51,453 bases of DNA from the IMG/VR virus record IMGVR_UViG_3300032327_000831, positions 1-51,453 of that record. One strand, given 5' to 3'. The notes under the pieces were generated by a model. The model was given only the letters and a program-made list of their open reading frames with translations, was not told where the DNA came from and made no database searches. Numbering within the stretch: the stretch's first letter is position 1; the number at the start of each line of letters is the position of its first letter. Made by a program: the position numbers and the translations under genes. Positions 1 to 51,453 of this stretch are shown piece by piece. The DNA is from a virus. Lineage: Duplodnaviria; Caudoviricetes.

Positions 1-1
1 G

Positions 2-727
2 GCCTCTGCCGCTCAAACTTTCCAGGCTACGCAAAACGAGAAAGACCGCGCACAGCAAATCATGTTGGCGGACAAAACCATTACCGCGCAGCAAGCGCTG
101 GAACAATCCAGACAAGAATTTACTGGTCGCCAAAACGCAATACAAAACGACTTTACTTCACGCCAAGCTGAGTTAGTGCGCCAAGGCCAAAACACGTTGC
201 AAGCAAGAGAAATTGCTTCTCGCGAAGCAATAGTGAAATTAGAACAGGCCGGTATTACTAATCGGTTTGACCAAGATCAGGCTTTAAAAAGCAGCCAATT
301 CAACATTGAGCAGGCCAACACTAACGCGCGCCAGGTTCAAGAGAATCAGAATCGATTGACCCAAATGGGGTATGCCTACGAATTAGACGCTAAAAAATTG
401 CCGTCGTCTTACGCCGCTCAGCTCAGCAACATGACACTGCAAAACGTAAACAGCCTTATTTCAGATAGCAATTTGAGTTCAACAGTTGACGGCAATCAGC
501 CTCCTGGAAGCAGCCCTAAAACTAGGGCCATTCAAAATGTCATCGATTATTCCAACCGCCAGGTGGCGTGGGCAAATAAATTTTACGAAGGCGAAATACC
601 AGATTTTTCTAACCCCGCGCCTACTGGTTCGGCTGCCGGTAACAGTTCTGCGGCTGCCGGTAACAGTTCTGCGGCTGCCGGTAACAGTTCTGCGGCTGCC
701 TTTAATCCCGCTGACATTTTAATATGA
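2..727 (+). CDS. 5'-truncated Gln/Ala-rich protein, probable internal virion/ejection protein
   Basis: Frame is open from base 2 (track ORF 62..727 starts at an internal ATG); helical Q/A-rich composition; first gene of the ejection cluster; stop overlaps next start (ATGA at 724-727). Confidence 0.55.
   Translation, partial: ASAAQTFQATQNEKDRAQQIMLADKTITAQQALEQSRQEFTGRQNAIQNDFTSRQAELVRQGQNTLQAREIASREAIVKLEQAGITNRFDQDQALKSSQFNIEQANTNARQVQENQNRLTQMGYAYELDAKKLPSSYAAQLSNMTLQNVNSLISDSNLSSTVDGNQPPGSSPKTRAIQNVIDYSNRQVAWANKFYEGEIPDFSNPAPTGSAAGNSSAAAGNSSAAAGNSSAAAFNPADILI
630..700 (+). repeat. In-frame 21-bp tandem repeat (about 3.3 copies) encoding AAGNSSA
   Basis: ggctgccggtaacagttctgc at 631-651, 652-672 and 673-693, plus a partial copy at 694-700. 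Confidence 0.95.
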
Positions 728-1164
728 TCTACCGCAAAGCTAAATTTTCAGACGTGCCAGCGATTGTTGAGATCGCCGAAATATCGGTGTCTCAAGACCC
801 GTTGCCGGTAACGATTGACAAAGAAGCGATGTCGCGGATGGCCCAGGCTTGCATGAACCCAGCGCATTTTTTGTGGGTTGCTGAAGATGAAAACGGAAAA
901 GTTGTTGCGGCCTTTGCGGCCTGTGTCCAAAAAAGTTTTTGGTACGACAAGATGCAGTGCTCTGTGCTTTTGTACTACTCCCTGGTCAAGGGCGCGGGCG
1001 TTAAATTGATTCGCGAATTTGCAGCCTGGGTTAAAAGCCGGTCTGCCATCAAGATCGCCGTTGTTACGCTGGAACCTGGCGCGGACCCACGTCTTGTGCG
1101 CTTTTTTAAGCGCCTTGGTTTTTCCAGGGAATCTTTAACCCTCTCTTATGTACGGGGAATTTGA
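724..1164 (+). CDS. GNAT-family acetyltransferase-like protein
   Basis: N-terminal YRKAKFSDVPAI, central LWVAEDENGKVVA, GAGVKLI, C-terminal FFKRLGF; a GNAT next to internal virion genes is common in podoviruses. Confidence 0.8.
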   Translation: MIYRKAKFSDVPAIVEIAEISVSQDPLPVTIDKEAMSRMAQACMNPAHFLWVAEDENGKVVAAFAACVQKSFWYDKMQCSVLLYYSLVKGAGVKLIREFAAWVKSRSAIKIAVVTLEPGADPRLVRFFKRLGFSRESLTLSYVRGI

Positions 1165-1166
1165 TC

Positions 1167-1982
1167 ATGTCAAAAATTGTTTCGGGTATTGGTGACGCCA
1201 TAGGCGGTGTCGTTAAAGGCGTGGTCAACGTCGTCAGTGACGTTGCAAAGGGCGTTGGCAATTTTGTTAACGACATTGCAAAGTCAGACCTTGGCAAAGC
1301 CCTTATTATCGCTGGCGCGGTTTACTTTGGAGGTGCAGCCCTGGCGGGCGGCTTTGGCTCGTCAGCGGCTGGGGGAAGTTTCTTGTCCGGCATGGGGGCC
1401 GGAGTAGGCAGCGCAGCAAGCACTCTTTCCGGAGCTTGGTCCTCGGCACTTGGCGGCGAGTTTGCCTCCGCAGCAAGTAGCATTGGTAACGCCTTTGGCA
1501 CGGCTGGCACGGCCGGTGAGATGGCAGCCAGCACGCTTGCCCCGGCCGTCGCCAATGCGGCCCCAGCTTTTCTTCCGGAAGCTGGGCAAGCGGCTTCAAG
1601 CATGGCAAGCACTGGCGCCAACGCGGCCCCAACTTTTCTGCCGGAAGCCGGTCAAGCCGCTTCGACCATGGCAAACAGTGGCGCCAAAGTGGCAACAGAC
1701 GCTGCCGCTAAAAGCTGGTGGGCCAGCCAAGACCCCATAGTCAAGTACGGGCTGATCCAGTCGGGCATGCAAATTGGCGGCGGTTTAATAAGCGGAGCTG
1801 GCCAAGCCAAGGCCGCGCAAGAAGCACGCGATTATGACGTGGCCAAATACAACGCCAACGTGGGTGGCGCGTTAAATCTTGGCGCGCCGCCAGTTGGGTA
1901 TTACCCACCGGTTGGAAATTACGGAATGCCGCCTGCCCCTATGGGCATCGCAAGTCGTTACATGCAACCGCGCCCCGCTTAA
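1167..1982 (+). CDS. Gly/Ala-rich ejection (pilot-like) protein with hydrophobic segment
   Basis: Amphipathic N-terminus (KGVVNVVSDVAKGVG), hydrophobic ALIIAGAVYFGGAAL, GA-rich body, 22-aa internal duplication; ATG at 1167. Confidence 0.6.
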   Translation: MSKIVSGIGDAIGGVVKGVVNVVSDVAKGVGNFVNDIAKSDLGKALIIAGAVYFGGAALAGGFGSSAAGGSFLSGMGAGVGSAASTLSGAWSSALGGEFASAASSIGNAFGTAGTAGEMAASTLAPAVANAAPAFLPEAGQAASSMASTGANAAPTFLPEAGQAASTMANSGAKVATDAAAKSWWASQDPIVKYGLIQSGMQIGGGLISGAGQAKAAQEARDYDVAKYNANVGGALNLGAPPVGYYPPVGNYGMPPAPMGIASRYMQPRPA

Positions 1983-1997
1983 TTAAAAGGATTTACC

Positions 1998-2447
1998 ATG
2001 GCCGGAATCATCAATCAGCAAAGACCAGCTCCCCAACAAAGCGAGCCCGCGACCGACGAAAGCAACCCGGCTTTTTTGGCCGCAATGAAGTTTTCTTTGC
2101 GAGTGCTGTACGAGCAAAACGCGGCCAAGGACATAGCGGAACAATTGCGTTTGGCCAAAGACAAAACCGAGTCTTTGGGGGACATCGCATACGACATCAC
2201 CCAAACAGTCGATGAGCGCACTGACGGCAAAGTGCCGCGCGAGCTGATCGGTCTGTTGGCCATGGCGATCCTGAAAGAAGTGATCGACATCGGCCAAGCC
2301 GCCAAATTGGAAATTCAACCCACCGAAGCCGCAACCGCATTCAAAAATATGATCCTGCGCTACTTGGGCGAAAACGGTGTCGACACGTCACAGCTTCAGC
2401 AGGGCATGGACAAAATTGACCCATCCATCTTCTCGAAAGGGGAATGA
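1998..2447 (+). CDS. Hypothetical helical protein of the ejection cluster
   Basis: SD AAGGA before ATG; 149-aa ORF tightly packed in the operon. Confidence 0.6.
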   Translation: MAGIINQQRPAPQQSEPATDESNPAFLAAMKFSLRVLYEQNAAKDIAEQLRLAKDKTESLGDIAYDITQTVDERTDGKVPRELIGLLAMAILKEVIDIGQAAKLEIQPTEAATAFKNMILRYLGENGVDTSQLQQGMDKIDPSIFSKGE

Positions 2448-3520
2448 CTATGGCAGGCGAAGGTTTAATCTGGTCAGGCATTGGGCAGGGAATCGCCAAT
2501 GCCGGGTCTACCATGGGCCAGTATTTGATGCGCAGCCAGGAACGCGAGGCCGACCGCGCGTATCGCGAAGCGCAGGCACAAGAAACACGCGACTTTCGCG
2601 CTGAGCAGAACGCGCTGTACCGGCGCCCAGTTGACGATCAGAGTGCTGGCCGCGCCGGTGGCCGAGACGCAGGCCTTCAACCAGCGGATACCGCCCCCGG
2701 GGGTGCGGCCGCAAACATGATGGCCAACAAAATGGGCATGTCAGAGGCCGAGTACGAAAATTTTTACAAAGCCAACAAGACGGGCGACTTTACCGATTAC
2801 GCCCAAGAAGTTCCCAACCGTGGCGAGGAAAATGTCATTGCTGGGTCTAAGGAAGTGCCCCAGGCTTTGAAAGAAGAATTTGCCCTTAAACGAAAAGTGC
2901 TTGGCGACTTGCAGGAAACCTATGCCCTAAAGAAGGATTTCAAAGAGGTGATGCAAGGCCGTCAAGTTGGTCTAGAAACAAACATTGGCCAAGGTGTCTT
3001 GGCTGGCGCTATTCCACTTGGCAAAGGCTCAGGCGCCGTTGCGGCAATGGGCGGTAAGCAAATCCTCAACACTGAGGGCGGCGAGACCTACAACATGTAC
3101 ACCGGCGAAAGCAAGACCACGCCGCTGGGCAAAGCGCAGATTGGCACAGAAGCCGCGCGGGCCGGAGAGCTGAGCGCCCTGGGCAAGAAGTACGGCAAAG
3201 ACATTGAGAAGATCGACGCCGAAATCCAAGGTGGCATGTTCAACAAGAACAGCAGCGAAAAAATTACGGCGTCCATGAATTCGCTGAAGGGCCAGTTTGA
3301 CAGCCTAATGAAACAAAAGGCCGACGGATTGGTGCCAAAAGATCAGATGCCAGCTTGGCAAGTCGAGGTGGATGCGATCACTGCAACGCAAGCACAATAC
3401 CGCAAACTGCTTAGCGATGCGGCAACCATGAAAGCCAACCCGCCCGCGCCCAAGCCGGACACACCCAACAAGCCCGCGCGAAACAAAGTTTTTAATCCAA
3501 AAACTGGCAACTTTGAATGA
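2444..3520 (+). CDS. Probable internal virion/ejection protein
   Basis: N-terminal GIGQGIANAG followed by a charged coiled segment; overlaps both neighbours by ATGA. Confidence 0.6.
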   Translation: MTMAGEGLIWSGIGQGIANAGSTMGQYLMRSQEREADRAYREAQAQETRDFRAEQNALYRRPVDDQSAGRAGGRDAGLQPADTAPGGAAANMMANKMGMSEAEYENFYKANKTGDFTDYAQEVPNRGEENVIAGSKEVPQALKEEFALKRKVLGDLQETYALKKDFKEVMQGRQVGLETNIGQGVLAGAIPLGKGSGAVAAMGGKQILNTEGGETYNMYTGESKTTPLGKAQIGTEAARAGELSALGKKYGKDIEKIDAEIQGGMFNKNSSEKITASMNSLKGQFDSLMKQKADGLVPKDQMPAWQVEVDAITATQAQYRKLLSDAATMKANPPAPKPDTPNKPARNKVFNPKTGNFE

Positions 3521-6500
3521 AAACAATCACGATCCCTACGGGGGAGGATGTCGACTTTCCGGACGACATGTCCGATGAGGCCATCCTTCAGGTACTGCGA
3601 GCCAAGTTCCCGCCACCACCCAGCCAGGGACGCCGTGATGTAACCCCATTCAAGGTCGACGTTCAACAGCCCGCGCCCGTAGCCGCGCGACCCGTGGCCA
3701 GCGCGCCGCCGGAAGACTACACCGCCGCCATGGGCGACGACTATTGGTCCGCCGTTACGGCTGCCGCCGCCCAGCCAAAGCGCGCCAGCGTGCTTGAAGG
3801 AGTAACCCTTCCCTCGCAGGCGCCGCTTATTGAGCGACGCGGTGCGCCGGTGAGCGAGGAGAAATTCAAAGAGCTAAAGCAAAAATACGACGCAGCCACG
3901 CCCAAAGACCGCGCTGCCCTGCTCCAAACCCCAGGGTTTGAAAGCTCAGTATTGCAGACCATTGACAAACAGTACCGCGCCGCGCCAGATGCTTTTGATA
4001 CTCGCCGTGAAGTGCGCCGTAATGCGTACATTGCCCAAGGCGCGGCTCCCGAATTGGCTGACCAGCTTGCTGCGCGTGATGCGGCAACAGGCGCCAACAC
4101 TCAACGTCTTAGCCAAACAAAAACTTCTGACTTCGATTTTGAAAACCGGGCAGAGTACAAGCGACCTGAAGGCAAGCTGGCCTTGGATGAGACTGGCGGA
4201 TTGATTGGCGCTCGCATGGTTCAGCCCACGGGCTTTGATCAACTTGTTGGCGCTGGCAAAGCCGTCGGCGGCAAAGTGTCGGGAACATTTCAGTCTGCTG
4301 CCGCTGGCGCCTGGCAGCTTCTTGGCGACACGGCGGAAGCGGCAGGCGACCTGGCTGGCTCCACACAATTGGCCGACGTTGGCGCGCAACTGTCCAGAGG
4401 CAATGCCTTGCAACAAAAGGCGGCAAAGGCCAAGCTGGAAGCAATTGGGGAAAACCCAAATGCTGCGCTGAATTTTATTGAAAGCGGTATCGCTGGCGCG
4501 ATCAACAATTTTGCACCGTACCTAATCAACCCCGGCCTGGGGATGACCGCTGCCGTTGCTCAGACCTTTGCTGAAGAGTACGGCAATGGCAAGCTCGCGG
4601 GCCAGACCATGGGCCAGGCGCTGCCGCGCGCGGGAATGATGGCTGCGGCTGAGTGGATCGGCGAGCATTCCAGCCTACCAACGCCTTTGATGAAGGGGTT
4701 CAAAAATTTAGTCAAGGGCGTGCCTGACAACGAGATCATGCCGGTGTTTGCCCGGTACTTGGCCAAAGAGAACGTCGCTGAGCAAGTCACCACCGCAATG
4801 AATTTTGGCACGGACAAATGGGCGCCTTTTGGCTTGACCCCCGACGCCACGCTCAAAGACTATCTCAGCGCTGTCGGCGACACGTTTTACCAAACAACCG
4901 CCCAGACCCTGGTCATGGGCGGTGCAGGCCGGGTAGCTGCACCTATTGCCCGCAAACTGCAAGACCTCACCACAAGCCCAGCCAGCGCTTTTGCCGATGC
5001 GTTTGCTGGCGATGTGGCCGGTGCTCAATTTAACCCTTCCGCGATCGACGCCTACGCCCGCCGCGCGCTGGACGTGCAGTCCTACGACGCCAATATCATC
5101 ACGCCCCGTCAGCAGGCCCAGGTCCAGCAGGACCAAGCTGCGCTGCAAGGATCAACCAGCGCTGGTGACGCGGCAGCCGCTGCGGACAACCTGGCCGGAT
5201 CACTGAGTGAGATGCTGGTGCCGGGCCAGGCCGTGACCCCACTACCGACTCGCATCGAACCAACCCTGACTCCGGGCTTACCCGCTGCGCCTACTGTTGT
5301 GGAACCCACCTTGGATTTGAGCCTGCCCCCGGCAGATCAGGGTCTACCCGCAATCAACCCGGCCACTGAGCAGCAGTTTGGCCTGGACAAACTGCGCATC
5401 AACCCACCGCGTCCGCAAAGCATTCAAGGCCAACCTGTCGCCAGCCTTACTGACGAAGACCTGACCGGCATTGCCAATGACGACAACGCGCATTCAATGA
5501 CCCGCCGCAGCGCGGCCATTGAGTTGACCGCGCGCCAGGCTGAACAGCAGGCCGGGTCAAAAACACCGGGCCAGGAACTTGCGCCCACGGCGGCACCAGA
5601 GAACGAGCCGCCTATTGCCCCTGGCATGACGCGGCTATATCACGGAAGTGCAGTTCACGGACGTTATGACGGCCCCGCATGGTTTTCAACCAACCGCAAT
5701 TACGCTCAAAACTACCGCGATAACGCTGAGCTTCAGTATGTTGACGTCCCAACGGCGTATGCAAACAAAAAAGCTGATCCTGATAATTACGGGCAAACTC
5801 CGGATAAGGGGTTTACCTTTAACGTCGAGTTAGATTCCGATATAACCGGCCCCAGAAAGCCTGTTGCGCCCACCGCTCAGACCTTCACCCCCGCCGAGCT
5901 GGGCGCGATGACGCTGGGTGAGCGGCGCACCATGTCGCAGAATTTTGACCAGACGGAGAATGAAGATGGCACCACAACCTTTACCGCCAAGCCCGCCACC
6001 TTTGATCTGGGCGCCACCGAAGGGCGGGTGCCTAACGCCCCTGTTGCGGCAACTGGAGACGCCGCCCGTGCCGATCTCCAAACCCAGCTAGACCGGATTG
6101 CGGCGCAGCAAGGCGTCGCCATGCCGGTCCTTGCCACCCCTGTAAAGTCGGATGAAGCCGCAGTCAACGTCATTGCTGAGGCCCTGGGCGGCACCGGAAA
6201 TGTCGTGGCGTATGCGGACCCCAACGGCGCAGACGGTTTTGAGCTGGGCGGCAAGATTGCAATCAACACCCAGACCCAAAAAGGTATTGCCGCTACGTCC
6301 TGGCATGAGAGTTTTCACGTTGCCGAAAGGATGGCGGAAGCTGACACCCAGGCTGGCCGCACCAACACCCCGGCCCAGCAATACGTGGCGTCAATCCACA
6401 GCCTGTTTGACGACATGTCCGATGCGGGCAAACGCGCTTACGTTGAAAACTTTCTTCACAAAGACGAGCTGGCCAGTATTGTCGACCCTGTTGCGCGAGA

Positions 6501-9500
6501 ACAACGGTTTCAACAACTTTTGTCGGCGCCACTGTTGCGCTCTGAAATGTCGGCAGACTTCATGGGCAACCGTGCCACGGACCGCCCGTTCCTGGCGTCT
6601 TTGGCTGCGGCAGACCCCAAAGGATTTGACGGATTTGTCAAAAAATGGATCGGCATTTTGGACAGCATGCTGGTCCGCCTGCGCGGCGTCAAGGGCGCGG
6701 CTCGCGACAAATTAGAGTCGGTCAAAGTTGATAAATACATCAACGATTTGAACCGGGCCAAAATGATTGCGCGCGATGCTATGGTAGCATTCCGCAACGG
6801 CACGCTCCAGCAGTCTGCCCCAACAACCACGCCCCCGGCAATGAGCCAGCGGCAAGGAGAACTGAATGCACAGACCACTACCCTTGGACGAGGTGAAAAC
6901 CTACCAGGACAACCAGCGCAGGATCGACGAGGCCTTGATGAATATGGGAGCAATCCGGCCCCGAGCTACGGCACCGCAAGAGCAGGCGCCATCTCGGTCC
7001 TCGGCAGGCACTACTCAACAACCCCCCGCCAAACGTTAAGCGGAGAATATTATGGCCGAGGACTCAAAGGGGCAGAACGTACTCGCCTGGACAGTAGCCC
7101 TGATCCTCGGCTTAAAAACCGAGTCTACTTTTACGTTGACCAGGGCAACGGAGTCCGGCCAGAGGCAGGGGTTGGGGGGTACGCTCACGAAACCAAGCTG
7201 GACAACATCTACGATCCACAAACTCGACTCATCAAGCCCCAAGCAGACGCCAATGCTTTTGAATCCGCAGTAATCAACGCTGGTTTTGACGGCTACATTG
7301 CGCCGTTCGGTAACGGCCAATCAGCCGTGGTCCTGTTGGGAATGAAGCACAAAGCCGTGCCGGTCCGCCAGATTGGCCAACCCCAGGCAGCAGCCCTGCC
7401 CGCAGAAGCAGCGCCGACCACCCTGAAAAAGGGCCTCATGTCGAAAGAGCTGAGCCAAATCGACACGTCCGCCATTCCTGGCGCTCGCGTGCGCGCAGGC
7501 ACCCTTGAGATTCCGGCAGAGCAGCAGGAAGCGGCCAACGCTGAGCTGACCAGGATCGGCAGCACAATCCGGTTTGCCAAAAAAGAGCGCGTGAAATCTG
7601 CACGCGTCATGTTTGAGGTCGCACCTGACCCCAACAACACCGAGCTAAAAACCCGCTGGGACGCGGTGCCGTTTGATCGCAAGGTTCAGATTAGCCAGCG
7701 CGTTGCGGAACAGATCATGCCCCAGGTGTTCAAGCTGGCCGGGGTGCGCGCAAAGCTCAGCACCCAACTGGGTGGCTACCTGGACGACACCAGCCCATCA
7801 TTTGCAGCCATCGTCCCCAGCACCGCCTCTGCGCAGCAGCTCATGGACGTGGCCCGCGTGGGCGGCTTTGGCTTGGCCCAGGACAGTATGATGGTTCTGG
7901 ACTCCAAGCCTTTTGAAGGCTCGTCGCCCACCGGTTTGATCACGGTCACGCTGCCCGAGAACATGCAGGGCCAGGAAGCGGTGCATTCGGTTTACCGGGC
8001 CGTGCGCCAAGTGTCGCCAGAAAACATCAGTGGCCACACAACTGTTGGCCAAGAGATGGTTTTGGCCGTGCCCTCTGATAAGATGGCCGACCTTACTTCA
8101 AAAATTGTGGGCGTGCTAGACGCGCGCGCCGAAGAATTTGTTGTTAATTCAGCCGAAGGCCACATGGCCTTCCCATCCAAAGAGGAGTACGACTATGGTC
8201 AGCAAACAGGGAAGCTCCCTCCCGAGCTTTCTGCAAAACGGGCAGAAGCTAATCGCATCCGCGAAGAAGCCAGCGCCGCAATCGAAAGCGAACTCGCAAC
8301 CGACGAAAGCGCCGGTGGGCGCCAAATAGACACCAGCGTTTACCGCAATGTCGCAGACGCCATGGGCTTGTCCCGGGCGGAATACAACGCCAGCGCCCTG
8401 CCGCTTATGCTGGGCGGCACCGGTGATAAAACCTTCCGAGCGCCAAACATCGGCGGCGTCCCCGAGGTAGTGCAGTGGCTGGACCAGCGCCGCGCTGCCA
8501 GCGGCCTGGCCACGCTGGACATCAACAAAGCAGAAGATCGCACGACCCTGGCCAAGCTGCTGGCGGCTGAGGCTGTGGCCGCGATCCGCAGCGCGGGCAA
8601 TGCGGTGGAATGGTACGACGAGACAGTGGCCAAAACGCTGCGGATCATGGCGGTCAAATACCCTGAGCTGAACACCGACCAAAACGCACGGAATGCGTTC
8701 TTGATGGCGGTGGCCATATCGTCTCAGACCATGAACGTTGAGGACAACCTGCGCTACGCGTCGAGCCAGTACGAGGCTTTCCGCAAGGATGGGGTATTCC
8801 CAGAAACGGGCACCGGCAAATCCGCGCCAGCAATGGCCGAAAATTTCAAGCTGGCCAACAAGGTCCTGGCTGATTTTGGCCCGGAGAAAACGCGTCAATT
8901 CTTGCAAACCGAATTCACCAAGCGCGAGCTAGAGATGTCGGGCTACGCTATCGGCGGCGAATCGATGGACGAAAAAATGCTTGGCTCGGCTGTGTTTGGA
9001 CCCAAGATCGGGTTTGGTTTCTACAGCAACCTGACGGGCAATTTTGAACCGGTCACCATGGACATGTGGTTCATGCGTACCATTGGTCGCCTGGCCGGTA
9101 CGCTGCCAGCGTTTGACCCAGTGCTGTTTCCCAAGCAAGTGGCCAAGCTGCGCACCGCCTTGGCCGAAACTGGTCCGGCAGATCGCGGCGTGTACGCGAA
9201 CCAGTTCAGCAAAGAGATGGTCGACGCGGCCATGCGGACGGACAAAGGCGCCATCGCCATGGCCCGTGCGGTCAATTCCCTGCACAACCGCCAATTCATC
9301 AAGGAGCGGGCCGCATTCGACTCTGGAGCGCGGATAAAAAGCGCTTTGGTGGGTGCATCAGGCGCCATCTTAAAATCGGCTGACAAGCCCACAGACAGCC
9401 CGTCTAGCGGCGGCGAGCGCCAGCGCCTGCGTGAGGTGGTCCGCCAGATGGTGGACATGGTGGAGCAGCAAACGGGCAAGCGCGTGCCGCCAGCGGCATT

Positions 9501-9987
9501 GCAGGCGCTGATCTGGTATCCGGAACAGGAGCTGTACAAGAAGCTGGGCGTGCGCCTGCGGGTGACTAGCCAAGACTATGCGGGTGCGGCAAAATCGCTA
9601 CTTACGAAAGAAGGTTTTGATGGAAAACGAATCAGCACAGCAGCCAAATCTGGACCAGGATCAGCACGACCAGTGGCTGGCCAGCCAAACGCCGGAAAAA
9701 ATGGATCGAATGGTGGGCCGGTTGAAGGCCTTGTTCCTCTCCAAGGAGAAGAGCGGGAAAGTTTCATCCGGGAACGTGCTGCCAAAATCGCAGCCGACGC
9801 CGTAAAAGCCCAACCACTTGAAGACGTTTTTATTGGGTTGGATAAACGTGGCCTGGCCAGGACCCGAGCCGAGGCCGCGTTCACCGCGCGGCCAGATGGC
9901 GCACGAATTAAATACGTGCAAGAGAATTTCAACGACATCTTGATCGAGCTGGAAGACGCCGACAAGGTAAAGATCAACTGCAAATAA
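3517..9987 (+). CDS. Giant (2156 aa) polyvalent internal virion protein with ART-like, zincin-like and HhH-like modules
   Basis: LYHG..WFST..YA (about 5626-5720); HESFH plus downstream EMSADF (6301-6560); HYS..VYFY..GFDGY (about 7006-7300); WY..GPK..F..VTMDMW..R..QALIW (about 8600-9520). Confidence 0.75.
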   Translation: MKTITIPTGEDVDFPDDMSDEAILQVLRAKFPPPPSQGRRDVTPFKVDVQQPAPVAARPVASAPPEDYTAAMGDDYWSAVTAAAAQPKRASVLEGVTLPSQAPLIERRGAPVSEEKFKELKQKYDAATPKDRAALLQTPGFESSVLQTIDKQYRAAPDAFDTRREVRRNAYIAQGAAPELADQLAARDAATGANTQRLSQTKTSDFDFENRAEYKRPEGKLALDETGGLIGARMVQPTGFDQLVGAGKAVGGKVSGTFQSAAAGAWQLLGDTAEAAGDLAGSTQLADVGAQLSRGNALQQKAAKAKLEAIGENPNAALNFIESGIAGAINNFAPYLINPGLGMTAAVAQTFAEEYGNGKLAGQTMGQALPRAGMMAAAEWIGEHSSLPTPLMKGFKNLVKGVPDNEIMPVFARYLAKENVAEQVTTAMNFGTDKWAPFGLTPDATLKDYLSAVGDTFYQTTAQTLVMGGAGRVAAPIARKLQDLTTSPASAFADAFAGDVAGAQFNPSAIDAYARRALDVQSYDANIITPRQQAQVQQDQAALQGSTSAGDAAAAADNLAGSLSEMLVPGQAVTPLPTRIEPTLTPGLPAAPTVVEPTLDLSLPPADQGLPAINPATEQQFGLDKLRINPPRPQSIQGQPVASLTDEDLTGIANDDNAHSMTRRSAAIELTARQAEQQAGSKTPGQELAPTAAPENEPPIAPGMTRLYHGSAVHGRYDGPAWFSTNRNYAQNYRDNAELQYVDVPTAYANKKADPDNYGQTPDKGFTFNVELDSDITGPRKPVAPTAQTFTPAELGAMTLGERRTMSQNFDQTENEDGTTTFTAKPATFDLGATEGRVPNAPVAATGDAARADLQTQLDRIAAQQGVAMPVLATPVKSDEAAVNVIAEALGGTGNVVAYADPNGADGFELGGKIAINTQTQKGIAATSWHESFHVAERMAEADTQAGRTNTPAQQYVASIHSLFDDMSDAGKRAYVENFLHKDELASIVDPVAREQRFQQLLSAPLLRSEMSADFMGNRATDRPFLASLAAADPKGFDGFVKKWIGILDSMLVRLRGVKGAARDKLESVKVDKYINDLNRAKMIARDAMVAFRNGTLQQSAPTTTPPAMSQRQGELNAQTTTLGRGENLPGQPAQDRRGLDEYGSNPAPSYGTARAGAISVLGRHYSTTPRQTLSGEYYGRGLKGAERTRLDSSPDPRLKNRVYFYVDQGNGVRPEAGVGGYAHETKLDNIYDPQTRLIKPQADANAFESAVINAGFDGYIAPFGNGQSAVVLLGMKHKAVPVRQIGQPQAAALPAEAAPTTLKKGLMSKELSQIDTSAIPGARVRAGTLEIPAEQQEAANAELTRIGSTIRFAKKERVKSARVMFEVAPDPNNTELKTRWDAVPFDRKVQISQRVAEQIMPQVFKLAGVRAKLSTQLGGYLDDTSPSFAAIVPSTASAQQLMDVARVGGFGLAQDSMMVLDSKPFEGSSPTGLITVTLPENMQGQEAVHSVYRAVRQVSPENISGHTTVGQEMVLAVPSDKMADLTSKIVGVLDARAEEFVVNSAEGHMAFPSKEEYDYGQQTGKLPPELSAKRAEANRIREEASAAIESELATDESAGGRQIDTSVYRNVADAMGLSRAEYNASALPLMLGGTGDKTFRAPNIGGVPEVVQWLDQRRAASGLATLDINKAEDRTTLAKLLAAEAVAAIRSAGNAVEWYDETVAKTLRIMAVKYPELNTDQNARNAFLMAVAISSQTMNVEDNLRYASSQYEAFRKDGVFPETGTGKSAPAMAENFKLANKVLADFGPEKTRQFLQTEFTKRELEMSGYAIGGESMDEKMLGSAVFGPKIGFGFYSNLTGNFEPVTMDMWFMRTIGRLAGTLPAFDPVLFPKQVAKLRTALAETGPADRGVYANQFSKEMVDAAMRTDKGAIAMARAVNSLHNRQFIKERAAFDSGARIKSALVGASGAILKSADKPTDSPSSGGERQRLREVVRQMVDMVEQQTGKRVPPAALQALIWYPEQELYKKLGVRLRVTSQDYAGAAKSLLTKEGFDGKRISTAAKSGPGSARPVAGQPNAGKNGSNGGPVEGLVPLQGEERESFIRERAAKIAADAVKAQPLEDVFIGLDKRGLARTRAEAAFTARPDGARIKYVQENFNDILIELEDADKVKINCK

Positions 9988-9998
9988 GGACCCGCGCC

Positions 9999-10496
9999 AT
10001 GCACATGCTTCCCAAGATGATCATTTCCGCCGATTGCAAAAAGGTGTTGGATGAGGCAGTACATTCCGAGTTGTACGCGTCCAACCTGTACAAGCACATC
10101 GCCAATCAACTCCAGCGCATTGGCTACCTGGGTGCGGCCAAATTCTTTTTGCGGGAAAGCGCGGACGAGCTGACGCACTACCAGCTTCACGCCGACTTCC
10201 AAAACGACGTTGGCACCGTGGCCAAAATTCCTGTGATTGAAGCCATGAACGAAACGATTGACAACCTCAGCGATGCGGTAGAGACCGGGTATGAGACCGA
10301 GCTTGAGCTGCTTCAAAACTACCAGGGGTGGTATCGCCAAACGTCTGATGACCCGATCGTGCAACAGTTCCTACTTCAGTTTCTTGAAATCCAGCGACGC
10401 AGCGTGGGTGAGTACGGCGACCTCCTGGCGCGCATCCAGCTTGTCGATCAAGACAAGGCTGGCATGCTTTTGATCGACCAAGAACTGGGCGGTTAA
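9999..10496 (+). CDS. Ferritin-like protein
   Basis: ELYASNLY...GYLGAAKFF..SADELTH...E...FLLQFLEIQ...LLIDQEL follows the ferritin four-helix-bundle pattern; 165 aa is ferritin size; start may be 10005. Confidence 0.88.
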   Translation: MHMLPKMIISADCKKVLDEAVHSELYASNLYKHIANQLQRIGYLGAAKFFLRESADELTHYQLHADFQNDVGTVAKIPVIEAMNETIDNLSDAVETGYETELELLQNYQGWYRQTSDDPIVQQFLLQFLEIQRRSVGEYGDLLARIQLVDQDKAGMLLIDQELGG

Positions 10497-10499
10497 ACC

Positions 10500-13400
10500 A
10501 TGGCCAAAGATTGCACGTACAGGTTTACAGACCGGGACGGCAAAGAGCGGGTCATCCAGGGCCAGGCCGCGTTCAAAGCCTACCTGGTTGACGGCGGCTT
10601 GCAGCACTTGCTGCCTACCGCCAAGGTGGCGTTCAGCGGCGTCCAAAAGCTGAATCCGGAAGCACCAAGTCGCGCAGAACAAAAGAATGCGTCGGCTAGT
10701 CGAATTGAAGGAAAGAGCGCCGATCGTTTCAAACGAACTGAACAACTCCAGCAGGCCGTGGCCGATCTGGAAGAGGGCAAGATCACTCGCGACAAATACA
10801 ACCGCATGGTGGATGAACTTCGCCCAGTGTACCCCTACGCCCAGGTGCCCGCCGTTACTTCACCCAAAGACGCCCGTTACGCCCTGGCCACGGGCAAAGG
10901 CCAGAGTCCCGAGAAGGCAGCCAAGTACGGCGTGCCAACCATGACCTTGACCAAGGGCGACTGGGCGCAGCTTCGTTTGGACATCCCGTCTTACCAGCTT
11001 CACGACGCCTGGGTCGTCAGCGTCCACACACCCAAGTCCACGAACCGCGAGGTCCAGGCTGCATACGACGCTGGCACCGTGGTGGGCTATGAGTCCGTGG
11101 CCGCGTTGACCGACGTGACCTTTGGCATGAACCAGCGGGCCGTGTCCATGATCGCCAAGGGCACGTCCAAGGGCACGGTGGCCACCATGCTGGGCAAGTG
11201 GTCGCCCATCAGCAAAGAAGACGCCAAGGCCCGCGCTGACGCGGCGCTGAACGACCCAGCCTGGACCCAGGTCGGCATGGACCCCTTCCGCCACAGCTAC
11301 TTCTACGACCGCGACAGCATGCGCCCGGTTCTCAGCGCAGACGAGGTGATCCAGGTCGGCCCCCTGGTCCTGGCCAAGAATGTGAAGTTTGGCCAAGACA
11401 CCGACATCACCGGCGCGCCGATCCGGTTCAGCCAGCGCCAGCCAGTGGGCAAAGAGACCGAGGGCTGGTTGCTCAGCCGCGACGAGCTGGGCCGGTTCCG
11501 TTTCGGCGCAGGCGCCAAGGCATACCGCTACGCAGCGGACGTGGCCAACAGCGTGCTGGACCTGGTTGGCCTGAAACCCGTCAGTCCAGAGCTGGCGCGT
11601 GCAATGCGCAAGATGCGCACGGAAGTGGAAAAGGCGCAGAACCTGACAGTCGATGTGGCAAAGTCGATGAAAGACCTGCCTGAGCAAGAGCGCCAGATGA
11701 TCAGCGACGTGATCGAAGGCGAACTCAAGCGCGGCGCCAAGCCACCCAAGCGGGTGCTGGAGCTTGCCGCGTCCATGCAATCTATCATGTCCGAACAGTC
11801 GGCCGAGCTGGTGCGTCTGGGCATGCTCAGCCCTGGCGCTGCTGGCCGGTGGGACGGCAAGTACCTGCCGCGTTTCTACGAACAGAAGCTGGGCGACGAA
11901 ACAAAGGCCTGGATGAAGGCGGTCAAGGGGTTGCTGGGTCGCAAGAAAACCATGCAGGGGATCGGCGGCAACAGCCTCAAGGCGCGCGGCATGTTTGAGA
12001 CCGTACCGGTTGACGACCTGGCGGATTGGGAAGCCGAGGGTTGGGAAGTGCGGGACGACGCTTTTGATCCAGCGGTGGATACCGAGATCACTGTGTGGCG
12101 CGACTACACCCGCACAGAGCGCGACGACATGGGTGAAATTCGTGACGCCATGTTCCGATTTGTGATGGGCTACAACAAGAGCCAGCGCGACATTGCTCTG
12201 GGCCGTTTGTACGAAAACCTAGCCACCAATTACGCAAGCAAGAAAGAGCAACCGGGTTACGTGCAGGTGCCGCGCACCAACGTCGAAGACACGTTTGCCA
12301 AACGCTACGGCGCCTTGGCAGGAAAGTACGTGCCCGCCGAAATCCTGGATCAGTTGGTTGCGTTTGATAGCGACATGCAAAACGACTTGACCAAGATTTA
12401 CTTGAAGGGCCTGTCAATGTGGAAAGAGGGCAAGACCGTCCTCAACCCAGTGGCCCATGCGAACAACGTGCTGTCCAACTTGACCATGGCCCACTTTGCT
12501 GGCGTGTCTTACTGGGACGCGCACAAGTACATCGGTTCAATCAAGGACCTGATCAAGGGCGACGCCATGGTCGACGAGGCCAAAGAGGCCGGGTTGTTTG
12601 GCGGCACTTTTAACCGCACTGAATTGGCCGACGCCATGCCTGAAGAGCTGAAAGTGCTGGCCCAAATGGCCGAGAGCAAAAGCAAGCGCGCGGTCGAAAT
12701 GGTATGGAACGGCCTATCCCTGTGGCTGCGCAAACCTCTGGGCAAAGCCTACGGAGCGGAGGACGATTTCTTCCGCTACCTGATTTACCGCGACGCGCGC
12801 AAAAACGGTCTAAACGTAGACGATTCTGTTGACTACGCGCTGAAGTACATGTTCTCCTATGACGACATGCCCAAAGGCGTCAGGTTCCTGCGCGATATGC
12901 CGCTGGGCCTGCCTTTCTTTGCCTACACGTACAAGGTGGTCCCGGCCCTGGCCAACACCGCTCTGGAACACCCGGCCCGCTACGCGGCCCCAGCCGTGGC
13001 TTTGTACGTGGCCAACGCTGCGATGTACGCAATGGCTGCCAGCATGGGCGGCGGTGACGACGAAGACTGGTGGACCGTTATCCGCCGGTACATGACCGAT
13101 CCGGAATTCCGTCAGCGCGCCAAGGACCAGGAGCAGCAGGAGCGCAAGGCTTTACCCGAATGGATGAAGGGCGCAAGCCTGTCGCTGGGCACCGAGAAGA
13201 CGATACGCCTGGGCATGGACGACCTGACCAACCTGCCGGTGTTCTTGGACGTAAGCCGAATCTTCCCAGGAGGCGATCTGTTCGACGCGCACAACAACGC
13301 GGGGGGTATTCCCCTGCTTGCGCCTTTGACGCCAAATAGCCCTATCCTGACCATTGCCTCGGCCATGCTTTTTAACAAGGACACGTTCCGTGGCCAGGAA

Positions 13401-13853
13401 ATTGTCAAGCAATCCGACACCGGGGCCGAGGCTGCGCAAAAACGCGCTGCCTGGATGTGGAAACAAATCACCCCGGCAATTGCCGTGGGTAACACTGTGT
13501 TTGAGCGAGCGATGAACGTGGTGGCCAACGTTACGGGTCAACCGGTCAAATTGGGCCTGGCTGAATACACCGGTATTGGCAAGGACGGCTTGCCAATCAC
13601 GCCTGGCTACGCGGCACTGCAAACGGTGGGCGTCAAGGCCCGACCGATCGACCTGGATACGTCAGAGAAAATTCAGGCGTCGCAAACCAAGGCTCTGATC
13701 CGCGAACTCGAAACGCAGATCAAGCAGAGCCAGCGTTTGGAAAACAAGGGTGCAATTACTCCAGAGTCTGGAGAGGCTGCACGGGAGAAGCTGCGTGAGA
13801 AAAAGTTGAATCTTCGCCAGGGCCTTACGGTATCTGGTGAAGAAAAGGATTAA
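10500..13853 (+). CDS. Large internal virion protein (1117 aa), LPD38-like C-terminal region
   Basis: YLPR, WKEGKTVLNP..HANN, EDDFFR, FSYDDM..PFFAYTYK, LPEWMK and PIDL motifs resemble the C-terminal part of large ejected polyvalent proteins. Confidence 0.65.
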   Translation: MAKDCTYRFTDRDGKERVIQGQAAFKAYLVDGGLQHLLPTAKVAFSGVQKLNPEAPSRAEQKNASASRIEGKSADRFKRTEQLQQAVADLEEGKITRDKYNRMVDELRPVYPYAQVPAVTSPKDARYALATGKGQSPEKAAKYGVPTMTLTKGDWAQLRLDIPSYQLHDAWVVSVHTPKSTNREVQAAYDAGTVVGYESVAALTDVTFGMNQRAVSMIAKGTSKGTVATMLGKWSPISKEDAKARADAALNDPAWTQVGMDPFRHSYFYDRDSMRPVLSADEVIQVGPLVLAKNVKFGQDTDITGAPIRFSQRQPVGKETEGWLLSRDELGRFRFGAGAKAYRYAADVANSVLDLVGLKPVSPELARAMRKMRTEVEKAQNLTVDVAKSMKDLPEQERQMISDVIEGELKRGAKPPKRVLELAASMQSIMSEQSAELVRLGMLSPGAAGRWDGKYLPRFYEQKLGDETKAWMKAVKGLLGRKKTMQGIGGNSLKARGMFETVPVDDLADWEAEGWEVRDDAFDPAVDTEITVWRDYTRTERDDMGEIRDAMFRFVMGYNKSQRDIALGRLYENLATNYASKKEQPGYVQVPRTNVEDTFAKRYGALAGKYVPAEILDQLVAFDSDMQNDLTKIYLKGLSMWKEGKTVLNPVAHANNVLSNLTMAHFAGVSYWDAHKYIGSIKDLIKGDAMVDEAKEAGLFGGTFNRTELADAMPEELKVLAQMAESKSKRAVEMVWNGLSLWLRKPLGKAYGAEDDFFRYLIYRDARKNGLNVDDSVDYALKYMFSYDDMPKGVRFLRDMPLGLPFFAYTYKVVPALANTALEHPARYAAPAVALYVANAAMYAMAASMGGGDDEDWWTVIRRYMTDPEFRQRAKDQEQQERKALPEWMKGASLSLGTEKTIRLGMDDLTNLPVFLDVSRIFPGGDLFDAHNNAGGIPLLAPLTPNSPILTIASAMLFNKDTFRGQEIVKQSDTGAEAAQKRAAWMWKQITPAIAVGNTVFERAMNVVANVTGQPVKLGLAEYTGIGKDGLPITPGYAALQTVGVKARPIDLDTSEKIQASQTKALIRELETQIKQSQRLENKGAITPESGEAAREKLREKKLNLRQGLTVSGEEKD

Positions 13854-13902
13854 CTGTCATGCAAACGTGCTAAGTTTCGAAAGTTTGCTCTAAAGGATTG
13901 AC

Positions 13903-14880
13903 ATGAAAGCTGTTATTTCGGATCAAGAGTTTATCGAACTGTGGAACACGCACCAGTCTCCGACAAAGATTGCAAAGATTACTGGCATTTCCGAGAGAAC
14001 CGTTTATGCAAAACGAAATTCCATCCAGGTTTCGCAAAACGTAAAGCTGGAAACCAACAGGCCGGTACAGGCTCTCGGCCAGCCAAGGTACACCTACTCT
14101 CCTGTGCGGCCAAAGACTGAACTTGGGATTGAAAATGGAACCGTTATTGTTTTTTCTGACGCTCACTTTTGGCCTACTATACGGACTACTGCTTTTCAGG
14201 GCCTACTGTGGGCGATTGAAAAGCTACAACCAAAGGCAGTTATTTGCAATGGCGATGCTTTTGATGGTGCATCTATCTCTCGCCATCCACCTTTGGGCTG
14301 GGCTCGTACACCAAGCGTGATCGACGAACTCAAGGCTTGCAAGGAAATGCTGGGTGAAATTGTTGCAAAAGCCAAAGAAGCGCGGCACAACGTCCGACTG
14401 GTGTACACAATGGGCAACCATGACGCGCGGTTTGAAATGCGTTTGGCAGCCAATGCACCGCAGTACGTACAAACACCGGGCTTCAAGCTGTCAGACCATT
14501 TTCCAGATTGGGAATTTTGCATGTCAGTTTGGGCTACCGCCGACATAATTGTCAAGCACCGATACAAAGGCGGCATTCATGCCACCCACAACAACACTGT
14601 GGGCGCGGGCAAGACGATCGTAACTGGGCACCTTCATGCGCTAAAGGTGACCCCCTTCGCGGATTATTCTGGGAATAGGTATGGGGTGGACACAGGGACA
14701 CTTGCTGAAATTAACGGCCCGCAGTTTGATTACGCTGAGGAGAACCCGCAGAACCATCGGTCTGGCTTTGCCGTACTGACAATCAAGGATGGGAAGGTGC
14801 TTTGGCCTGAATTGGTGCACAAGTGGAGCGAGGGTCAAGTGGAATTTAGGGGCGAGGTGGTCGACGTAAGTGGCCTTTAA
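13903..14880 (+). CDS. Calcineurin-like metallophosphoesterase with N-terminal HTH
   Basis: SDAH, GDAFD, GNHD, KHR and GHLH motifs; N-terminal SPTKIAKITGISERTVYAK helix-turn-helix. Confidence 0.9.
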   Translation: MKAVISDQEFIELWNTHQSPTKIAKITGISERTVYAKRNSIQVSQNVKLETNRPVQALGQPRYTYSPVRPKTELGIENGTVIVFSDAHFWPTIRTTAFQGLLWAIEKLQPKAVICNGDAFDGASISRHPPLGWARTPSVIDELKACKEMLGEIVAKAKEARHNVRLVYTMGNHDARFEMRLAANAPQYVQTPGFKLSDHFPDWEFCMSVWATADIIVKHRYKGGIHATHNNTVGAGKTIVTGHLHALKVTPFADYSGNRYGVDTGTLAEINGPQFDYAEENPQNHRSGFAVLTIKDGKVLWPELVHKWSEGQVEFRGEVVDVSGL

Positions 14881-14885
14881 AGAAC

Positions 14886-14923
14886 AAAAAAGCCGATATG
14901 CGTAATACATACCGGCCTTTTGT
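14886..14923. terminator. Probable bidirectional terminator between convergent genes
   Basis: aaaaaa-gccg-atatg...catac-cggc-ctttt: imperfect hairpin with A tract on one side and T tract on the other. Confidence 0.5.
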
Positions 14924-14987
14924 TCCCGTAAGGGCAAAAGAAGGGTGAAGCTAAGAACACCCCCGTGTTGGGTGCAATTATACCCAA

Positions 14988-15305
14988 TTAAAATGCATCT
15001 TCAACTTCAAAACCGTCAACGTCTTCAACCAGCAGCCACTCACCGGTCTCAACGTTCAGCCAGTACCAAGCCTCATGCTCCTCGTCGTACCAGCAGTAGC
15101 AGTCGGCGTCCTCATCGTAGACGTACTCTTCGCCATCGTCAAAATATTGCTCAAGCTCTTCAGGGATATCAAACTCTTCTTCGTCTTCGTCTACAACTTC
15201 AAGGCTGCCAAGACGTTGGGCCATTTCGGCAAGTTGAAAAATAGAGTCGGTAGAAAATTTCAAATAGCCGCCTTCGGCCACTCCACAGGTAATAGTAAAG
15301 ACCAT
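14988..15305 (-). CDS. Very acidic small protein with aromatic-acidic repeats (DNA-mimic candidate)
   Basis: 35 D/E versus 3 K/R in the 109-aa track ORF; GGAG SD favours ATG 15305 over 15317. Confidence 0.7.
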   Translation of the reverse strand: MVFTITCGVAEGGYLKFSTDSIFQLAEMAQRLGSLEVVDEDEEEFDIPEELEQYFDDGEEYVYDEDADCYCWYDEEHEAWYWLNVETGEWLLVEDVDGFEVEDAF

Positions 15306-15364
15306 AGTTTTCTCCATAAAAGTTGCGCGGCGGGTTACCGCAAAAACATCTTACAGCACCTAGA

Positions 15365-15607
15365 TTACGCGCCGCCAGGATGTGGTTTTGGACAGTCTTC
15401 TGGTGGCCGAATAGCAATCCAGACCGCATGTGGCGGCTCCCGGTAAACCATTTCCCATCGGTCAATGTAGGTGTCCGGCATGTTCGTCAGCGCGTTCTGT
15501 ACGGTATCGCGCTTGACGCCCGTCTTCCCGGCAATTACCACGGTGGTAAGTCCGTCCGGGTGTCGGTGCAACAGCTCTCGGATTTTTGGGTGACTAGATG
15601 CGCTCAC
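15365..15607 (-). CDS. Small winged-HTH-like DNA-binding protein
   Basis: GTG start overlapping upstream stop (GTGA); IRELLHRHPDGLTTVVIAGKTGVKRDTVQNAL. Confidence 0.6.
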   Translation of the reverse strand: MSASSHPKIRELLHRHPDGLTTVVIAGKTGVKRDTVQNALTNMPDTYIDRWEMVYREPPHAVWIAIRPPEDCPKPHPGGA

Positions 15608-15828
15608 AAAAACCCCTCGATTTCCGCCAATTTTTGTTTGTAGTGCAGGGCCTTGCCACCATCGTCGCTGCCAGGCTTGTGGCCCGCGCGCATGGCGTAC
15701 TTGATTACGTTGCCCTTTAAAAACCCGCGAAACTCTTCCGGTGTCAGCACGGCTTCCATTACGGCCCACGGTTGCATCGGCATGTCCTTGTAGTGGGCGC
15801 CGCCCACTTGTTTGTCGTCTGCGCTCAT
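15604..15828 (-). CDS. DUF3310 / SaV-like protein (T7 gp1.7-related family)
   Basis: QVGGAHY...GFLKGNVIKY.MRAG.K...KA.HY signature. Confidence 0.85.
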   Translation of the reverse strand: MSADDKQVGGAHYKDMPMQPWAVMEAVLTPEEFRGFLKGNVIKYAMRAGHKPGSDDGGKALHYKQKLAEIEGFL

Positions 15829-17891
15829 TAGTCCATCTCCTTCATGTAGTAGGGTGTTTCAAATCCGTCAGCCCGCAGCAGCAGGCCTGGTGCCCAAGGT
15901 ATGTCCCGGCCCATGATCGCTTCAATCTTGGCCAGGTCGCCGTCGTTGCGCGCTTCGATAATGTCTTCGTCGTGCACGGTGAAGAGCTGCTCATGGCCCG
16001 CGTCGTCCAGCGCAAGCATGGCCTCACGCAGGCAGTCGCGCGCGATGGCCTGCGTGATGTTCTCCACCAGCTTGCCTCCGTAGGTGCTGAGCCTGGTCCA
16101 CTGTTTGGTCTTTTGGTCCAGGCCCTCGTATGTCAACGACCCGGCGCGAGCCACCATGAAGCGGCCACCGGCGTTGGTCTCGCGGTACAGGTCCTCACCC
16201 TCTATGCGTGGTTTCACGTAGAACAGCTTGCGTTCGGACGGCAGCTTGATGGTGAGGAAGCCAGATTCAAAAGCAAATACAATCTCAGCGCGGCCACCTG
16301 CGATAGGCACTACCACGCTCGCGCGTGTCTGTACAGCCTTTTTTGACGCGTTGTCGCATTTAAGCCACAGTCCTGGATTGCCACCGTCAAAGCTCGCGAT
16401 CTCCGGATTGGCCTCGCGCCACGCTACCTTGATTGGGTCCAGTTCGTCCTCTGTCAGGCCCATGGCCAAAGCGCCCATGGTTTTCAGTGCACCGGCGCCA
16501 CCCTGGTATCCCAAAGCCAACTCGGAAATCTTCCCTTTTTGCCGGTAGGGCGACTTCTTGGTCACCGACCCGGGCGGCAGCTTGAACATCTGTTCAGCCG
16601 AGGCCTCATAAATTTTGCCGTGAGTGGCGAACACTTTCAGGCGCCACTCGCACCAGGCCAGCCAAGCGATCACGCGGGCCTCAATGGCGCTGAAGTCGAC
16701 CGAGATGAACCTAGCCCCCGGCCGGGCGATGAACGCGGTCCTGATGAGCTGTGAGAGGGTATCCGGCACAGTGCCAAACATCTGCTCCAGCAGATCAAAC
16801 TGCCGAGCCTTGACCAGGTTGCGCGCCAGCTCCAGGTCCTTGAGCTTGTTCTGAGGTAGGTTCTGCACCTGGACGATCCGCCCGGCCCAGCGCCCGGTAC
16901 GGTTTGCGCCGTAGAACTGGGTCAGCCCGCGTATGCAGCCGTCGTCGCACATCGCCCTGGCCATTGCGTGGAACTTGGCCACGCTGGTCTTGGCCATTTC
17001 CTGGCGCAGCTCCAACACTCTCCTGACCACGTCGCTGTCGGTGTTGGCCAGAACTGAGGGCACGGTCTTTTTGGTCAAGTCAACGATCGTGTCGTCGTCC
17101 TCTTCCTCTTGCAGCCAGGCCAGCAATTGGTTGCGACTGTTAGGGTTGTCCAGGCCTGTCAGCTTGACGGCCTCGGCTGACATGCGCTCTTTGAAGATCG
17201 CATCGCATTCGATCGCGGCCTGGACCAGAACTCGGTCCATCAACACGCCGCGCGTCATCATCCGGTGATCCAGGTGCCACAAAGTCCATTCAATTTCGGG
17301 CACCGGGAACTTGGCCAAGCGTTGGGCAATGGCGTCCTCGCTCTCGACGTCCTTGCCGCAGTAGTCCTTGAACAACTGCCACCGCTCGGGTTCGTGGTGG
17401 GGCAGGTTGCGCGTGCGCATGCCGTTCTTTTTGGTGGGCTTGCACGGGATGCAAAAGAACCGGATCAGACTCCAGCCAACGGACATTTTCTGCTTGTCCG
17501 GGGACAGTCCGACCACGCGGCCAACGTCGGCGAGGTTGCCCGGCAGGCCCAGGTACAGGGCGTGCACGCTGGTGCAGCGCCACTGCGTCACGTCGAGCCG
17601 AAAGGGAACCCTAAAAGGTTTGAGTCTGCGGCCCAGGTGCATGTTCAGGCAGGCCAGCTCGAAGGCCGCGTTGTATGCGGTCTTCAGTACCGAGGGGTCG
17701 TCCAGGGCAGCCAGGACGTGGGGCGGTATCTCCTCGCCTGCCATCAGGTCGATGACGTTGACCTGGCCGGTGCCCCACTTGTAGCCAAACAACATGATCT
17801 CAAAGTCCGGGCTTTCGACGTACTTGTGCACGCCGCACTTCTTCAGGTCGACGCTGCTGTAGGTCTCCAGGTCAATGCGTAGCGTGGTCAT
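15828..17891 (-). CDS. Family A DNA polymerase (APSE-like) with 3'-5' exonuclease
   Basis: DLET (Exo I), AYNAAFE, TGRWAG..QNLP, DFSAIEAR (motif A), RQKGK.SELALGY (motif B), VHDE (motif C). Confidence 0.95.
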   Translation of the reverse strand: MTTLRIDLETYSSVDLKKCGVHKYVESPDFEIMLFGYKWGTGQVNVIDLMAGEEIPPHVLAALDDPSVLKTAYNAAFELACLNMHLGRRLKPFRVPFRLDVTQWRCTSVHALYLGLPGNLADVGRVVGLSPDKQKMSVGWSLIRFFCIPCKPTKKNGMRTRNLPHHEPERWQLFKDYCGKDVESEDAIAQRLAKFPVPEIEWTLWHLDHRMMTRGVLMDRVLVQAAIECDAIFKERMSAEAVKLTGLDNPNSRNQLLAWLQEEEDDDTIVDLTKKTVPSVLANTDSDVVRRVLELRQEMAKTSVAKFHAMARAMCDDGCIRGLTQFYGANRTGRWAGRIVQVQNLPQNKLKDLELARNLVKARQFDLLEQMFGTVPDTLSQLIRTAFIARPGARFISVDFSAIEARVIAWLAWCEWRLKVFATHGKIYEASAEQMFKLPPGSVTKKSPYRQKGKISELALGYQGGAGALKTMGALAMGLTEDELDPIKVAWREANPEIASFDGGNPGLWLKCDNASKKAVQTRASVVVPIAGGRAEIVFAFESGFLTIKLPSERKLFYVKPRIEGEDLYRETNAGGRFMVARAGSLTYEGLDQKTKQWTRLSTYGGKLVENITQAIARDCLREAMLALDDAGHEQLFTVHDEDIIEARNDGDLAKIEAIMGRDIPWAPGLLLRADGFETPYYMKEMD

Positions 17892-17918
17892 GTCTTAAAT
17901 ATTTCCGGGTTGTGAAGT

Positions 17919-17970
17919 GGGGGTACTCGCCGCTCGTGGATGAACCCACAATGGTGGCGGCTTTCCCCCC
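17919..17970 (-). promoter_or_regulatory. Structured RNA element with loop-E-like internal loop upstream of the polymerase
   Basis: Minus strand GGGGG-GAAA-GCCGC-cacca-UUGUGGG-UUCA-UCCACGA-GCGGC-GAGUA-CCCCC. Confidence 0.55.
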
Positions 17971-17977
17971 GAAACTA

Positions 17978-18520
17978 TCAGGCCAGGAAGTCGTCTTCCA
18001 CCGCAGTGAAGTCGTCCTCAGCGCGGCTGCGCCCGGACAGTGGCTCACCTTCGGCCATCTTCTGCAAGTTGTTCAGGCCTGCGGCGATGCCCTTGTTGCC
18101 GTCAACGTTGAACGGGTAGAGGTTAATTGACACGCGGCCGTAGCATCCGCTGTACACCTCGCTTTTGTCCAAAATCGGATTGAGCTGGGCGTCCACAACG
18201 CCGGGCTTTTGGCCGCTGTTGCAGTTGACGAAGTAGCAGCCCTTGTACTCGGGGCTTTTCTCCACGTCGCGGTCGGTGTCACCGTCGCGCAGCGGGGTCT
18301 TGAAGCTGGCCAAGAACTTGGAACCCCAAGTGGTGGCGCTTTTCGCGTCGGTCTTGACTGCTTCGATCGCAGCTTTGACTTTGTCGAGGGTTGCCTTGTC
18401 GGTCTTGGGAATCAAGATTGCGACGCTGTATTTGCCTTTGTCGTTCGTCTCAAAGACGTTGACGTAGGACAGACGAACCTTGCCGGTGACCAGCTTGGTG
18501 GGGGCGGGAGTAGTAGCCAT
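17978..18520 (-). CDS. Single-stranded DNA-binding protein, DUF2815 family
   Basis: VRLSY, KYS, PLRDGD, YSGCYGR, GNKGIAAGLNN and acidic tail DDFL. Confidence 0.92.
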   Translation of the reverse strand: MATTPAPTKLVTGKVRLSYVNVFETNDKGKYSVAILIPKTDKATLDKVKAAIEAVKTDAKSATTWGSKFLASFKTPLRDGDTDRDVEKSPEYKGCYFVNCNSGQKPGVVDAQLNPILDKSEVYSGCYGRVSINLYPFNVDGNKGIAAGLNNLQKMAEGEPLSGRSRAEDDFTAVEDDFLA

Positions 18521-18537
18521 TTTTCAGATTTCCTTGT

Positions 18538-19698
18538 TTACGAAAAATCTTCGGCAGCGGATGCTGCTGAAGGGAGTGCTGGACGCTTGTCTTCGACAGG
18601 CACCAGCGTTGGTTTACCGGCAGGCTTGACGATCAGATCGCCCAGCAATTCGGTGAACTTCTTTTTGCCGATCGCCTGCTCCATGGCTGTAATGCCAAGG
18701 AGACTGCGCTCGTACATGATGGACTCGGGAATGCCCGAGGCCTGGAGCTTGGCAGCCACGTCATCCTGGCTGCTGTACTTGCGGTTGGACCGGCCTTCGA
18801 CCAGCTTGAAACCCGGCACGATATTGTTGTGTTTGGTCGCTTGCTCAAGTGCGTAAGCCTTCAAGTCGTTGAACCAGTCGATCACCATGTCGGCCTTCGG
18901 CAGCAGGGCGGCAATGCGCTCCTGCGACAGCGAGCTGGGCACCGGAACCTCGGCCAGGCTGAACTCCTGCTGGGCCACAGCCAACGCCTGTTCGGCACGG
19001 GCCGGGCAAGTGAAACGCGCCTTGCAGAACCCCAGGTTGCAGTGTTCACCAGCAACAAACTCGCCCAGGCCCAGCCAGGCCAGGTTGGCTTTGGGCACAA
19101 CCTTTTTCTCCGCCCACGCCAGCAAGTCACTGATGGGCAGCTCTTCGCTGCCGTAGTTGTTCAGCCGGGGCTGCAACACCGTCATGCGCACGCGCTTGAT
19201 GTCGTACAGGTGGCTCAGCTCGTTGTAAGCGCCGAGGCCGTACAGCCGGAGCTGGCTGTTGGTGGCCGCGTCCACGTAGATGCCCTTGCCATACTTCAAG
19301 TCCAGCACTTCGACCAGGTCGTCGGTGATGATCACCAGGTCGCCGGTGCCGAACCCTTCGGGCACCCAAATGCTGAAGTCCAGGCGCTGCTCAACCAGGA
19401 TGACCGGGTCCTTGCAACGCTCATACGCCGCAGCGATTCTGGCCCTGGCATAGTCCACCGCCTGCTCGACGTGCTCGCGCAGTTCGGTGCTGTCAAAGTG
19501 CATCAGTTCTTTGGGCAACGGATCGATGGGTTTGCCCAAAAAGTGCAGCAGCTCCTGCTCAAACACCGCGTGGGCAAACGTGCCTTCGCGTGCAAACTCG
19601 CTGCCAGCGTCTTCAAACGGGGCCTCGGCAAACATGCTTGGCGTGCACGTCATCCACTTCTCGCTGCCAGAGGCAGACAGTTTTGCGTGCGCTGTCAT
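18538..19698 (-). CDS. DUF2800 PD-(D/E)XK (Cas4-like) nuclease
   Basis: HAKLSAS..W..CTPS, AREGT.AH, GFGTGD, DLKYGKG, QL.LY, G.HC..FCKA..C, G.KLVEGRS.R. Confidence 0.9.
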   Translation of the reverse strand: MTAHAKLSASGSEKWMTCTPSMFAEAPFEDAGSEFAREGTFAHAVFEQELLHFLGKPIDPLPKELMHFDSTELREHVEQAVDYARARIAAAYERCKDPVILVEQRLDFSIWVPEGFGTGDLVIITDDLVEVLDLKYGKGIYVDAATNSQLRLYGLGAYNELSHLYDIKRVRMTVLQPRLNNYGSEELPISDLLAWAEKKVVPKANLAWLGLGEFVAGEHCNLGFCKARFTCPARAEQALAVAQQEFSLAEVPVPSSLSQERIAALLPKADMVIDWFNDLKAYALEQATKHNNIVPGFKLVEGRSNRKYSSQDDVAAKLQASGIPESIMYERSLLGITAMEQAIGKKKFTELLGDLIVKPAGKPTLVPVEDKRPALPSAASAAEDFS

Positions 19699-19862
19699 TT
19701 GAAAATACTCCACGAAGCGTAACCCAACAGAAACATGGCGCCGTAGGCGCCGATGATGGCCAAGAATTTAATAACCCAGACGATCACGGGCGCTTCTTTG
19801 GCCCCCCTTGCAGGGCAATCTCGGCCCTGGTTGCAATTGCCCCAATCGTCACAGCAGGTCAC
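19695..19862 (-). CDS. Small Cys-rich membrane protein
   Basis: GTG overlapping upstream stop; CCDDWGNCNQGRDCPAR followed by one hydrophobic helix. Confidence 0.6.
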   Translation of the reverse strand: MTCCDDWGNCNQGRDCPARGAKEAPVIVWVIKFLAIIGAYGAMFLLGYASWSIFK

Positions 19863-20050
19863 TGAACCACCATATCGTTGTACCACTGGGCCGCGTCCTC
19901 GCAAACTTTGGCCACGTTGGCGCTCAGGTAAGTGGCAATGATCAGCGCGGGGGTGGGCGGCTCGTTGAGCGCCTCGGGTCGGTCCAGGCTGCCCTCGATG
20001 GTGTAGGAGTTGTCCGCTTCGTCTTTGATGACCAAGGTCGCAATAGTCAT
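19859..20050 (-). CDS. Hypothetical protein
   Basis: 63-aa ORF coupled to neighbours by 4-nt overlaps; GGAGG upstream. Confidence 0.6.
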   Translation of the reverse strand: MTIATLVIKDEADNSYTIEGSLDRPEALNEPPTPALIIATYLSANVAKVCEDAAQWYNDMVVQ

Positions 20051-20454
20051 AGGGCCTCCGCGTCGGCCAACAAAGCGGCCAGTTGGTCTTGGGGAACGGC
20101 GGTCAGGTTCTTGACTCCGTACTTGGCGCTCAGCAACGCGGCCACGGCGGGGCCTTTGCCTGCCTGGCTAATCACTACCAGCTTGGCGCGTACTTGCTCC
20201 AGAGATACTTCGGGCACGGGCGCAGAGGCAGTCGGTGCAACGGGCGCTTCCGGTTCGTAAGGTTCCGCAACAGGCGCTTCCGTTGGCGCAGCTCTGCGCT
20301 TTTTTGCTGGGGCTGCATGGCGTTTGGCGGCGTGGTCGGCCTCCGCTACGGTGTCTTCCTGGACTGGTGCGCCCAGGTAGGCTTGCATGGCAGCAGTGAC
20401 TGCCGCCAGTTGTTCCGGTGTTTCCGGAGTGAATGTAATCGTGATCATTGCCAT
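20047..20454 (-). CDS. Conserved phage protein usually found upstream of DUF2800
   Basis: P/A-rich linker and C-terminal VSLEQVRAKL..GK..V.ALL.KYG..LT.V domain; ATG 20454. Confidence 0.65.
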   Translation of the reverse strand: MAMITITFTPETPEQLAAVTAAMQAYLGAPVQEDTVAEADHAAKRHAAPAKKRRAAPTEAPVAEPYEPEAPVAPTASAPVPEVSLEQVRAKLVVISQAGKGPAVAALLSAKYGVKNLTAVPQDQLAALLADAEAL

Positions 20455-20569
20455 CTCTCTTTCTTGGTTACGAGGCCGCGATCCTAGCACCACTTTTTGC
20501 AATACGTCGGCATGTGGTACAAAAACAACACCTGATTTTTTATTGGTATTTGTGTCCTATGATTTGCGC

Positions 20570-20593
20570 ACCGAGCCGCGCGGATCGCGGCAC
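20570..20593 (+). repeat. 24-bp direct repeat copy 1 (hairpin just after a -10-like hexamer)
   Basis: accgagccgcgcggatcgcggcac, identical at 22840-22863; TATGAT at 20558-20563. Confidence 0.9.
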
Positions 20594-20608
20594 TACCTTG
20601 GAGATTCC

Positions 20609-20707
20609 ATGACCTGGCCCTTCCCACCCTTCCCCCGCCCAGTGCCTGCTAACGCGCCGCCGGTGCCCCGCTTCAACCCTGACAACTACGAGGACGCACC
20701 GTGGTAA
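20609..20707 (+). CDS. Pro-rich 32-aa peptide
   Basis: GGAG SD; MTWPFPPFPRPVPANAPPVPRFNPDNYEDAPW. Confidence 0.55.
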   Translation: MTWPFPPFPRPVPANAPPVPRFNPDNYEDAPW

Positions 20708-20712
20708 ATATC

Positions 20713-21243
20713 ATGCAATTTAAGACGCCGGAAGAGCGCAAAGCGATTGCCCAAAAAGGGCGTGCTACTCGCAAAGCCAACAAAGAAAAACTTAGTTTGG
20801 AACGCGCGGATGCGCTGTTGAGTACGAATCGTTTGCGCCAAGAAATCGCTGCGCTGGAGAACCGCTTGGCTGCGCTAACCCGGCACGAAGAAATGGGCCG
20901 CACCGCGTTGCGGTTGACTAGCCGGGCGCTGCTTAGGACTGAAGAAATAGTGGCGCAAGCCATGCCTTGTACGCTAACCAGCGGTGTGTATTTCCTGGTG
21001 TACGGCGACGAGGTCGTTTACGTTGGCCAATCACGCAGTGTCTTTGCCCGCGTTTCATCACACGTTGACAAGACGTTTGACCGATTCGCTTTTGTGCCAT
21101 GCAGTCACGCAATGCTGGACCAACTGGAGTCGTTGTACATCCACGTTTTGCGGCCTAAATTGAACGGCAATATTTGCAACAGAGAGAAGGTCGCACCGTT
21201 GCGACTTGACGAATTGTTTGGAGATTTAAATGAAACTCTATAA
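20713..21243 (+). CDS. GIY-YIG-like nuclease domain protein with N-terminal coiled coil
   Basis: SGVYFL...VVYVGQS..VFARVSSH...LESLYI..LRPKLN. Confidence 0.7.
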   Translation: MQFKTPEERKAIAQKGRATRKANKEKLSLERADALLSTNRLRQEIAALENRLAALTRHEEMGRTALRLTSRALLRTEEIVAQAMPCTLTSGVYFLVYGDEVVYVGQSRSVFARVSSHVDKTFDRFAFVPCSHAMLDQLESLYIHVLRPKLNGNICNREKVAPLRLDELFGDLNETL

Positions 21244-21397
21244 CGTGCCAAGAAATAGCAAGATCATGCTAAGTAATGGTGTGGTTCTCTTATTCCACCA
21301 TATTGATGGGATGTACAGCTTTTGCACTGACTCCGACGGCAAGGTATATCACATTGCAGCATGGGAAGATGTTGAAATAGTAAAGGAAGATAAATGA
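21230..21397 (+). CDS. Hypothetical 55-aa protein (not in ORF track)
   Basis: GGAG SD; MKLYNVPRNSKI...FHHIDGMYSFC...; ATGA overlap with next gene. Confidence 0.65.
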   Translation: MKLYNVPRNSKIMLSNGVVLLFHHIDGMYSFCTDSDGKVYHIAAWEDVEIVKEDK

Positions 21398-21639
21398 CTT
21401 TAAAGAAAGCAGCCCTGCGGGTAAACCCCGTAGCCACATTGGAATCGTTCACCCCGACGACGGGTGACAAAGTTCACGCAAAGTACCGCACCGGCTTTGT
21501 GCCTACGGAGAAAGACCCTGACGCCGTGCCGCCCAACACGATGAGCGTGTGGGATAGGGGTGTGTACAAGCCAGAGCCACAAGGCTACCAGCGTCCAGGT
21601 GCTAATGATTTTCTTAACGTAAAAAGTAGGGGGTTGTGA
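21394..21639 (+). CDS. Hypothetical protein
   Basis: 81-aa coupled ORF with SD AAGGA. Confidence 0.6.
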   Translation: MTLKKAALRVNPVATLESFTPTTGDKVHAKYRTGFVPTEKDPDAVPPNTMSVWDRGVYKPEPQGYQRPGANDFLNVKSRGL

Positions 21640-21878
21640 TGGGCCTTATTTCAAAAGAAACCCTGTTGATTCATTTGCAACGTGCTGAAATGGCAAGTGA
21701 TGTAAAACTGCCGATTGAATTTTTCCGAGACTTGGTTTATCAAGCAATGCCGCGCCCGTGGGTAGGGCTGGCGAATGAAGACCGCTTGTGCGCTAAGTAT
21801 ATGCAAGACGCGCCTGAAGGTATTGAAGCAGTGATTGATTACATCTCAGCCAAATTAAAGGAGCAGAACAATGGGTGA
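21639..21878 (+). CDS. Hypothetical protein
   Basis: Coupled ORF containing RPWVGL..E and ending AKLKEQN. Confidence 0.6.
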   Translation: MGLISKETLLIHLQRAEMASDVKLPIEFFRDLVYQAMPRPWVGLANEDRLCAKYMQDAPEGIEAVIDYISAKLKEQNNG

Positions 21879-22167
21879 CCACCGAGCCAGCATCAAAATT
21901 GAGTTCAGTATGTACGGCGAAACAAAAAAGGCCGATATGTGGATTAACTGGAGTCCTGACAACGACCAAGGGGTAGACCGACGTGTAATTGAATTTTTTG
22001 AAGATGCCGCAAATAGCATGTCTGCTGCATATTATGAGGTTCAAGAACATGCGGCAAGAGAATACCAAAAGACAGTTGAAGAAGATGCCGAGCGCAAAGA
22101 GTTTGATCGCTTAAAGAAAAAGTTTGAAACTGCTTGCGCAGCAATCCGAGCAAGGGGGAACACATGA
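21871..22167 (+). CDS. Hypothetical protein
   Basis: AAGGAG SD; ends CAAIRARGNT. Confidence 0.6.
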   Translation: MGDHRASIKIEFSMYGETKKADMWINWSPDNDQGVDRRVIEFFEDAANSMSAAYYEVQEHAAREYQKTVEEDAERKEFDRLKKKFETACAAIRARGNT

Positions 22168-22622
22168 CGATAGGTATAAGCCCACAGTTTGACATGTCCA
22201 AGCCCGATGTAATAGACAGAAATGGGCCGGGTTGGTCAGTAGGAAAGATCACTAACGTAATAGCAACTGAACTCACATCAGAAGCAGGTACATACATAAC
22301 AAGGAAAGCAAAAATGATTTCAACAGACTACGAAAAAGCATCGGAAATTGCAGAAACTGCCGAGAAAATGTTTAAACGCAACGTTAGCAACTTAATGGGA
22401 ACATCAGATGAGTTGCAAGCGAACATTAAAAAGGTATCGGGCAACGTGCGTAAAGCAGCAGATGACTTAGCGTCAGGACTAATCAAGATGGAGAAGACCG
22501 CAAACTTTGCAAACTTGGAACGCTACGTCACGTTACTTGAACGTGCTGCGACTGCTTTAGCTACGCTTGCGGAATTAGAGAAAGAAGGCAAGCTGGGCAA
22601 GATTACCACTGCGTTAAAGTGA
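22164..22622 (+). CDS. Hypothetical coiled-coil protein
   Basis: ATGA overlap at 22164; helical C-terminal half. Confidence 0.6.
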   Translation: MTIGISPQFDMSKPDVIDRNGPGWSVGKITNVIATELTSEAGTYITRKAKMISTDYEKASEIAETAEKMFKRNVSNLMGTSDELQANIKKVSGNVRKAADDLASGLIKMEKTANFANLERYVTLLERAATALATLAELEKEGKLGKITTALK

Positions 22623-22631
22623 GAAGAACAC

Positions 22632-22829
22632 ATGACCGACCAACGCTACTTTGCTGACGGAAAGGAGTTCCTGTACCCCCACGCTGGAGATGCGTTAGCA
22701 CCTAGAGATACTAAAGTGCTTTTATTGTCTAGGGGTGGTATTTGCACCGTTGGCTTTTGGGGCGACTGGTGTATAGGATGGTTACCCCTGCCCAAGCGCA
22801 ACAAAGCCAAAGAAGAAACCCGGGTCTAA
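22632..22829 (+). CDS. Small protein, DUF551-like C-terminus
   Basis: P....VLLL..GG...G.W......W.PLP pattern. Confidence 0.5.
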   Translation: MTDQRYFADGKEFLYPHAGDALAPRDTKVLLLSRGGICTVGFWGDWCIGWLPLPKRNKAKEETRV

Positions 22830-22839
22830 AATTGCAGTA

Positions 22840-22863
22840 ACCGAGCCGCGCGGATCGCGGCAC
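22840..22863 (+). repeat. 24-bp direct repeat copy 2
   Basis: Identical to 20570-20593; TAAAAT at 22827-22832. Confidence 0.9.
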
Positions 22864-22881
22864 GCTTTTACGGAAACTTTC

Positions 22882-23082
22882 ATGTCTGCTAGACAATCCT
22901 ATTTTGAAGATTTGCTGATCGACTGCCTTGGCGCAGTCGAGAACGCAGAAGTGCCGATTGACCACTGGGGCGCCGTGGTGGCTGCGCTGGTGATGTCGGA
23001 CAGCTACAACGGCCTGCGAAAGGCCACCCTCCAGGCTGAGGCGCTGCGCGCGCAGCAGCTCGAGCGCGGGGTGCAGAAGTGA
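22882..23082 (+). CDS. Hypothetical protein
   Basis: 66-aa ORF; stop overlaps the primase GTG start. Confidence 0.55.
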   Translation: MSARQSYFEDLLIDCLGAVENAEVPIDHWGAVVAALVMSDSYNGLRKATLQAEALRAQQLERGVQK

Positions 23083-25391
23083 CCCGCCCCGCAGTATTGC
23101 CGGTCCGGCTTGAGGGCATACCTTTGGCGTTGCGCGGCATCCCCAGGTGGGTGTTGTGGCGTTCGGTTCGGCGCAGCAAGCCCAACGGCGACAAGGTCTG
23201 GGCCAAGATGCCCATGACCGTGGACGGCTCGGCCGCAAGTTCTACTGACCCGTCTACCTGGACCGACTTCGACTCGGCCTGCGACGGCTTGATCATGGGC
23301 GACTACGACGGCCTGGGCCTGGTGCTCGGCGCTGACGTGCACGGCATCGATCTGGACGATTGCCGCATGCCTGACGGCAGCCTGACGCCGCTTGCGGAGG
23401 AGGTCCTGGCCCGTGTCCAGGGCTACGCCGAGGTGTCGCCCAGCGGCACGGGCATCAAGGTGTTCGCCTTGACCAACCTAGACAGCTCGCGCACCAAAAA
23501 GTCTGATGGGGTTGAGCTGTACCGAGACGGCCGCTACTTCACAGTGACTGGCCACGTCCTGGGCAGTGTAGGAGACCTGGCTAAGGTCAACGACTTGGGC
23601 TGGTTGGTGACTCAGGTTTGGAACGAGTCCATCGGCCCGGCTGACATGACAGGCGACGCGGGTGAGATGGCCTTGGCCAACTACAAGCCGCCTCTTGAGG
23701 ACTGGGACATCGACCGCGTGGTCGACGAGGTGCTGGTGCACCTGGACCCGGACGGCGGTTACGAGGACTGGTTGCGCGTGGGCGCTGCTCTGCACCACCA
23801 GGGCGGTGGTGACCCTGAGTGGCTGGAGGCCTGGGACAACTGGTCCGCGCAGTCGGGCAAGTGGGTCGAGGGCTACTGCTCCGACAAGTGGGATTCGTTC
23901 AGCGCCCAGCGCATGGTGGGCAAGGGCGCCTTGACCCTGGCCTCCCTGCTCAAGCAGACGCGCGATGCCCGGGACGCGGCTGCGCTGTCCGCTCGCGACG
24001 TGATGATGGCCGACCTGCTTGGCCGGATCGACGCGGTGACGGACCCGCGCGCATTGCAGGAGAAGATCGCCGCGTCGATCGCGCACAACGCTGACTACTC
24101 CGACGTGGAGCGCGCGCAGTTTGCGACCGCGATCCAGAACCGGGCCAAGGCTCTGGGCACCAAGCTGGAGATCGGCACCGTGCGCGGCTGGCTGCGTTCA
24201 CGGGTGAAGGCCTCGTTCCCACACCTGAATGAGGACGGTCACCCGTTGTGCACCAGGGAAAACCTGGAGGTGCTGCTGGGCAGGCTCGGCATTGTGGTGC
24301 GGTACAACATGATCAGCAAAGCCACCGAGATTCTGATACCGGACTCTTCGTTCTCGCGGGACAACAAGGACAACGCTTCAATTGCTGACATCCTGTCCGA
24401 GTGCGAGAAGGTGCGCATGTCCACCAAGTACGTGCCGCAGTTTCTGCTGCGCATTGCCGACTCCAACGCATACAACCCGGTGGCCACATGGGTTGAATCG
24501 GTGCCGTGGGATGGGGTGTCAAGGCTTGGGCGCTTTTTTGGGACCGTGGATTGCGGTGGCCAGATGGACCAGGGGTTGAAGGAACTGCTGATGCGCAAGT
24601 GGTTGGTCCAGGCTATCGGCGCCGCGTTCTCGCCCGACGGCATCGCGGCCCAGGGCATCCTGACATTCACCGGCGCTCAGAACATCGGCAAGACCACCTG
24701 GTTCAACCGGCTTGCGCCGGAGGACCTTTGCGTGATCCACACCGGGCACACACTGGACGTGCGGTCCAAGGACTCGCAGTTGATTGCCCTTCGGTATTGG
24801 ATCGTGGAGTTGGGCGAGGTCGACGCGACTTTTCGGAAGTCGGATATGTCCGCGCTGAAGTCGTTTGCCACACAGGCAGTCGACTCCATTCGGCGCCCCT
24901 ATGCGATGACCGAGTCCACATACGGGCGACGCACGGTGTTTGGCGCGTCAGTGAATGACTCGCTTTTCCTGTCCGACCCAACTGGCAACCGGCGTTTCTG
25001 GACGATCCCGGCTGTGGCTTTTGTGGTGGACGCCGGGCTTGACATGCAGCAGCTCTGGGCCGAGGTGCTGGCGCTGTGGCGCGGGGGTTCGCATTGGTAC
25101 TTGTCGATGGCCGAGGCTGCTTTGCTGGGCGAGCATAACGAAGACTTCACCGTGACCGATCCGATTGATGAGCGTATTGCCGCTGGGTTTGCCTGGAGTG
25201 GTCTTGAAGCGTGTTGCGAGTGGGCCACGTCGACCGACGTGCTGATGCGCGTTGGGATCAAAGACCCGTCAAAGGCGCAAACGATCGCGGCGTCAAGGGT
25301 ATTACGCAAACTCAACGGCGGACAGCGCAAAAAGTCGAATGGTCGTGTGTTGTTCGCGATTCCTGGCGCTGGAACAGACTTTCTAGGGTAG
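23079..25391 (+). CDS. Primase-helicase: NrS-1-like prim-pol, PriCT-2 and VirE/VapE-type helicase
   Basis: GIDLDDC, EVSPSGTG, ELY..GRYFTVTG; YEDWLRVG.ALH..WD.WS; Walker A GAQNIGKT, RRPY, DPTGNRRFW. Confidence 0.9.
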   Translation: MTRPAVLPVRLEGIPLALRGIPRWVLWRSVRRSKPNGDKVWAKMPMTVDGSAASSTDPSTWTDFDSACDGLIMGDYDGLGLVLGADVHGIDLDDCRMPDGSLTPLAEEVLARVQGYAEVSPSGTGIKVFALTNLDSSRTKKSDGVELYRDGRYFTVTGHVLGSVGDLAKVNDLGWLVTQVWNESIGPADMTGDAGEMALANYKPPLEDWDIDRVVDEVLVHLDPDGGYEDWLRVGAALHHQGGGDPEWLEAWDNWSAQSGKWVEGYCSDKWDSFSAQRMVGKGALTLASLLKQTRDARDAAALSARDVMMADLLGRIDAVTDPRALQEKIAASIAHNADYSDVERAQFATAIQNRAKALGTKLEIGTVRGWLRSRVKASFPHLNEDGHPLCTRENLEVLLGRLGIVVRYNMISKATEILIPDSSFSRDNKDNASIADILSECEKVRMSTKYVPQFLLRIADSNAYNPVATWVESVPWDGVSRLGRFFGTVDCGGQMDQGLKELLMRKWLVQAIGAAFSPDGIAAQGILTFTGAQNIGKTTWFNRLAPEDLCVIHTGHTLDVRSKDSQLIALRYWIVELGEVDATFRKSDMSALKSFATQAVDSIRRPYAMTESTYGRRTVFGASVNDSLFLSDPTGNRRFWTIPAVAFVVDAGLDMQQLWAEVLALWRGGSHWYLSMAEAALLGEHNEDFTVTDPIDERIAAGFAWSGLEACCEWATSTDVLMRVGIKDPSKAQTIAASRVLRKLNGGQRKKSNGRVLFAIPGAGTDFLG

Positions 25392-25592
25392 TAGGGCAAT
25401 TGAAAAGTGGCTAATGCACTGACCTACTACCCTGACCTAAGTCCTTGATTTATCTACTATTTCTACTACTTAGGGTATTAAGGGTAATAGAAGTAGTAGC
25501 TTATAGGAGGAAGGATATTTTGAGTTATAAAAAAAGACAGTCGTGGTATCTATATGTTTGAAAAGGGGGTATTCCACTGCCCTTATTGCCCT
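25385..25592. other. Candidate replication origin
   Basis: AT-rich gap after primase; inverted repeats 25385-25395/25423-25433 and 25463-25471/25491-25499; exact IHF consensus WATCAANNNNTTR on minus strand at 25438-25450. Confidence 0.5.
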
Positions 25593-25607
25593 GAAAGGAT
25601 TCTGAAA

Positions 25608-25874
25608 ATGCTGGAACGAACAATCGAAAGACGGCTGGTGAACAAAACCAAGGAAGCCGGAGGCTTGGCCATAAAGTGGACTGCACCCGGCTTTTCCGGC
25701 GTGCCGGACAGGATTGTGTTTTTGCCGGAAGGCCGGATCATCTTTGTTGAGTTGAAGGCGCCGGGCAAACCCCTGGCCCCGCTTCAAGAGCGTGTGCACA
25801 GGCTTCTGGCCAAACTGGGGGCCGATGTGAGGACGATTGACAGCGTTGAAGGCGTGGACGAGGTGTTCAAGTGA
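25608..25874 (+). CDS. VRR-NUC nuclease
   Basis: LERTIE, GVPDRIV, FVELKAPG..L.PLQ; ATG 25608 after AAAGGA. Confidence 0.9.
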   Translation: MLERTIERRLVNKTKEAGGLAIKWTAPGFSGVPDRIVFLPEGRIIFVELKAPGKPLAPLQERVHRLLAKLGADVRTIDSVEGVDEVFK

Positions 25875-27235
25875 GAACCAGACTAGATTTTCGCGAGTAC
25901 CAGGACCAGGCAGACCAGTTCATCACGGCCAACCGCAGGTCTTACCTGGCAGCCAAAGCCGGGGCAGGCAAGACTGCGGTGGCCCTGTCGTTGATTGAGC
26001 GGTTGATGTTCGACCGGTTTGAGGTGGCCAAGGTTTTGGTGGTGGCGCCAAAGAGGGTGGCCCAGCAATGGCCCAGCGAGGCCCAGGGATGGTCGTTCAG
26101 CAGGGGCCTGCGGTTCGGTGTGTACGTTGGGGCGCCTGAAGCGCGCAAAGCGGCCCTGGCGGCTTCCTGGGACGTGCTGACGTGCAGCTTTGACCACTTC
26201 CCTGAACTGGTGCAGCAATTCAAGCTGGCCGACTGGCCGTTTGATCTGGTGATCTTCGACGAGGCCAGCAGGCTGAGAAAAGGTGGGCGCAAGGGCAGCG
26301 TCGGGTGGAAAGCCATGAACGCGATCAGCGCCAAGACGGACGCACGCATTTTGCTGATGAGCGGCAGCCCCCGGCCAGGCACAGCGCATGAACTGTTCGC
26401 GCCCGTGTTCCTGCTTGACCAAGGCCAGCGCCTGGGCGCCACCCTGACCGGGTTCAGGTCAGATTACCTGGAGCCGAACAAACAGAACCGGCAGACCGGC
26501 CAGGTCTATAGCTGGCAACTGAGAAAGGGGATGGAGGCCGCGCTGTACAACCGGATCGCGGACCTCTACTTCGCGGTGGCGCCTGACTTGGGTCTGAAGT
26601 CGGTGGTGATCGACCGCTACGTCGCCCTGCCAAAGGCGGTGGAGAAGGCGTGCATGGACCTGCAAGCCAACCAGGTCCTGGACTTTGACGACCTAAGCCT
26701 GACGGCAGCAAGCCAGGGCACGGTGGCAGGCAAGCTCCACCAGATGTGCCAGGGCGCGGTGTTTGGCGACGATGGCAAGGTTCAATTGCTGCACAACGAA
26801 AAGCTGGATGAACTGGATCAGATCGTGGAGGAGGTGGACGGCCCGCTGATCGTGGCGTACTGGTACACGCACGACTTCGACCGGCTGAAAGCCAGATTCC
26901 CGGCGGCGGTGGACATCACGACACCGGACGGCTTGGCAGCGGCCAAGGCTGGCCAGGTTGAGCTGGCGCTGCTGAACCCAGGCAGTGCTGCGCACGGGAT
27001 CGACGGCCTGCAAAAGCACTTCAATGCCATTGCGTGGTTCACAATCCCGGCCAGCTTTGAGATGTACGACCAGACCAACAAGCGGATCGTGCGTAGCGGC
27101 CAGGTGGGCGACACGACCAGCATCTACCGGATCATCGCGGCCAACGGCATTGCAGACGAGCGGCTGCTGGCCGGGCTGTACCGCAAAGAGCAAGAGCAAG
27201 ACGCATTTTTTAAACACTTGGAAAGCAAAACATGA
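25871..27235 (+). CDS. SNF2-like superfamily 2 helicase
   Basis: YQ, GAGKT, VLVVAP, IFDEAS, SGSP, HGIDGLQ, Q..KRIVRSGQ. Confidence 0.88.
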   Translation: MRTRLDFREYQDQADQFITANRRSYLAAKAGAGKTAVALSLIERLMFDRFEVAKVLVVAPKRVAQQWPSEAQGWSFSRGLRFGVYVGAPEARKAALAASWDVLTCSFDHFPELVQQFKLADWPFDLVIFDEASRLRKGGRKGSVGWKAMNAISAKTDARILLMSGSPRPGTAHELFAPVFLLDQGQRLGATLTGFRSDYLEPNKQNRQTGQVYSWQLRKGMEAALYNRIADLYFAVAPDLGLKSVVIDRYVALPKAVEKACMDLQANQVLDFDDLSLTAASQGTVAGKLHQMCQGAVFGDDGKVQLLHNEKLDELDQIVEEVDGPLIVAYWYTHDFDRLKARFPAAVDITTPDGLAAAKAGQVELALLNPGSAAHGIDGLQKHFNAIAWFTIPASFEMYDQTNKRIVRSGQVGDTTSIYRIIAANGIADERLLAGLYRKEQEQDAFFKHLESKT

Positions 27236-27687
27236 CAAGCAGAGAAAAAATCACCAGCGCGCAGACAAGCAAGAACCTGCAAGACCCGCCATCGGGTGAG
27301 CTTGGCGACATCGACATCATCAGGGCTTGTGGGATGGCCGGACAGAGCAACCCGCTGGGGTTGTCGATTTGGAGGTGGCGTTACGCCGGTGACAACCGCG
27401 AGATTCACAAGATCGCGGAGGCTTTGATGGGTATGGGGCACGAAGTGGACACGGTGTTCACCGTGTTGCAGCACCTAAGCAGGGAGGTGTGTCCGGTTTG
27501 CTTTGGCAGGGGATACGGTGTGGTGGAAGGCACACCCATTTTGAACGGCGAGATTTGCATGGACTGCAACGGCACCGGCAAACGCCAACTCCACGGTGAC
27601 GCGGAATTGGCGTTAGTCGAAGTCATCGTAAGGCTGGAGCGGGACGTGGCCCGCCAGATACAGCAGAAGCTGTCTACCGCCGAATGA
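27232..27687 (+). CDS. Zn-finger protein, probable Q-like late antiterminator
   Basis: CPVCFGRG...CMDCNGTG; last gene of the replication operon; late promoters are followed by terminators. Confidence 0.6.
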   Translation: MTSREKITSAQTSKNLQDPPSGELGDIDIIRACGMAGQSNPLGLSIWRWRYAGDNREIHKIAEALMGMGHEVDTVFTVLQHLSREVCPVCFGRGYGVVEGTPILNGEICMDCNGTGKRQLHGDAELALVEVIVRLERDVARQIQQKLSTAE

Positions 27688-28063
27688 CCTGGTTGCAGCA
27701 AGGACAGATTTGCTTGTCCTTGCGCCGCCCCAGGGCTCGGTGCACGGCAGATTCATTGACCCCAACCTGTTTGGATGCAGCGTAGACGGTCAGGCCTTCG
27801 TCAAGCACCAGGTCAATTGCTTGCATGGTCCGAGACTTTTCTGCGGGCACAGTCGGGTCGTCACCGCGTTTGGACCAGATCGCGATTACGTCGACGAACG
27901 AATCCGGCTTGTCGGTGAAAGCCGCGCAAGACAGTTTGCCGTCCAGGTTGTACGCAAGCAGGTATCGCAGGTCGTCCCGGTCCGCCATGACCCGTATCTT
28001 GTGGCGCACGTTGTCCGACCAGGACACGTCGTAAAGGAATTGTTCAAGGTCAAGTATTTGCAT
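27674..28063 (-). CDS. Protein with C-terminal HTH and CPCC motif
   Basis: ATG 28063; GLTVYAASKQVGVNESAVHRAL...CPCC. Confidence 0.65.
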   Translation of the reverse strand: MQILDLEQFLYDVSWSDNVRHKIRVMADRDDLRYLLAYNLDGKLSCAAFTDKPDSFVDVIAIWSKRGDDPTVPAEKSRTMQAIDLVLDEGLTVYAASKQVGVNESAVHRALGRRKDKQICPCCNQVIRR

Positions 28064-28065
28064 GT

Positions 28066-28128
28066 TTAGTTCTTTGCGAAGTAGTAGGCGAGGCTGATCA
28101 CCAGGACCAGTAGGACGGTGCGGCTCAT
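28066..28128 (-). CDS. 20-aa hydrophobic peptide
   Basis: MSRTVLLVLVISLAYYFAKN; ATGA overlap with upstream peptide. Confidence 0.4.
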   Translation of the reverse strand: MSRTVLLVLVISLAYYFAKN

Positions 28129-28211
28129 GCGCGCACCCAGTAGAAGGTGTCGAGCAGCAGCACGACGACGGCTGCGGTGTACACGACAGCGAAAAGGGCT
28201 TTTTCAATCAC
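28125..28211 (-). CDS. 28-aa single-helix membrane peptide
   Basis: GTGA overlap and GGAGG upstream; MIEKALFAVVYTAAVVVLLLDTFYWVRA. Confidence 0.5.
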   Translation of the reverse strand: MIEKALFAVVYTAAVVVLLLDTFYWVRA

Positions 28212-28540
28212 GCCTCTACCTCCATGCCGTATTCGCCCTGTGGCACCGTCTGGTGCGTGCTCAAGGGCCGGAAGAAGTCGTTGATGGATTGGACGTAGCC
28301 AGCGTAGTCGTAAGGCTTGCCGTTGTCGGTAGAGGTGTACACCTTGGCGTTAGCTATGTGGTATTCCCGCACGTACTCCGCCGTGCTGGAGTACGCACCG
28401 TAGCGCGGGTAATTGCGGGACACGCCGCCTTGAAGCCGCACCTTTTTGTGCTTACCGGTGAACTTAACCACCTCCCCAAGAAAACCCTCGCGGTCGTCGC
28501 GGATGGTGTAGCGGGCTTTGCCCAAAGTGATTGTTTGCAT
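28208..28540 (-). CDS. Hypothetical early protein
   Basis: GGAG SD before ATG 28540; 110 aa. Confidence 0.65.
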   Translation of the reverse strand: MQTITLGKARYTIRDDREGFLGEVVKFTGKHKKVRLQGGVSRNYPRYGAYSSTAEYVREYHIANAKVYTSTDNGKPYDYAGYVQSINDFFRPLSTHQTVPQGEYGMEVEA

Positions 28541-28554
28541 ACCAGTCTCCAATG

Positions 28555-28575
28555 AAAAAGGGGGCCGAAGCCCCC
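28555..28575 (-). terminator. Intrinsic terminator after DUF932
   Basis: Minus strand ggggc-ttcg-gcccc core followed by ttttt; the same UUCG hairpin without T tract recurs at about 29619-29632. Confidence 0.75.
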
Positions 28576-28580
28576 GGGGT

Positions 28581-29537
28581 TTAAGCAGTCAGCAGGTCCA
28601 GGGTGCGGGCCTTCAGCGCAGCGCCAGCGCCCCACTGCGAAGCAACGAACCGGTTCTGGTCGTTGTGAGCGCGGACGTGGTGGTCAGCGTATTCGGTCAC
28701 CGCGTTGAGGAAACCCCAGCGAGTACCGAAGACGCCGTCCATCATGGCGCCCATGCCGTCGCCGTTGAACAGCGACATCACCTTTTTGAAGCCAGCCGTC
28801 TCGCGGACCTTCTCACCGCCGCCGAAGACCTGAACCGCGATGTCAGCGGCGTGCTCTTCGTGCAAATCGATGTTGGCCAAGCCGGTCACCGTGGCGCGGA
28901 ACGCGTCCCAGGCAGCGGTGTTCAGCCCCATGAACTCTTTCACCGAAGCCGGGTCGAAAGTGGAGCGGTGGGTCACCTTGACCGACGCCGGGGCATCAGC
29001 CATGGCCATTTGCAAGGTGTTCTTGCAAACGGTACGCACCGTGGTGCGGCGCACCTCAGTGGCCAGCGACCCGTCAGCCGACGTGCTGATCAGGATGTAG
29101 CCGCCGATCGTGTCACGCACAGACGCCGGAGCGGCTTCGCCGATCTTGGCCGTGGCCCAGAAGCGCTTGCCGTCGTAGATCGTGCCAGCAGCGGACAACT
29201 CTAGGCCACCGGCCTTGGCGATGTCGCGGAAAAACTCGATCACGTCACCGGGCTGCACTACCTGGTAGCGATTGGACACAACCCCCAACGGCTTTTTGGT
29301 GTCGGAGCGGAACAGGACGTGCTGGTCAGGCAACTCAAGCTGACCACCGCCGAACTCGGTGTTGTAGCGCACGATACCGCGCTTGATTTTCCAGTCCATC
29401 CCGGCAGCCACCCTCCAGGCGTCCAGGCTGGTGCCGTCTTCCAGGGCTTGGCCAAGGCCGTGCCACGGTGTGCCGTCAGAGGCAAGGTAAGCAAATTCAA
29501 CGCGGCCATTGGCGTGGGTTGTCAATTCGTGAGACAT
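28581..29537 (-). CDS. DUF932 (TIGR03299-like) protein
   Basis: PWHGLG, AGMDW, RSDT..PLGVVS.RY..VQP, AGT...G.RFW, S.DGS, VRTVC.NT, H, T.WG..NAVTEY.DH; ATG 29537 after AAAGGA. Confidence 0.9.
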   Translation of the reverse strand: MSHELTTHANGRVEFAYLASDGTPWHGLGQALEDGTSLDAWRVAAGMDWKIKRGIVRYNTEFGGGQLELPDQHVLFRSDTKKPLGVVSNRYQVVQPGDVIEFFRDIAKAGGLELSAAGTIYDGKRFWATAKIGEAAPASVRDTIGGYILISTSADGSLATEVRRTTVRTVCKNTLQMAMADAPASVKVTHRSTFDPASVKEFMGLNTAAWDAFRATVTGLANIDLHEEHAADIAVQVFGGGEKVRETAGFKKVMSLFNGDGMGAMMDGVFGTRWGFLNAVTEYADHHVRAHNDQNRFVASQWGAGAALKARTLDLLTA

Positions 29538-29552
29538 AAATTTTCCTTTAAC

Positions 29553-29591
29553 AAAAAACCAGGCCGTTGTCGGTCGCCTGGATACACCGCC
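29553..29591 (-). repeat. 39-bp repeat copy C (terminator-like hairpin plus U6 before RBS)
   Basis: Minus strand ggcggtgtatccaggcgaccgacaacggcctggtttttt, identical at 30129-30167 and 31080-31118. Confidence 0.95.
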
Positions 29592-29638
29592 TAAACCCGG
29601 CACGCCAGGCTTAGGTGAGGGGCCGAAGCCCCAGGGGG

Positions 29639-29827
29639 TTACTTCAAATTCTCCAGGGTTAAGCCAGGCGTGCACTGCACGTCATATCCGAGTTTGGCGA
29701 TCAAGGCCAGCGCCTGAACCGTCAGGGTTTTGGTGCCAGCCAGATCGGCGAAGAAGTGGGCGTCGACGCACACGGGGTAGGCTTTGACTACCCCGTACAC
29801 CTCACGCAGGGTGATGGTGATTCTCAT
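29639..29827 (-). CDS. Hypothetical early protein
   Basis: VYG....YPVC..A..FA.LAGTKTLT....I..LGY pattern; 62 aa. Confidence 0.65.
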   Translation of the reverse strand: MRITITLREVYGVVKAYPVCVDAHFFADLAGTKTLTVQALALIAKLGYDVQCTPGLTLENLK

Positions 29828-29829
29828 GA

Positions 29830-30117
29830 TTACACCTGCCGAGAAGTGACCATGACCTTGGTCACGGCAGTAACTTTTTCCACAAGGCCGATTCTGTCGC
29901 CCAGGAAAATCTCCACTTTGCGTGGGTCGTAGCTGGTACGCTGCTGTTCCACGATCGTGGCCGTGTACAAGTCGCCGTTGTACTTGTCGACGCCGCCTTT
30001 TTTGAGGCGGGTCTTGATAGCGTCTGCCTGGGCAGTAAGGCGGCTGATGTCAGCGAGCAACACGCCGAGCGTGTCGATGTCGTCGGCGGTGATCGCCTGA
30101 ATGATGGTCTTAGCCAT
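29830..30117 (-). CDS. Hypothetical early protein
   Basis: GGAG SD before ATG 30117; IDTLG.LLA.I..L..QADAIK..L coiled segment. Confidence 0.65.
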   Translation of the reverse strand: MAKTIIQAITADDIDTLGVLLADISRLTAQADAIKTRLKKGGVDKYNGDLYTATIVEQQRTSYDPRKVEIFLGDRIGLVEKVTAVTKVMVTSRQV

Positions 30118-30128
30118 GATGAAACTCC

Positions 30129-30328
30129 AAAAAACCAGGCCGTTGTCGGTCGCCTGGATACACCGCCAAAAAACAGCGCGCTGCCCTTTGGTATTTCCTT
30201 CGCACTCCGCAGTCTGGGGGACTGGTTCTAAGCGGTCTGGCCGTTTGGTTCCCGTGAGGTACTTCGTATTTGGCTGGTTCCCTTTTTGTATCCCCCTGGT
30301 CCTTTGGGGCCTGGTCATCAATGACCAG
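30129..30328 (-). ncRNA. Candidate structured RNA/leader, short copy B (about 200 nt)
   Basis: Lies between a sigma70 promoter and a hairpin-U6; homologous to 31080-31448 with compensatory stem changes. Confidence 0.65.
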
Positions 30329-30334
30329 GACTCA

Positions 30335-30362
30335 AATGTAGCACAGTGACAGTCACCGTCAA
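30335..30362 (-). promoter_or_regulatory. Early sigma70 promoter B
   Basis: TTGACG-16 nt-TACATT with extended -10 TG; TGTTG-N8-CAACA box at 30368-30385. Confidence 0.75.
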
Positions 30363-30385
30363 GTAGGTGTTGTTTTTACGCAACA

Positions 30386-30619
30386 TTAGGTGCCGTAAGT
30401 GCCCCAGGCGGGCATCACCTGCATCCACTGTTTGGCTGAGTAAGCCAAGTCGTCAAACTCGGCCCGGCCTTCAAAGAAGTCAACCAGTTGTATGCGGTCT
30501 ACCTGCATGCGCATTGTTCTTGCGGCTTCGTCGGCATACCGCTTGAACATGGCTATGTTCATGTCCACTCTGTCCAAAACAATTTGTTGTTGCGCAGGTG
30601 CTGGGATTGGGAAAGTCAT
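30386..30619 (-). CDS. Hypothetical early protein
   Basis: ATGA overlap, GAGG SD; 77 aa ending AWGTYGT. Confidence 0.6.
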   Translation of the reverse strand: MTFPIPAPAQQQIVLDRVDMNIAMFKRYADEAARTMRMQVDRIQLVDFFEGRAEFDDLAYSAKQWMQVMPAWGTYGT

Positions 30620-30801
30620 ACTGCCACCTCTTCTGCTGCCAGGATCGCTTGCAAACCAGCAAGCATGGTCAGGGCTTCTGCCCTGGTGAGTACCGCGTTG
30701 GCGCTGGCACCCCTGAGTTGCAGGCTGAGCCAGACGCCGCCGTCGTCCCAAGAATCAATGCTGACGCGCACCCGGTCTTCAGTGTGAATTACTGTTTCCA
30801 T
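30616..30801 (-). CDS. Hypothetical early protein
   Basis: GGAG SD; 61 aa. Confidence 0.65.
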   Translation of the reverse strand: METVIHTEDRVRVSIDSWDDGGVWLSLQLRGASANAVLTRAEALTMLAGLQAILAAEEVAV

Positions 30802-30889
30802 CTCGATCTCCAAAAAATTCCCAGCATCCGGCTGGATCGGAGTGTTGATCACACTGCAATGCGCCCTGTCACGGCGCAGCACGCTGAGA

Positions 30890-31069
30890 TCAGACTGCCA
30901 TTTGTTCAGCAAAGATGTACTTTGCAGCGGCTTTTGCATCCTTTAGCGAATCGACGTTCCAGCCGGTGTAGCCCACACCATCGTCGTCAAAGAACAATTC
31001 GTAAACCTGAGCGGTTTGATCAAACTGGGCCCATATTTCGTAGCCGCCGCGTTTTGCAATAAGAGTCAT
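30890..31069 (-). CDS. Hypothetical first early protein
   Basis: GGAG SD directly after the 39-bp repeat; 59 aa. Confidence 0.65.
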   Translation of the reverse strand: MTLIAKRGGYEIWAQFDQTAQVYELFFDDDGVGYTGWNVDSLKDAKAAAKYIFAEQMAV

Positions 31070-31079
31070 ATCAGTCTCC

Positions 31080-31448
31080 AAAAAACCAGGCCGTTGTCGG
31101 TCGCCTGGATACACCGCCAAAAGACAGCACGCTGCCCTTTGGTGACGGTAACAGGGCGGCTAGTCCTGAACCTTGTGGAAATCTCTTCGCTCCCGTCGTT
31201 TGCTGGTCTAAAGACCACCGTTGCGCCATTGCTTCGAGCCTCGGGTTGATACCCCGGTGAGGTTGTCTACGTCGTTAGCGTTGCCTGTTTGCTATTTCCT
31301 ACCGTCTTAATCGGTTCCTTCGCACTCGGCAGCCTGGGGGGCTGGGTCTAAGCGGTCTGGCCTTTTGTTTCCCTGGTCGGTACTTCGTAATCGGCTGGTT
31401 CCCTTTTTGTATCCCGCTGGTCCTTCGCGGTGGGTCGTTAATGACCAC
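31080..31448 (-). ncRNA. Candidate structured RNA/leader, long copy A (about 370 nt)
   Basis: No plausible ORF; chain of short hairpins; promoter upstream and hairpin-U6 at the 3' end; covaries with copy B. Confidence 0.65.
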
Positions 31449-31454
31449 AACTCA

Positions 31455-31483
31455 AATGTAGTGACACTGACAGTTCCTGTCTA
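31455..31483 (-). promoter_or_regulatory. Early sigma70 promoter A
   Basis: TAGACA-17 nt-TACATT with AT-rich upstream sequence. Confidence 0.75.
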
Positions 31484-31496
31484 GTATTATTTTGTT

Positions 31497-31584
31497 TGTT
31501 GCGTAAATACAACAAAAATAATTTAGAAGTGTTGTTTTTATGCAACAACCAAGTGTTGTTTTTATGCAACATAAGGTGTTGATT
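31497..31584. promoter_or_regulatory. Three TGTTG-N8-CAACA palindromes and an IHF consensus site
   Basis: Boxes at 31497-31514, 31530-31547, 31554-31571; AATCAAcaccTTA on minus strand at 31572-31584. Confidence 0.7.
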
Positions 31585-31603
31585 TTTTCTAGTTTTTGAC
31601 CAC

Positions 31604-31632
31604 TTGACCTGAAATCTCCTTTGGCGTACACT
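31604..31632 (+). promoter_or_regulatory. Late promoter 1
   Basis: TTGACC-17 nt-TACACT. Confidence 0.75.
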
Positions 31633-31679
31633 TTTTGCGCACAGTTGCGTCTGCGATTTTGCTAATTAAGCTCACAACC

Positions 31680-31703
31680 AAGCCGCCCAAAAGGCGGCTT
31701 TTT
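31680..31703 (+). terminator. Terminator in the late leader (tR'-like)
   Basis: aagccgcc-caaaa-ggcggctt-ttt. Confidence 0.8.
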
Positions 31704-31716
31704 CATTGGGAAAATC

Positions 31717-32007
31717 ATGGAAACCATCACCATCACCGTCGGCGACGACAAGAAGATCACCGTCACGACTGGCGGCGATGAATCTGAGAACCAACAGCCT
31801 GGCAGCCCGGGCGGCGCGATGCAGGAAGGCCAGCAGCCCTATGAATGCCAAAGCGCCGACGAGTGCCTAAAGTACGTCGGCATGATCCTGAAAGAAGAGA
31901 TGGGCGAAGGCGCCCAAGAGGAAGCCACCGAAGGCCCAGAAGACTACGGTCAGATGTGGCAGCAAGAGGCGCAAAAACGCAAACCCCAACCCGGCCTGAT
32001 GGCCTAA
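31717..32007 (+). CDS. Small acidic late protein
   Basis: 96 aa, E-rich; first late ORF. Confidence 0.65.
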   Translation: METITITVGDDKKITVTTGGDESENQQPGSPGGAMQEGQQPYECQSADECLKYVGMILKEEMGEGAQEEATEGPEDYGQMWQQEAQKRKPQPGLMA

Positions 32008-32024
32008 CCCCCGGAGAACTCACC

Positions 32025-32264
32025 ATGGCAATGCAAGACTACGCAACTGAACAGAGCCGCAACACCATGCGCGCTGCTGGCAACCCAATGAAAACCGGCG
32101 CTGCTATCGGCGGTGGCGGCAACGCCACCCAGGGCGCTGGCCAGATTCCTGGCAAGGTTCCCGTGCCTATGCCCGGCACAAACACCACGCAGCCCGAATA
32201 CAAGGGCGGCATGGCCAAGACGCCGATGGGCTTTAACAGCGGCATCATCAACGGCAAAATCTAA
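32025..32264 (+). CDS. Small Gly/Pro-rich disordered late protein
   Basis: GGAG SD before ATG 32025; ends SGIINGKI. Confidence 0.65.
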   Translation: MAMQDYATEQSRNTMRAAGNPMKTGAAIGGGGNATQGAGQIPGKVPVPMPGTNTTQPEYKGGMAKTPMGFNSGIINGKI

Positions 32265-32425
32265 TGCCAAGCCGGTCGCCCGCCCAGGCCAAGATGATGG
32301 CCGCTGCTGCGCACAATCCCGCCTTCGCCAAGAAGGTGGGCGTTCCTGTGTCTGTGGCAAAGGACTTCAACAAGGCTGACAAGGGCACCGGCATTTTGCG
32401 CAAAGCGATGAAGAAGCAAAAATGA
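32264..32425 (+). CDS. Small basic protein, 53 aa (not in ORF track)
   Basis: TAATG coupling; MPSRSPAQAKMMAAAAHNPAFAKKVGVP..VAKDF...GILRKAMKKQK. Confidence 0.75.
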   Translation: MPSRSPAQAKMMAAAAHNPAFAKKVGVPVSVAKDFNKADKGTGILRKAMKKQK

Positions 32426-32589
32426 AACCAGGCCTGTACGCAAACATCGCGGCCAAACGCGAACGCATCGCCAATGGAAGCAATGAGCGTATGCGCAAGC
32501 CGGGCAGCAAGGGCGCCCCGACGGCAGCCGACTTCAAGCAGTCAGCCAAGACGGCCAAGACCGGCATCATTGGCAAGGCCATGAAATGA
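32422..32589 (+). CDS. Small basic protein, 55 aa (not in ORF track)
   Basis: ATGA coupling; MKPGLYANIAAKRERI...MRKPGSKGAPT...GIIGKAMK. Confidence 0.75.
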   Translation: MKPGLYANIAAKRERIANGSNERMRKPGSKGAPTAADFKQSAKTAKTGIIGKAMK

Positions 32590-32906
32590 AAACCCCGGCC
32601 TGGCAGCGCAAAGAAGGCAAGGCCGAGTCTGGCGGCTTGAACGCCAAAGGCCGGGCCAGCGCCAAGGCTGAGGGAATGAACCTCAAGGCGCCGGTCAAGG
32701 CGGGCGACAACCCGCGCCGCGCCAGCTTCTTGGCCCGGATGGGCAATATGCCTGGGCCTGAACGCAAGAACGGCGAGCCCACCCGTTTGCTCAAGAGCCT
32801 GCAAGCCTGGGGCGCCAGCAGCAAGGGAGACGCCAAGGCCAAAGCCAAAGCGATCAGCGCGCGCAATGATGGTGGCCTGGTCCGCAAAAACATGAGTTCA
32901 ACCTAA
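32586..32906 (+). CDS. Small basic protein, DUF6321-like
   Basis: AWQRKEGK..GGLNAKGRAS..NLKAPV..RRASF.ARM pattern. Confidence 0.7.
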   Translation: MKTPAWQRKEGKAESGGLNAKGRASAKAEGMNLKAPVKAGDNPRRASFLARMGNMPGPERKNGEPTRLLKSLQAWGASSKGDAKAKAKAISARNDGGLVRKNMSST

Positions 32907-33362
32907 ATGGCTAGACAAACCAAACCGCAGCGACTTGCCGAATTGGCCGGGGCACCGCCCAGGCTGGCCACCGCCGACGATCTGCAATCCGGTGGGGTGC
33001 CGCACGCCAGTGCTCACGCCAAGCAGCGGTCCAGCAAGAAGCCGATGGGCATCAACCTGAAGATGGTTTCTGAGGCCTTGATCGAAGAGGGCCTGGACCC
33101 GACGATCGAGATGATCAAGATTTTGAAAAAGGAGTTGCCAGTCTTGGACGCCAACGGCAAGCCGCGCGTCAACAAGGACGGCACGCCAATGATGCGTCCC
33201 GCACTGGACGACGACACCAAACTGCGCACGCTGAATGAGCTTTTGCAGTACACGCAGCCCAAGCTCAAGTCGGTGGAGATGAAGGTCTCCGGCAACCTGG
33301 AACTGACCAACGAGCAACTCGATAGCCGCCTGGTCATGTTGCTTGCGAAGGCTGCCAAATGA
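32907..33362 (+). CDS. Probable terminase small subunit
   Basis: Directly upstream of TerL; DP...M...ELLQYTQPKLKSVE. Confidence 0.55.
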   Translation: MARQTKPQRLAELAGAPPRLATADDLQSGGVPHASAHAKQRSSKKPMGINLKMVSEALIEEGLDPTIEMIKILKKELPVLDANGKPRVNKDGTPMMRPALDDDTKLRTLNELLQYTQPKLKSVEMKVSGNLELTNEQLDSRLVMLLAKAAK

Positions 33363-34840
33363 AGTTGGACGATTTGGACCTGACGAAAATCGACTTGTCG
33401 GCCCTCAGCCACGAAGAGAAGCTCCAGGTCTACGAGTTGCTGCGCATTCGCGACATTCGCGCCAAGCGGAACAAGCTGGCCGTCTACGCGCCCTACGCCA
33501 GGCAGGTCGATTTTCACGTTGCTGGAGCGTCGTTTCGCGAGCGCTTGTTCATGGCGGGCAACCAGCTTGGCAAGACCTGGGCTGGCGCCTTCGAGGTCGC
33601 CATGCACGCAACCGGCCGCTACCCCGATTGGTGGACGGGCAAACGGTTCCCTTACGCCACCCGGTCGATGGTCGGGTCCGAGTCCGCCGAACTGACGCGC
33701 AAGGGCGTGCAGCGGTTGCTACTTGGCCCGCCGGAGATGCGAGACGAGTGGGGCACCGGAGCGATACCGCACGAATGCCTGCGCGATACCAGCATGAAAC
33801 AGGGCGTGCCGGATGCCGTGTCCAGCATCGTGGTGCGCCACGCATGCGGCGAGGACTCGGTCATTCAGTTCAACAGCTACGACCAGGGCCGCACCAAGTG
33901 GCAGGCCGACACCGTGGACTTCGTCTGGTTCGATGAGGAGCCGCCGCTGTCGATTTACTCTGAGGGCCTGACCCGCACTCAGGCAACCGGTGGCCAGGTG
34001 TTCGTCACCTTCACGCCGCTGCTGGGCATGTCCGATGTGGTCAAGCGGTTCTTGATCGACAAGCCTGCCGGGTCAAGCGTCACCAAGATGACGATCCACG
34101 ACGCCGAGCACTACACGCCCCAGCAGCGAGAAGAGATCATCGCCAGCTACCCGGAGCATGAGCGCGAGGCGCGCGCCAAGGGCATTCCCATTTTGGGCAG
34201 TGGCCGCGTCTTCCCCGTTGCCGAAGACGCAATCAAGGTGCGCGCCTTCCCGATCCCACCGCACTGGCCACGGATTGTCGGCATGGACTTTGGGGTTGAC
34301 CACCCAACGGCAGCCGCCTGGCTGGCGTGGGACCGCGACAGCGACACGATTTACATCACCGACACCTACCGGCGCAGCGAGCCCGGCATCGCTGGCCACG
34401 CCATGGCCTTGCGGGCGCGCGGCGAGTGGGTGCCGGTGGCCTGGCCCCACGACGGCTTGCAGCGTGACAAAGGCGGCTCCGGAGAGCAGTTGGCCAAGCA
34501 GTACAAGGACCAGGGGCTGAACATGCTCAAGGACCGGGCTACCTTCGAGGACGGCAGCAACGGCGTCGAGGCGGGCCTGTCCGACATGCTTAGCCGGATG
34601 CAGACCATGCGCCTGCGGGTGTTTGCTCACTTGGAAGATTGGTTCGAAGAGTTTCGCCTGTACCACCGCAAGGACGGCATGGTGGTCAAGTTGACCGACG
34701 ATTTGATGTCTGCCAGCCGGTACGGGATAATGATGCGCCGGTTCGCCAAGACGCAAGAAGAGTCGGAAGCCCGGGTCCGCGCAACGCGCGCGCCTAACGT
34801 CCCCGTTTTTGGGGTGCTTGACGAAACAGCAGGATATTAA
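33359..34840 (+). CDS. terL: Terminase large subunit
   Basis: Walker A AGNQLGKT, Walker B WFDEEP, TFTP, GMDFG..HPTA, WPHDG, DDLMSA.RY. Confidence 0.95.
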   Translation: MKLDDLDLTKIDLSALSHEEKLQVYELLRIRDIRAKRNKLAVYAPYARQVDFHVAGASFRERLFMAGNQLGKTWAGAFEVAMHATGRYPDWWTGKRFPYATRSMVGSESAELTRKGVQRLLLGPPEMRDEWGTGAIPHECLRDTSMKQGVPDAVSSIVVRHACGEDSVIQFNSYDQGRTKWQADTVDFVWFDEEPPLSIYSEGLTRTQATGGQVFVTFTPLLGMSDVVKRFLIDKPAGSSVTKMTIHDAEHYTPQQREEIIASYPEHEREARAKGIPILGSGRVFPVAEDAIKVRAFPIPPHWPRIVGMDFGVDHPTAAAWLAWDRDSDTIYITDTYRRSEPGIAGHAMALRARGEWVPVAWPHDGLQRDKGGSGEQLAKQYKDQGLNMLKDRATFEDGSNGVEAGLSDMLSRMQTMRLRVFAHLEDWFEEFRLYHRKDGMVVKLTDDLMSASRYGIMMRRFAKTQEESEARVRATRAPNVPVFGVLDETAGY

Positions 34841-34841
34841 T

Positions 34842-35522
34842 ATGCCAACTAACAACCCTTTTGCCGTCGGCAACTCCAAAAGCGCCGGTTCGTTTCCCAC
34901 TACGTCGCAAGACCAACTTAATCAGCAGCAGCAGCAGCAAAAACAGAAAGGGCCTACACAAGATCGGGCTTCTATGTTGCTTCCGCCAAAAATGGGCGTT
35001 GGCATTGGTTCGCTTCCCACTACGCCGCAACAACCGGATCAGTACTCGCAAGACCAACTGAATCAGGAGATGCTGAATAAGCAGATGCAGCAGCAAAAAC
35101 AGAAAGGGTTTACACAAGATCGGGCTTCTATGTTGCTTCCGCCAAAAATGGGCGTTGGCATTGGTTCGTTTCCCACTACGCCGCAACAACCGGATCAGTA
35201 CTCGCAAGACCAACTGAATCAGCAGATGCTGAATCAGCAGATGCAGCAGCAAAAACAGTACTCGCAAGACCAACTGAATCAGCAGATGCTGAATCAGCAG
35301 ATGCAGCAGCAAAAACAGCAAGGGCCTACACAAGATCGGGCTTCTATGCTGGCGTCGCAAAACCCCACCCAAGTTGGCCCAAAAGTGCAGGCCCTTGGCA
35401 TACCGCAAGCCGGGGCGCGCACTCCCGTTGGCGCCTTGGGCCAGGGCACCGCACGCCCACCGCGTCCCGGTCAGATGATCAACAGCACAGGGCTGATTGG
35501 CAAACAAATGCAGCCACGTTAA
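34842..35522 (+). CDS. Gln-rich low-complexity repeat protein
   Basis: ATG 34842 after AGGA; in-frame 156-bp and 60-bp duplications; ends TGLIGKQMQPR. Confidence 0.7.
   Translation: MPTNNPFAVGNSKSAGSFPTTSQDQLNQQQQQQKQKGPTQDRASMLLPPKMGVGIGSLPTTPQQPDQYSQDQLNQEMLNKQMQQQKQKGFTQDRASMLLPPKMGVGIGSFPTTPQQPDQYSQDQLNQQMLNQQMQQQKQYSQDQLNQQMLNQQMQQQKQQGPTQDRASMLASQNPTQVGPKVQALGIPQAGARTPVGALGQGTARPPRPGQMINSTGLIGKQMQPR
34880..35350 (+). repeat. Nested tandem duplications (156-bp and 60-bp periods) with CAG runs
   Basis: acacaagatcgggcttctatg at 34956, 35112 and about 35327; 60-bp unit at 35196-35255 and 35256-35315. Confidence 0.9.
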
Positions 35523-35531
35523 GGACTCCAG

Positions 35532-37769
35532 ATGCAGCCCCCAGAAATCAATATTGACGTTGAGGTCATGGACCCGCAAGCGCAGAAAGAAATGCGTGAA
35601 GAGCGCTTGCAGGCGTTTGGCAACAGCATGGCCCAGCAGCGCGACCAGTGGGTGCGCGCCCGCTACAGCTACGGCGTAGACAAGCGCTGGCTTGAGGACG
35701 AGGACCAGTACAACGCCAAAGACAACATCAGCAAGGCAGCCAGCCAGATGATGACCAGCGTAGAGCAGGGCTACCCTGTCACCACCCAAGCGGCCAAGCC
35801 GCACCGCTCGACCGTCTACATTGGCCTGACCAGGCAAAAAGCCAATGCGGCCGAAGCCCGCCTAGCCGACATCCTGCTGCCCACCGATGACCGGAATTGG
35901 GGTATCCAGCCCACTCCCAAGCCCACCCTGATGACCATGGCCCGTGATGGGCAAATGGCGGGCGACAAAAACACCGGCGAACCTTTGCTGCACCCCGAGA
36001 CTCAAGAGCCGCTTCGAATGAAGGACATTGCGCGGGCTGCCATGGATGTGGCGCGCAAAAAGTCAGAAGCTATGCAGCTTGAGATTGACGACCAGCTTAC
36101 CGAGTGCGACTACAACGCCGAAGTGCGCAAGGCGATTCACAACTCGGCCGTGCTTGGCACCGGCGTGATCAAAGGGCCGATCGTTACCAACCGCACGCGC
36201 AAAGCCTGGCAGCCTTATTCCGACATGGAAGGCAACCAGGTGCACACCCTGGAGATTGTCGAAGAACTGCGGCCCGCAACTTTCAGCGTTGACCCGCGCA
36301 ACGTTTGGCCGGACCCAGGTTGCGGCGACTGCATCCACAACGGCAAGGGCATCTACGAGCGGGAGCAATTGACCAGCCGCCAGGTTCGTGATTTGGCCAA
36401 GCAACCGGGCTTTATGAAGGACCAGCTTCGCAAGGTCTTGGAAGAAGGCCCAAAGAAGTCGGCCACCTTCCAGGAGCTGAAGGACGAAGACCAGCGCGAT
36501 ATTGCCACCGATGTGTACGAGATGTGGACCTACTGGGGCGAAGTGGACCACGACGACCTGGAAGCGACTGGGCTGAAGGTAGGCCCCAAAGACGAGTTGC
36601 GCAGCATCAGCGCTTGCTCGGTGATGATCAACAACACCATAGTTAAGGCATTCCTTAACCCACTAGAAAGCGGCGATCTGCCTTACGACTTCTTTGTCTG
36701 GGAAAAAGTGGCCGACAGCGTGTGGGGCTACGGCGTGCCGTACCTGATGCGCGCCCAGCAGCGGGTCTTGAACGCCGCCTGGCGCCAGATGATGGACAAC
36801 GCAGGCGTGTCCAGCGGGCCGCAAATCATTGTCAAGGCCGGGGCGATCCAGCCTGCCGACAAGCAGTGGCAGCTAAGCGCCCGCAAGATATGGTTTGCCA
36901 CTGACGACGTAGACGACGTGCGCAAAGCCTTCACCGCAGTGGAATTCAACAGCCACCAGGCCGAACTGGCGGGCATCATCAAGATGGCCATGGAACTGGT
37001 TGACCAAGAAACCGGAGTCCCGGCAATCACCCAGGGCGAGAAGGGGGCGGCGCCAGACACTGTCGGTGGCATGCAAATGCTAATGAACAGTGCCAATGTG
37101 GTGTTACGTAGACTGGTCAAGCAATTTGATGACATGATCACCAAACCGCACATTCGCCGGTACTACGACTACAACATGATGTACAGCGAGGACGAAGAAA
37201 TCAAAGGCGACTTTAGCGTTGACGCCCGAGGCTCCAGCGCGCTGCTGATCCGCGACATCCAGAACCAATCGTTCATGAACCTGTTGGCTGCCGCAACCAA
37301 CCCAGTATTTGGCGTCTACCTGGACCCGCAAAAACTGTTTGAAAAAGCCTTGCAGGCCCAGCACATCGACCCCAAGGACGTGTTCAAAGCCGAAGACGAG
37401 CTGGAAAAAATCAAGGAACAGCAAGCCCAGGCCGCAGCCAACCCGCAAGGCCAACAGGAAGCAGACCCCCGCATCCAGGCCGCGCAGATTCGTGCCCAGG
37501 CCGACATGCAAAAAGCCCAGGCGCAGAACCAGGCTGATACCGCTGAAATCCAATTGCGCCAAGCACTGGCCCAGCAAGAAGGCGAACTCCGCATGGCCGA
37601 ATTGCAAATGCAACGCGAAATCGAAATGCTCAAGATGTCCAATACCCAGAACATCAGCCTGGAGCAAATCAAAGCTAAGCTGGCCGACACAGCTATTCGC
37701 GAACGCAGCAAGAAGGAAATCTACGCTGCTGAGCAAAACCTCAAACTGCAAACCGGTTCCGGCATCTAA
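35532..37769 (+). CDS. Portal protein
   Basis: 745 aa after TerL; GTGVIKG, VDPRNVWPDP, WGYGVP, DQETGVP..QG, long C-terminal Q/A-rich barrel helix. Confidence 0.88.
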   Translation: MQPPEINIDVEVMDPQAQKEMREERLQAFGNSMAQQRDQWVRARYSYGVDKRWLEDEDQYNAKDNISKAASQMMTSVEQGYPVTTQAAKPHRSTVYIGLTRQKANAAEARLADILLPTDDRNWGIQPTPKPTLMTMARDGQMAGDKNTGEPLLHPETQEPLRMKDIARAAMDVARKKSEAMQLEIDDQLTECDYNAEVRKAIHNSAVLGTGVIKGPIVTNRTRKAWQPYSDMEGNQVHTLEIVEELRPATFSVDPRNVWPDPGCGDCIHNGKGIYEREQLTSRQVRDLAKQPGFMKDQLRKVLEEGPKKSATFQELKDEDQRDIATDVYEMWTYWGEVDHDDLEATGLKVGPKDELRSISACSVMINNTIVKAFLNPLESGDLPYDFFVWEKVADSVWGYGVPYLMRAQQRVLNAAWRQMMDNAGVSSGPQIIVKAGAIQPADKQWQLSARKIWFATDDVDDVRKAFTAVEFNSHQAELAGIIKMAMELVDQETGVPAITQGEKGAAPDTVGGMQMLMNSANVVLRRLVKQFDDMITKPHIRRYYDYNMMYSEDEEIKGDFSVDARGSSALLIRDIQNQSFMNLLAAATNPVFGVYLDPQKLFEKALQAQHIDPKDVFKAEDELEKIKEQQAQAAANPQGQQEADPRIQAAQIRAQADMQKAQAQNQADTAEIQLRQALAQQEGELRMAELQMQREIEMLKMSNTQNISLEQIKAKLADTAIRERSKKEIYAAEQNLKLQTGSGI

Positions 37770-37789
37770 ATCACTGAAAGGAAATCTTC

Positions 37790-38164
37790 ATGGCAAACAT
37801 AGCCTGCATAATCTCGCAAAGCGGCGGCGCGGACAGCGTCCAGCTTGGCACCTGGACCTTACTGGCCAACGGCGATAGTGGTCTTGCTTTCCCCCGTCCT
37901 GATTGGGCCGACCGCACCATCCAGGTGTTTGGCACTTTTGGTTCCGGTGGCACCGTGCTGATTGAAGGCAGCAACGACGGCACCAATTGGGCCACGTTGA
38001 ACGACGCCTTTGGGACAACAATGTCCGTCACCTCCGCAAGCATTAAGCAGTTGGCCGAGGCCACGCTGTACATGCGTCCCCGGGTTTCCGCTGGCGATGG
38101 AACTACGTCCATCACGGTAATTGTCTGCGCGCGGAAAATTCTTCCACGCTCTTGGTCTGCATAA
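37790..38164 (+). CDS. Small beta-rich structural protein
   Basis: TIQVFGTFG..TV.IEGSNDGTNWATL..Y.RP pattern. Confidence 0.55.
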   Translation: MANIACIISQSGGADSVQLGTWTLLANGDSGLAFPRPDWADRTIQVFGTFGSGGTVLIEGSNDGTNWATLNDAFGTTMSVTSASIKQLAEATLYMRPRVSAGDGTTSITVIVCARKILPRSWSA

Positions 38165-38176
38165 GGAGTACCTACC

Positions 38177-38704
38177 ATGAGTAAATTTTTGAATGCTGCC
38201 GACGCCCTGGAGCGTTTGGCCAAACAACACCAGCTTTACGCTGACGCAGCAGCCGAACTGACCCAGGTTGGCTCGCTAATCCAAGCCGCTTCTGAGGCTG
38301 AAAAACAGATTGCGGATGTGCGCGTTGAGCTGGACGCCGCCAAAGCCCAGATCGCAGGCATAGCAGCGGACACCGCCGCTGCGCAACAGCAAGCAAAAGC
38401 TCTGATTGATGAAGCCAAGGAAAGCGCAAAACAAACCAAGCTGAAAGCCAATGCGCTTGCAGCGGACGTGGATCAAAAGGCTACTGCTAAAGCCGCAGCC
38501 CTGGTCCAAGAAGCGCAGGCTCGGGCCAGCGCATTGATTGCCCAGGCCACGACGGTGCTAAACGACGCCAAAGCCCAGGCCAGCGTTGCGGAAACGGAGG
38601 CAGCAGCCGCACGCGCGGACATGGTCGCAACGCAAGAAGAGTTGGCTGCCGCCCAGGCACAGCTTGAAGAAATCCGCGCCAAGGTTCGCAACCTTATTGG
38701 ATAA
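38177..38704 (+). CDS. Ala-rich coiled-coil protein
   Basis: AAGGAG SD; 175 aa continuous heptad-like helix. Confidence 0.65.
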   Translation: MSKFLNAADALERLAKQHQLYADAAAELTQVGSLIQAASEAEKQIADVRVELDAAKAQIAGIAADTAAAQQQAKALIDEAKESAKQTKLKANALAADVDQKATAKAAALVQEAQARASALIAQATTVLNDAKAQASVAETEAAAARADMVATQEELAAAQAQLEEIRAKVRNLIG

Positions 38705-38707
38705 AAC

Positions 38708-40594
38708 ATGGCCTTTGATGTAACGCACGCCAAAGTTAGCGCAATTGCCGATGACCCGGCAGCCGTTGCTGCCGGTGAAGTGGTTCCTTCTGACTGGAAT
38801 AACAACCACGTTTTGACGGGGCAGTTAGCGGTCGCCAACGGCGGTACAGGCGTTACAACGTCAACCGGAACGGGCTCGGTGGTGCTGTCCACCAGCCCCA
38901 GCCTGACCACGCCAACGCAGGTCAGTTACGAGGCTTGGACATCAACTACCGCGCCTACCTACGCCGAAGGACGGCTTTGGTTTGACAGCACCCAGCACTC
39001 CCTAAGCTACTACAACGACTCTGCGACTGCACCGGTTCACATCGGCCAAGACCTGCAACTGAAGGTCATCAACAACACAGGCTCAAGCATTGCCAACGGC
39101 TCCCCCGTGTACCTGACTGGCACATCAAGCGGCCAGACGTACCCCAACATTGCCTTGGCAAAAGCAGATGCCTCAACTACCGCAGCGGTAGTAGGGTTGA
39201 CAAACGGCGCAATTGCCAGTGGCGCATTCGGTTATGTCACCCTCTTGGGCGGTATCGACAAAGTCAACACCGGGACATTTACTGTTGGGCAGGTGCTGTA
39301 CCTCAGCCCCTACTCGGCGGGGCAATTGATGAACACTGTGCCGCCGACTGGACTCATTATCCAAGTTGGAACGGTGACCTACGTCGATTCGACCAACGGC
39401 AAGATCAACGTCAAGCAGTCCACGCCGTTGACTGTTGCGGCGTCTACTTTGACGGGGCAGGTGGCGATCGCCAACGGCGGTACGGGCCAGACAACCAAGG
39501 CGGCAGGTTTCAACGCCCTGTCGCCCATGTCCGCAGCGGGTGATGTGATCTACGGCGGCACAAGCGGCGCAGGAACCGCTTTGGCAATCGGCACCGCCGG
39601 TCAGGTACTGACCGTAAACACTGGCGCTACAGCCCCCGTATGGGCCGCCCCAGCTACCAGCGGCACAGTCACATCAGTGGGCGGCACAGGCACTGTCAGC
39701 GGCATCAGCTTGTCTGGCACGGTGACCAGTTCAGGAAACCTTACCCTTGGCGGTACGCTCGACTTGTCTAGCCCACCTGCTATTGGCGGCACATCTGCGG
39801 CAGCGGGGACTTTTACGACTTTGACTGGATCAACGTCAACAACTACACCAATTGTTCAAAATAGTGCGGCTGCGGCAATTGCATTTAAAACAAACTCAGC
39901 AATAAGCGCATTAACTCAATTTAGCATAAATCACACAGCTTCTGCTGTTAACTATGTACAAGTAGCGGGTGCGGCTACCGGAGGAAATCCAGCAATTACG
40001 GCGCAAGGTAGCGATGATGCTATAAATTTAGTTCTTTCAGCAAAATCCACTTCATCTATTTATTTTTACACTAATAACTTAAGTACCAACTCAAGACATC
40101 TTGATATTATTCACACAGGTACTGTTGTGAACCGATTCCAAATTACAGGTTCTCAAACCGGAAACCCTGTTGTTTTGGGTGTTAATGGTGGTAATAACGA
40201 CATTGACATAACCTTAACACCAAAGGGCGTGGGGCGTGTAAACATTACGACCAGCATTAAGCCCAAGGTAAGTAGCGCAGCCAACGTCACATCACCCTTG
40301 GCTTGGAATAGCACATCTTTTGACGAATACGCAATAACCGCCTTGGCAAACGCTTTGACAATTAACGCAGATGCAAACGCTTCCCCTGCTGACGGCCAAC
40401 GAATGATGTTCAGGTTTAAGGACAACGGCACTGCTCGTGCTTTAACTTGGACAACAGGCTCAACCAATTCATTCCGTGTTGTTGGCGTCACCTTGCCCAC
40501 GACCACAGTGGCCTCAAAGTTGGTATATGTCGGTTGCATATACAACGCAGCCGATTCTCGTTGGGACGCAGTAGCTGTGTCGCAAGAGGCTTAA
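38708..40594 (+). CDS. Fibre protein (first fibre module)
   Basis: VVPSDWNNNH N-terminus, repeated ANGGTG, GTVTSV, T/S/G-rich shaft, C-terminal YN....RWD.VA. Confidence 0.75.
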   Translation: MAFDVTHAKVSAIADDPAAVAAGEVVPSDWNNNHVLTGQLAVANGGTGVTTSTGTGSVVLSTSPSLTTPTQVSYEAWTSTTAPTYAEGRLWFDSTQHSLSYYNDSATAPVHIGQDLQLKVINNTGSSIANGSPVYLTGTSSGQTYPNIALAKADASTTAAVVGLTNGAIASGAFGYVTLLGGIDKVNTGTFTVGQVLYLSPYSAGQLMNTVPPTGLIIQVGTVTYVDSTNGKINVKQSTPLTVAASTLTGQVAIANGGTGQTTKAAGFNALSPMSAAGDVIYGGTSGAGTALAIGTAGQVLTVNTGATAPVWAAPATSGTVTSVGGTGTVSGISLSGTVTSSGNLTLGGTLDLSSPPAIGGTSAAAGTFTTLTGSTSTTTPIVQNSAAAAIAFKTNSAISALTQFSINHTASAVNYVQVAGAATGGNPAITAQGSDDAINLVLSAKSTSSIYFYTNNLSTNSRHLDIIHTGTVVNRFQITGSQTGNPVVLGVNGGNNDIDITLTPKGVGRVNITTSIKPKVSSAANVTSPLAWNSTSFDEYAITALANALTINADANASPADGQRMMFRFKDNGTARALTWTTGSTNSFRVVGVTLPTTTVASKLVYVGCIYNAADSRWDAVAVSQEA

Positions 40595-40595
40595 T

Positions 40596-40877
40596 ATGGT
40601 TATCGCAAAACGACTGTCAAGTATTACCTACCTTGGGGTTGAGATTAATACTTACCAAGCAAATACTGGTGAAGGCATACCCATGCACTCCCATGTTTTT
40701 GCGCATGGGACAGTTTGCCAGTCTGGGTTATGCAAAATTACTGTAGGTGAAGAATCTGTTGTTATTTCAAACAATATTGTTTATGAAATGCCAGCAAACG
40801 TATTGCATGAAATTGAAGCATTAGAAGATGGAACCACAATAATAAATATAATGCCTTCACAAATAGTTAAAGCATAA
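40596..40877 (+). CDS. RmlC-like cupin protein
   Basis: GEGIPMHSHVFAH...G...MPANVLHEIEALEDGT. Confidence 0.8.
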   Translation: MVIAKRLSSITYLGVEINTYQANTGEGIPMHSHVFAHGTVCQSGLCKITVGEESVVISNNIVYEMPANVLHEIEALEDGTTIINIMPSQIVKA

Positions 40878-41758
40878 TGGCAAAAATAACACTTACCGGC
40901 GCTGGCACATGGGATCTTCCAGCAGATTGGAATGACGCAGCCAATACCATTGAAATATATGCTGCTGGCGGGAATGGTGCTTCTGGCTTATCAAGTCGTT
41001 CTGGCGGCGGCGGTGGTGGTGGTCAATATCTATTGGCAACAAACGTACCTCTAAAAGCCGCAATTGATGCTGGATACGTCAGTAATAATCTTTATGTAAC
41101 TAACGGTACAGGTGCTAGCTTTCTATGGAATGGTACTATCGCAACTGATGGCTGTACCGGTCTTCCTATCATAAGTAGTTTAATAGTCGCAACTACCGGA
41201 TCTGCTGGATCGGGCATTACAGGCGGTGCTGGTGGTGCAGGCGGTTATGCTCAAATAAATGGCGTTATCTACACCACTACATCGAGGGCTGGTGGTAATG
41301 GTGGGAGCGGTAGAAATACATCAACAGCCGCAGGGGGCGGTGGCGGTGGCGCTGCTGGCCCTAACGGCGTTGGCGGGGCAGGCTCAACAAACACCGTAGC
41401 CACAATAGGTAATGGCGGCGGGGGCGGTAACGGCGGTGGAGCAGGTTCTGGAGCTACTGGAGGTTCGGCGGGTACTGGCGCTGGTGCTGGTGGTAATGGT
41501 GGCGCTGCATCCACTTCTGGATCGGCTGGTGGTGATGCAAACCTGACTACTATTTATTCTGGTGGTGGCGGTGGTGGCGATGGACGTAACGCGACAGCAG
41601 TTAATTCTGGCGGCGCGGGTGGAAATCGCGGGGGTGGCGGCGGCGGTGGCGCGGCTTCTTCGTTTATTTCCACCGGGGGCCTTGGCGCTGTAGGTACGAT
41701 CATCATTACTTACACCCCAATTGCAACATCCACCGGCAATATGTTTTTAATGTTTTAG
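40877..41758 (+). CDS. Glycine-rich fibre/adhesin-like protein
   Basis: T..GTW..P, AAGG.G, many GGGGG runs, C-terminal G.IIITY...FLMF. Confidence 0.7.
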   Translation: MAKITLTGAGTWDLPADWNDAANTIEIYAAGGNGASGLSSRSGGGGGGGQYLLATNVPLKAAIDAGYVSNNLYVTNGTGASFLWNGTIATDGCTGLPIISSLIVATTGSAGSGITGGAGGAGGYAQINGVIYTTTSRAGGNGGSGRNTSTAAGGGGGGAAGPNGVGGAGSTNTVATIGNGGGGGNGGGAGSGATGGSAGTGAGAGGNGGAASTSGSAGGDANLTTIYSGGGGGGDGRNATAVNSGGAGGNRGGGGGGGAASSFISTGGLGAVGTIIITYTPIATSTGNMFLMF

Positions 41759-41765
41759 GAAAATC

Positions 41766-42035
41766 ATGGCACTCATCAAATCAATTGACACCGAATTTGG
41801 AATACCAGCTTCGTACTGGAACATCGGCGCAGTCCAAGAAGACTTCAAAGGCAAAGGCACTGAAGTCACTTTCTACGGCTATGCGTCCAAGGAGGCCCGT
41901 GATGCTGGCAAGCAGCCTCTGTCCGCAGGCAAAGTAGCGATCTCTGGTGGTGACTATGTTGCCGGTGCAGACCGTGCTGCTTTGTATGCAATCATTAAGC
42001 AGAAGCCCGAGTTTGACGGCGCTGTAGACGCATGA
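41766..42035 (+). CDS. Small fibre-associated protein
   Basis: MALIKSIDTEFGI..SYW.I...GY.SKEAR..G...LY..IK..PEF..A.D; follows fibre genes. Confidence 0.6.
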   Translation: MALIKSIDTEFGIPASYWNIGAVQEDFKGKGTEVTFYGYASKEARDAGKQPLSAGKVAISGGDYVAGADRAALYAIIKQKPEFDGAVDA

Positions 42036-42142
42036 GCCGCGCTTTTCAGCAAAACGCTTTTCAGCAAGGGGCTTTTCAAAAAAGCATTCTTGGCCAGGCC
42101 ACCGATTGGTTTGTTCGCGTTTTGCGTCGCGCGCGGCGCTAG
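42032..42142 (+). CDS. 36-aa peptide with AFQ repeats and Arg-rich tail (not in ORF track)
   Basis: ATGA coupling; MSRAFQQNAFQQGAFQKSILGQATDWFVRVLRRARR. Confidence 0.55.
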   Translation: MSRAFQQNAFQQGAFQKSILGQATDWFVRVLRRARR

Positions 42143-42154
42143 TTAAAAGGGGTG

Positions 42155-42184
42155 TTGCGCAGATGCCACACTTTCGCATAGAAT
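42155..42184 (+). promoter_or_regulatory. Late promoter 2 (head operon)
   Basis: TTGCGC-18 nt-TAGAAT; shares flanking motifs with late promoter 1. Confidence 0.6.
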
Positions 42185-42215
42185 CTGGTCAGGGACCTTG
42201 CGTCCAAAAATAACC

Positions 42216-42241
42216 AAGCCAGGCTATGACCTGGCTTTTTT
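42216..42241 (+). terminator. Terminator in leader of head operon
   Basis: aagccagg-ctatga-cctggctt-tttt. Confidence 0.8.
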
Positions 42242-42247
42242 GATGGC

Positions 42248-42451
42248 ATGAACGATTTCACTTCTTCAACTTGGCACCAATTGAGGCGATGGGCTGAAAC
42301 AGAGCTTGCGCGCACAAGGGTCAAAAACGACGTAGTCGGACTCTCCGAAAACGAGACTGCGGCGTTGAGGGGTGAGATCAAAATGCTCAAACGATTTCTC
42401 GACTTGCCTAACCAGGCAACTCGGGGTGTGGTGGCCGAGCCGGACGAATAG
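42248..42451 (+). CDS. Small conserved protein upstream of scaffold (Bbp19-like)
   Basis: F.S.TW..L...L...R.KND...T..LRG.I..LK..L.LP. Confidence 0.6.
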   Translation: MNDFTSSTWHQLRRWAETELARTRVKNDVVGLSENETAALRGEIKMLKRFLDLPNQATRGVVAEPDE

Positions 42452-42471
42452 TCCCGCATGGCTGTATGAGT

Positions 42472-42495
42472 AGGCCTCCGAAAGGGGGCTTTTTT
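42472..42495 (+). terminator. Intrinsic terminator
   Basis: aggcctcc-gaaa-gggggctt-tttt. Confidence 0.7.
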
Positions 42496-42508
42496 ATTGG
42501 AGAGCATT

Positions 42509-43393
42509 GTGGAAGAAAACGAACTGTCTCAAGAAGAGGCGCAACAGTTGTGGAACGAGGAAGCTAACAAGCTGGATGCCGGTGGTGATACACCCGCACC
42601 CGAGCTTCAAGCGCCAGTGCCGGAAACCCCGCCACAGGAAAATCCTGAACCTCAAGCGCAGGAGGCACCAGTTGATCCACTGGCCGGGCTTCCGGAAGAA
42701 GTGAAAATTGCACTGGGCAAGATCACTCATCTGGAGCAGGCAAATGCTCAGTTGCTGCACCACGTAAAGACTACCGAGGGTCGCGTGGCTGCGATGCAGC
42801 GTGAGGCCCAGCAGGGGCGCCAAGCAGCGACTTTGGTCGATGCCGCGCCCAGCCAGGGCCAAATGGCTGCCGCCGCCAAGAACCCAGAGAAGTGGGAGCA
42901 GCTCAAGCAGGATTTCCCGGAATGGGCGGGAGCGATGGAGGAGTACGTTGGTGCAAAGCTCAGCGGCATGCAGCCCGGTGTACAGGCCACGGACATCGTG
43001 GATTACGTGCAGCGGCAGTTGGCCACAGAGCGCGAGTCAATGCGCACCGCGATCGAAGAAGCCCGTGTTGAAGGCAAGTACGAAAACTGGCGCGAAACGG
43101 TGGCGACACCGGACTTTGCGGCCTGGTTTCAACTACAGCCAACCGAGATTAAAAATCTCGCTGACAGCCCAGCAGCCAAAGATGCCCTTCGCATGTTGGA
43201 CTTGTTTCATACAGCAAAAGCGAAACCAGCATCGGAAATCAGGCAAGAGCGAGGAGCACGTCTCGCCGCAGCCGCGACGACTCGACCTGGCCAGACGCCG
43301 CCGCCCAAGACATTGGACGACATGTCACCAGAAGAACTGTGGAACTACGAAGCCAAGAAGCGCGAGGACCAACTCGCAAAACGCGGCTATTAA
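42509..43393 (+). CDS. Capsid scaffolding protein
   Basis: GGAG SD before GTG 42509; acidic Pro-rich N-terminus, coiled coil; directly upstream of capsid gene. Confidence 0.75.
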   Translation: MEENELSQEEAQQLWNEEANKLDAGGDTPAPELQAPVPETPPQENPEPQAQEAPVDPLAGLPEEVKIALGKITHLEQANAQLLHHVKTTEGRVAAMQREAQQGRQAATLVDAAPSQGQMAAAAKNPEKWEQLKQDFPEWAGAMEEYVGAKLSGMQPGVQATDIVDYVQRQLATERESMRTAIEEARVEGKYENWRETVATPDFAAWFQLQPTEIKNLADSPAAKDALRMLDLFHTAKAKPASEIRQERGARLAAAATTRPGQTPPPKTLDDMSPEELWNYEAKKREDQLAKRGY

Positions 43394-43419
43394 CCAATCT
43401 TTGAAAAGGACCTGAAATC

Positions 43420-44478
43420 ATGGCTATCCAAAACTACGGCACCGTAGCGTCGCGTAACTTAATCCGCGCCGCCCAGGGCATGCTGGAACACGCACAACCC
43501 ATCACCGTTCTCGGTGATTTCGGCACTCAACGCGAGATGCCTCAGAACTCGACAGACACCCTGGTGTTCCGTCGTACTCTGCCGTTCGGCGCTACGGCTG
43601 CCGGAACCACGATTGAGAACAGCACTCGCTACGTGGGCACCCCTGACATCACCGCATCCAACTTTGTGTTGGCCGAGGGTGTTACCCCCAACTCAAACAC
43701 GATCTCCTTCCAGGACGTGACTGTGCAGCTCCAGCAGTACGGCGTGCTGTTCAAGTACAGCTCGAAAACCGAGCAACTGTACGAAGACGACATTCCCGGC
43801 GAGATGGTCAAGCTGACCGGCGAGACCCTGGCCGAGGTGATGGAATTGGTTCGCTACGGCGTGCTGAAGGCTGGCTCCACTGTGGTTTACACGAACGGCT
43901 CCAGCCGCTCGGCGATCAACAGCGCGATCAGCTTGAACAGCCTTCGTAAAGCAGCTCGCACTTTGGAATCCAACCGTGCCCGCCGCGTTACCAGCCGCCT
44001 GGCTCCTGGCGTGAACTTTGGCACCCGTGCCGTGCAGCCCGCCTACGTGGTGTTCTGCCACACTGACGCAGTGTCTGACGTGCGTAACCTGCCGGGCTTC
44101 ACCCGGGTGGAAGAGTACGGCTCTTTCAAGCCAATCCATGACCGTGAGGTCGGTGCTTGCGAAGACTTCCGCTTCATCAGCTCGCCACTGTTGAAGTCGT
44201 TCTTGGCTGCCGGTTCCAGCACCCTCAACGGCATGTTGTCTGTTGGCGGGTCCAACGTGGACGTGTACCCCTTCATCATCATCGGTGAAGATTGCTGGGG
44301 CCAGGTTGCGCTCAAAGGCATGTCGGCTATCAAGCCGGTTGTGCTTAAAGCCAGTCAGACCAACCACGCCAACCCGCTGGGCCAATTTGGCTACGTGGGC
44401 GCGTCTACTTGGTTTGCCACGGTTCGTTTGAACGACGCCTTCATGGCTCGTATTGAAGCCGGTGTGACCACTCTGTAA
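43420..44478 (+). CDS. Major capsid protein, N4 gp56 family
   Basis: MP.NS.DT..FRR, LAEGVTP, LQQYG, CHTD, E.YG.....E.GA...RF, NPLGQ.GYVG, LND..MARIE. Confidence 0.92.
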   Translation: MAIQNYGTVASRNLIRAAQGMLEHAQPITVLGDFGTQREMPQNSTDTLVFRRTLPFGATAAGTTIENSTRYVGTPDITASNFVLAEGVTPNSNTISFQDVTVQLQQYGVLFKYSSKTEQLYEDDIPGEMVKLTGETLAEVMELVRYGVLKAGSTVVYTNGSSRSAINSAISLNSLRKAARTLESNRARRVTSRLAPGVNFGTRAVQPAYVVFCHTDAVSDVRNLPGFTRVEEYGSFKPIHDREVGACEDFRFISSPLLKSFLAAGSSTLNGMLSVGGSNVDVYPFIIIGEDCWGQVALKGMSAIKPVVLKASQTNHANPLGQFGYVGASTWFATVRLNDAFMARIEAGVTTL

Positions 44479-44484
44479 TGGCTA

Positions 44485-44510
44485 GGGGCCAGGGCAACCT
44501 GGCCCCGTTT
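44485..44510 (+). terminator. GNRA hairpin after capsid gene (weak terminator or stabiliser)
   Basis: ggggccagg-gcaa-cctggcccc-gttt. Confidence 0.55.
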
Positions 44511-44527
44511 ACCAAAAGGAAAACTTT

Positions 44528-45028
44528 ATGAGCAATCCTGCTTTCTACAGCCTGGTCAATGACGGTCGCCTTACCGGCAACGTTATCGGCGCAGTGCTTG
44601 GCGGCTCTACCGTTGTCTCGTCTGCCAGCTCGCTGGTTTTTGACCGAGACAACTACGCTGGCCGGACCGTCGTAATTAACGCTGCCGCTGGCTGCGCAAT
44701 TACGCTGCCCGCCGCTACTGGCTCCGGTTCTGTGTATCGGATTATTCTCGGAACAACTGTTACGTCCAACAGCACCACCATCAAAGTCGCCAATGCGGTT
44801 GACTCGATGATTGGCCGGGCGTTTGTTATTTCTGACAATGCCGCCGCAGTGCTGGGCTACGCCGCAGCTACATCTGATGACACCATCACGCTGAACGGCA
44901 GCACTACGGGGGGCTTTGTTGGTGACCATATCATGATCATCGACGCAGCTCCCGCCGTGTTTTACGCGCAAGTGCTCGGCCGTGGTACTGGCACAGAAGC
45001 AACGCCGTTCTCGGCAACAGTCTCTTAA
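44528..45028 (+). CDS. Probable capsid decoration protein
   Basis: Follows capsid gene; ITLPAATGSG, DTITLNGSTTGG, ATPFS. Confidence 0.6.
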   Translation: MSNPAFYSLVNDGRLTGNVIGAVLGGSTVVSSASSLVFDRDNYAGRTVVINAAAGCAITLPAATGSGSVYRIILGTTVTSNSTTIKVANAVDSMIGRAFVISDNAAAVLGYAAATSDDTITLNGSTTGGFVGDHIMIIDAAPAVFYAQVLGRGTGTEATPFSATVS

Positions 45029-45048
45029 TTTTTGAAAGGAATTTCACC

Positions 45049-45486
45049 ATGTCTTACAACATTGAACAATCGAATAGCGGCTACCTGTCGCTGACCGCCG
45101 CTGGCTTGGCTGAAGGCACAAACGCCAACACGTTCAAGACCGCCAACACGTTGACGTTCACGAACAACGGGGTGTTCAAATCCAAAGCCGCAACTGACAA
45201 CCTGACTTTTAGCACCGGCACCGCTTTGGGCAATAGCCAGGCTTGTCTGTTTGCAGTTTGGATCACCACCGGTGGCGCCTTCACAACCACGCAAGGTCCA
45301 ATCCAAGCCGCTGGCGATCCTTGCCCCGTACCTAGCCAGGTTACCGCCAACACCACGTTGGTTGGTCTGATCAAGGTCACTACCAGCTCTGCCGCCACGT
45401 TTACCCCCGGCAGCACCGATCTGAGCGCCACCGGCATTACCGGCGCTTACTTCGACTGCATGGACATGCCCGGCGCGGCTTTGTAA
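45049..45486 (+). CDS. Probable capsid-associated structural protein
   Basis: T/A/G-rich beta protein, 145 aa, strong SD. Confidence 0.55.
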   Translation: MSYNIEQSNSGYLSLTAAGLAEGTNANTFKTANTLTFTNNGVFKSKAATDNLTFSTGTALGNSQACLFAVWITTGGAFTTTQGPIQAAGDPCPVPSQVTANTTLVGLIKVTTSSAATFTPGSTDLSATGITGAYFDCMDMPGAAL

Positions 45487-45520
45487 TCTGTTGCCATCCT
45501 CTTCTTAGCGGAAGAGTTTT

Positions 45521-45549
45521 GCTGGGGGCTTTCGGGTCCCCAGCTTTTT
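45521..45549 (+). terminator. Intrinsic terminator
   Basis: gctgggggct-ttcg-ggtccccagc-ttttt. Confidence 0.8.
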
Positions 45550-45583
45550 GGCATCCCCAATTTTTAACCCCTGGAGTATCAAG

Positions 45584-46012
45584 ATGGCAACGACAAAAAA
45601 ACAAACGGTCCAAGGAATTGAAATCATGGACGACACCCCCGAAATTGAAACGGTGGCCGAGTCCAAAGATTTTGGAAAGCTCGTCAGCGACGAAGCCTTT
45701 ATGAACGAACTCGTCACGGTGATGGTCCACACGACCACAGACGAAAACCAGCCCAACCACTGCGTGGTGAGCTGCAACGGGCTGAACCAGCCACTCATGC
45801 GCGGTTTCCCCACCACGGTAAAGCGCAAGTACGTGGAAATCTTGGCTCGCATGAAAGAGACCAAGTACACCCAGGTAACGCGCAATCCGTCCGCGCCTGA
45901 CCAGATCGACATGGTCGCCCGCCACGGCTTGTGCTATCCCTTTGATCTGGTCAAAGATGACAACCCTCGCGGCCGCGCTTGGCTGCAAAACGTTTTGGCA
46001 GAACCAGCCTAA
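45584..46012 (+). CDS. Conserved hypothetical morphogenesis protein
   Basis: GGAG SD; FMNE.V.V...V..NG.....RG....V.RKYVE.LAR...YPF. Confidence 0.6.
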   Translation: MATTKKQTVQGIEIMDDTPEIETVAESKDFGKLVSDEAFMNELVTVMVHTTTDENQPNHCVVSCNGLNQPLMRGFPTTVKRKYVEILARMKETKYTQVTRNPSAPDQIDMVARHGLCYPFDLVKDDNPRGRAWLQNVLAEPA

Positions 46013-46027
46013 GACTGAAGGCCCCGC

Positions 46028-46705
46028 ATGAACTTGCTTCAACTTGTCAACCAAGCGCGCGTTGAGTGCGGTGTGTCAGGGCCTGCCCTGACCACCACCG
46101 TAAACCAAACCGGTGAATCGGCGCGCATGGTGTCCTGGGTGGTCCAAGCCTGGGTCGACATCCAGACAAGCAAAGAGGACTGGCTGTTTATGCGGGAGTC
46201 TTTTGACTTTCAAACCACCGATGGCGTTTGGGAGTATTCCCCAACTGCCGCCGGGTTGACGGATTTCGGCAACTGGAAACGAGATAGCTTCCGGTGCGCC
46301 AGCGATTTGACGCTCTACCGAGACGAACAACTTCTAAACTACATGGAGTGGACAACGTTCCGCAACCTGTACCGTTATGCCAACATGCGCAACACCAAGG
46401 CTCGCCCTGTGGTGGTGTCCATCATGCCAAACAAGGACTTGGCTTTTGGCTCAACACCTGACGGCGTTTACGTAATTGACGGCGAGTATTACACCCAACC
46501 GGTTACCCTGGCTGCGGATACTGACACGCCGCTACTTCCCGCACGTTATCACATGGCAATTGTCTACCGGTCCATGATGTATTACGCTGGGTATGAGGCC
46601 GCACCGGAGGTTTTATCTCGCGGCGACTTTGAGTACAGACGCCTGTATTCAAGAATGGAAATTGACCAGCTCCCGACCATTGTCAGTGGTCCACCATTAG
46701 CGTAA
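46028..46705 (+). CDS. Head-tail adaptor (tail tubular A-like)
   Basis: MNLLQLVN, AW.DIQ...W.F, PDGVY, DTP.LP.RYH.AIVY; position before nozzle. Confidence 0.75.
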   Translation: MNLLQLVNQARVECGVSGPALTTTVNQTGESARMVSWVVQAWVDIQTSKEDWLFMRESFDFQTTDGVWEYSPTAAGLTDFGNWKRDSFRCASDLTLYRDEQLLNYMEWTTFRNLYRYANMRNTKARPVVVSIMPNKDLAFGSTPDGVYVIDGEYYTQPVTLAADTDTPLLPARYHMAIVYRSMMYYAGYEAAPEVLSRGDFEYRRLYSRMEIDQLPTIVSGPPLA

Positions 46706-46714
46706 AGCACCGAC

Positions 46715-48769
46715 ATGGCAAACCAACAGATGGCCCCGGTTCGTTACGACCTTATCCGAATGGCGGGCGGTCTTGATCTCGTTACGCCAACTTTGTCTTT
46801 GCCCCCGGGCTTCGCACGCGATGCTGTAAATTTTGAAGCCTCCATAACCGGAGGCTACACGCGAATTGCTGGGTACGAACGTTTTGATGGCCGACCTAAC
46901 CCTTCGGACGCGGCTTACGGTATTCTGACGGTAACCTTGTCGGCCAGCATCGTCGTTGGTGACACTATTGTCGGCGGCACCTCCGCCGCAACCGGTGTGG
47001 TAATTGTTTCCTCTGGCGACCAAATAGTTTACACAAAAGGAACCGGGACGTTCCAGATCGGTGAAGACATCAAAGTTGGTGGTGTGACAAAAGGCGTGCT
47101 TTCCGGATCAGGCGGAAACATTGCGTCTGACAGCAAAGCCGCAGCCGAATACTTGAACCTAGCGGCTGACGTTTATCGCGCCGACATCACGGTCGTACCC
47201 GGCAGCGGCCCCATTCGCGGAGTCGCGTATTACAACAATGTGGTTTATGCCTGGCGCAACAACGCTGGCGGCACGGCCATGGCCATCTACAAGTCCACCA
47301 CCGGAGGGTGGACCTCGGTTCCTTTGGGCTATGAGCTTGGCTTTAACACCGGCACAAACGAACTGGCTGAAGGCAACACTATCACAGGACAGACCAGTGG
47401 GGCCACAGGCACGGTTAAACGAGTTCTCCTAGCCTCGGGTACGTATTCAGGCAGTAATGCCGCAGGCACCCTTATTTTTGCGTCGATCACCGGGACATTT
47501 CAGGCCGGTGAAAATTTAAGGATCGGCGCTACTACATACGCCAAGGCTGCCGCCGCGCAAACCGCCATTACTTTGGCTCCAAACGGCACGGTTGAAACCA
47601 CGTTTGGAAATTTTGGCGGCAACGCCAATCAGACGCGGCTTTACGGGTGCGATGGGGTCAACAACGGGTTTGAGTTTGACGGCACCGTTTACGCACCCAT
47701 CCACACCGGCATGACTCCGACAGACATTCCGACCAGGGTAGCGTTCCACAAGCAACATTTGTTTTTTGCTTTTGGTGAATCGGTTCAATTTTCGGGCCTT
47801 GGGCTGCCGTATTCCTGGAGCCCAATCGTCGGAGCCGGTGAGATAGCCCTGACCAACAAAGTGACCAATTTTTTGGTCCAGCCAGGTAACCAGTCAACCG
47901 GCGCCATGGCGGTATACACCGATAGCGACACTTACATTTTGTACGGCACAAGCGTGGACAACTGGAATTTGGTGTCATACAACGTTGGCACTGGGGCCAA
48001 GCCCTACACCGCGCAAAACATGGCGCAAAGCTACGTGTTTGACGACCGGGGCGTAATCAACTTGCAAACCACGTTGAATTACGGCAACTTTGATTCTGCG
48101 GCCATCACCCTAAACATCCGCCCGTTTGTTCAACAACGACGCAACTTGGCAACCGGTAGCAGCTTGAATCGCGAAAAAGCGCAGTACCGTGTCTTTTTTA
48201 GCGACAGCTATGCGCTGTACTTGACGATTTCCAACAACAAGCTGCTGGGTGCCATGCCGGTCCAGTTTCCCAACGCGGTCACCGTTGCCTGCGCAGGCGA
48301 GTCGCCCGATGGGGCGGAGACTTCATTCTTTGGATCAACCAATGGTTACGTGTACCGACTTGACGCGGGTACGTCTTTTGATGGCGCCGAGATTTCGGCT
48401 AACTTGGTGTTGGTCTTTAACGCTATTAAAAGCCCTCGAATTTTGAAAAGGTATCGCAAAGGTTCTTTGGAAATAACGGGCACCAGCTATGCTGAATTCA
48501 TTTTTAGCTACGACCTGGGTTACTCTACAACTGACATTGGCCAACATACCGGGTCTATCTATTCCAGCAATTTGGTGGCCAGTTTTTGGGACCAGGTGAA
48601 CTGGGACAACTTTGTTTGGGACGGTCGCACTTTAGCGCCGTCTGAAGTCGAAATTGTTGGCACGGCCGAAAACATCGCTGTGCGCATAGCTTCAATTTCA
48701 GACATCTACGCCCCGTTTACGATCAACTCAACCATCTTGCACTACAGCATGCGCAGAGGACTTCGATGA
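46715..48769 (+). CDS. Tail nozzle (tail tubular B-like) protein
   Basis: GGLDL..P......N......GGY.RI.GY start; 684-aa beta-rich protein between adaptor and fibre. Confidence 0.75.
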   Translation: MANQQMAPVRYDLIRMAGGLDLVTPTLSLPPGFARDAVNFEASITGGYTRIAGYERFDGRPNPSDAAYGILTVTLSASIVVGDTIVGGTSAATGVVIVSSGDQIVYTKGTGTFQIGEDIKVGGVTKGVLSGSGGNIASDSKAAAEYLNLAADVYRADITVVPGSGPIRGVAYYNNVVYAWRNNAGGTAMAIYKSTTGGWTSVPLGYELGFNTGTNELAEGNTITGQTSGATGTVKRVLLASGTYSGSNAAGTLIFASITGTFQAGENLRIGATTYAKAAAAQTAITLAPNGTVETTFGNFGGNANQTRLYGCDGVNNGFEFDGTVYAPIHTGMTPTDIPTRVAFHKQHLFFAFGESVQFSGLGLPYSWSPIVGAGEIALTNKVTNFLVQPGNQSTGAMAVYTDSDTYILYGTSVDNWNLVSYNVGTGAKPYTAQNMAQSYVFDDRGVINLQTTLNYGNFDSAAITLNIRPFVQQRRNLATGSSLNREKAQYRVFFSDSYALYLTISNNKLLGAMPVQFPNAVTVACAGESPDGAETSFFGSTNGYVYRLDAGTSFDGAEISANLVLVFNAIKSPRILKRYRKGSLEITGTSYAEFIFSYDLGYSTTDIGQHTGSIYSSNLVASFWDQVNWDNFVWDGRTLAPSEVEIVGTAENIAVRIASISDIYAPFTINSTILHYSMRRGLR

Positions 48770-51357
48770 GCAATTCTTTCTACAACCATGGCTTTTTTCC
48801 CTCTACTGGCTCCGCAGCCACGTCAGCGACAATGCGCGCCGAGCTGGACCTGGTTTCGGCTGGATTTGACAAAATGCCGACGTTATCTGGAAATGCAAAC
48901 GCCGTTATCGTCGTCAATGGCTCTGGGACTGGCCTCACTGCGACAAACGTTTTACCGATTACTTCAGGCGGCACAGGAAAAGCCTCCGCACCAGCAGCAC
49001 AAGCTAACTTGTTGGGATATACGACTACTGTAACTGGAAGCACAGCTGGTACTACGACACTTACAAATACAAGTAGTTTTTATCAACTGTTTACGGGCTC
49101 ACTTGCGCAAACGGTTGTGCTTCCAGATACATCTACTTTGCAACTCGGATGGTCTTTTAGAATAAATAATAGCTCAACTGATGTATTGACTATTAATAGC
49201 TCAGGCGGAAGTCTAGTTAGGACCCTAGTTGCTGGTGCAACTTTAATGTGTACTTGTATCGATACCACGGCTGTTGGCGTTACTGGTTGGAGAGTTGGAA
49301 TTACTGAAGTAGGAAGCTCCACCGGTTCCGCCAACCTGGTACTCAGTAACAGCCCAACAATTACCGGTACCCTTAGTTTTACTGGGGGCGCTGGAAATAC
49401 ATCAAATTTTCATACTACGCAAACTACCGGAGTTATGACAATTGGTGGCACTTTAGGTACAGGCCAGATAATTTTTGGTCGATCAACAGTAAGCCAGCAA
49501 ACGGATATTCAAGCCGGTATAACGTCCACCGGCAACACAAAAACAATCAACATTGGTACAGGCGGCGCGTCAGGCTCAACCACCAACATCACACTTGGAT
49601 CGTCTACGTCTGGTGCAACGAGCGCAACCACGTTAAACGGCGCAGTAACTTGTGCCAAGGATGCCACTATTAACGGCGTAACTGTCGGACTGGGCGCTGG
49701 TGCTGTTACTAGTAATGTCGCCGTGGGCGTTTCCGCCTTACAGGCCAATACTTCAGGAACTTCAACTACTGCCGTGGGGACCCAAGCTGCCTATAGCAGC
49801 CAAACCGGGGTAGACAACACTGCTATCGGGTATCAATCCGCTTTCTTTAATGTGTCGGGTACGCGAGTTACTGCGGTTGGGCACAGAGCCGGATTGAATA
49901 CTACCGGTAGCTACAATACTTTTGTCGGAGCGTATTCTGGGGTAACCAATGGGTCTGGCACAAATAACACGTTTGTAGGGGACTTTTCTGGAAATCTAAC
50001 AACCGGTGGCTCCAATACTTTTGTTGGTCAAGGTTCGGGGCAGACGACTTCTTCCGGAGTACAAAATGCCTTCTTCGGATACAACTCTGGGTATGGGGTT
50101 ACTACAGGCAGCAATAACGTAATCGTCGGGGCTTACACCGGTGCTGCCGCACCTATTTCGGCGACAGGCAGCAACTGGATCGTTCTCAGCGACGGCGCGG
50201 GTAACGTGCGTCAGACTATCGACTCCAGCGGGAACGTAGGTGTTGGCGTTACTCCTAGTGCTTGGGGTGGAACAGGCGTTAAGGCTTTAGATGTGGCCGC
50301 TGCTACATCTTTAGCTGGTTCTGCGGGTTCTGCCGATATGTATTGCAACACATACTTTAACGGTACTAACTTTGTTTTTAAAGCTAGTGGTTATGCGGGG
50401 CGCTACTCGCAAAACGTGGGCGTTGGATACCATGCTTGGTACGTATCAAATAATGGAACTGCTGGTGGAACTCCTGCTTTTACCCAAGCAATGACGCTTG
50501 ATGCTAGTGGGAATTTGATGGTGGGGAATACGACAGCGGGAGGTCGGTTAACAGTTCAAGGGAATGTTTCAACAAGCGCAACAATTACCAACATTAGTCA
50601 ACTTAACGGTGGGATTCGATATAACGGAAACGCCGGTGTTTACGAAACAGAATCCGGTTTAACATTTCAAGCAGGCAACGCTGGTGGCGGGGCAGCGGTT
50701 ACATTGCGACGCGGCGGCTCTTATGAAACTTCACTAGATTTTTACATTAATAACGTAAGTACCGCAGGAGCTTGCGCTAGGGCAATGACGCTCGATTATG
50801 AAGGTAGCTTGCTATTGGGAACGGCGACTAGCGCAGCAAGTAATAGTAATTCTTTGTTGTTTTCCCCATCAAGTAAACAAATGGCAGTCCAACATGCCAC
50901 AGGAACAACAACCGGAACCAACTACATTAACTTTCTTTACGCCGCTGCTGGCATTGGCTCCATAACGCAAAACGGCACAACGGGTGTTCTGTACAACCTG
51001 ACTTCTGACTACCGTCTGAAAAATAATCAAGAGGCCTTGACAGGCGCTAAAGATTTCATCATGGCTTTAAAGCCTAAGAAATGGCAATGGTGGGATGGTT
51101 CGGGTGAAGGCGTTGGCTTTGTAGCCCATGAATTTATGGAAGTCGCTAAGCACTCAGGTCACGGCGAGAAAGACGCTGTTGAAACGATTGAGATCAAAGA
51201 TGACGACGGAAACATTACAGGAACTAAAGAGCGCCCTATTTATCAATCTATCCAGCCATCCAGTTCAGAGGTAATGGCTAACCTTGTTTCGTTTATTCAA
51301 GAACAGCAAGCCCTAATCACATCTCTCATTGCCCGTCTTGACTCTGCTGGACTGTAA
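48766..51357 (+). CDS. Tail fibre with C-terminal peptidase S74 intramolecular chaperone
   Basis: NT.VG..AG repeats, GN.GVG motifs, TSDYRLKNN...GFVAHE and terminal coiled coil. Confidence 0.88.
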   Translation: MSNSFYNHGFFPSTGSAATSATMRAELDLVSAGFDKMPTLSGNANAVIVVNGSGTGLTATNVLPITSGGTGKASAPAAQANLLGYTTTVTGSTAGTTTLTNTSSFYQLFTGSLAQTVVLPDTSTLQLGWSFRINNSSTDVLTINSSGGSLVRTLVAGATLMCTCIDTTAVGVTGWRVGITEVGSSTGSANLVLSNSPTITGTLSFTGGAGNTSNFHTTQTTGVMTIGGTLGTGQIIFGRSTVSQQTDIQAGITSTGNTKTINIGTGGASGSTTNITLGSSTSGATSATTLNGAVTCAKDATINGVTVGLGAGAVTSNVAVGVSALQANTSGTSTTAVGTQAAYSSQTGVDNTAIGYQSAFFNVSGTRVTAVGHRAGLNTTGSYNTFVGAYSGVTNGSGTNNTFVGDFSGNLTTGGSNTFVGQGSGQTTSSGVQNAFFGYNSGYGVTTGSNNVIVGAYTGAAAPISATGSNWIVLSDGAGNVRQTIDSSGNVGVGVTPSAWGGTGVKALDVAAATSLAGSAGSADMYCNTYFNGTNFVFKASGYAGRYSQNVGVGYHAWYVSNNGTAGGTPAFTQAMTLDASGNLMVGNTTAGGRLTVQGNVSTSATITNISQLNGGIRYNGNAGVYETESGLTFQAGNAGGGAAVTLRRGGSYETSLDFYINNVSTAGACARAMTLDYEGSLLLGTATSAASNSNSLLFSPSSKQMAVQHATGTTTGTNYINFLYAAAGIGSITQNGTTGVLYNLTSDYRLKNNQEALTGAKDFIMALKPKKWQWWDGSGEGVGFVAHEFMEVAKHSGHGEKDAVETIEIKDDDGNITGTKERPIYQSIQPSSSEVMANLVSFIQEQQALITSLIARLDSAGL

Positions 51358-51359
51358 TT

Positions 51360-51453
51360 ATGACCACTTTCACCACAACCATCGCTGAGATGCTCACACT
51401 ACCCCAAATCAATGGGAGAACTGATGCAGTTGTAAATGTAGTTTACGTTGTCA
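51360..51453 (+). CDS. 3'-truncated fibre-associated protein
   Basis: MTTFTTTIAEMLTLPQINGRTDAVVNVVYVV, open to window end. Confidence 0.55.
   Translation, partial: MTTFTTTIAEMLTLPQINGRTDAVVNVVYVV

Follow-up and report, generated by a model that had tools for sequence, protein, structure and literature searches.

Structured RNA leaders and pseudoknotted terminator-like cassettes in a putative early operon of an uncultured freshwater phage

The putative early operon of an uncultured freshwater phage carries two copies of a 140-nt core that, as judged by comparative analysis, is a previously undescribed structured RNA family without Rfam match. The two copies may control read-through into the early genes. 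The window, i.e. the whole stretch of DNA that was analysed, is a virus record of 51.5 kb (IMGVR_UViG_3300032327_000831; ~92% complete). It codes for a family A DNA polymerase, a DUF2800 nuclease, an Enc34-type SSB, a VapE-type primase and a SNF2 helicase, together with terminase, portal and major head proteins. No RNA polymerase gene was recognised among the window's genes.

All elements under study are encoded on the minus strand. They belong to an operon that runs leftward and whose small genes have no family match. Its first half begins with three operator-like 16-bp inverted repeats GTTG-N8-CAAC read from the sequence (31498..31570; individually 31570-31555, 31546-31531 and 31513-31498). 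They are followed by a sigma70-like promoter A predicted by consensus scan (31455..31483, TAGACA-17-TACATT), core A (31315..31454), a 170-nt block (31145..31314), cassette 1 (31075..31144) and three small genes. The second half is composed of one operator-like repeat, also read from the sequence (30369..30384), the predicted sigma70-like early promoter B (30335..30362, TTGACG-16-TACATT with a TG extension, same scan), core B (30195..30334), cassette 2 (30124..30193), which is placed directly before the RBS and the ATG at 30117, two genes, a core-less cassette 3 and the DUF932 gene. This arrangement has the appearance of two early-operon heads placed one behind the other; two leader copies are found only in the phage of the window, its relatives having one per locus. 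GTTG-N8-CAAC repeats are likewise present upstream of the promoter in relatives, where the position of promoter A and its -10 element are kept, and they may be bound by a repressor. The first early gene after leader A (30890..31069) appears in the ORF list as a 59-aa product without family match, and none of the four small proteins encoded behind the leaders, this one included, has a PHROG match. A simpler hairpin followed by U6 (30814..30836; ~-9 kcal/mol), also terminator-like, stands directly before the GGAG-ATG of the second early gene, and the terminator scan detected a canonical terminator-like GC hairpin with U5 after the DUF932 gene (28554..28575; -14.3 kcal/mol). Three cassettes and these two simpler hairpin-U sites are found within 3.8 kb of one operon. 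Note that a late promoter with a terminator behind it is placed at 31604-31700, and that the phage has a weak match to a Q-like protein.

The initial annotation of this DNA had proposed that two paralogous structured RNAs are placed behind the early promoters. This is borne out by compensatory changes in the stems and by the position of the cores, which adjoin both promoters; every covarying stem and invariant linker that it quoted is present as written. The copies as a whole span ~31454-31080 (A) and ~30334-30129 (B) and have the 140-nt core in common. When B was compared to the record by BLAST it matched A at 84% over 140 nt (31315-31454) and at 97% over the last 64 nt (31080-31143). The observation is more than chance, as the exact 23-mer of the first linker occurs at 20 viral-contig loci that all have the identical promoter-RNA-hairpin-RBS layout. 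By pattern scans the core was located in contigs, both viral and metagenomic, sampled from fresh water and estuaries. The core covariance model R1, which was built on 30 distinct copies with a structure set by hand, gives 170.4 bits (E ~1e-43) for copy A and 152.6 bits for copy B. It has 73 matches, 51 of them distinct, in 80 related viral or metagenome sources and none in seven chance loci. In the model-fitted alignment, parts of which were forced by search patterns fixing the sequence, pairing extends to 97.1% of cells, and both partners have changed in 10 of 21 pairs. Covariation as observed was reached in none of 500 shuffles, and sliding the partners lowered pairing to 17–49%. The type-1 family is narrow, with a mean column identity of 83% over 30 distinct cores, and its compensatory changes may reflect few events. 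Copies retrieved with the cassette or promoter pattern, which leave the core unconstrained, still keep the linkers with few point changes.

In each of the 30 distinct type-1 copies the start of the core is no more than a few nucleotides from the -10 element. Its stems are variable and its junctions invariant. P1 is a variable hairpin at the extreme 5' end, P2 has 4 bp and a conserved loop of 9–10 nt, P3-P3b-P3a form a long irregular arm and P5-P4 a second one. P3b rests on a single pair that is never mismatched in 42 sequences (GC 28, AU 10, CG 4), and in one source (L077) the P3a loop is enlarged by a small hairpin. A CCAG/ACCA motif is repeated five to six times. The sequences AGUA, which is invariant, and GAA, whose G is at least 90% conserved among the 30 distinct cores, lie on the 5' and 3' sides of P3a, respectively, with P3a and the covarying P3b pair as their flanks. 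They agree, at the level of sequence and in the same orientation, with the AGUA/GAA consensus of the sarcin-ricin (loop E) motif (PMC1865062, available excerpt). The kink-turn is described as a Watson-Crick stem, a 3-nt bulge and adjacent tandem G.A pairs (PMC5435971 and PMC5539422, available excerpts). It was considered for the P5/P4 internal loop, where tandem G.A pairs are possible, and was rejected: two extra nucleotides separate the 3'-strand GA from P5. Also discarded was a pairing of the P2 loop with the 5' end of the RNA, which fits few sequences only and whose partner is probably upstream of the RNA start. The fold energies of the single sequences of copies A and B are no better than those of shuffles (z = -0.05 and +0.13), so that the structural support for the core is entirely comparative. 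The structure given by RNAalifold on a MAFFT alignment was partial and was set aside, being partly wrong because P1 and P2 were misaligned.

The initial annotation recognised no known family in these RNAs, in agreement with Rfam 15, which has no match in the whole window at gathering score. When the region 29900-31750 was searched at E up to 10, 11 weak matches appeared, none of them covering a leader; the best one (E = 0.011) is a terminator-like Trp leader on the opposite strand. No paper describing the core, the cassette or the type-2 and X elements presented below was found in a literature search that covered the full main texts of articles. Among cultured phages there was no match by blastn and, at the protein level, no relative reaching 60% identity, and the distant DUF932-carrying phages L084 and L085 have neither core nor cassette. 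A degenerate 23-mer retrieved six loci in unrelated phyla from bacterial and archaeal genomes. None of them fits the core model, and they are consequently regarded as chance, with no prophage or host found. Contigs of relatives assembled from public runs (X10, of an RNA library, two others of undefined kind and one of DNA) span leader, cassettes and genes; they also reach upstream of the promoter and therefore say nothing on transcription, RNA ends or levels.

The block downstream of the leaders had been described as a 39-bp hairpin followed by U6 that ends a single RNA unit. It turned out to be a near-identical block of 64–70 nt with two hairpins of 11 and 6 bp, and leader and block are two independent elements, a third copy of the block being present without leader at 29617-29548. 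This 70-nt cassette consists of an 11-bp hairpin and an H-type pseudoknot whose second stem stands before a U-tract, followed by GGAG-ATG. Its covariance model R2 has 153 matches in 73 sources, and in the window it gives exactly three strong ones: cassette 1 (86.4 bits), which ends in U6 and GGAG, cassette 2 (82.3 bits) and cassette 3 (81.6 bits). The latter follows a GGGGCUUCGGCCCC hairpin (29632-29619), with which it forms a leaderless unit (29548..29632) before the DUF932 gene. The first hairpin has a G[CGUG]C apex. The CGGY that follows it pairs with RCCG in the loop of the next hairpin, forming helix S1, which crosses helix S2, a 6-bp YCAGGC/GCYUGR stem (-10 kcal/mol) that runs into the U-rich tract. 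In 81 distinct cassettes 97.2% of cells are paired, and 12 of 21 pairs, including 10 of the 11 in the first hairpin, show changes on both sides. The crossing helices S1 and S2 define an H-type pseudoknot that is supported by one covarying pair in each (in S1, UA 54, CG 26, UG 1 and none unpaired of 81; in S2, CG 69 and UA 12 of the 81 distinct cassettes), and the two forms of each pair may mark two lineages.

At least four U are found within 8 nt after S2 in 83 of 84 distinct cassettes, and 70 of the 84 have a run of four or more. Counted from S2, the start of GGAG is at 6 nt in 40 of the 84, and that of the ATG at 16 nt in 40 and at 15–18 nt in 61. The cassettes have, in their sequence, the stable GC-rich hairpin and the U-tract of an intrinsic terminator, with an 11-nt S2 loop that is atypical, and would act as intrinsic terminators; two of them (L060/L081) lack the U-tract. 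The promoter scan showed no promoter-like site within cassettes. In 66 non-identical leader-bearing sources, 53 of which have at least 1 kb of upstream sequence, all 119 cassettes are downstream of the leader on the same strand, with none upstream and none on the opposite strand.

The pairwise alignment agrees with the initial reading of B as A minus about 169 nt, placing an additional block of 170–172 nt in A (~31314-31145). This insert (31145..31314), absent from copy B, is a portable X domain with a terminal helix of 7 bp that closes it, and it recurs elsewhere: copies ~92% identical are found in L086 and L087 behind a different core. A relative's contig of run X10 joins 31143 to 31316 and misses the X domain, and one locus (L013) carries an unrelated insert at the core-cassette joint where X sits. 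The different core, named type 2, is a structured element of ~175 nt found in sister phages behind the same type of promoter. It shows compensatory changes of its own and is matched neither by Rfam nor by the type-1 model; the X and type-2 loci together gave no Rfam match at E ≤ 0.1. Most type-2 cores precede the same cassette and the same gene families as type-1 cores, while in L027 and L088 the type-2 leader runs into the gene without a cassette. At least 16 unrelated first genes follow type-1 leaders, which shows that the leader is not gene-specific. These comparisons reveal a modular leader slot in which the core, the portable insert and the cassette recombine independently of each other; the initial annotation had spoken of a modular RNA. 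The association of leader and promoter is strict. A promoter-only pattern yielded 47 loci, from which six unrelated chance matches were set aside, and a structured core is directly behind the promoter in all 41 true instances (22 type 1, 19 type 2, none leaderless). Both promoters of the window, including the internal one, have their own leader.

We tentatively prefer the reading that the 140-nt core is a cis-acting leader that enables RNA polymerase to pass the terminator cassettes, by a processive antitermination that would resemble the put RNAs of phage HK022, or the RNA part of the conAn system, in logic and not in fold. The core would fold at the 5' end of every early transcript. Once folded it would, with or without the help of host factors, alter the host RNA polymerase that transcribes it, and the altered enzyme would read through the pseudoknot-embedded intrinsic terminators placed before the first and several later early genes. 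We infer from the sequence that the promoters fire, that the cassettes terminate transcription and that the leader suppresses them. The crowding of three cassettes and two hairpin-U sites in 3.8 kb implies that the downstream genes need read-through. Antitermination is further favoured by the structured core behind each true promoter instance, by the terminator-like appearance of the cassettes (S2 stability, U-tracts), by the strict leader-to-cassette order and by the position of the leader before unrelated genes. Since X or other inserts separate core and cassette, an action on polymerase fits better than a switch made of aptamer and platform. The phage also seems, judging from its sequence, to use terminator read-through elsewhere, and a precedent is given by the two put RNAs behind the two early promoters of HK022 (PMC9378689, available excerpt).

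Other observations count against antitermination. The two unrelated folds that occupy one slot would both have to act on polymerase; type-2 leaders without cassette exist, as do cassettes without U-tract, and the S2 loop length is unusual; the family is narrow, parts of its alignment are forced by the searches and its fold energies are like those of shuffles. Covariation between leader and cassette was not seen by eye, and an automated scan for it was swamped by lineage effects. A stronger proposal, which we hold to be doubtful, is that the system is an RNA-only lock and key. The pseudoknot-embedded terminators would be the locks before each early gene, and either leader type, optionally with the portable domain, the key that makes host polymerase terminator-resistant without a phage protein. 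If true, the recombining early-gene cassette would be insulated from any transcription initiated elsewhere than at the repressible early promoter.

A somewhat unlikely alternative is that the leader is a stand-alone immediate-early sRNA. Transcription would mostly stop at the first cassette and thereby free an RNA of 200–370 nt acting in trans as decoy, sponge or counter-defence molecule, with type 1, type 2 and X as interchangeable cargo. It would account for the leader being the first sequence behind the promoter with a terminator-like end directly after it, and for the alternation of unrelated RNAs in one slot with X moving between them, much as accessory genes swap. The conserved single-stranded stretches and AGUA/GAA could also be platforms for protein binding, and the five to six CCAG/ACCA motifs of the core are in line with this role. 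Yet the cassette precedes many genes that have no RNA cargo and is thus not a dedicated sRNA terminator, and the presence of a leader at every promoter with early genes directly behind implies that read-through must be frequent. No target or partner was identified. The particular idea of a CsrA sponge was dropped since GGA motifs, which might suggest CsrA binding, are nearly absent from type 2.

It is unlikely that the elements serve mRNA stability, processing or translation, the core protecting the 5' end and the cassettes being 3'-end protectors, processing sites, RBS insulators or recombination linkers. Such a role is suggested by the fixed distance between S2 and the ATG and by the P1 hairpin at the extreme 5' end. 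It is also in keeping with the conserved cassettes that border a mosaic of unrelated small genes, as is the case for the PeSLs of phage T4 (PMC4122927, available excerpt). However, a 140-nt multi-helix core with invariant junctions exceeds what a 5' protective hairpin needs, the retention of the U-tract in all but one of the 84 cassettes points to termination, and the cassettes, unlike PeSLs, carry no promoter.

Still less probable is a ligand- or protein-responsive attenuator, similar to a riboswitch, whose core would sense a signal and decide whether the first terminator forms. The succession of promoter, conserved multi-helix domain, terminator and RBS has this layout, invariant junctions with variable stems are present, and two structural classes for one slot recall riboswitch classes that share a ligand. 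It loses support from the terminator arms: these vary from CCAGGC to UCAGGC, compensated in the 3' arm, their candidate partners in the core stay fixed, and no pairing between core and terminator follows the variation. Accordingly, an antiterminator pairing of J2/3 (CAAAAAGGGAACCAG) or of the P2 loop with the 3' arm of S2 and the U-tract, which is possible in the window, is lost where the arm changes and was rejected. Furthermore, core and cassette can be set apart by a 170-nt domain or by other inserts, the same cassette also occurs where no core lies upstream, the downstream genes are unrelated and no Rfam riboswitch matches. Finally, a role at the DNA level, for instance as replication origin or recombination linker, with incidental RNA structure, or a coding amino-terminal extension, is barely credible: the very high DNA conservation beside iteron-like repeats and an AT-rich stretch, the contig breaks that often fall inside the leader and the frame of copy B that is open from 30321 are opposed by strand-specific compensatory changes that keep G-U-tolerant pairs, by stops in copy A in the copy-B frame and by an in-frame stop at most 33 nt upstream of the ATG, at variable positions, in 29 of 45 distinct homologues, which leaves no conserved frame, weakens the coding reading to the point of largely refuting it and removes the translated extension from 30321 that the initial annotation had named as a result contrary to its proposal.

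Whatever their function, four structured RNA elements emerge as previously undescribed: the cores of type 1 and type 2, the X domain and the hairpin-pseudoknot-terminator cassette. They are specific to one clade of uncultured freshwater phages, in which non-coding regulatory modules are shuffled among phages just as genes are. The pseudoknot-embedded terminator at a fixed distance before the RBS makes an unusual expression cassette that could serve as a synthetic part. If antitermination by the leader holds, the core would be a new structural variant of cis-acting antiterminator RNA, accompanied by a new pseudoknot-embedded type of terminator cassette. RNA-only processive antiterminators are, to our knowledge, very rare (put, EAR and the RNA half of conAn), and a further one would offer a compact, motif-rich 140-nt system for the reprogramming of RNA polymerase by nascent RNA. 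Its natural second class and portable add-on domain would add to its value for study.

Antitermination of the lambda N/nut and rrn boxA types relies on an RNA site close behind the early promoter and on terminators within the operon. The leaders are like lambda nut in both the site near an early promoter and the intra-operon terminators. Inspected by eye against the usual consensus, they show no boxA-like sequence and no boxB-type pentaloop hairpin, and in contrast to lambda N the products of the first genes differ between relatives and are not rich in arginine. The RNase III sites of the early region of phage T7 offer the comparison for cassettes as processing sites between early genes. A parallel in layout is phage HK022, whose two paralogous cis-acting RNAs putL and putR, just behind its two early promoters, provide terminator read-through without a dedicated protein (PMC9378689, available excerpt). 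Suppression of termination by put is factor-independent and involves binding to the zinc-binding domain of the beta' subunit of RNA polymerase. The initial annotation had suggested a put-like antiterminator. The operon layout fits this view, terminator-like cassettes preceding most early genes and always following a leader, and both RNAs being just downstream of early promoters and paired as paralogues in one phage, while the fold does not: put has ~70 nt, two stem-loops and a short triplex in the same excerpt of PMC9378689, whereas the core has 140 nt and at least six helices. The core further differs in that its activity is putative, that its two copies are in tandem in one operon and that relatives have a single copy.

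In the conAn system of Gram-positive conjugative plasmids a long operon begins with a large RNA element, which brings about antitermination over several internal terminators (PMC8191782, available excerpt). Compared by description, conAn belongs to other hosts, is another kind of element and needs an adjacently encoded protein processivity factor; no conserved partner protein was seen beside the phage leaders. The PeSLs of phage T4 are composites of a terminator stem-loop and an early promoter that flank a mosaic of small early ORFs (PMC4122927, available excerpt; see also PMC2839356). They share with the cassettes the character of short conserved regulatory units around such a mosaic, the cassette differing by being promoterless and pseudoknotted and by ending at the RBS. 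Both PeSLs and the phage cassettes probably serve as recombination points.

The promoter of the early leader is followed in sister phages, in the same slot, by a second structured leader of about 175 nt, named type 2 (contig loci L027, positions 4201-4382, minus strand; L086, 3405-3587; L089, 1633-1811, minus strand; and 16 additional loci). At least three of its helices feature compensatory changes, and the loop of its 5' hairpin is long and pyrimidine-rich. The type-2 leader has no match in Rfam and is not matched by the covariance model of the type-1 core, the 140-nt structured RNA found behind early promoters A and B of the window. The insert of about 170 nt carried by leader copy A only (31145-31314, minus strand) is a portable domain. 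It is closed by a 7-bp terminal helix and shows about 92% identity to copies that lie behind type-2 cores (L086, 3584-3755; L087, 3950-4121). The ATG-started frame that traverses this insert has no evident RBS and its substitutions are not mainly synonymous. The leader interior is the start or end point of many contigs (L023, L024, L049, L050, L071, L073, L064; the first two are the ends of a single contig), which likely results from assembly breaks where the conserved leader adjoins variable genes.

Promoter A is preceded by three 16-bp inverted repeats (GTTG-N8-CAAC; 31498-31570, minus strand) and promoter B by one (30369-30384, minus strand). They are kept in relatives and are likely binding sites for a repressor or initiator; no gene for a repressor was recognised. 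The promoter spacer holds an additional palindrome.

The cassette, a 70-nt hairpin-pseudoknot-terminator unit, retains both hairpins at L060 (2277-2345) and L081 (1412-1480) and has GGUCUGGAG where the U-tract is expected. If the cassette is a terminator, constitutive read-through is expected at these two loci. A weak cassette-like match (13527-13600, minus strand; 12.8 bits, E = 0.09), which shares CCGGUGUAUUCAG with the cassettes and is antisense to the 3' end of a gene on the plus strand, may be due to chance.

On the plus strand, the 2156-aa ORF at 3517-9987 has no match at all in PHROG. Immediately ahead of the structural genes, the segment 31604-31700 (plus strand) comprises a rightward promoter (TTGACC-17-TACACT) and, downstream of it, a strong terminator-like hairpin. 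Together with a 151-aa protein weakly similar to Q-like antiterminators (27232-27687, plus strand; PHROG E = 2e-6), these may form a Q-type late switch.
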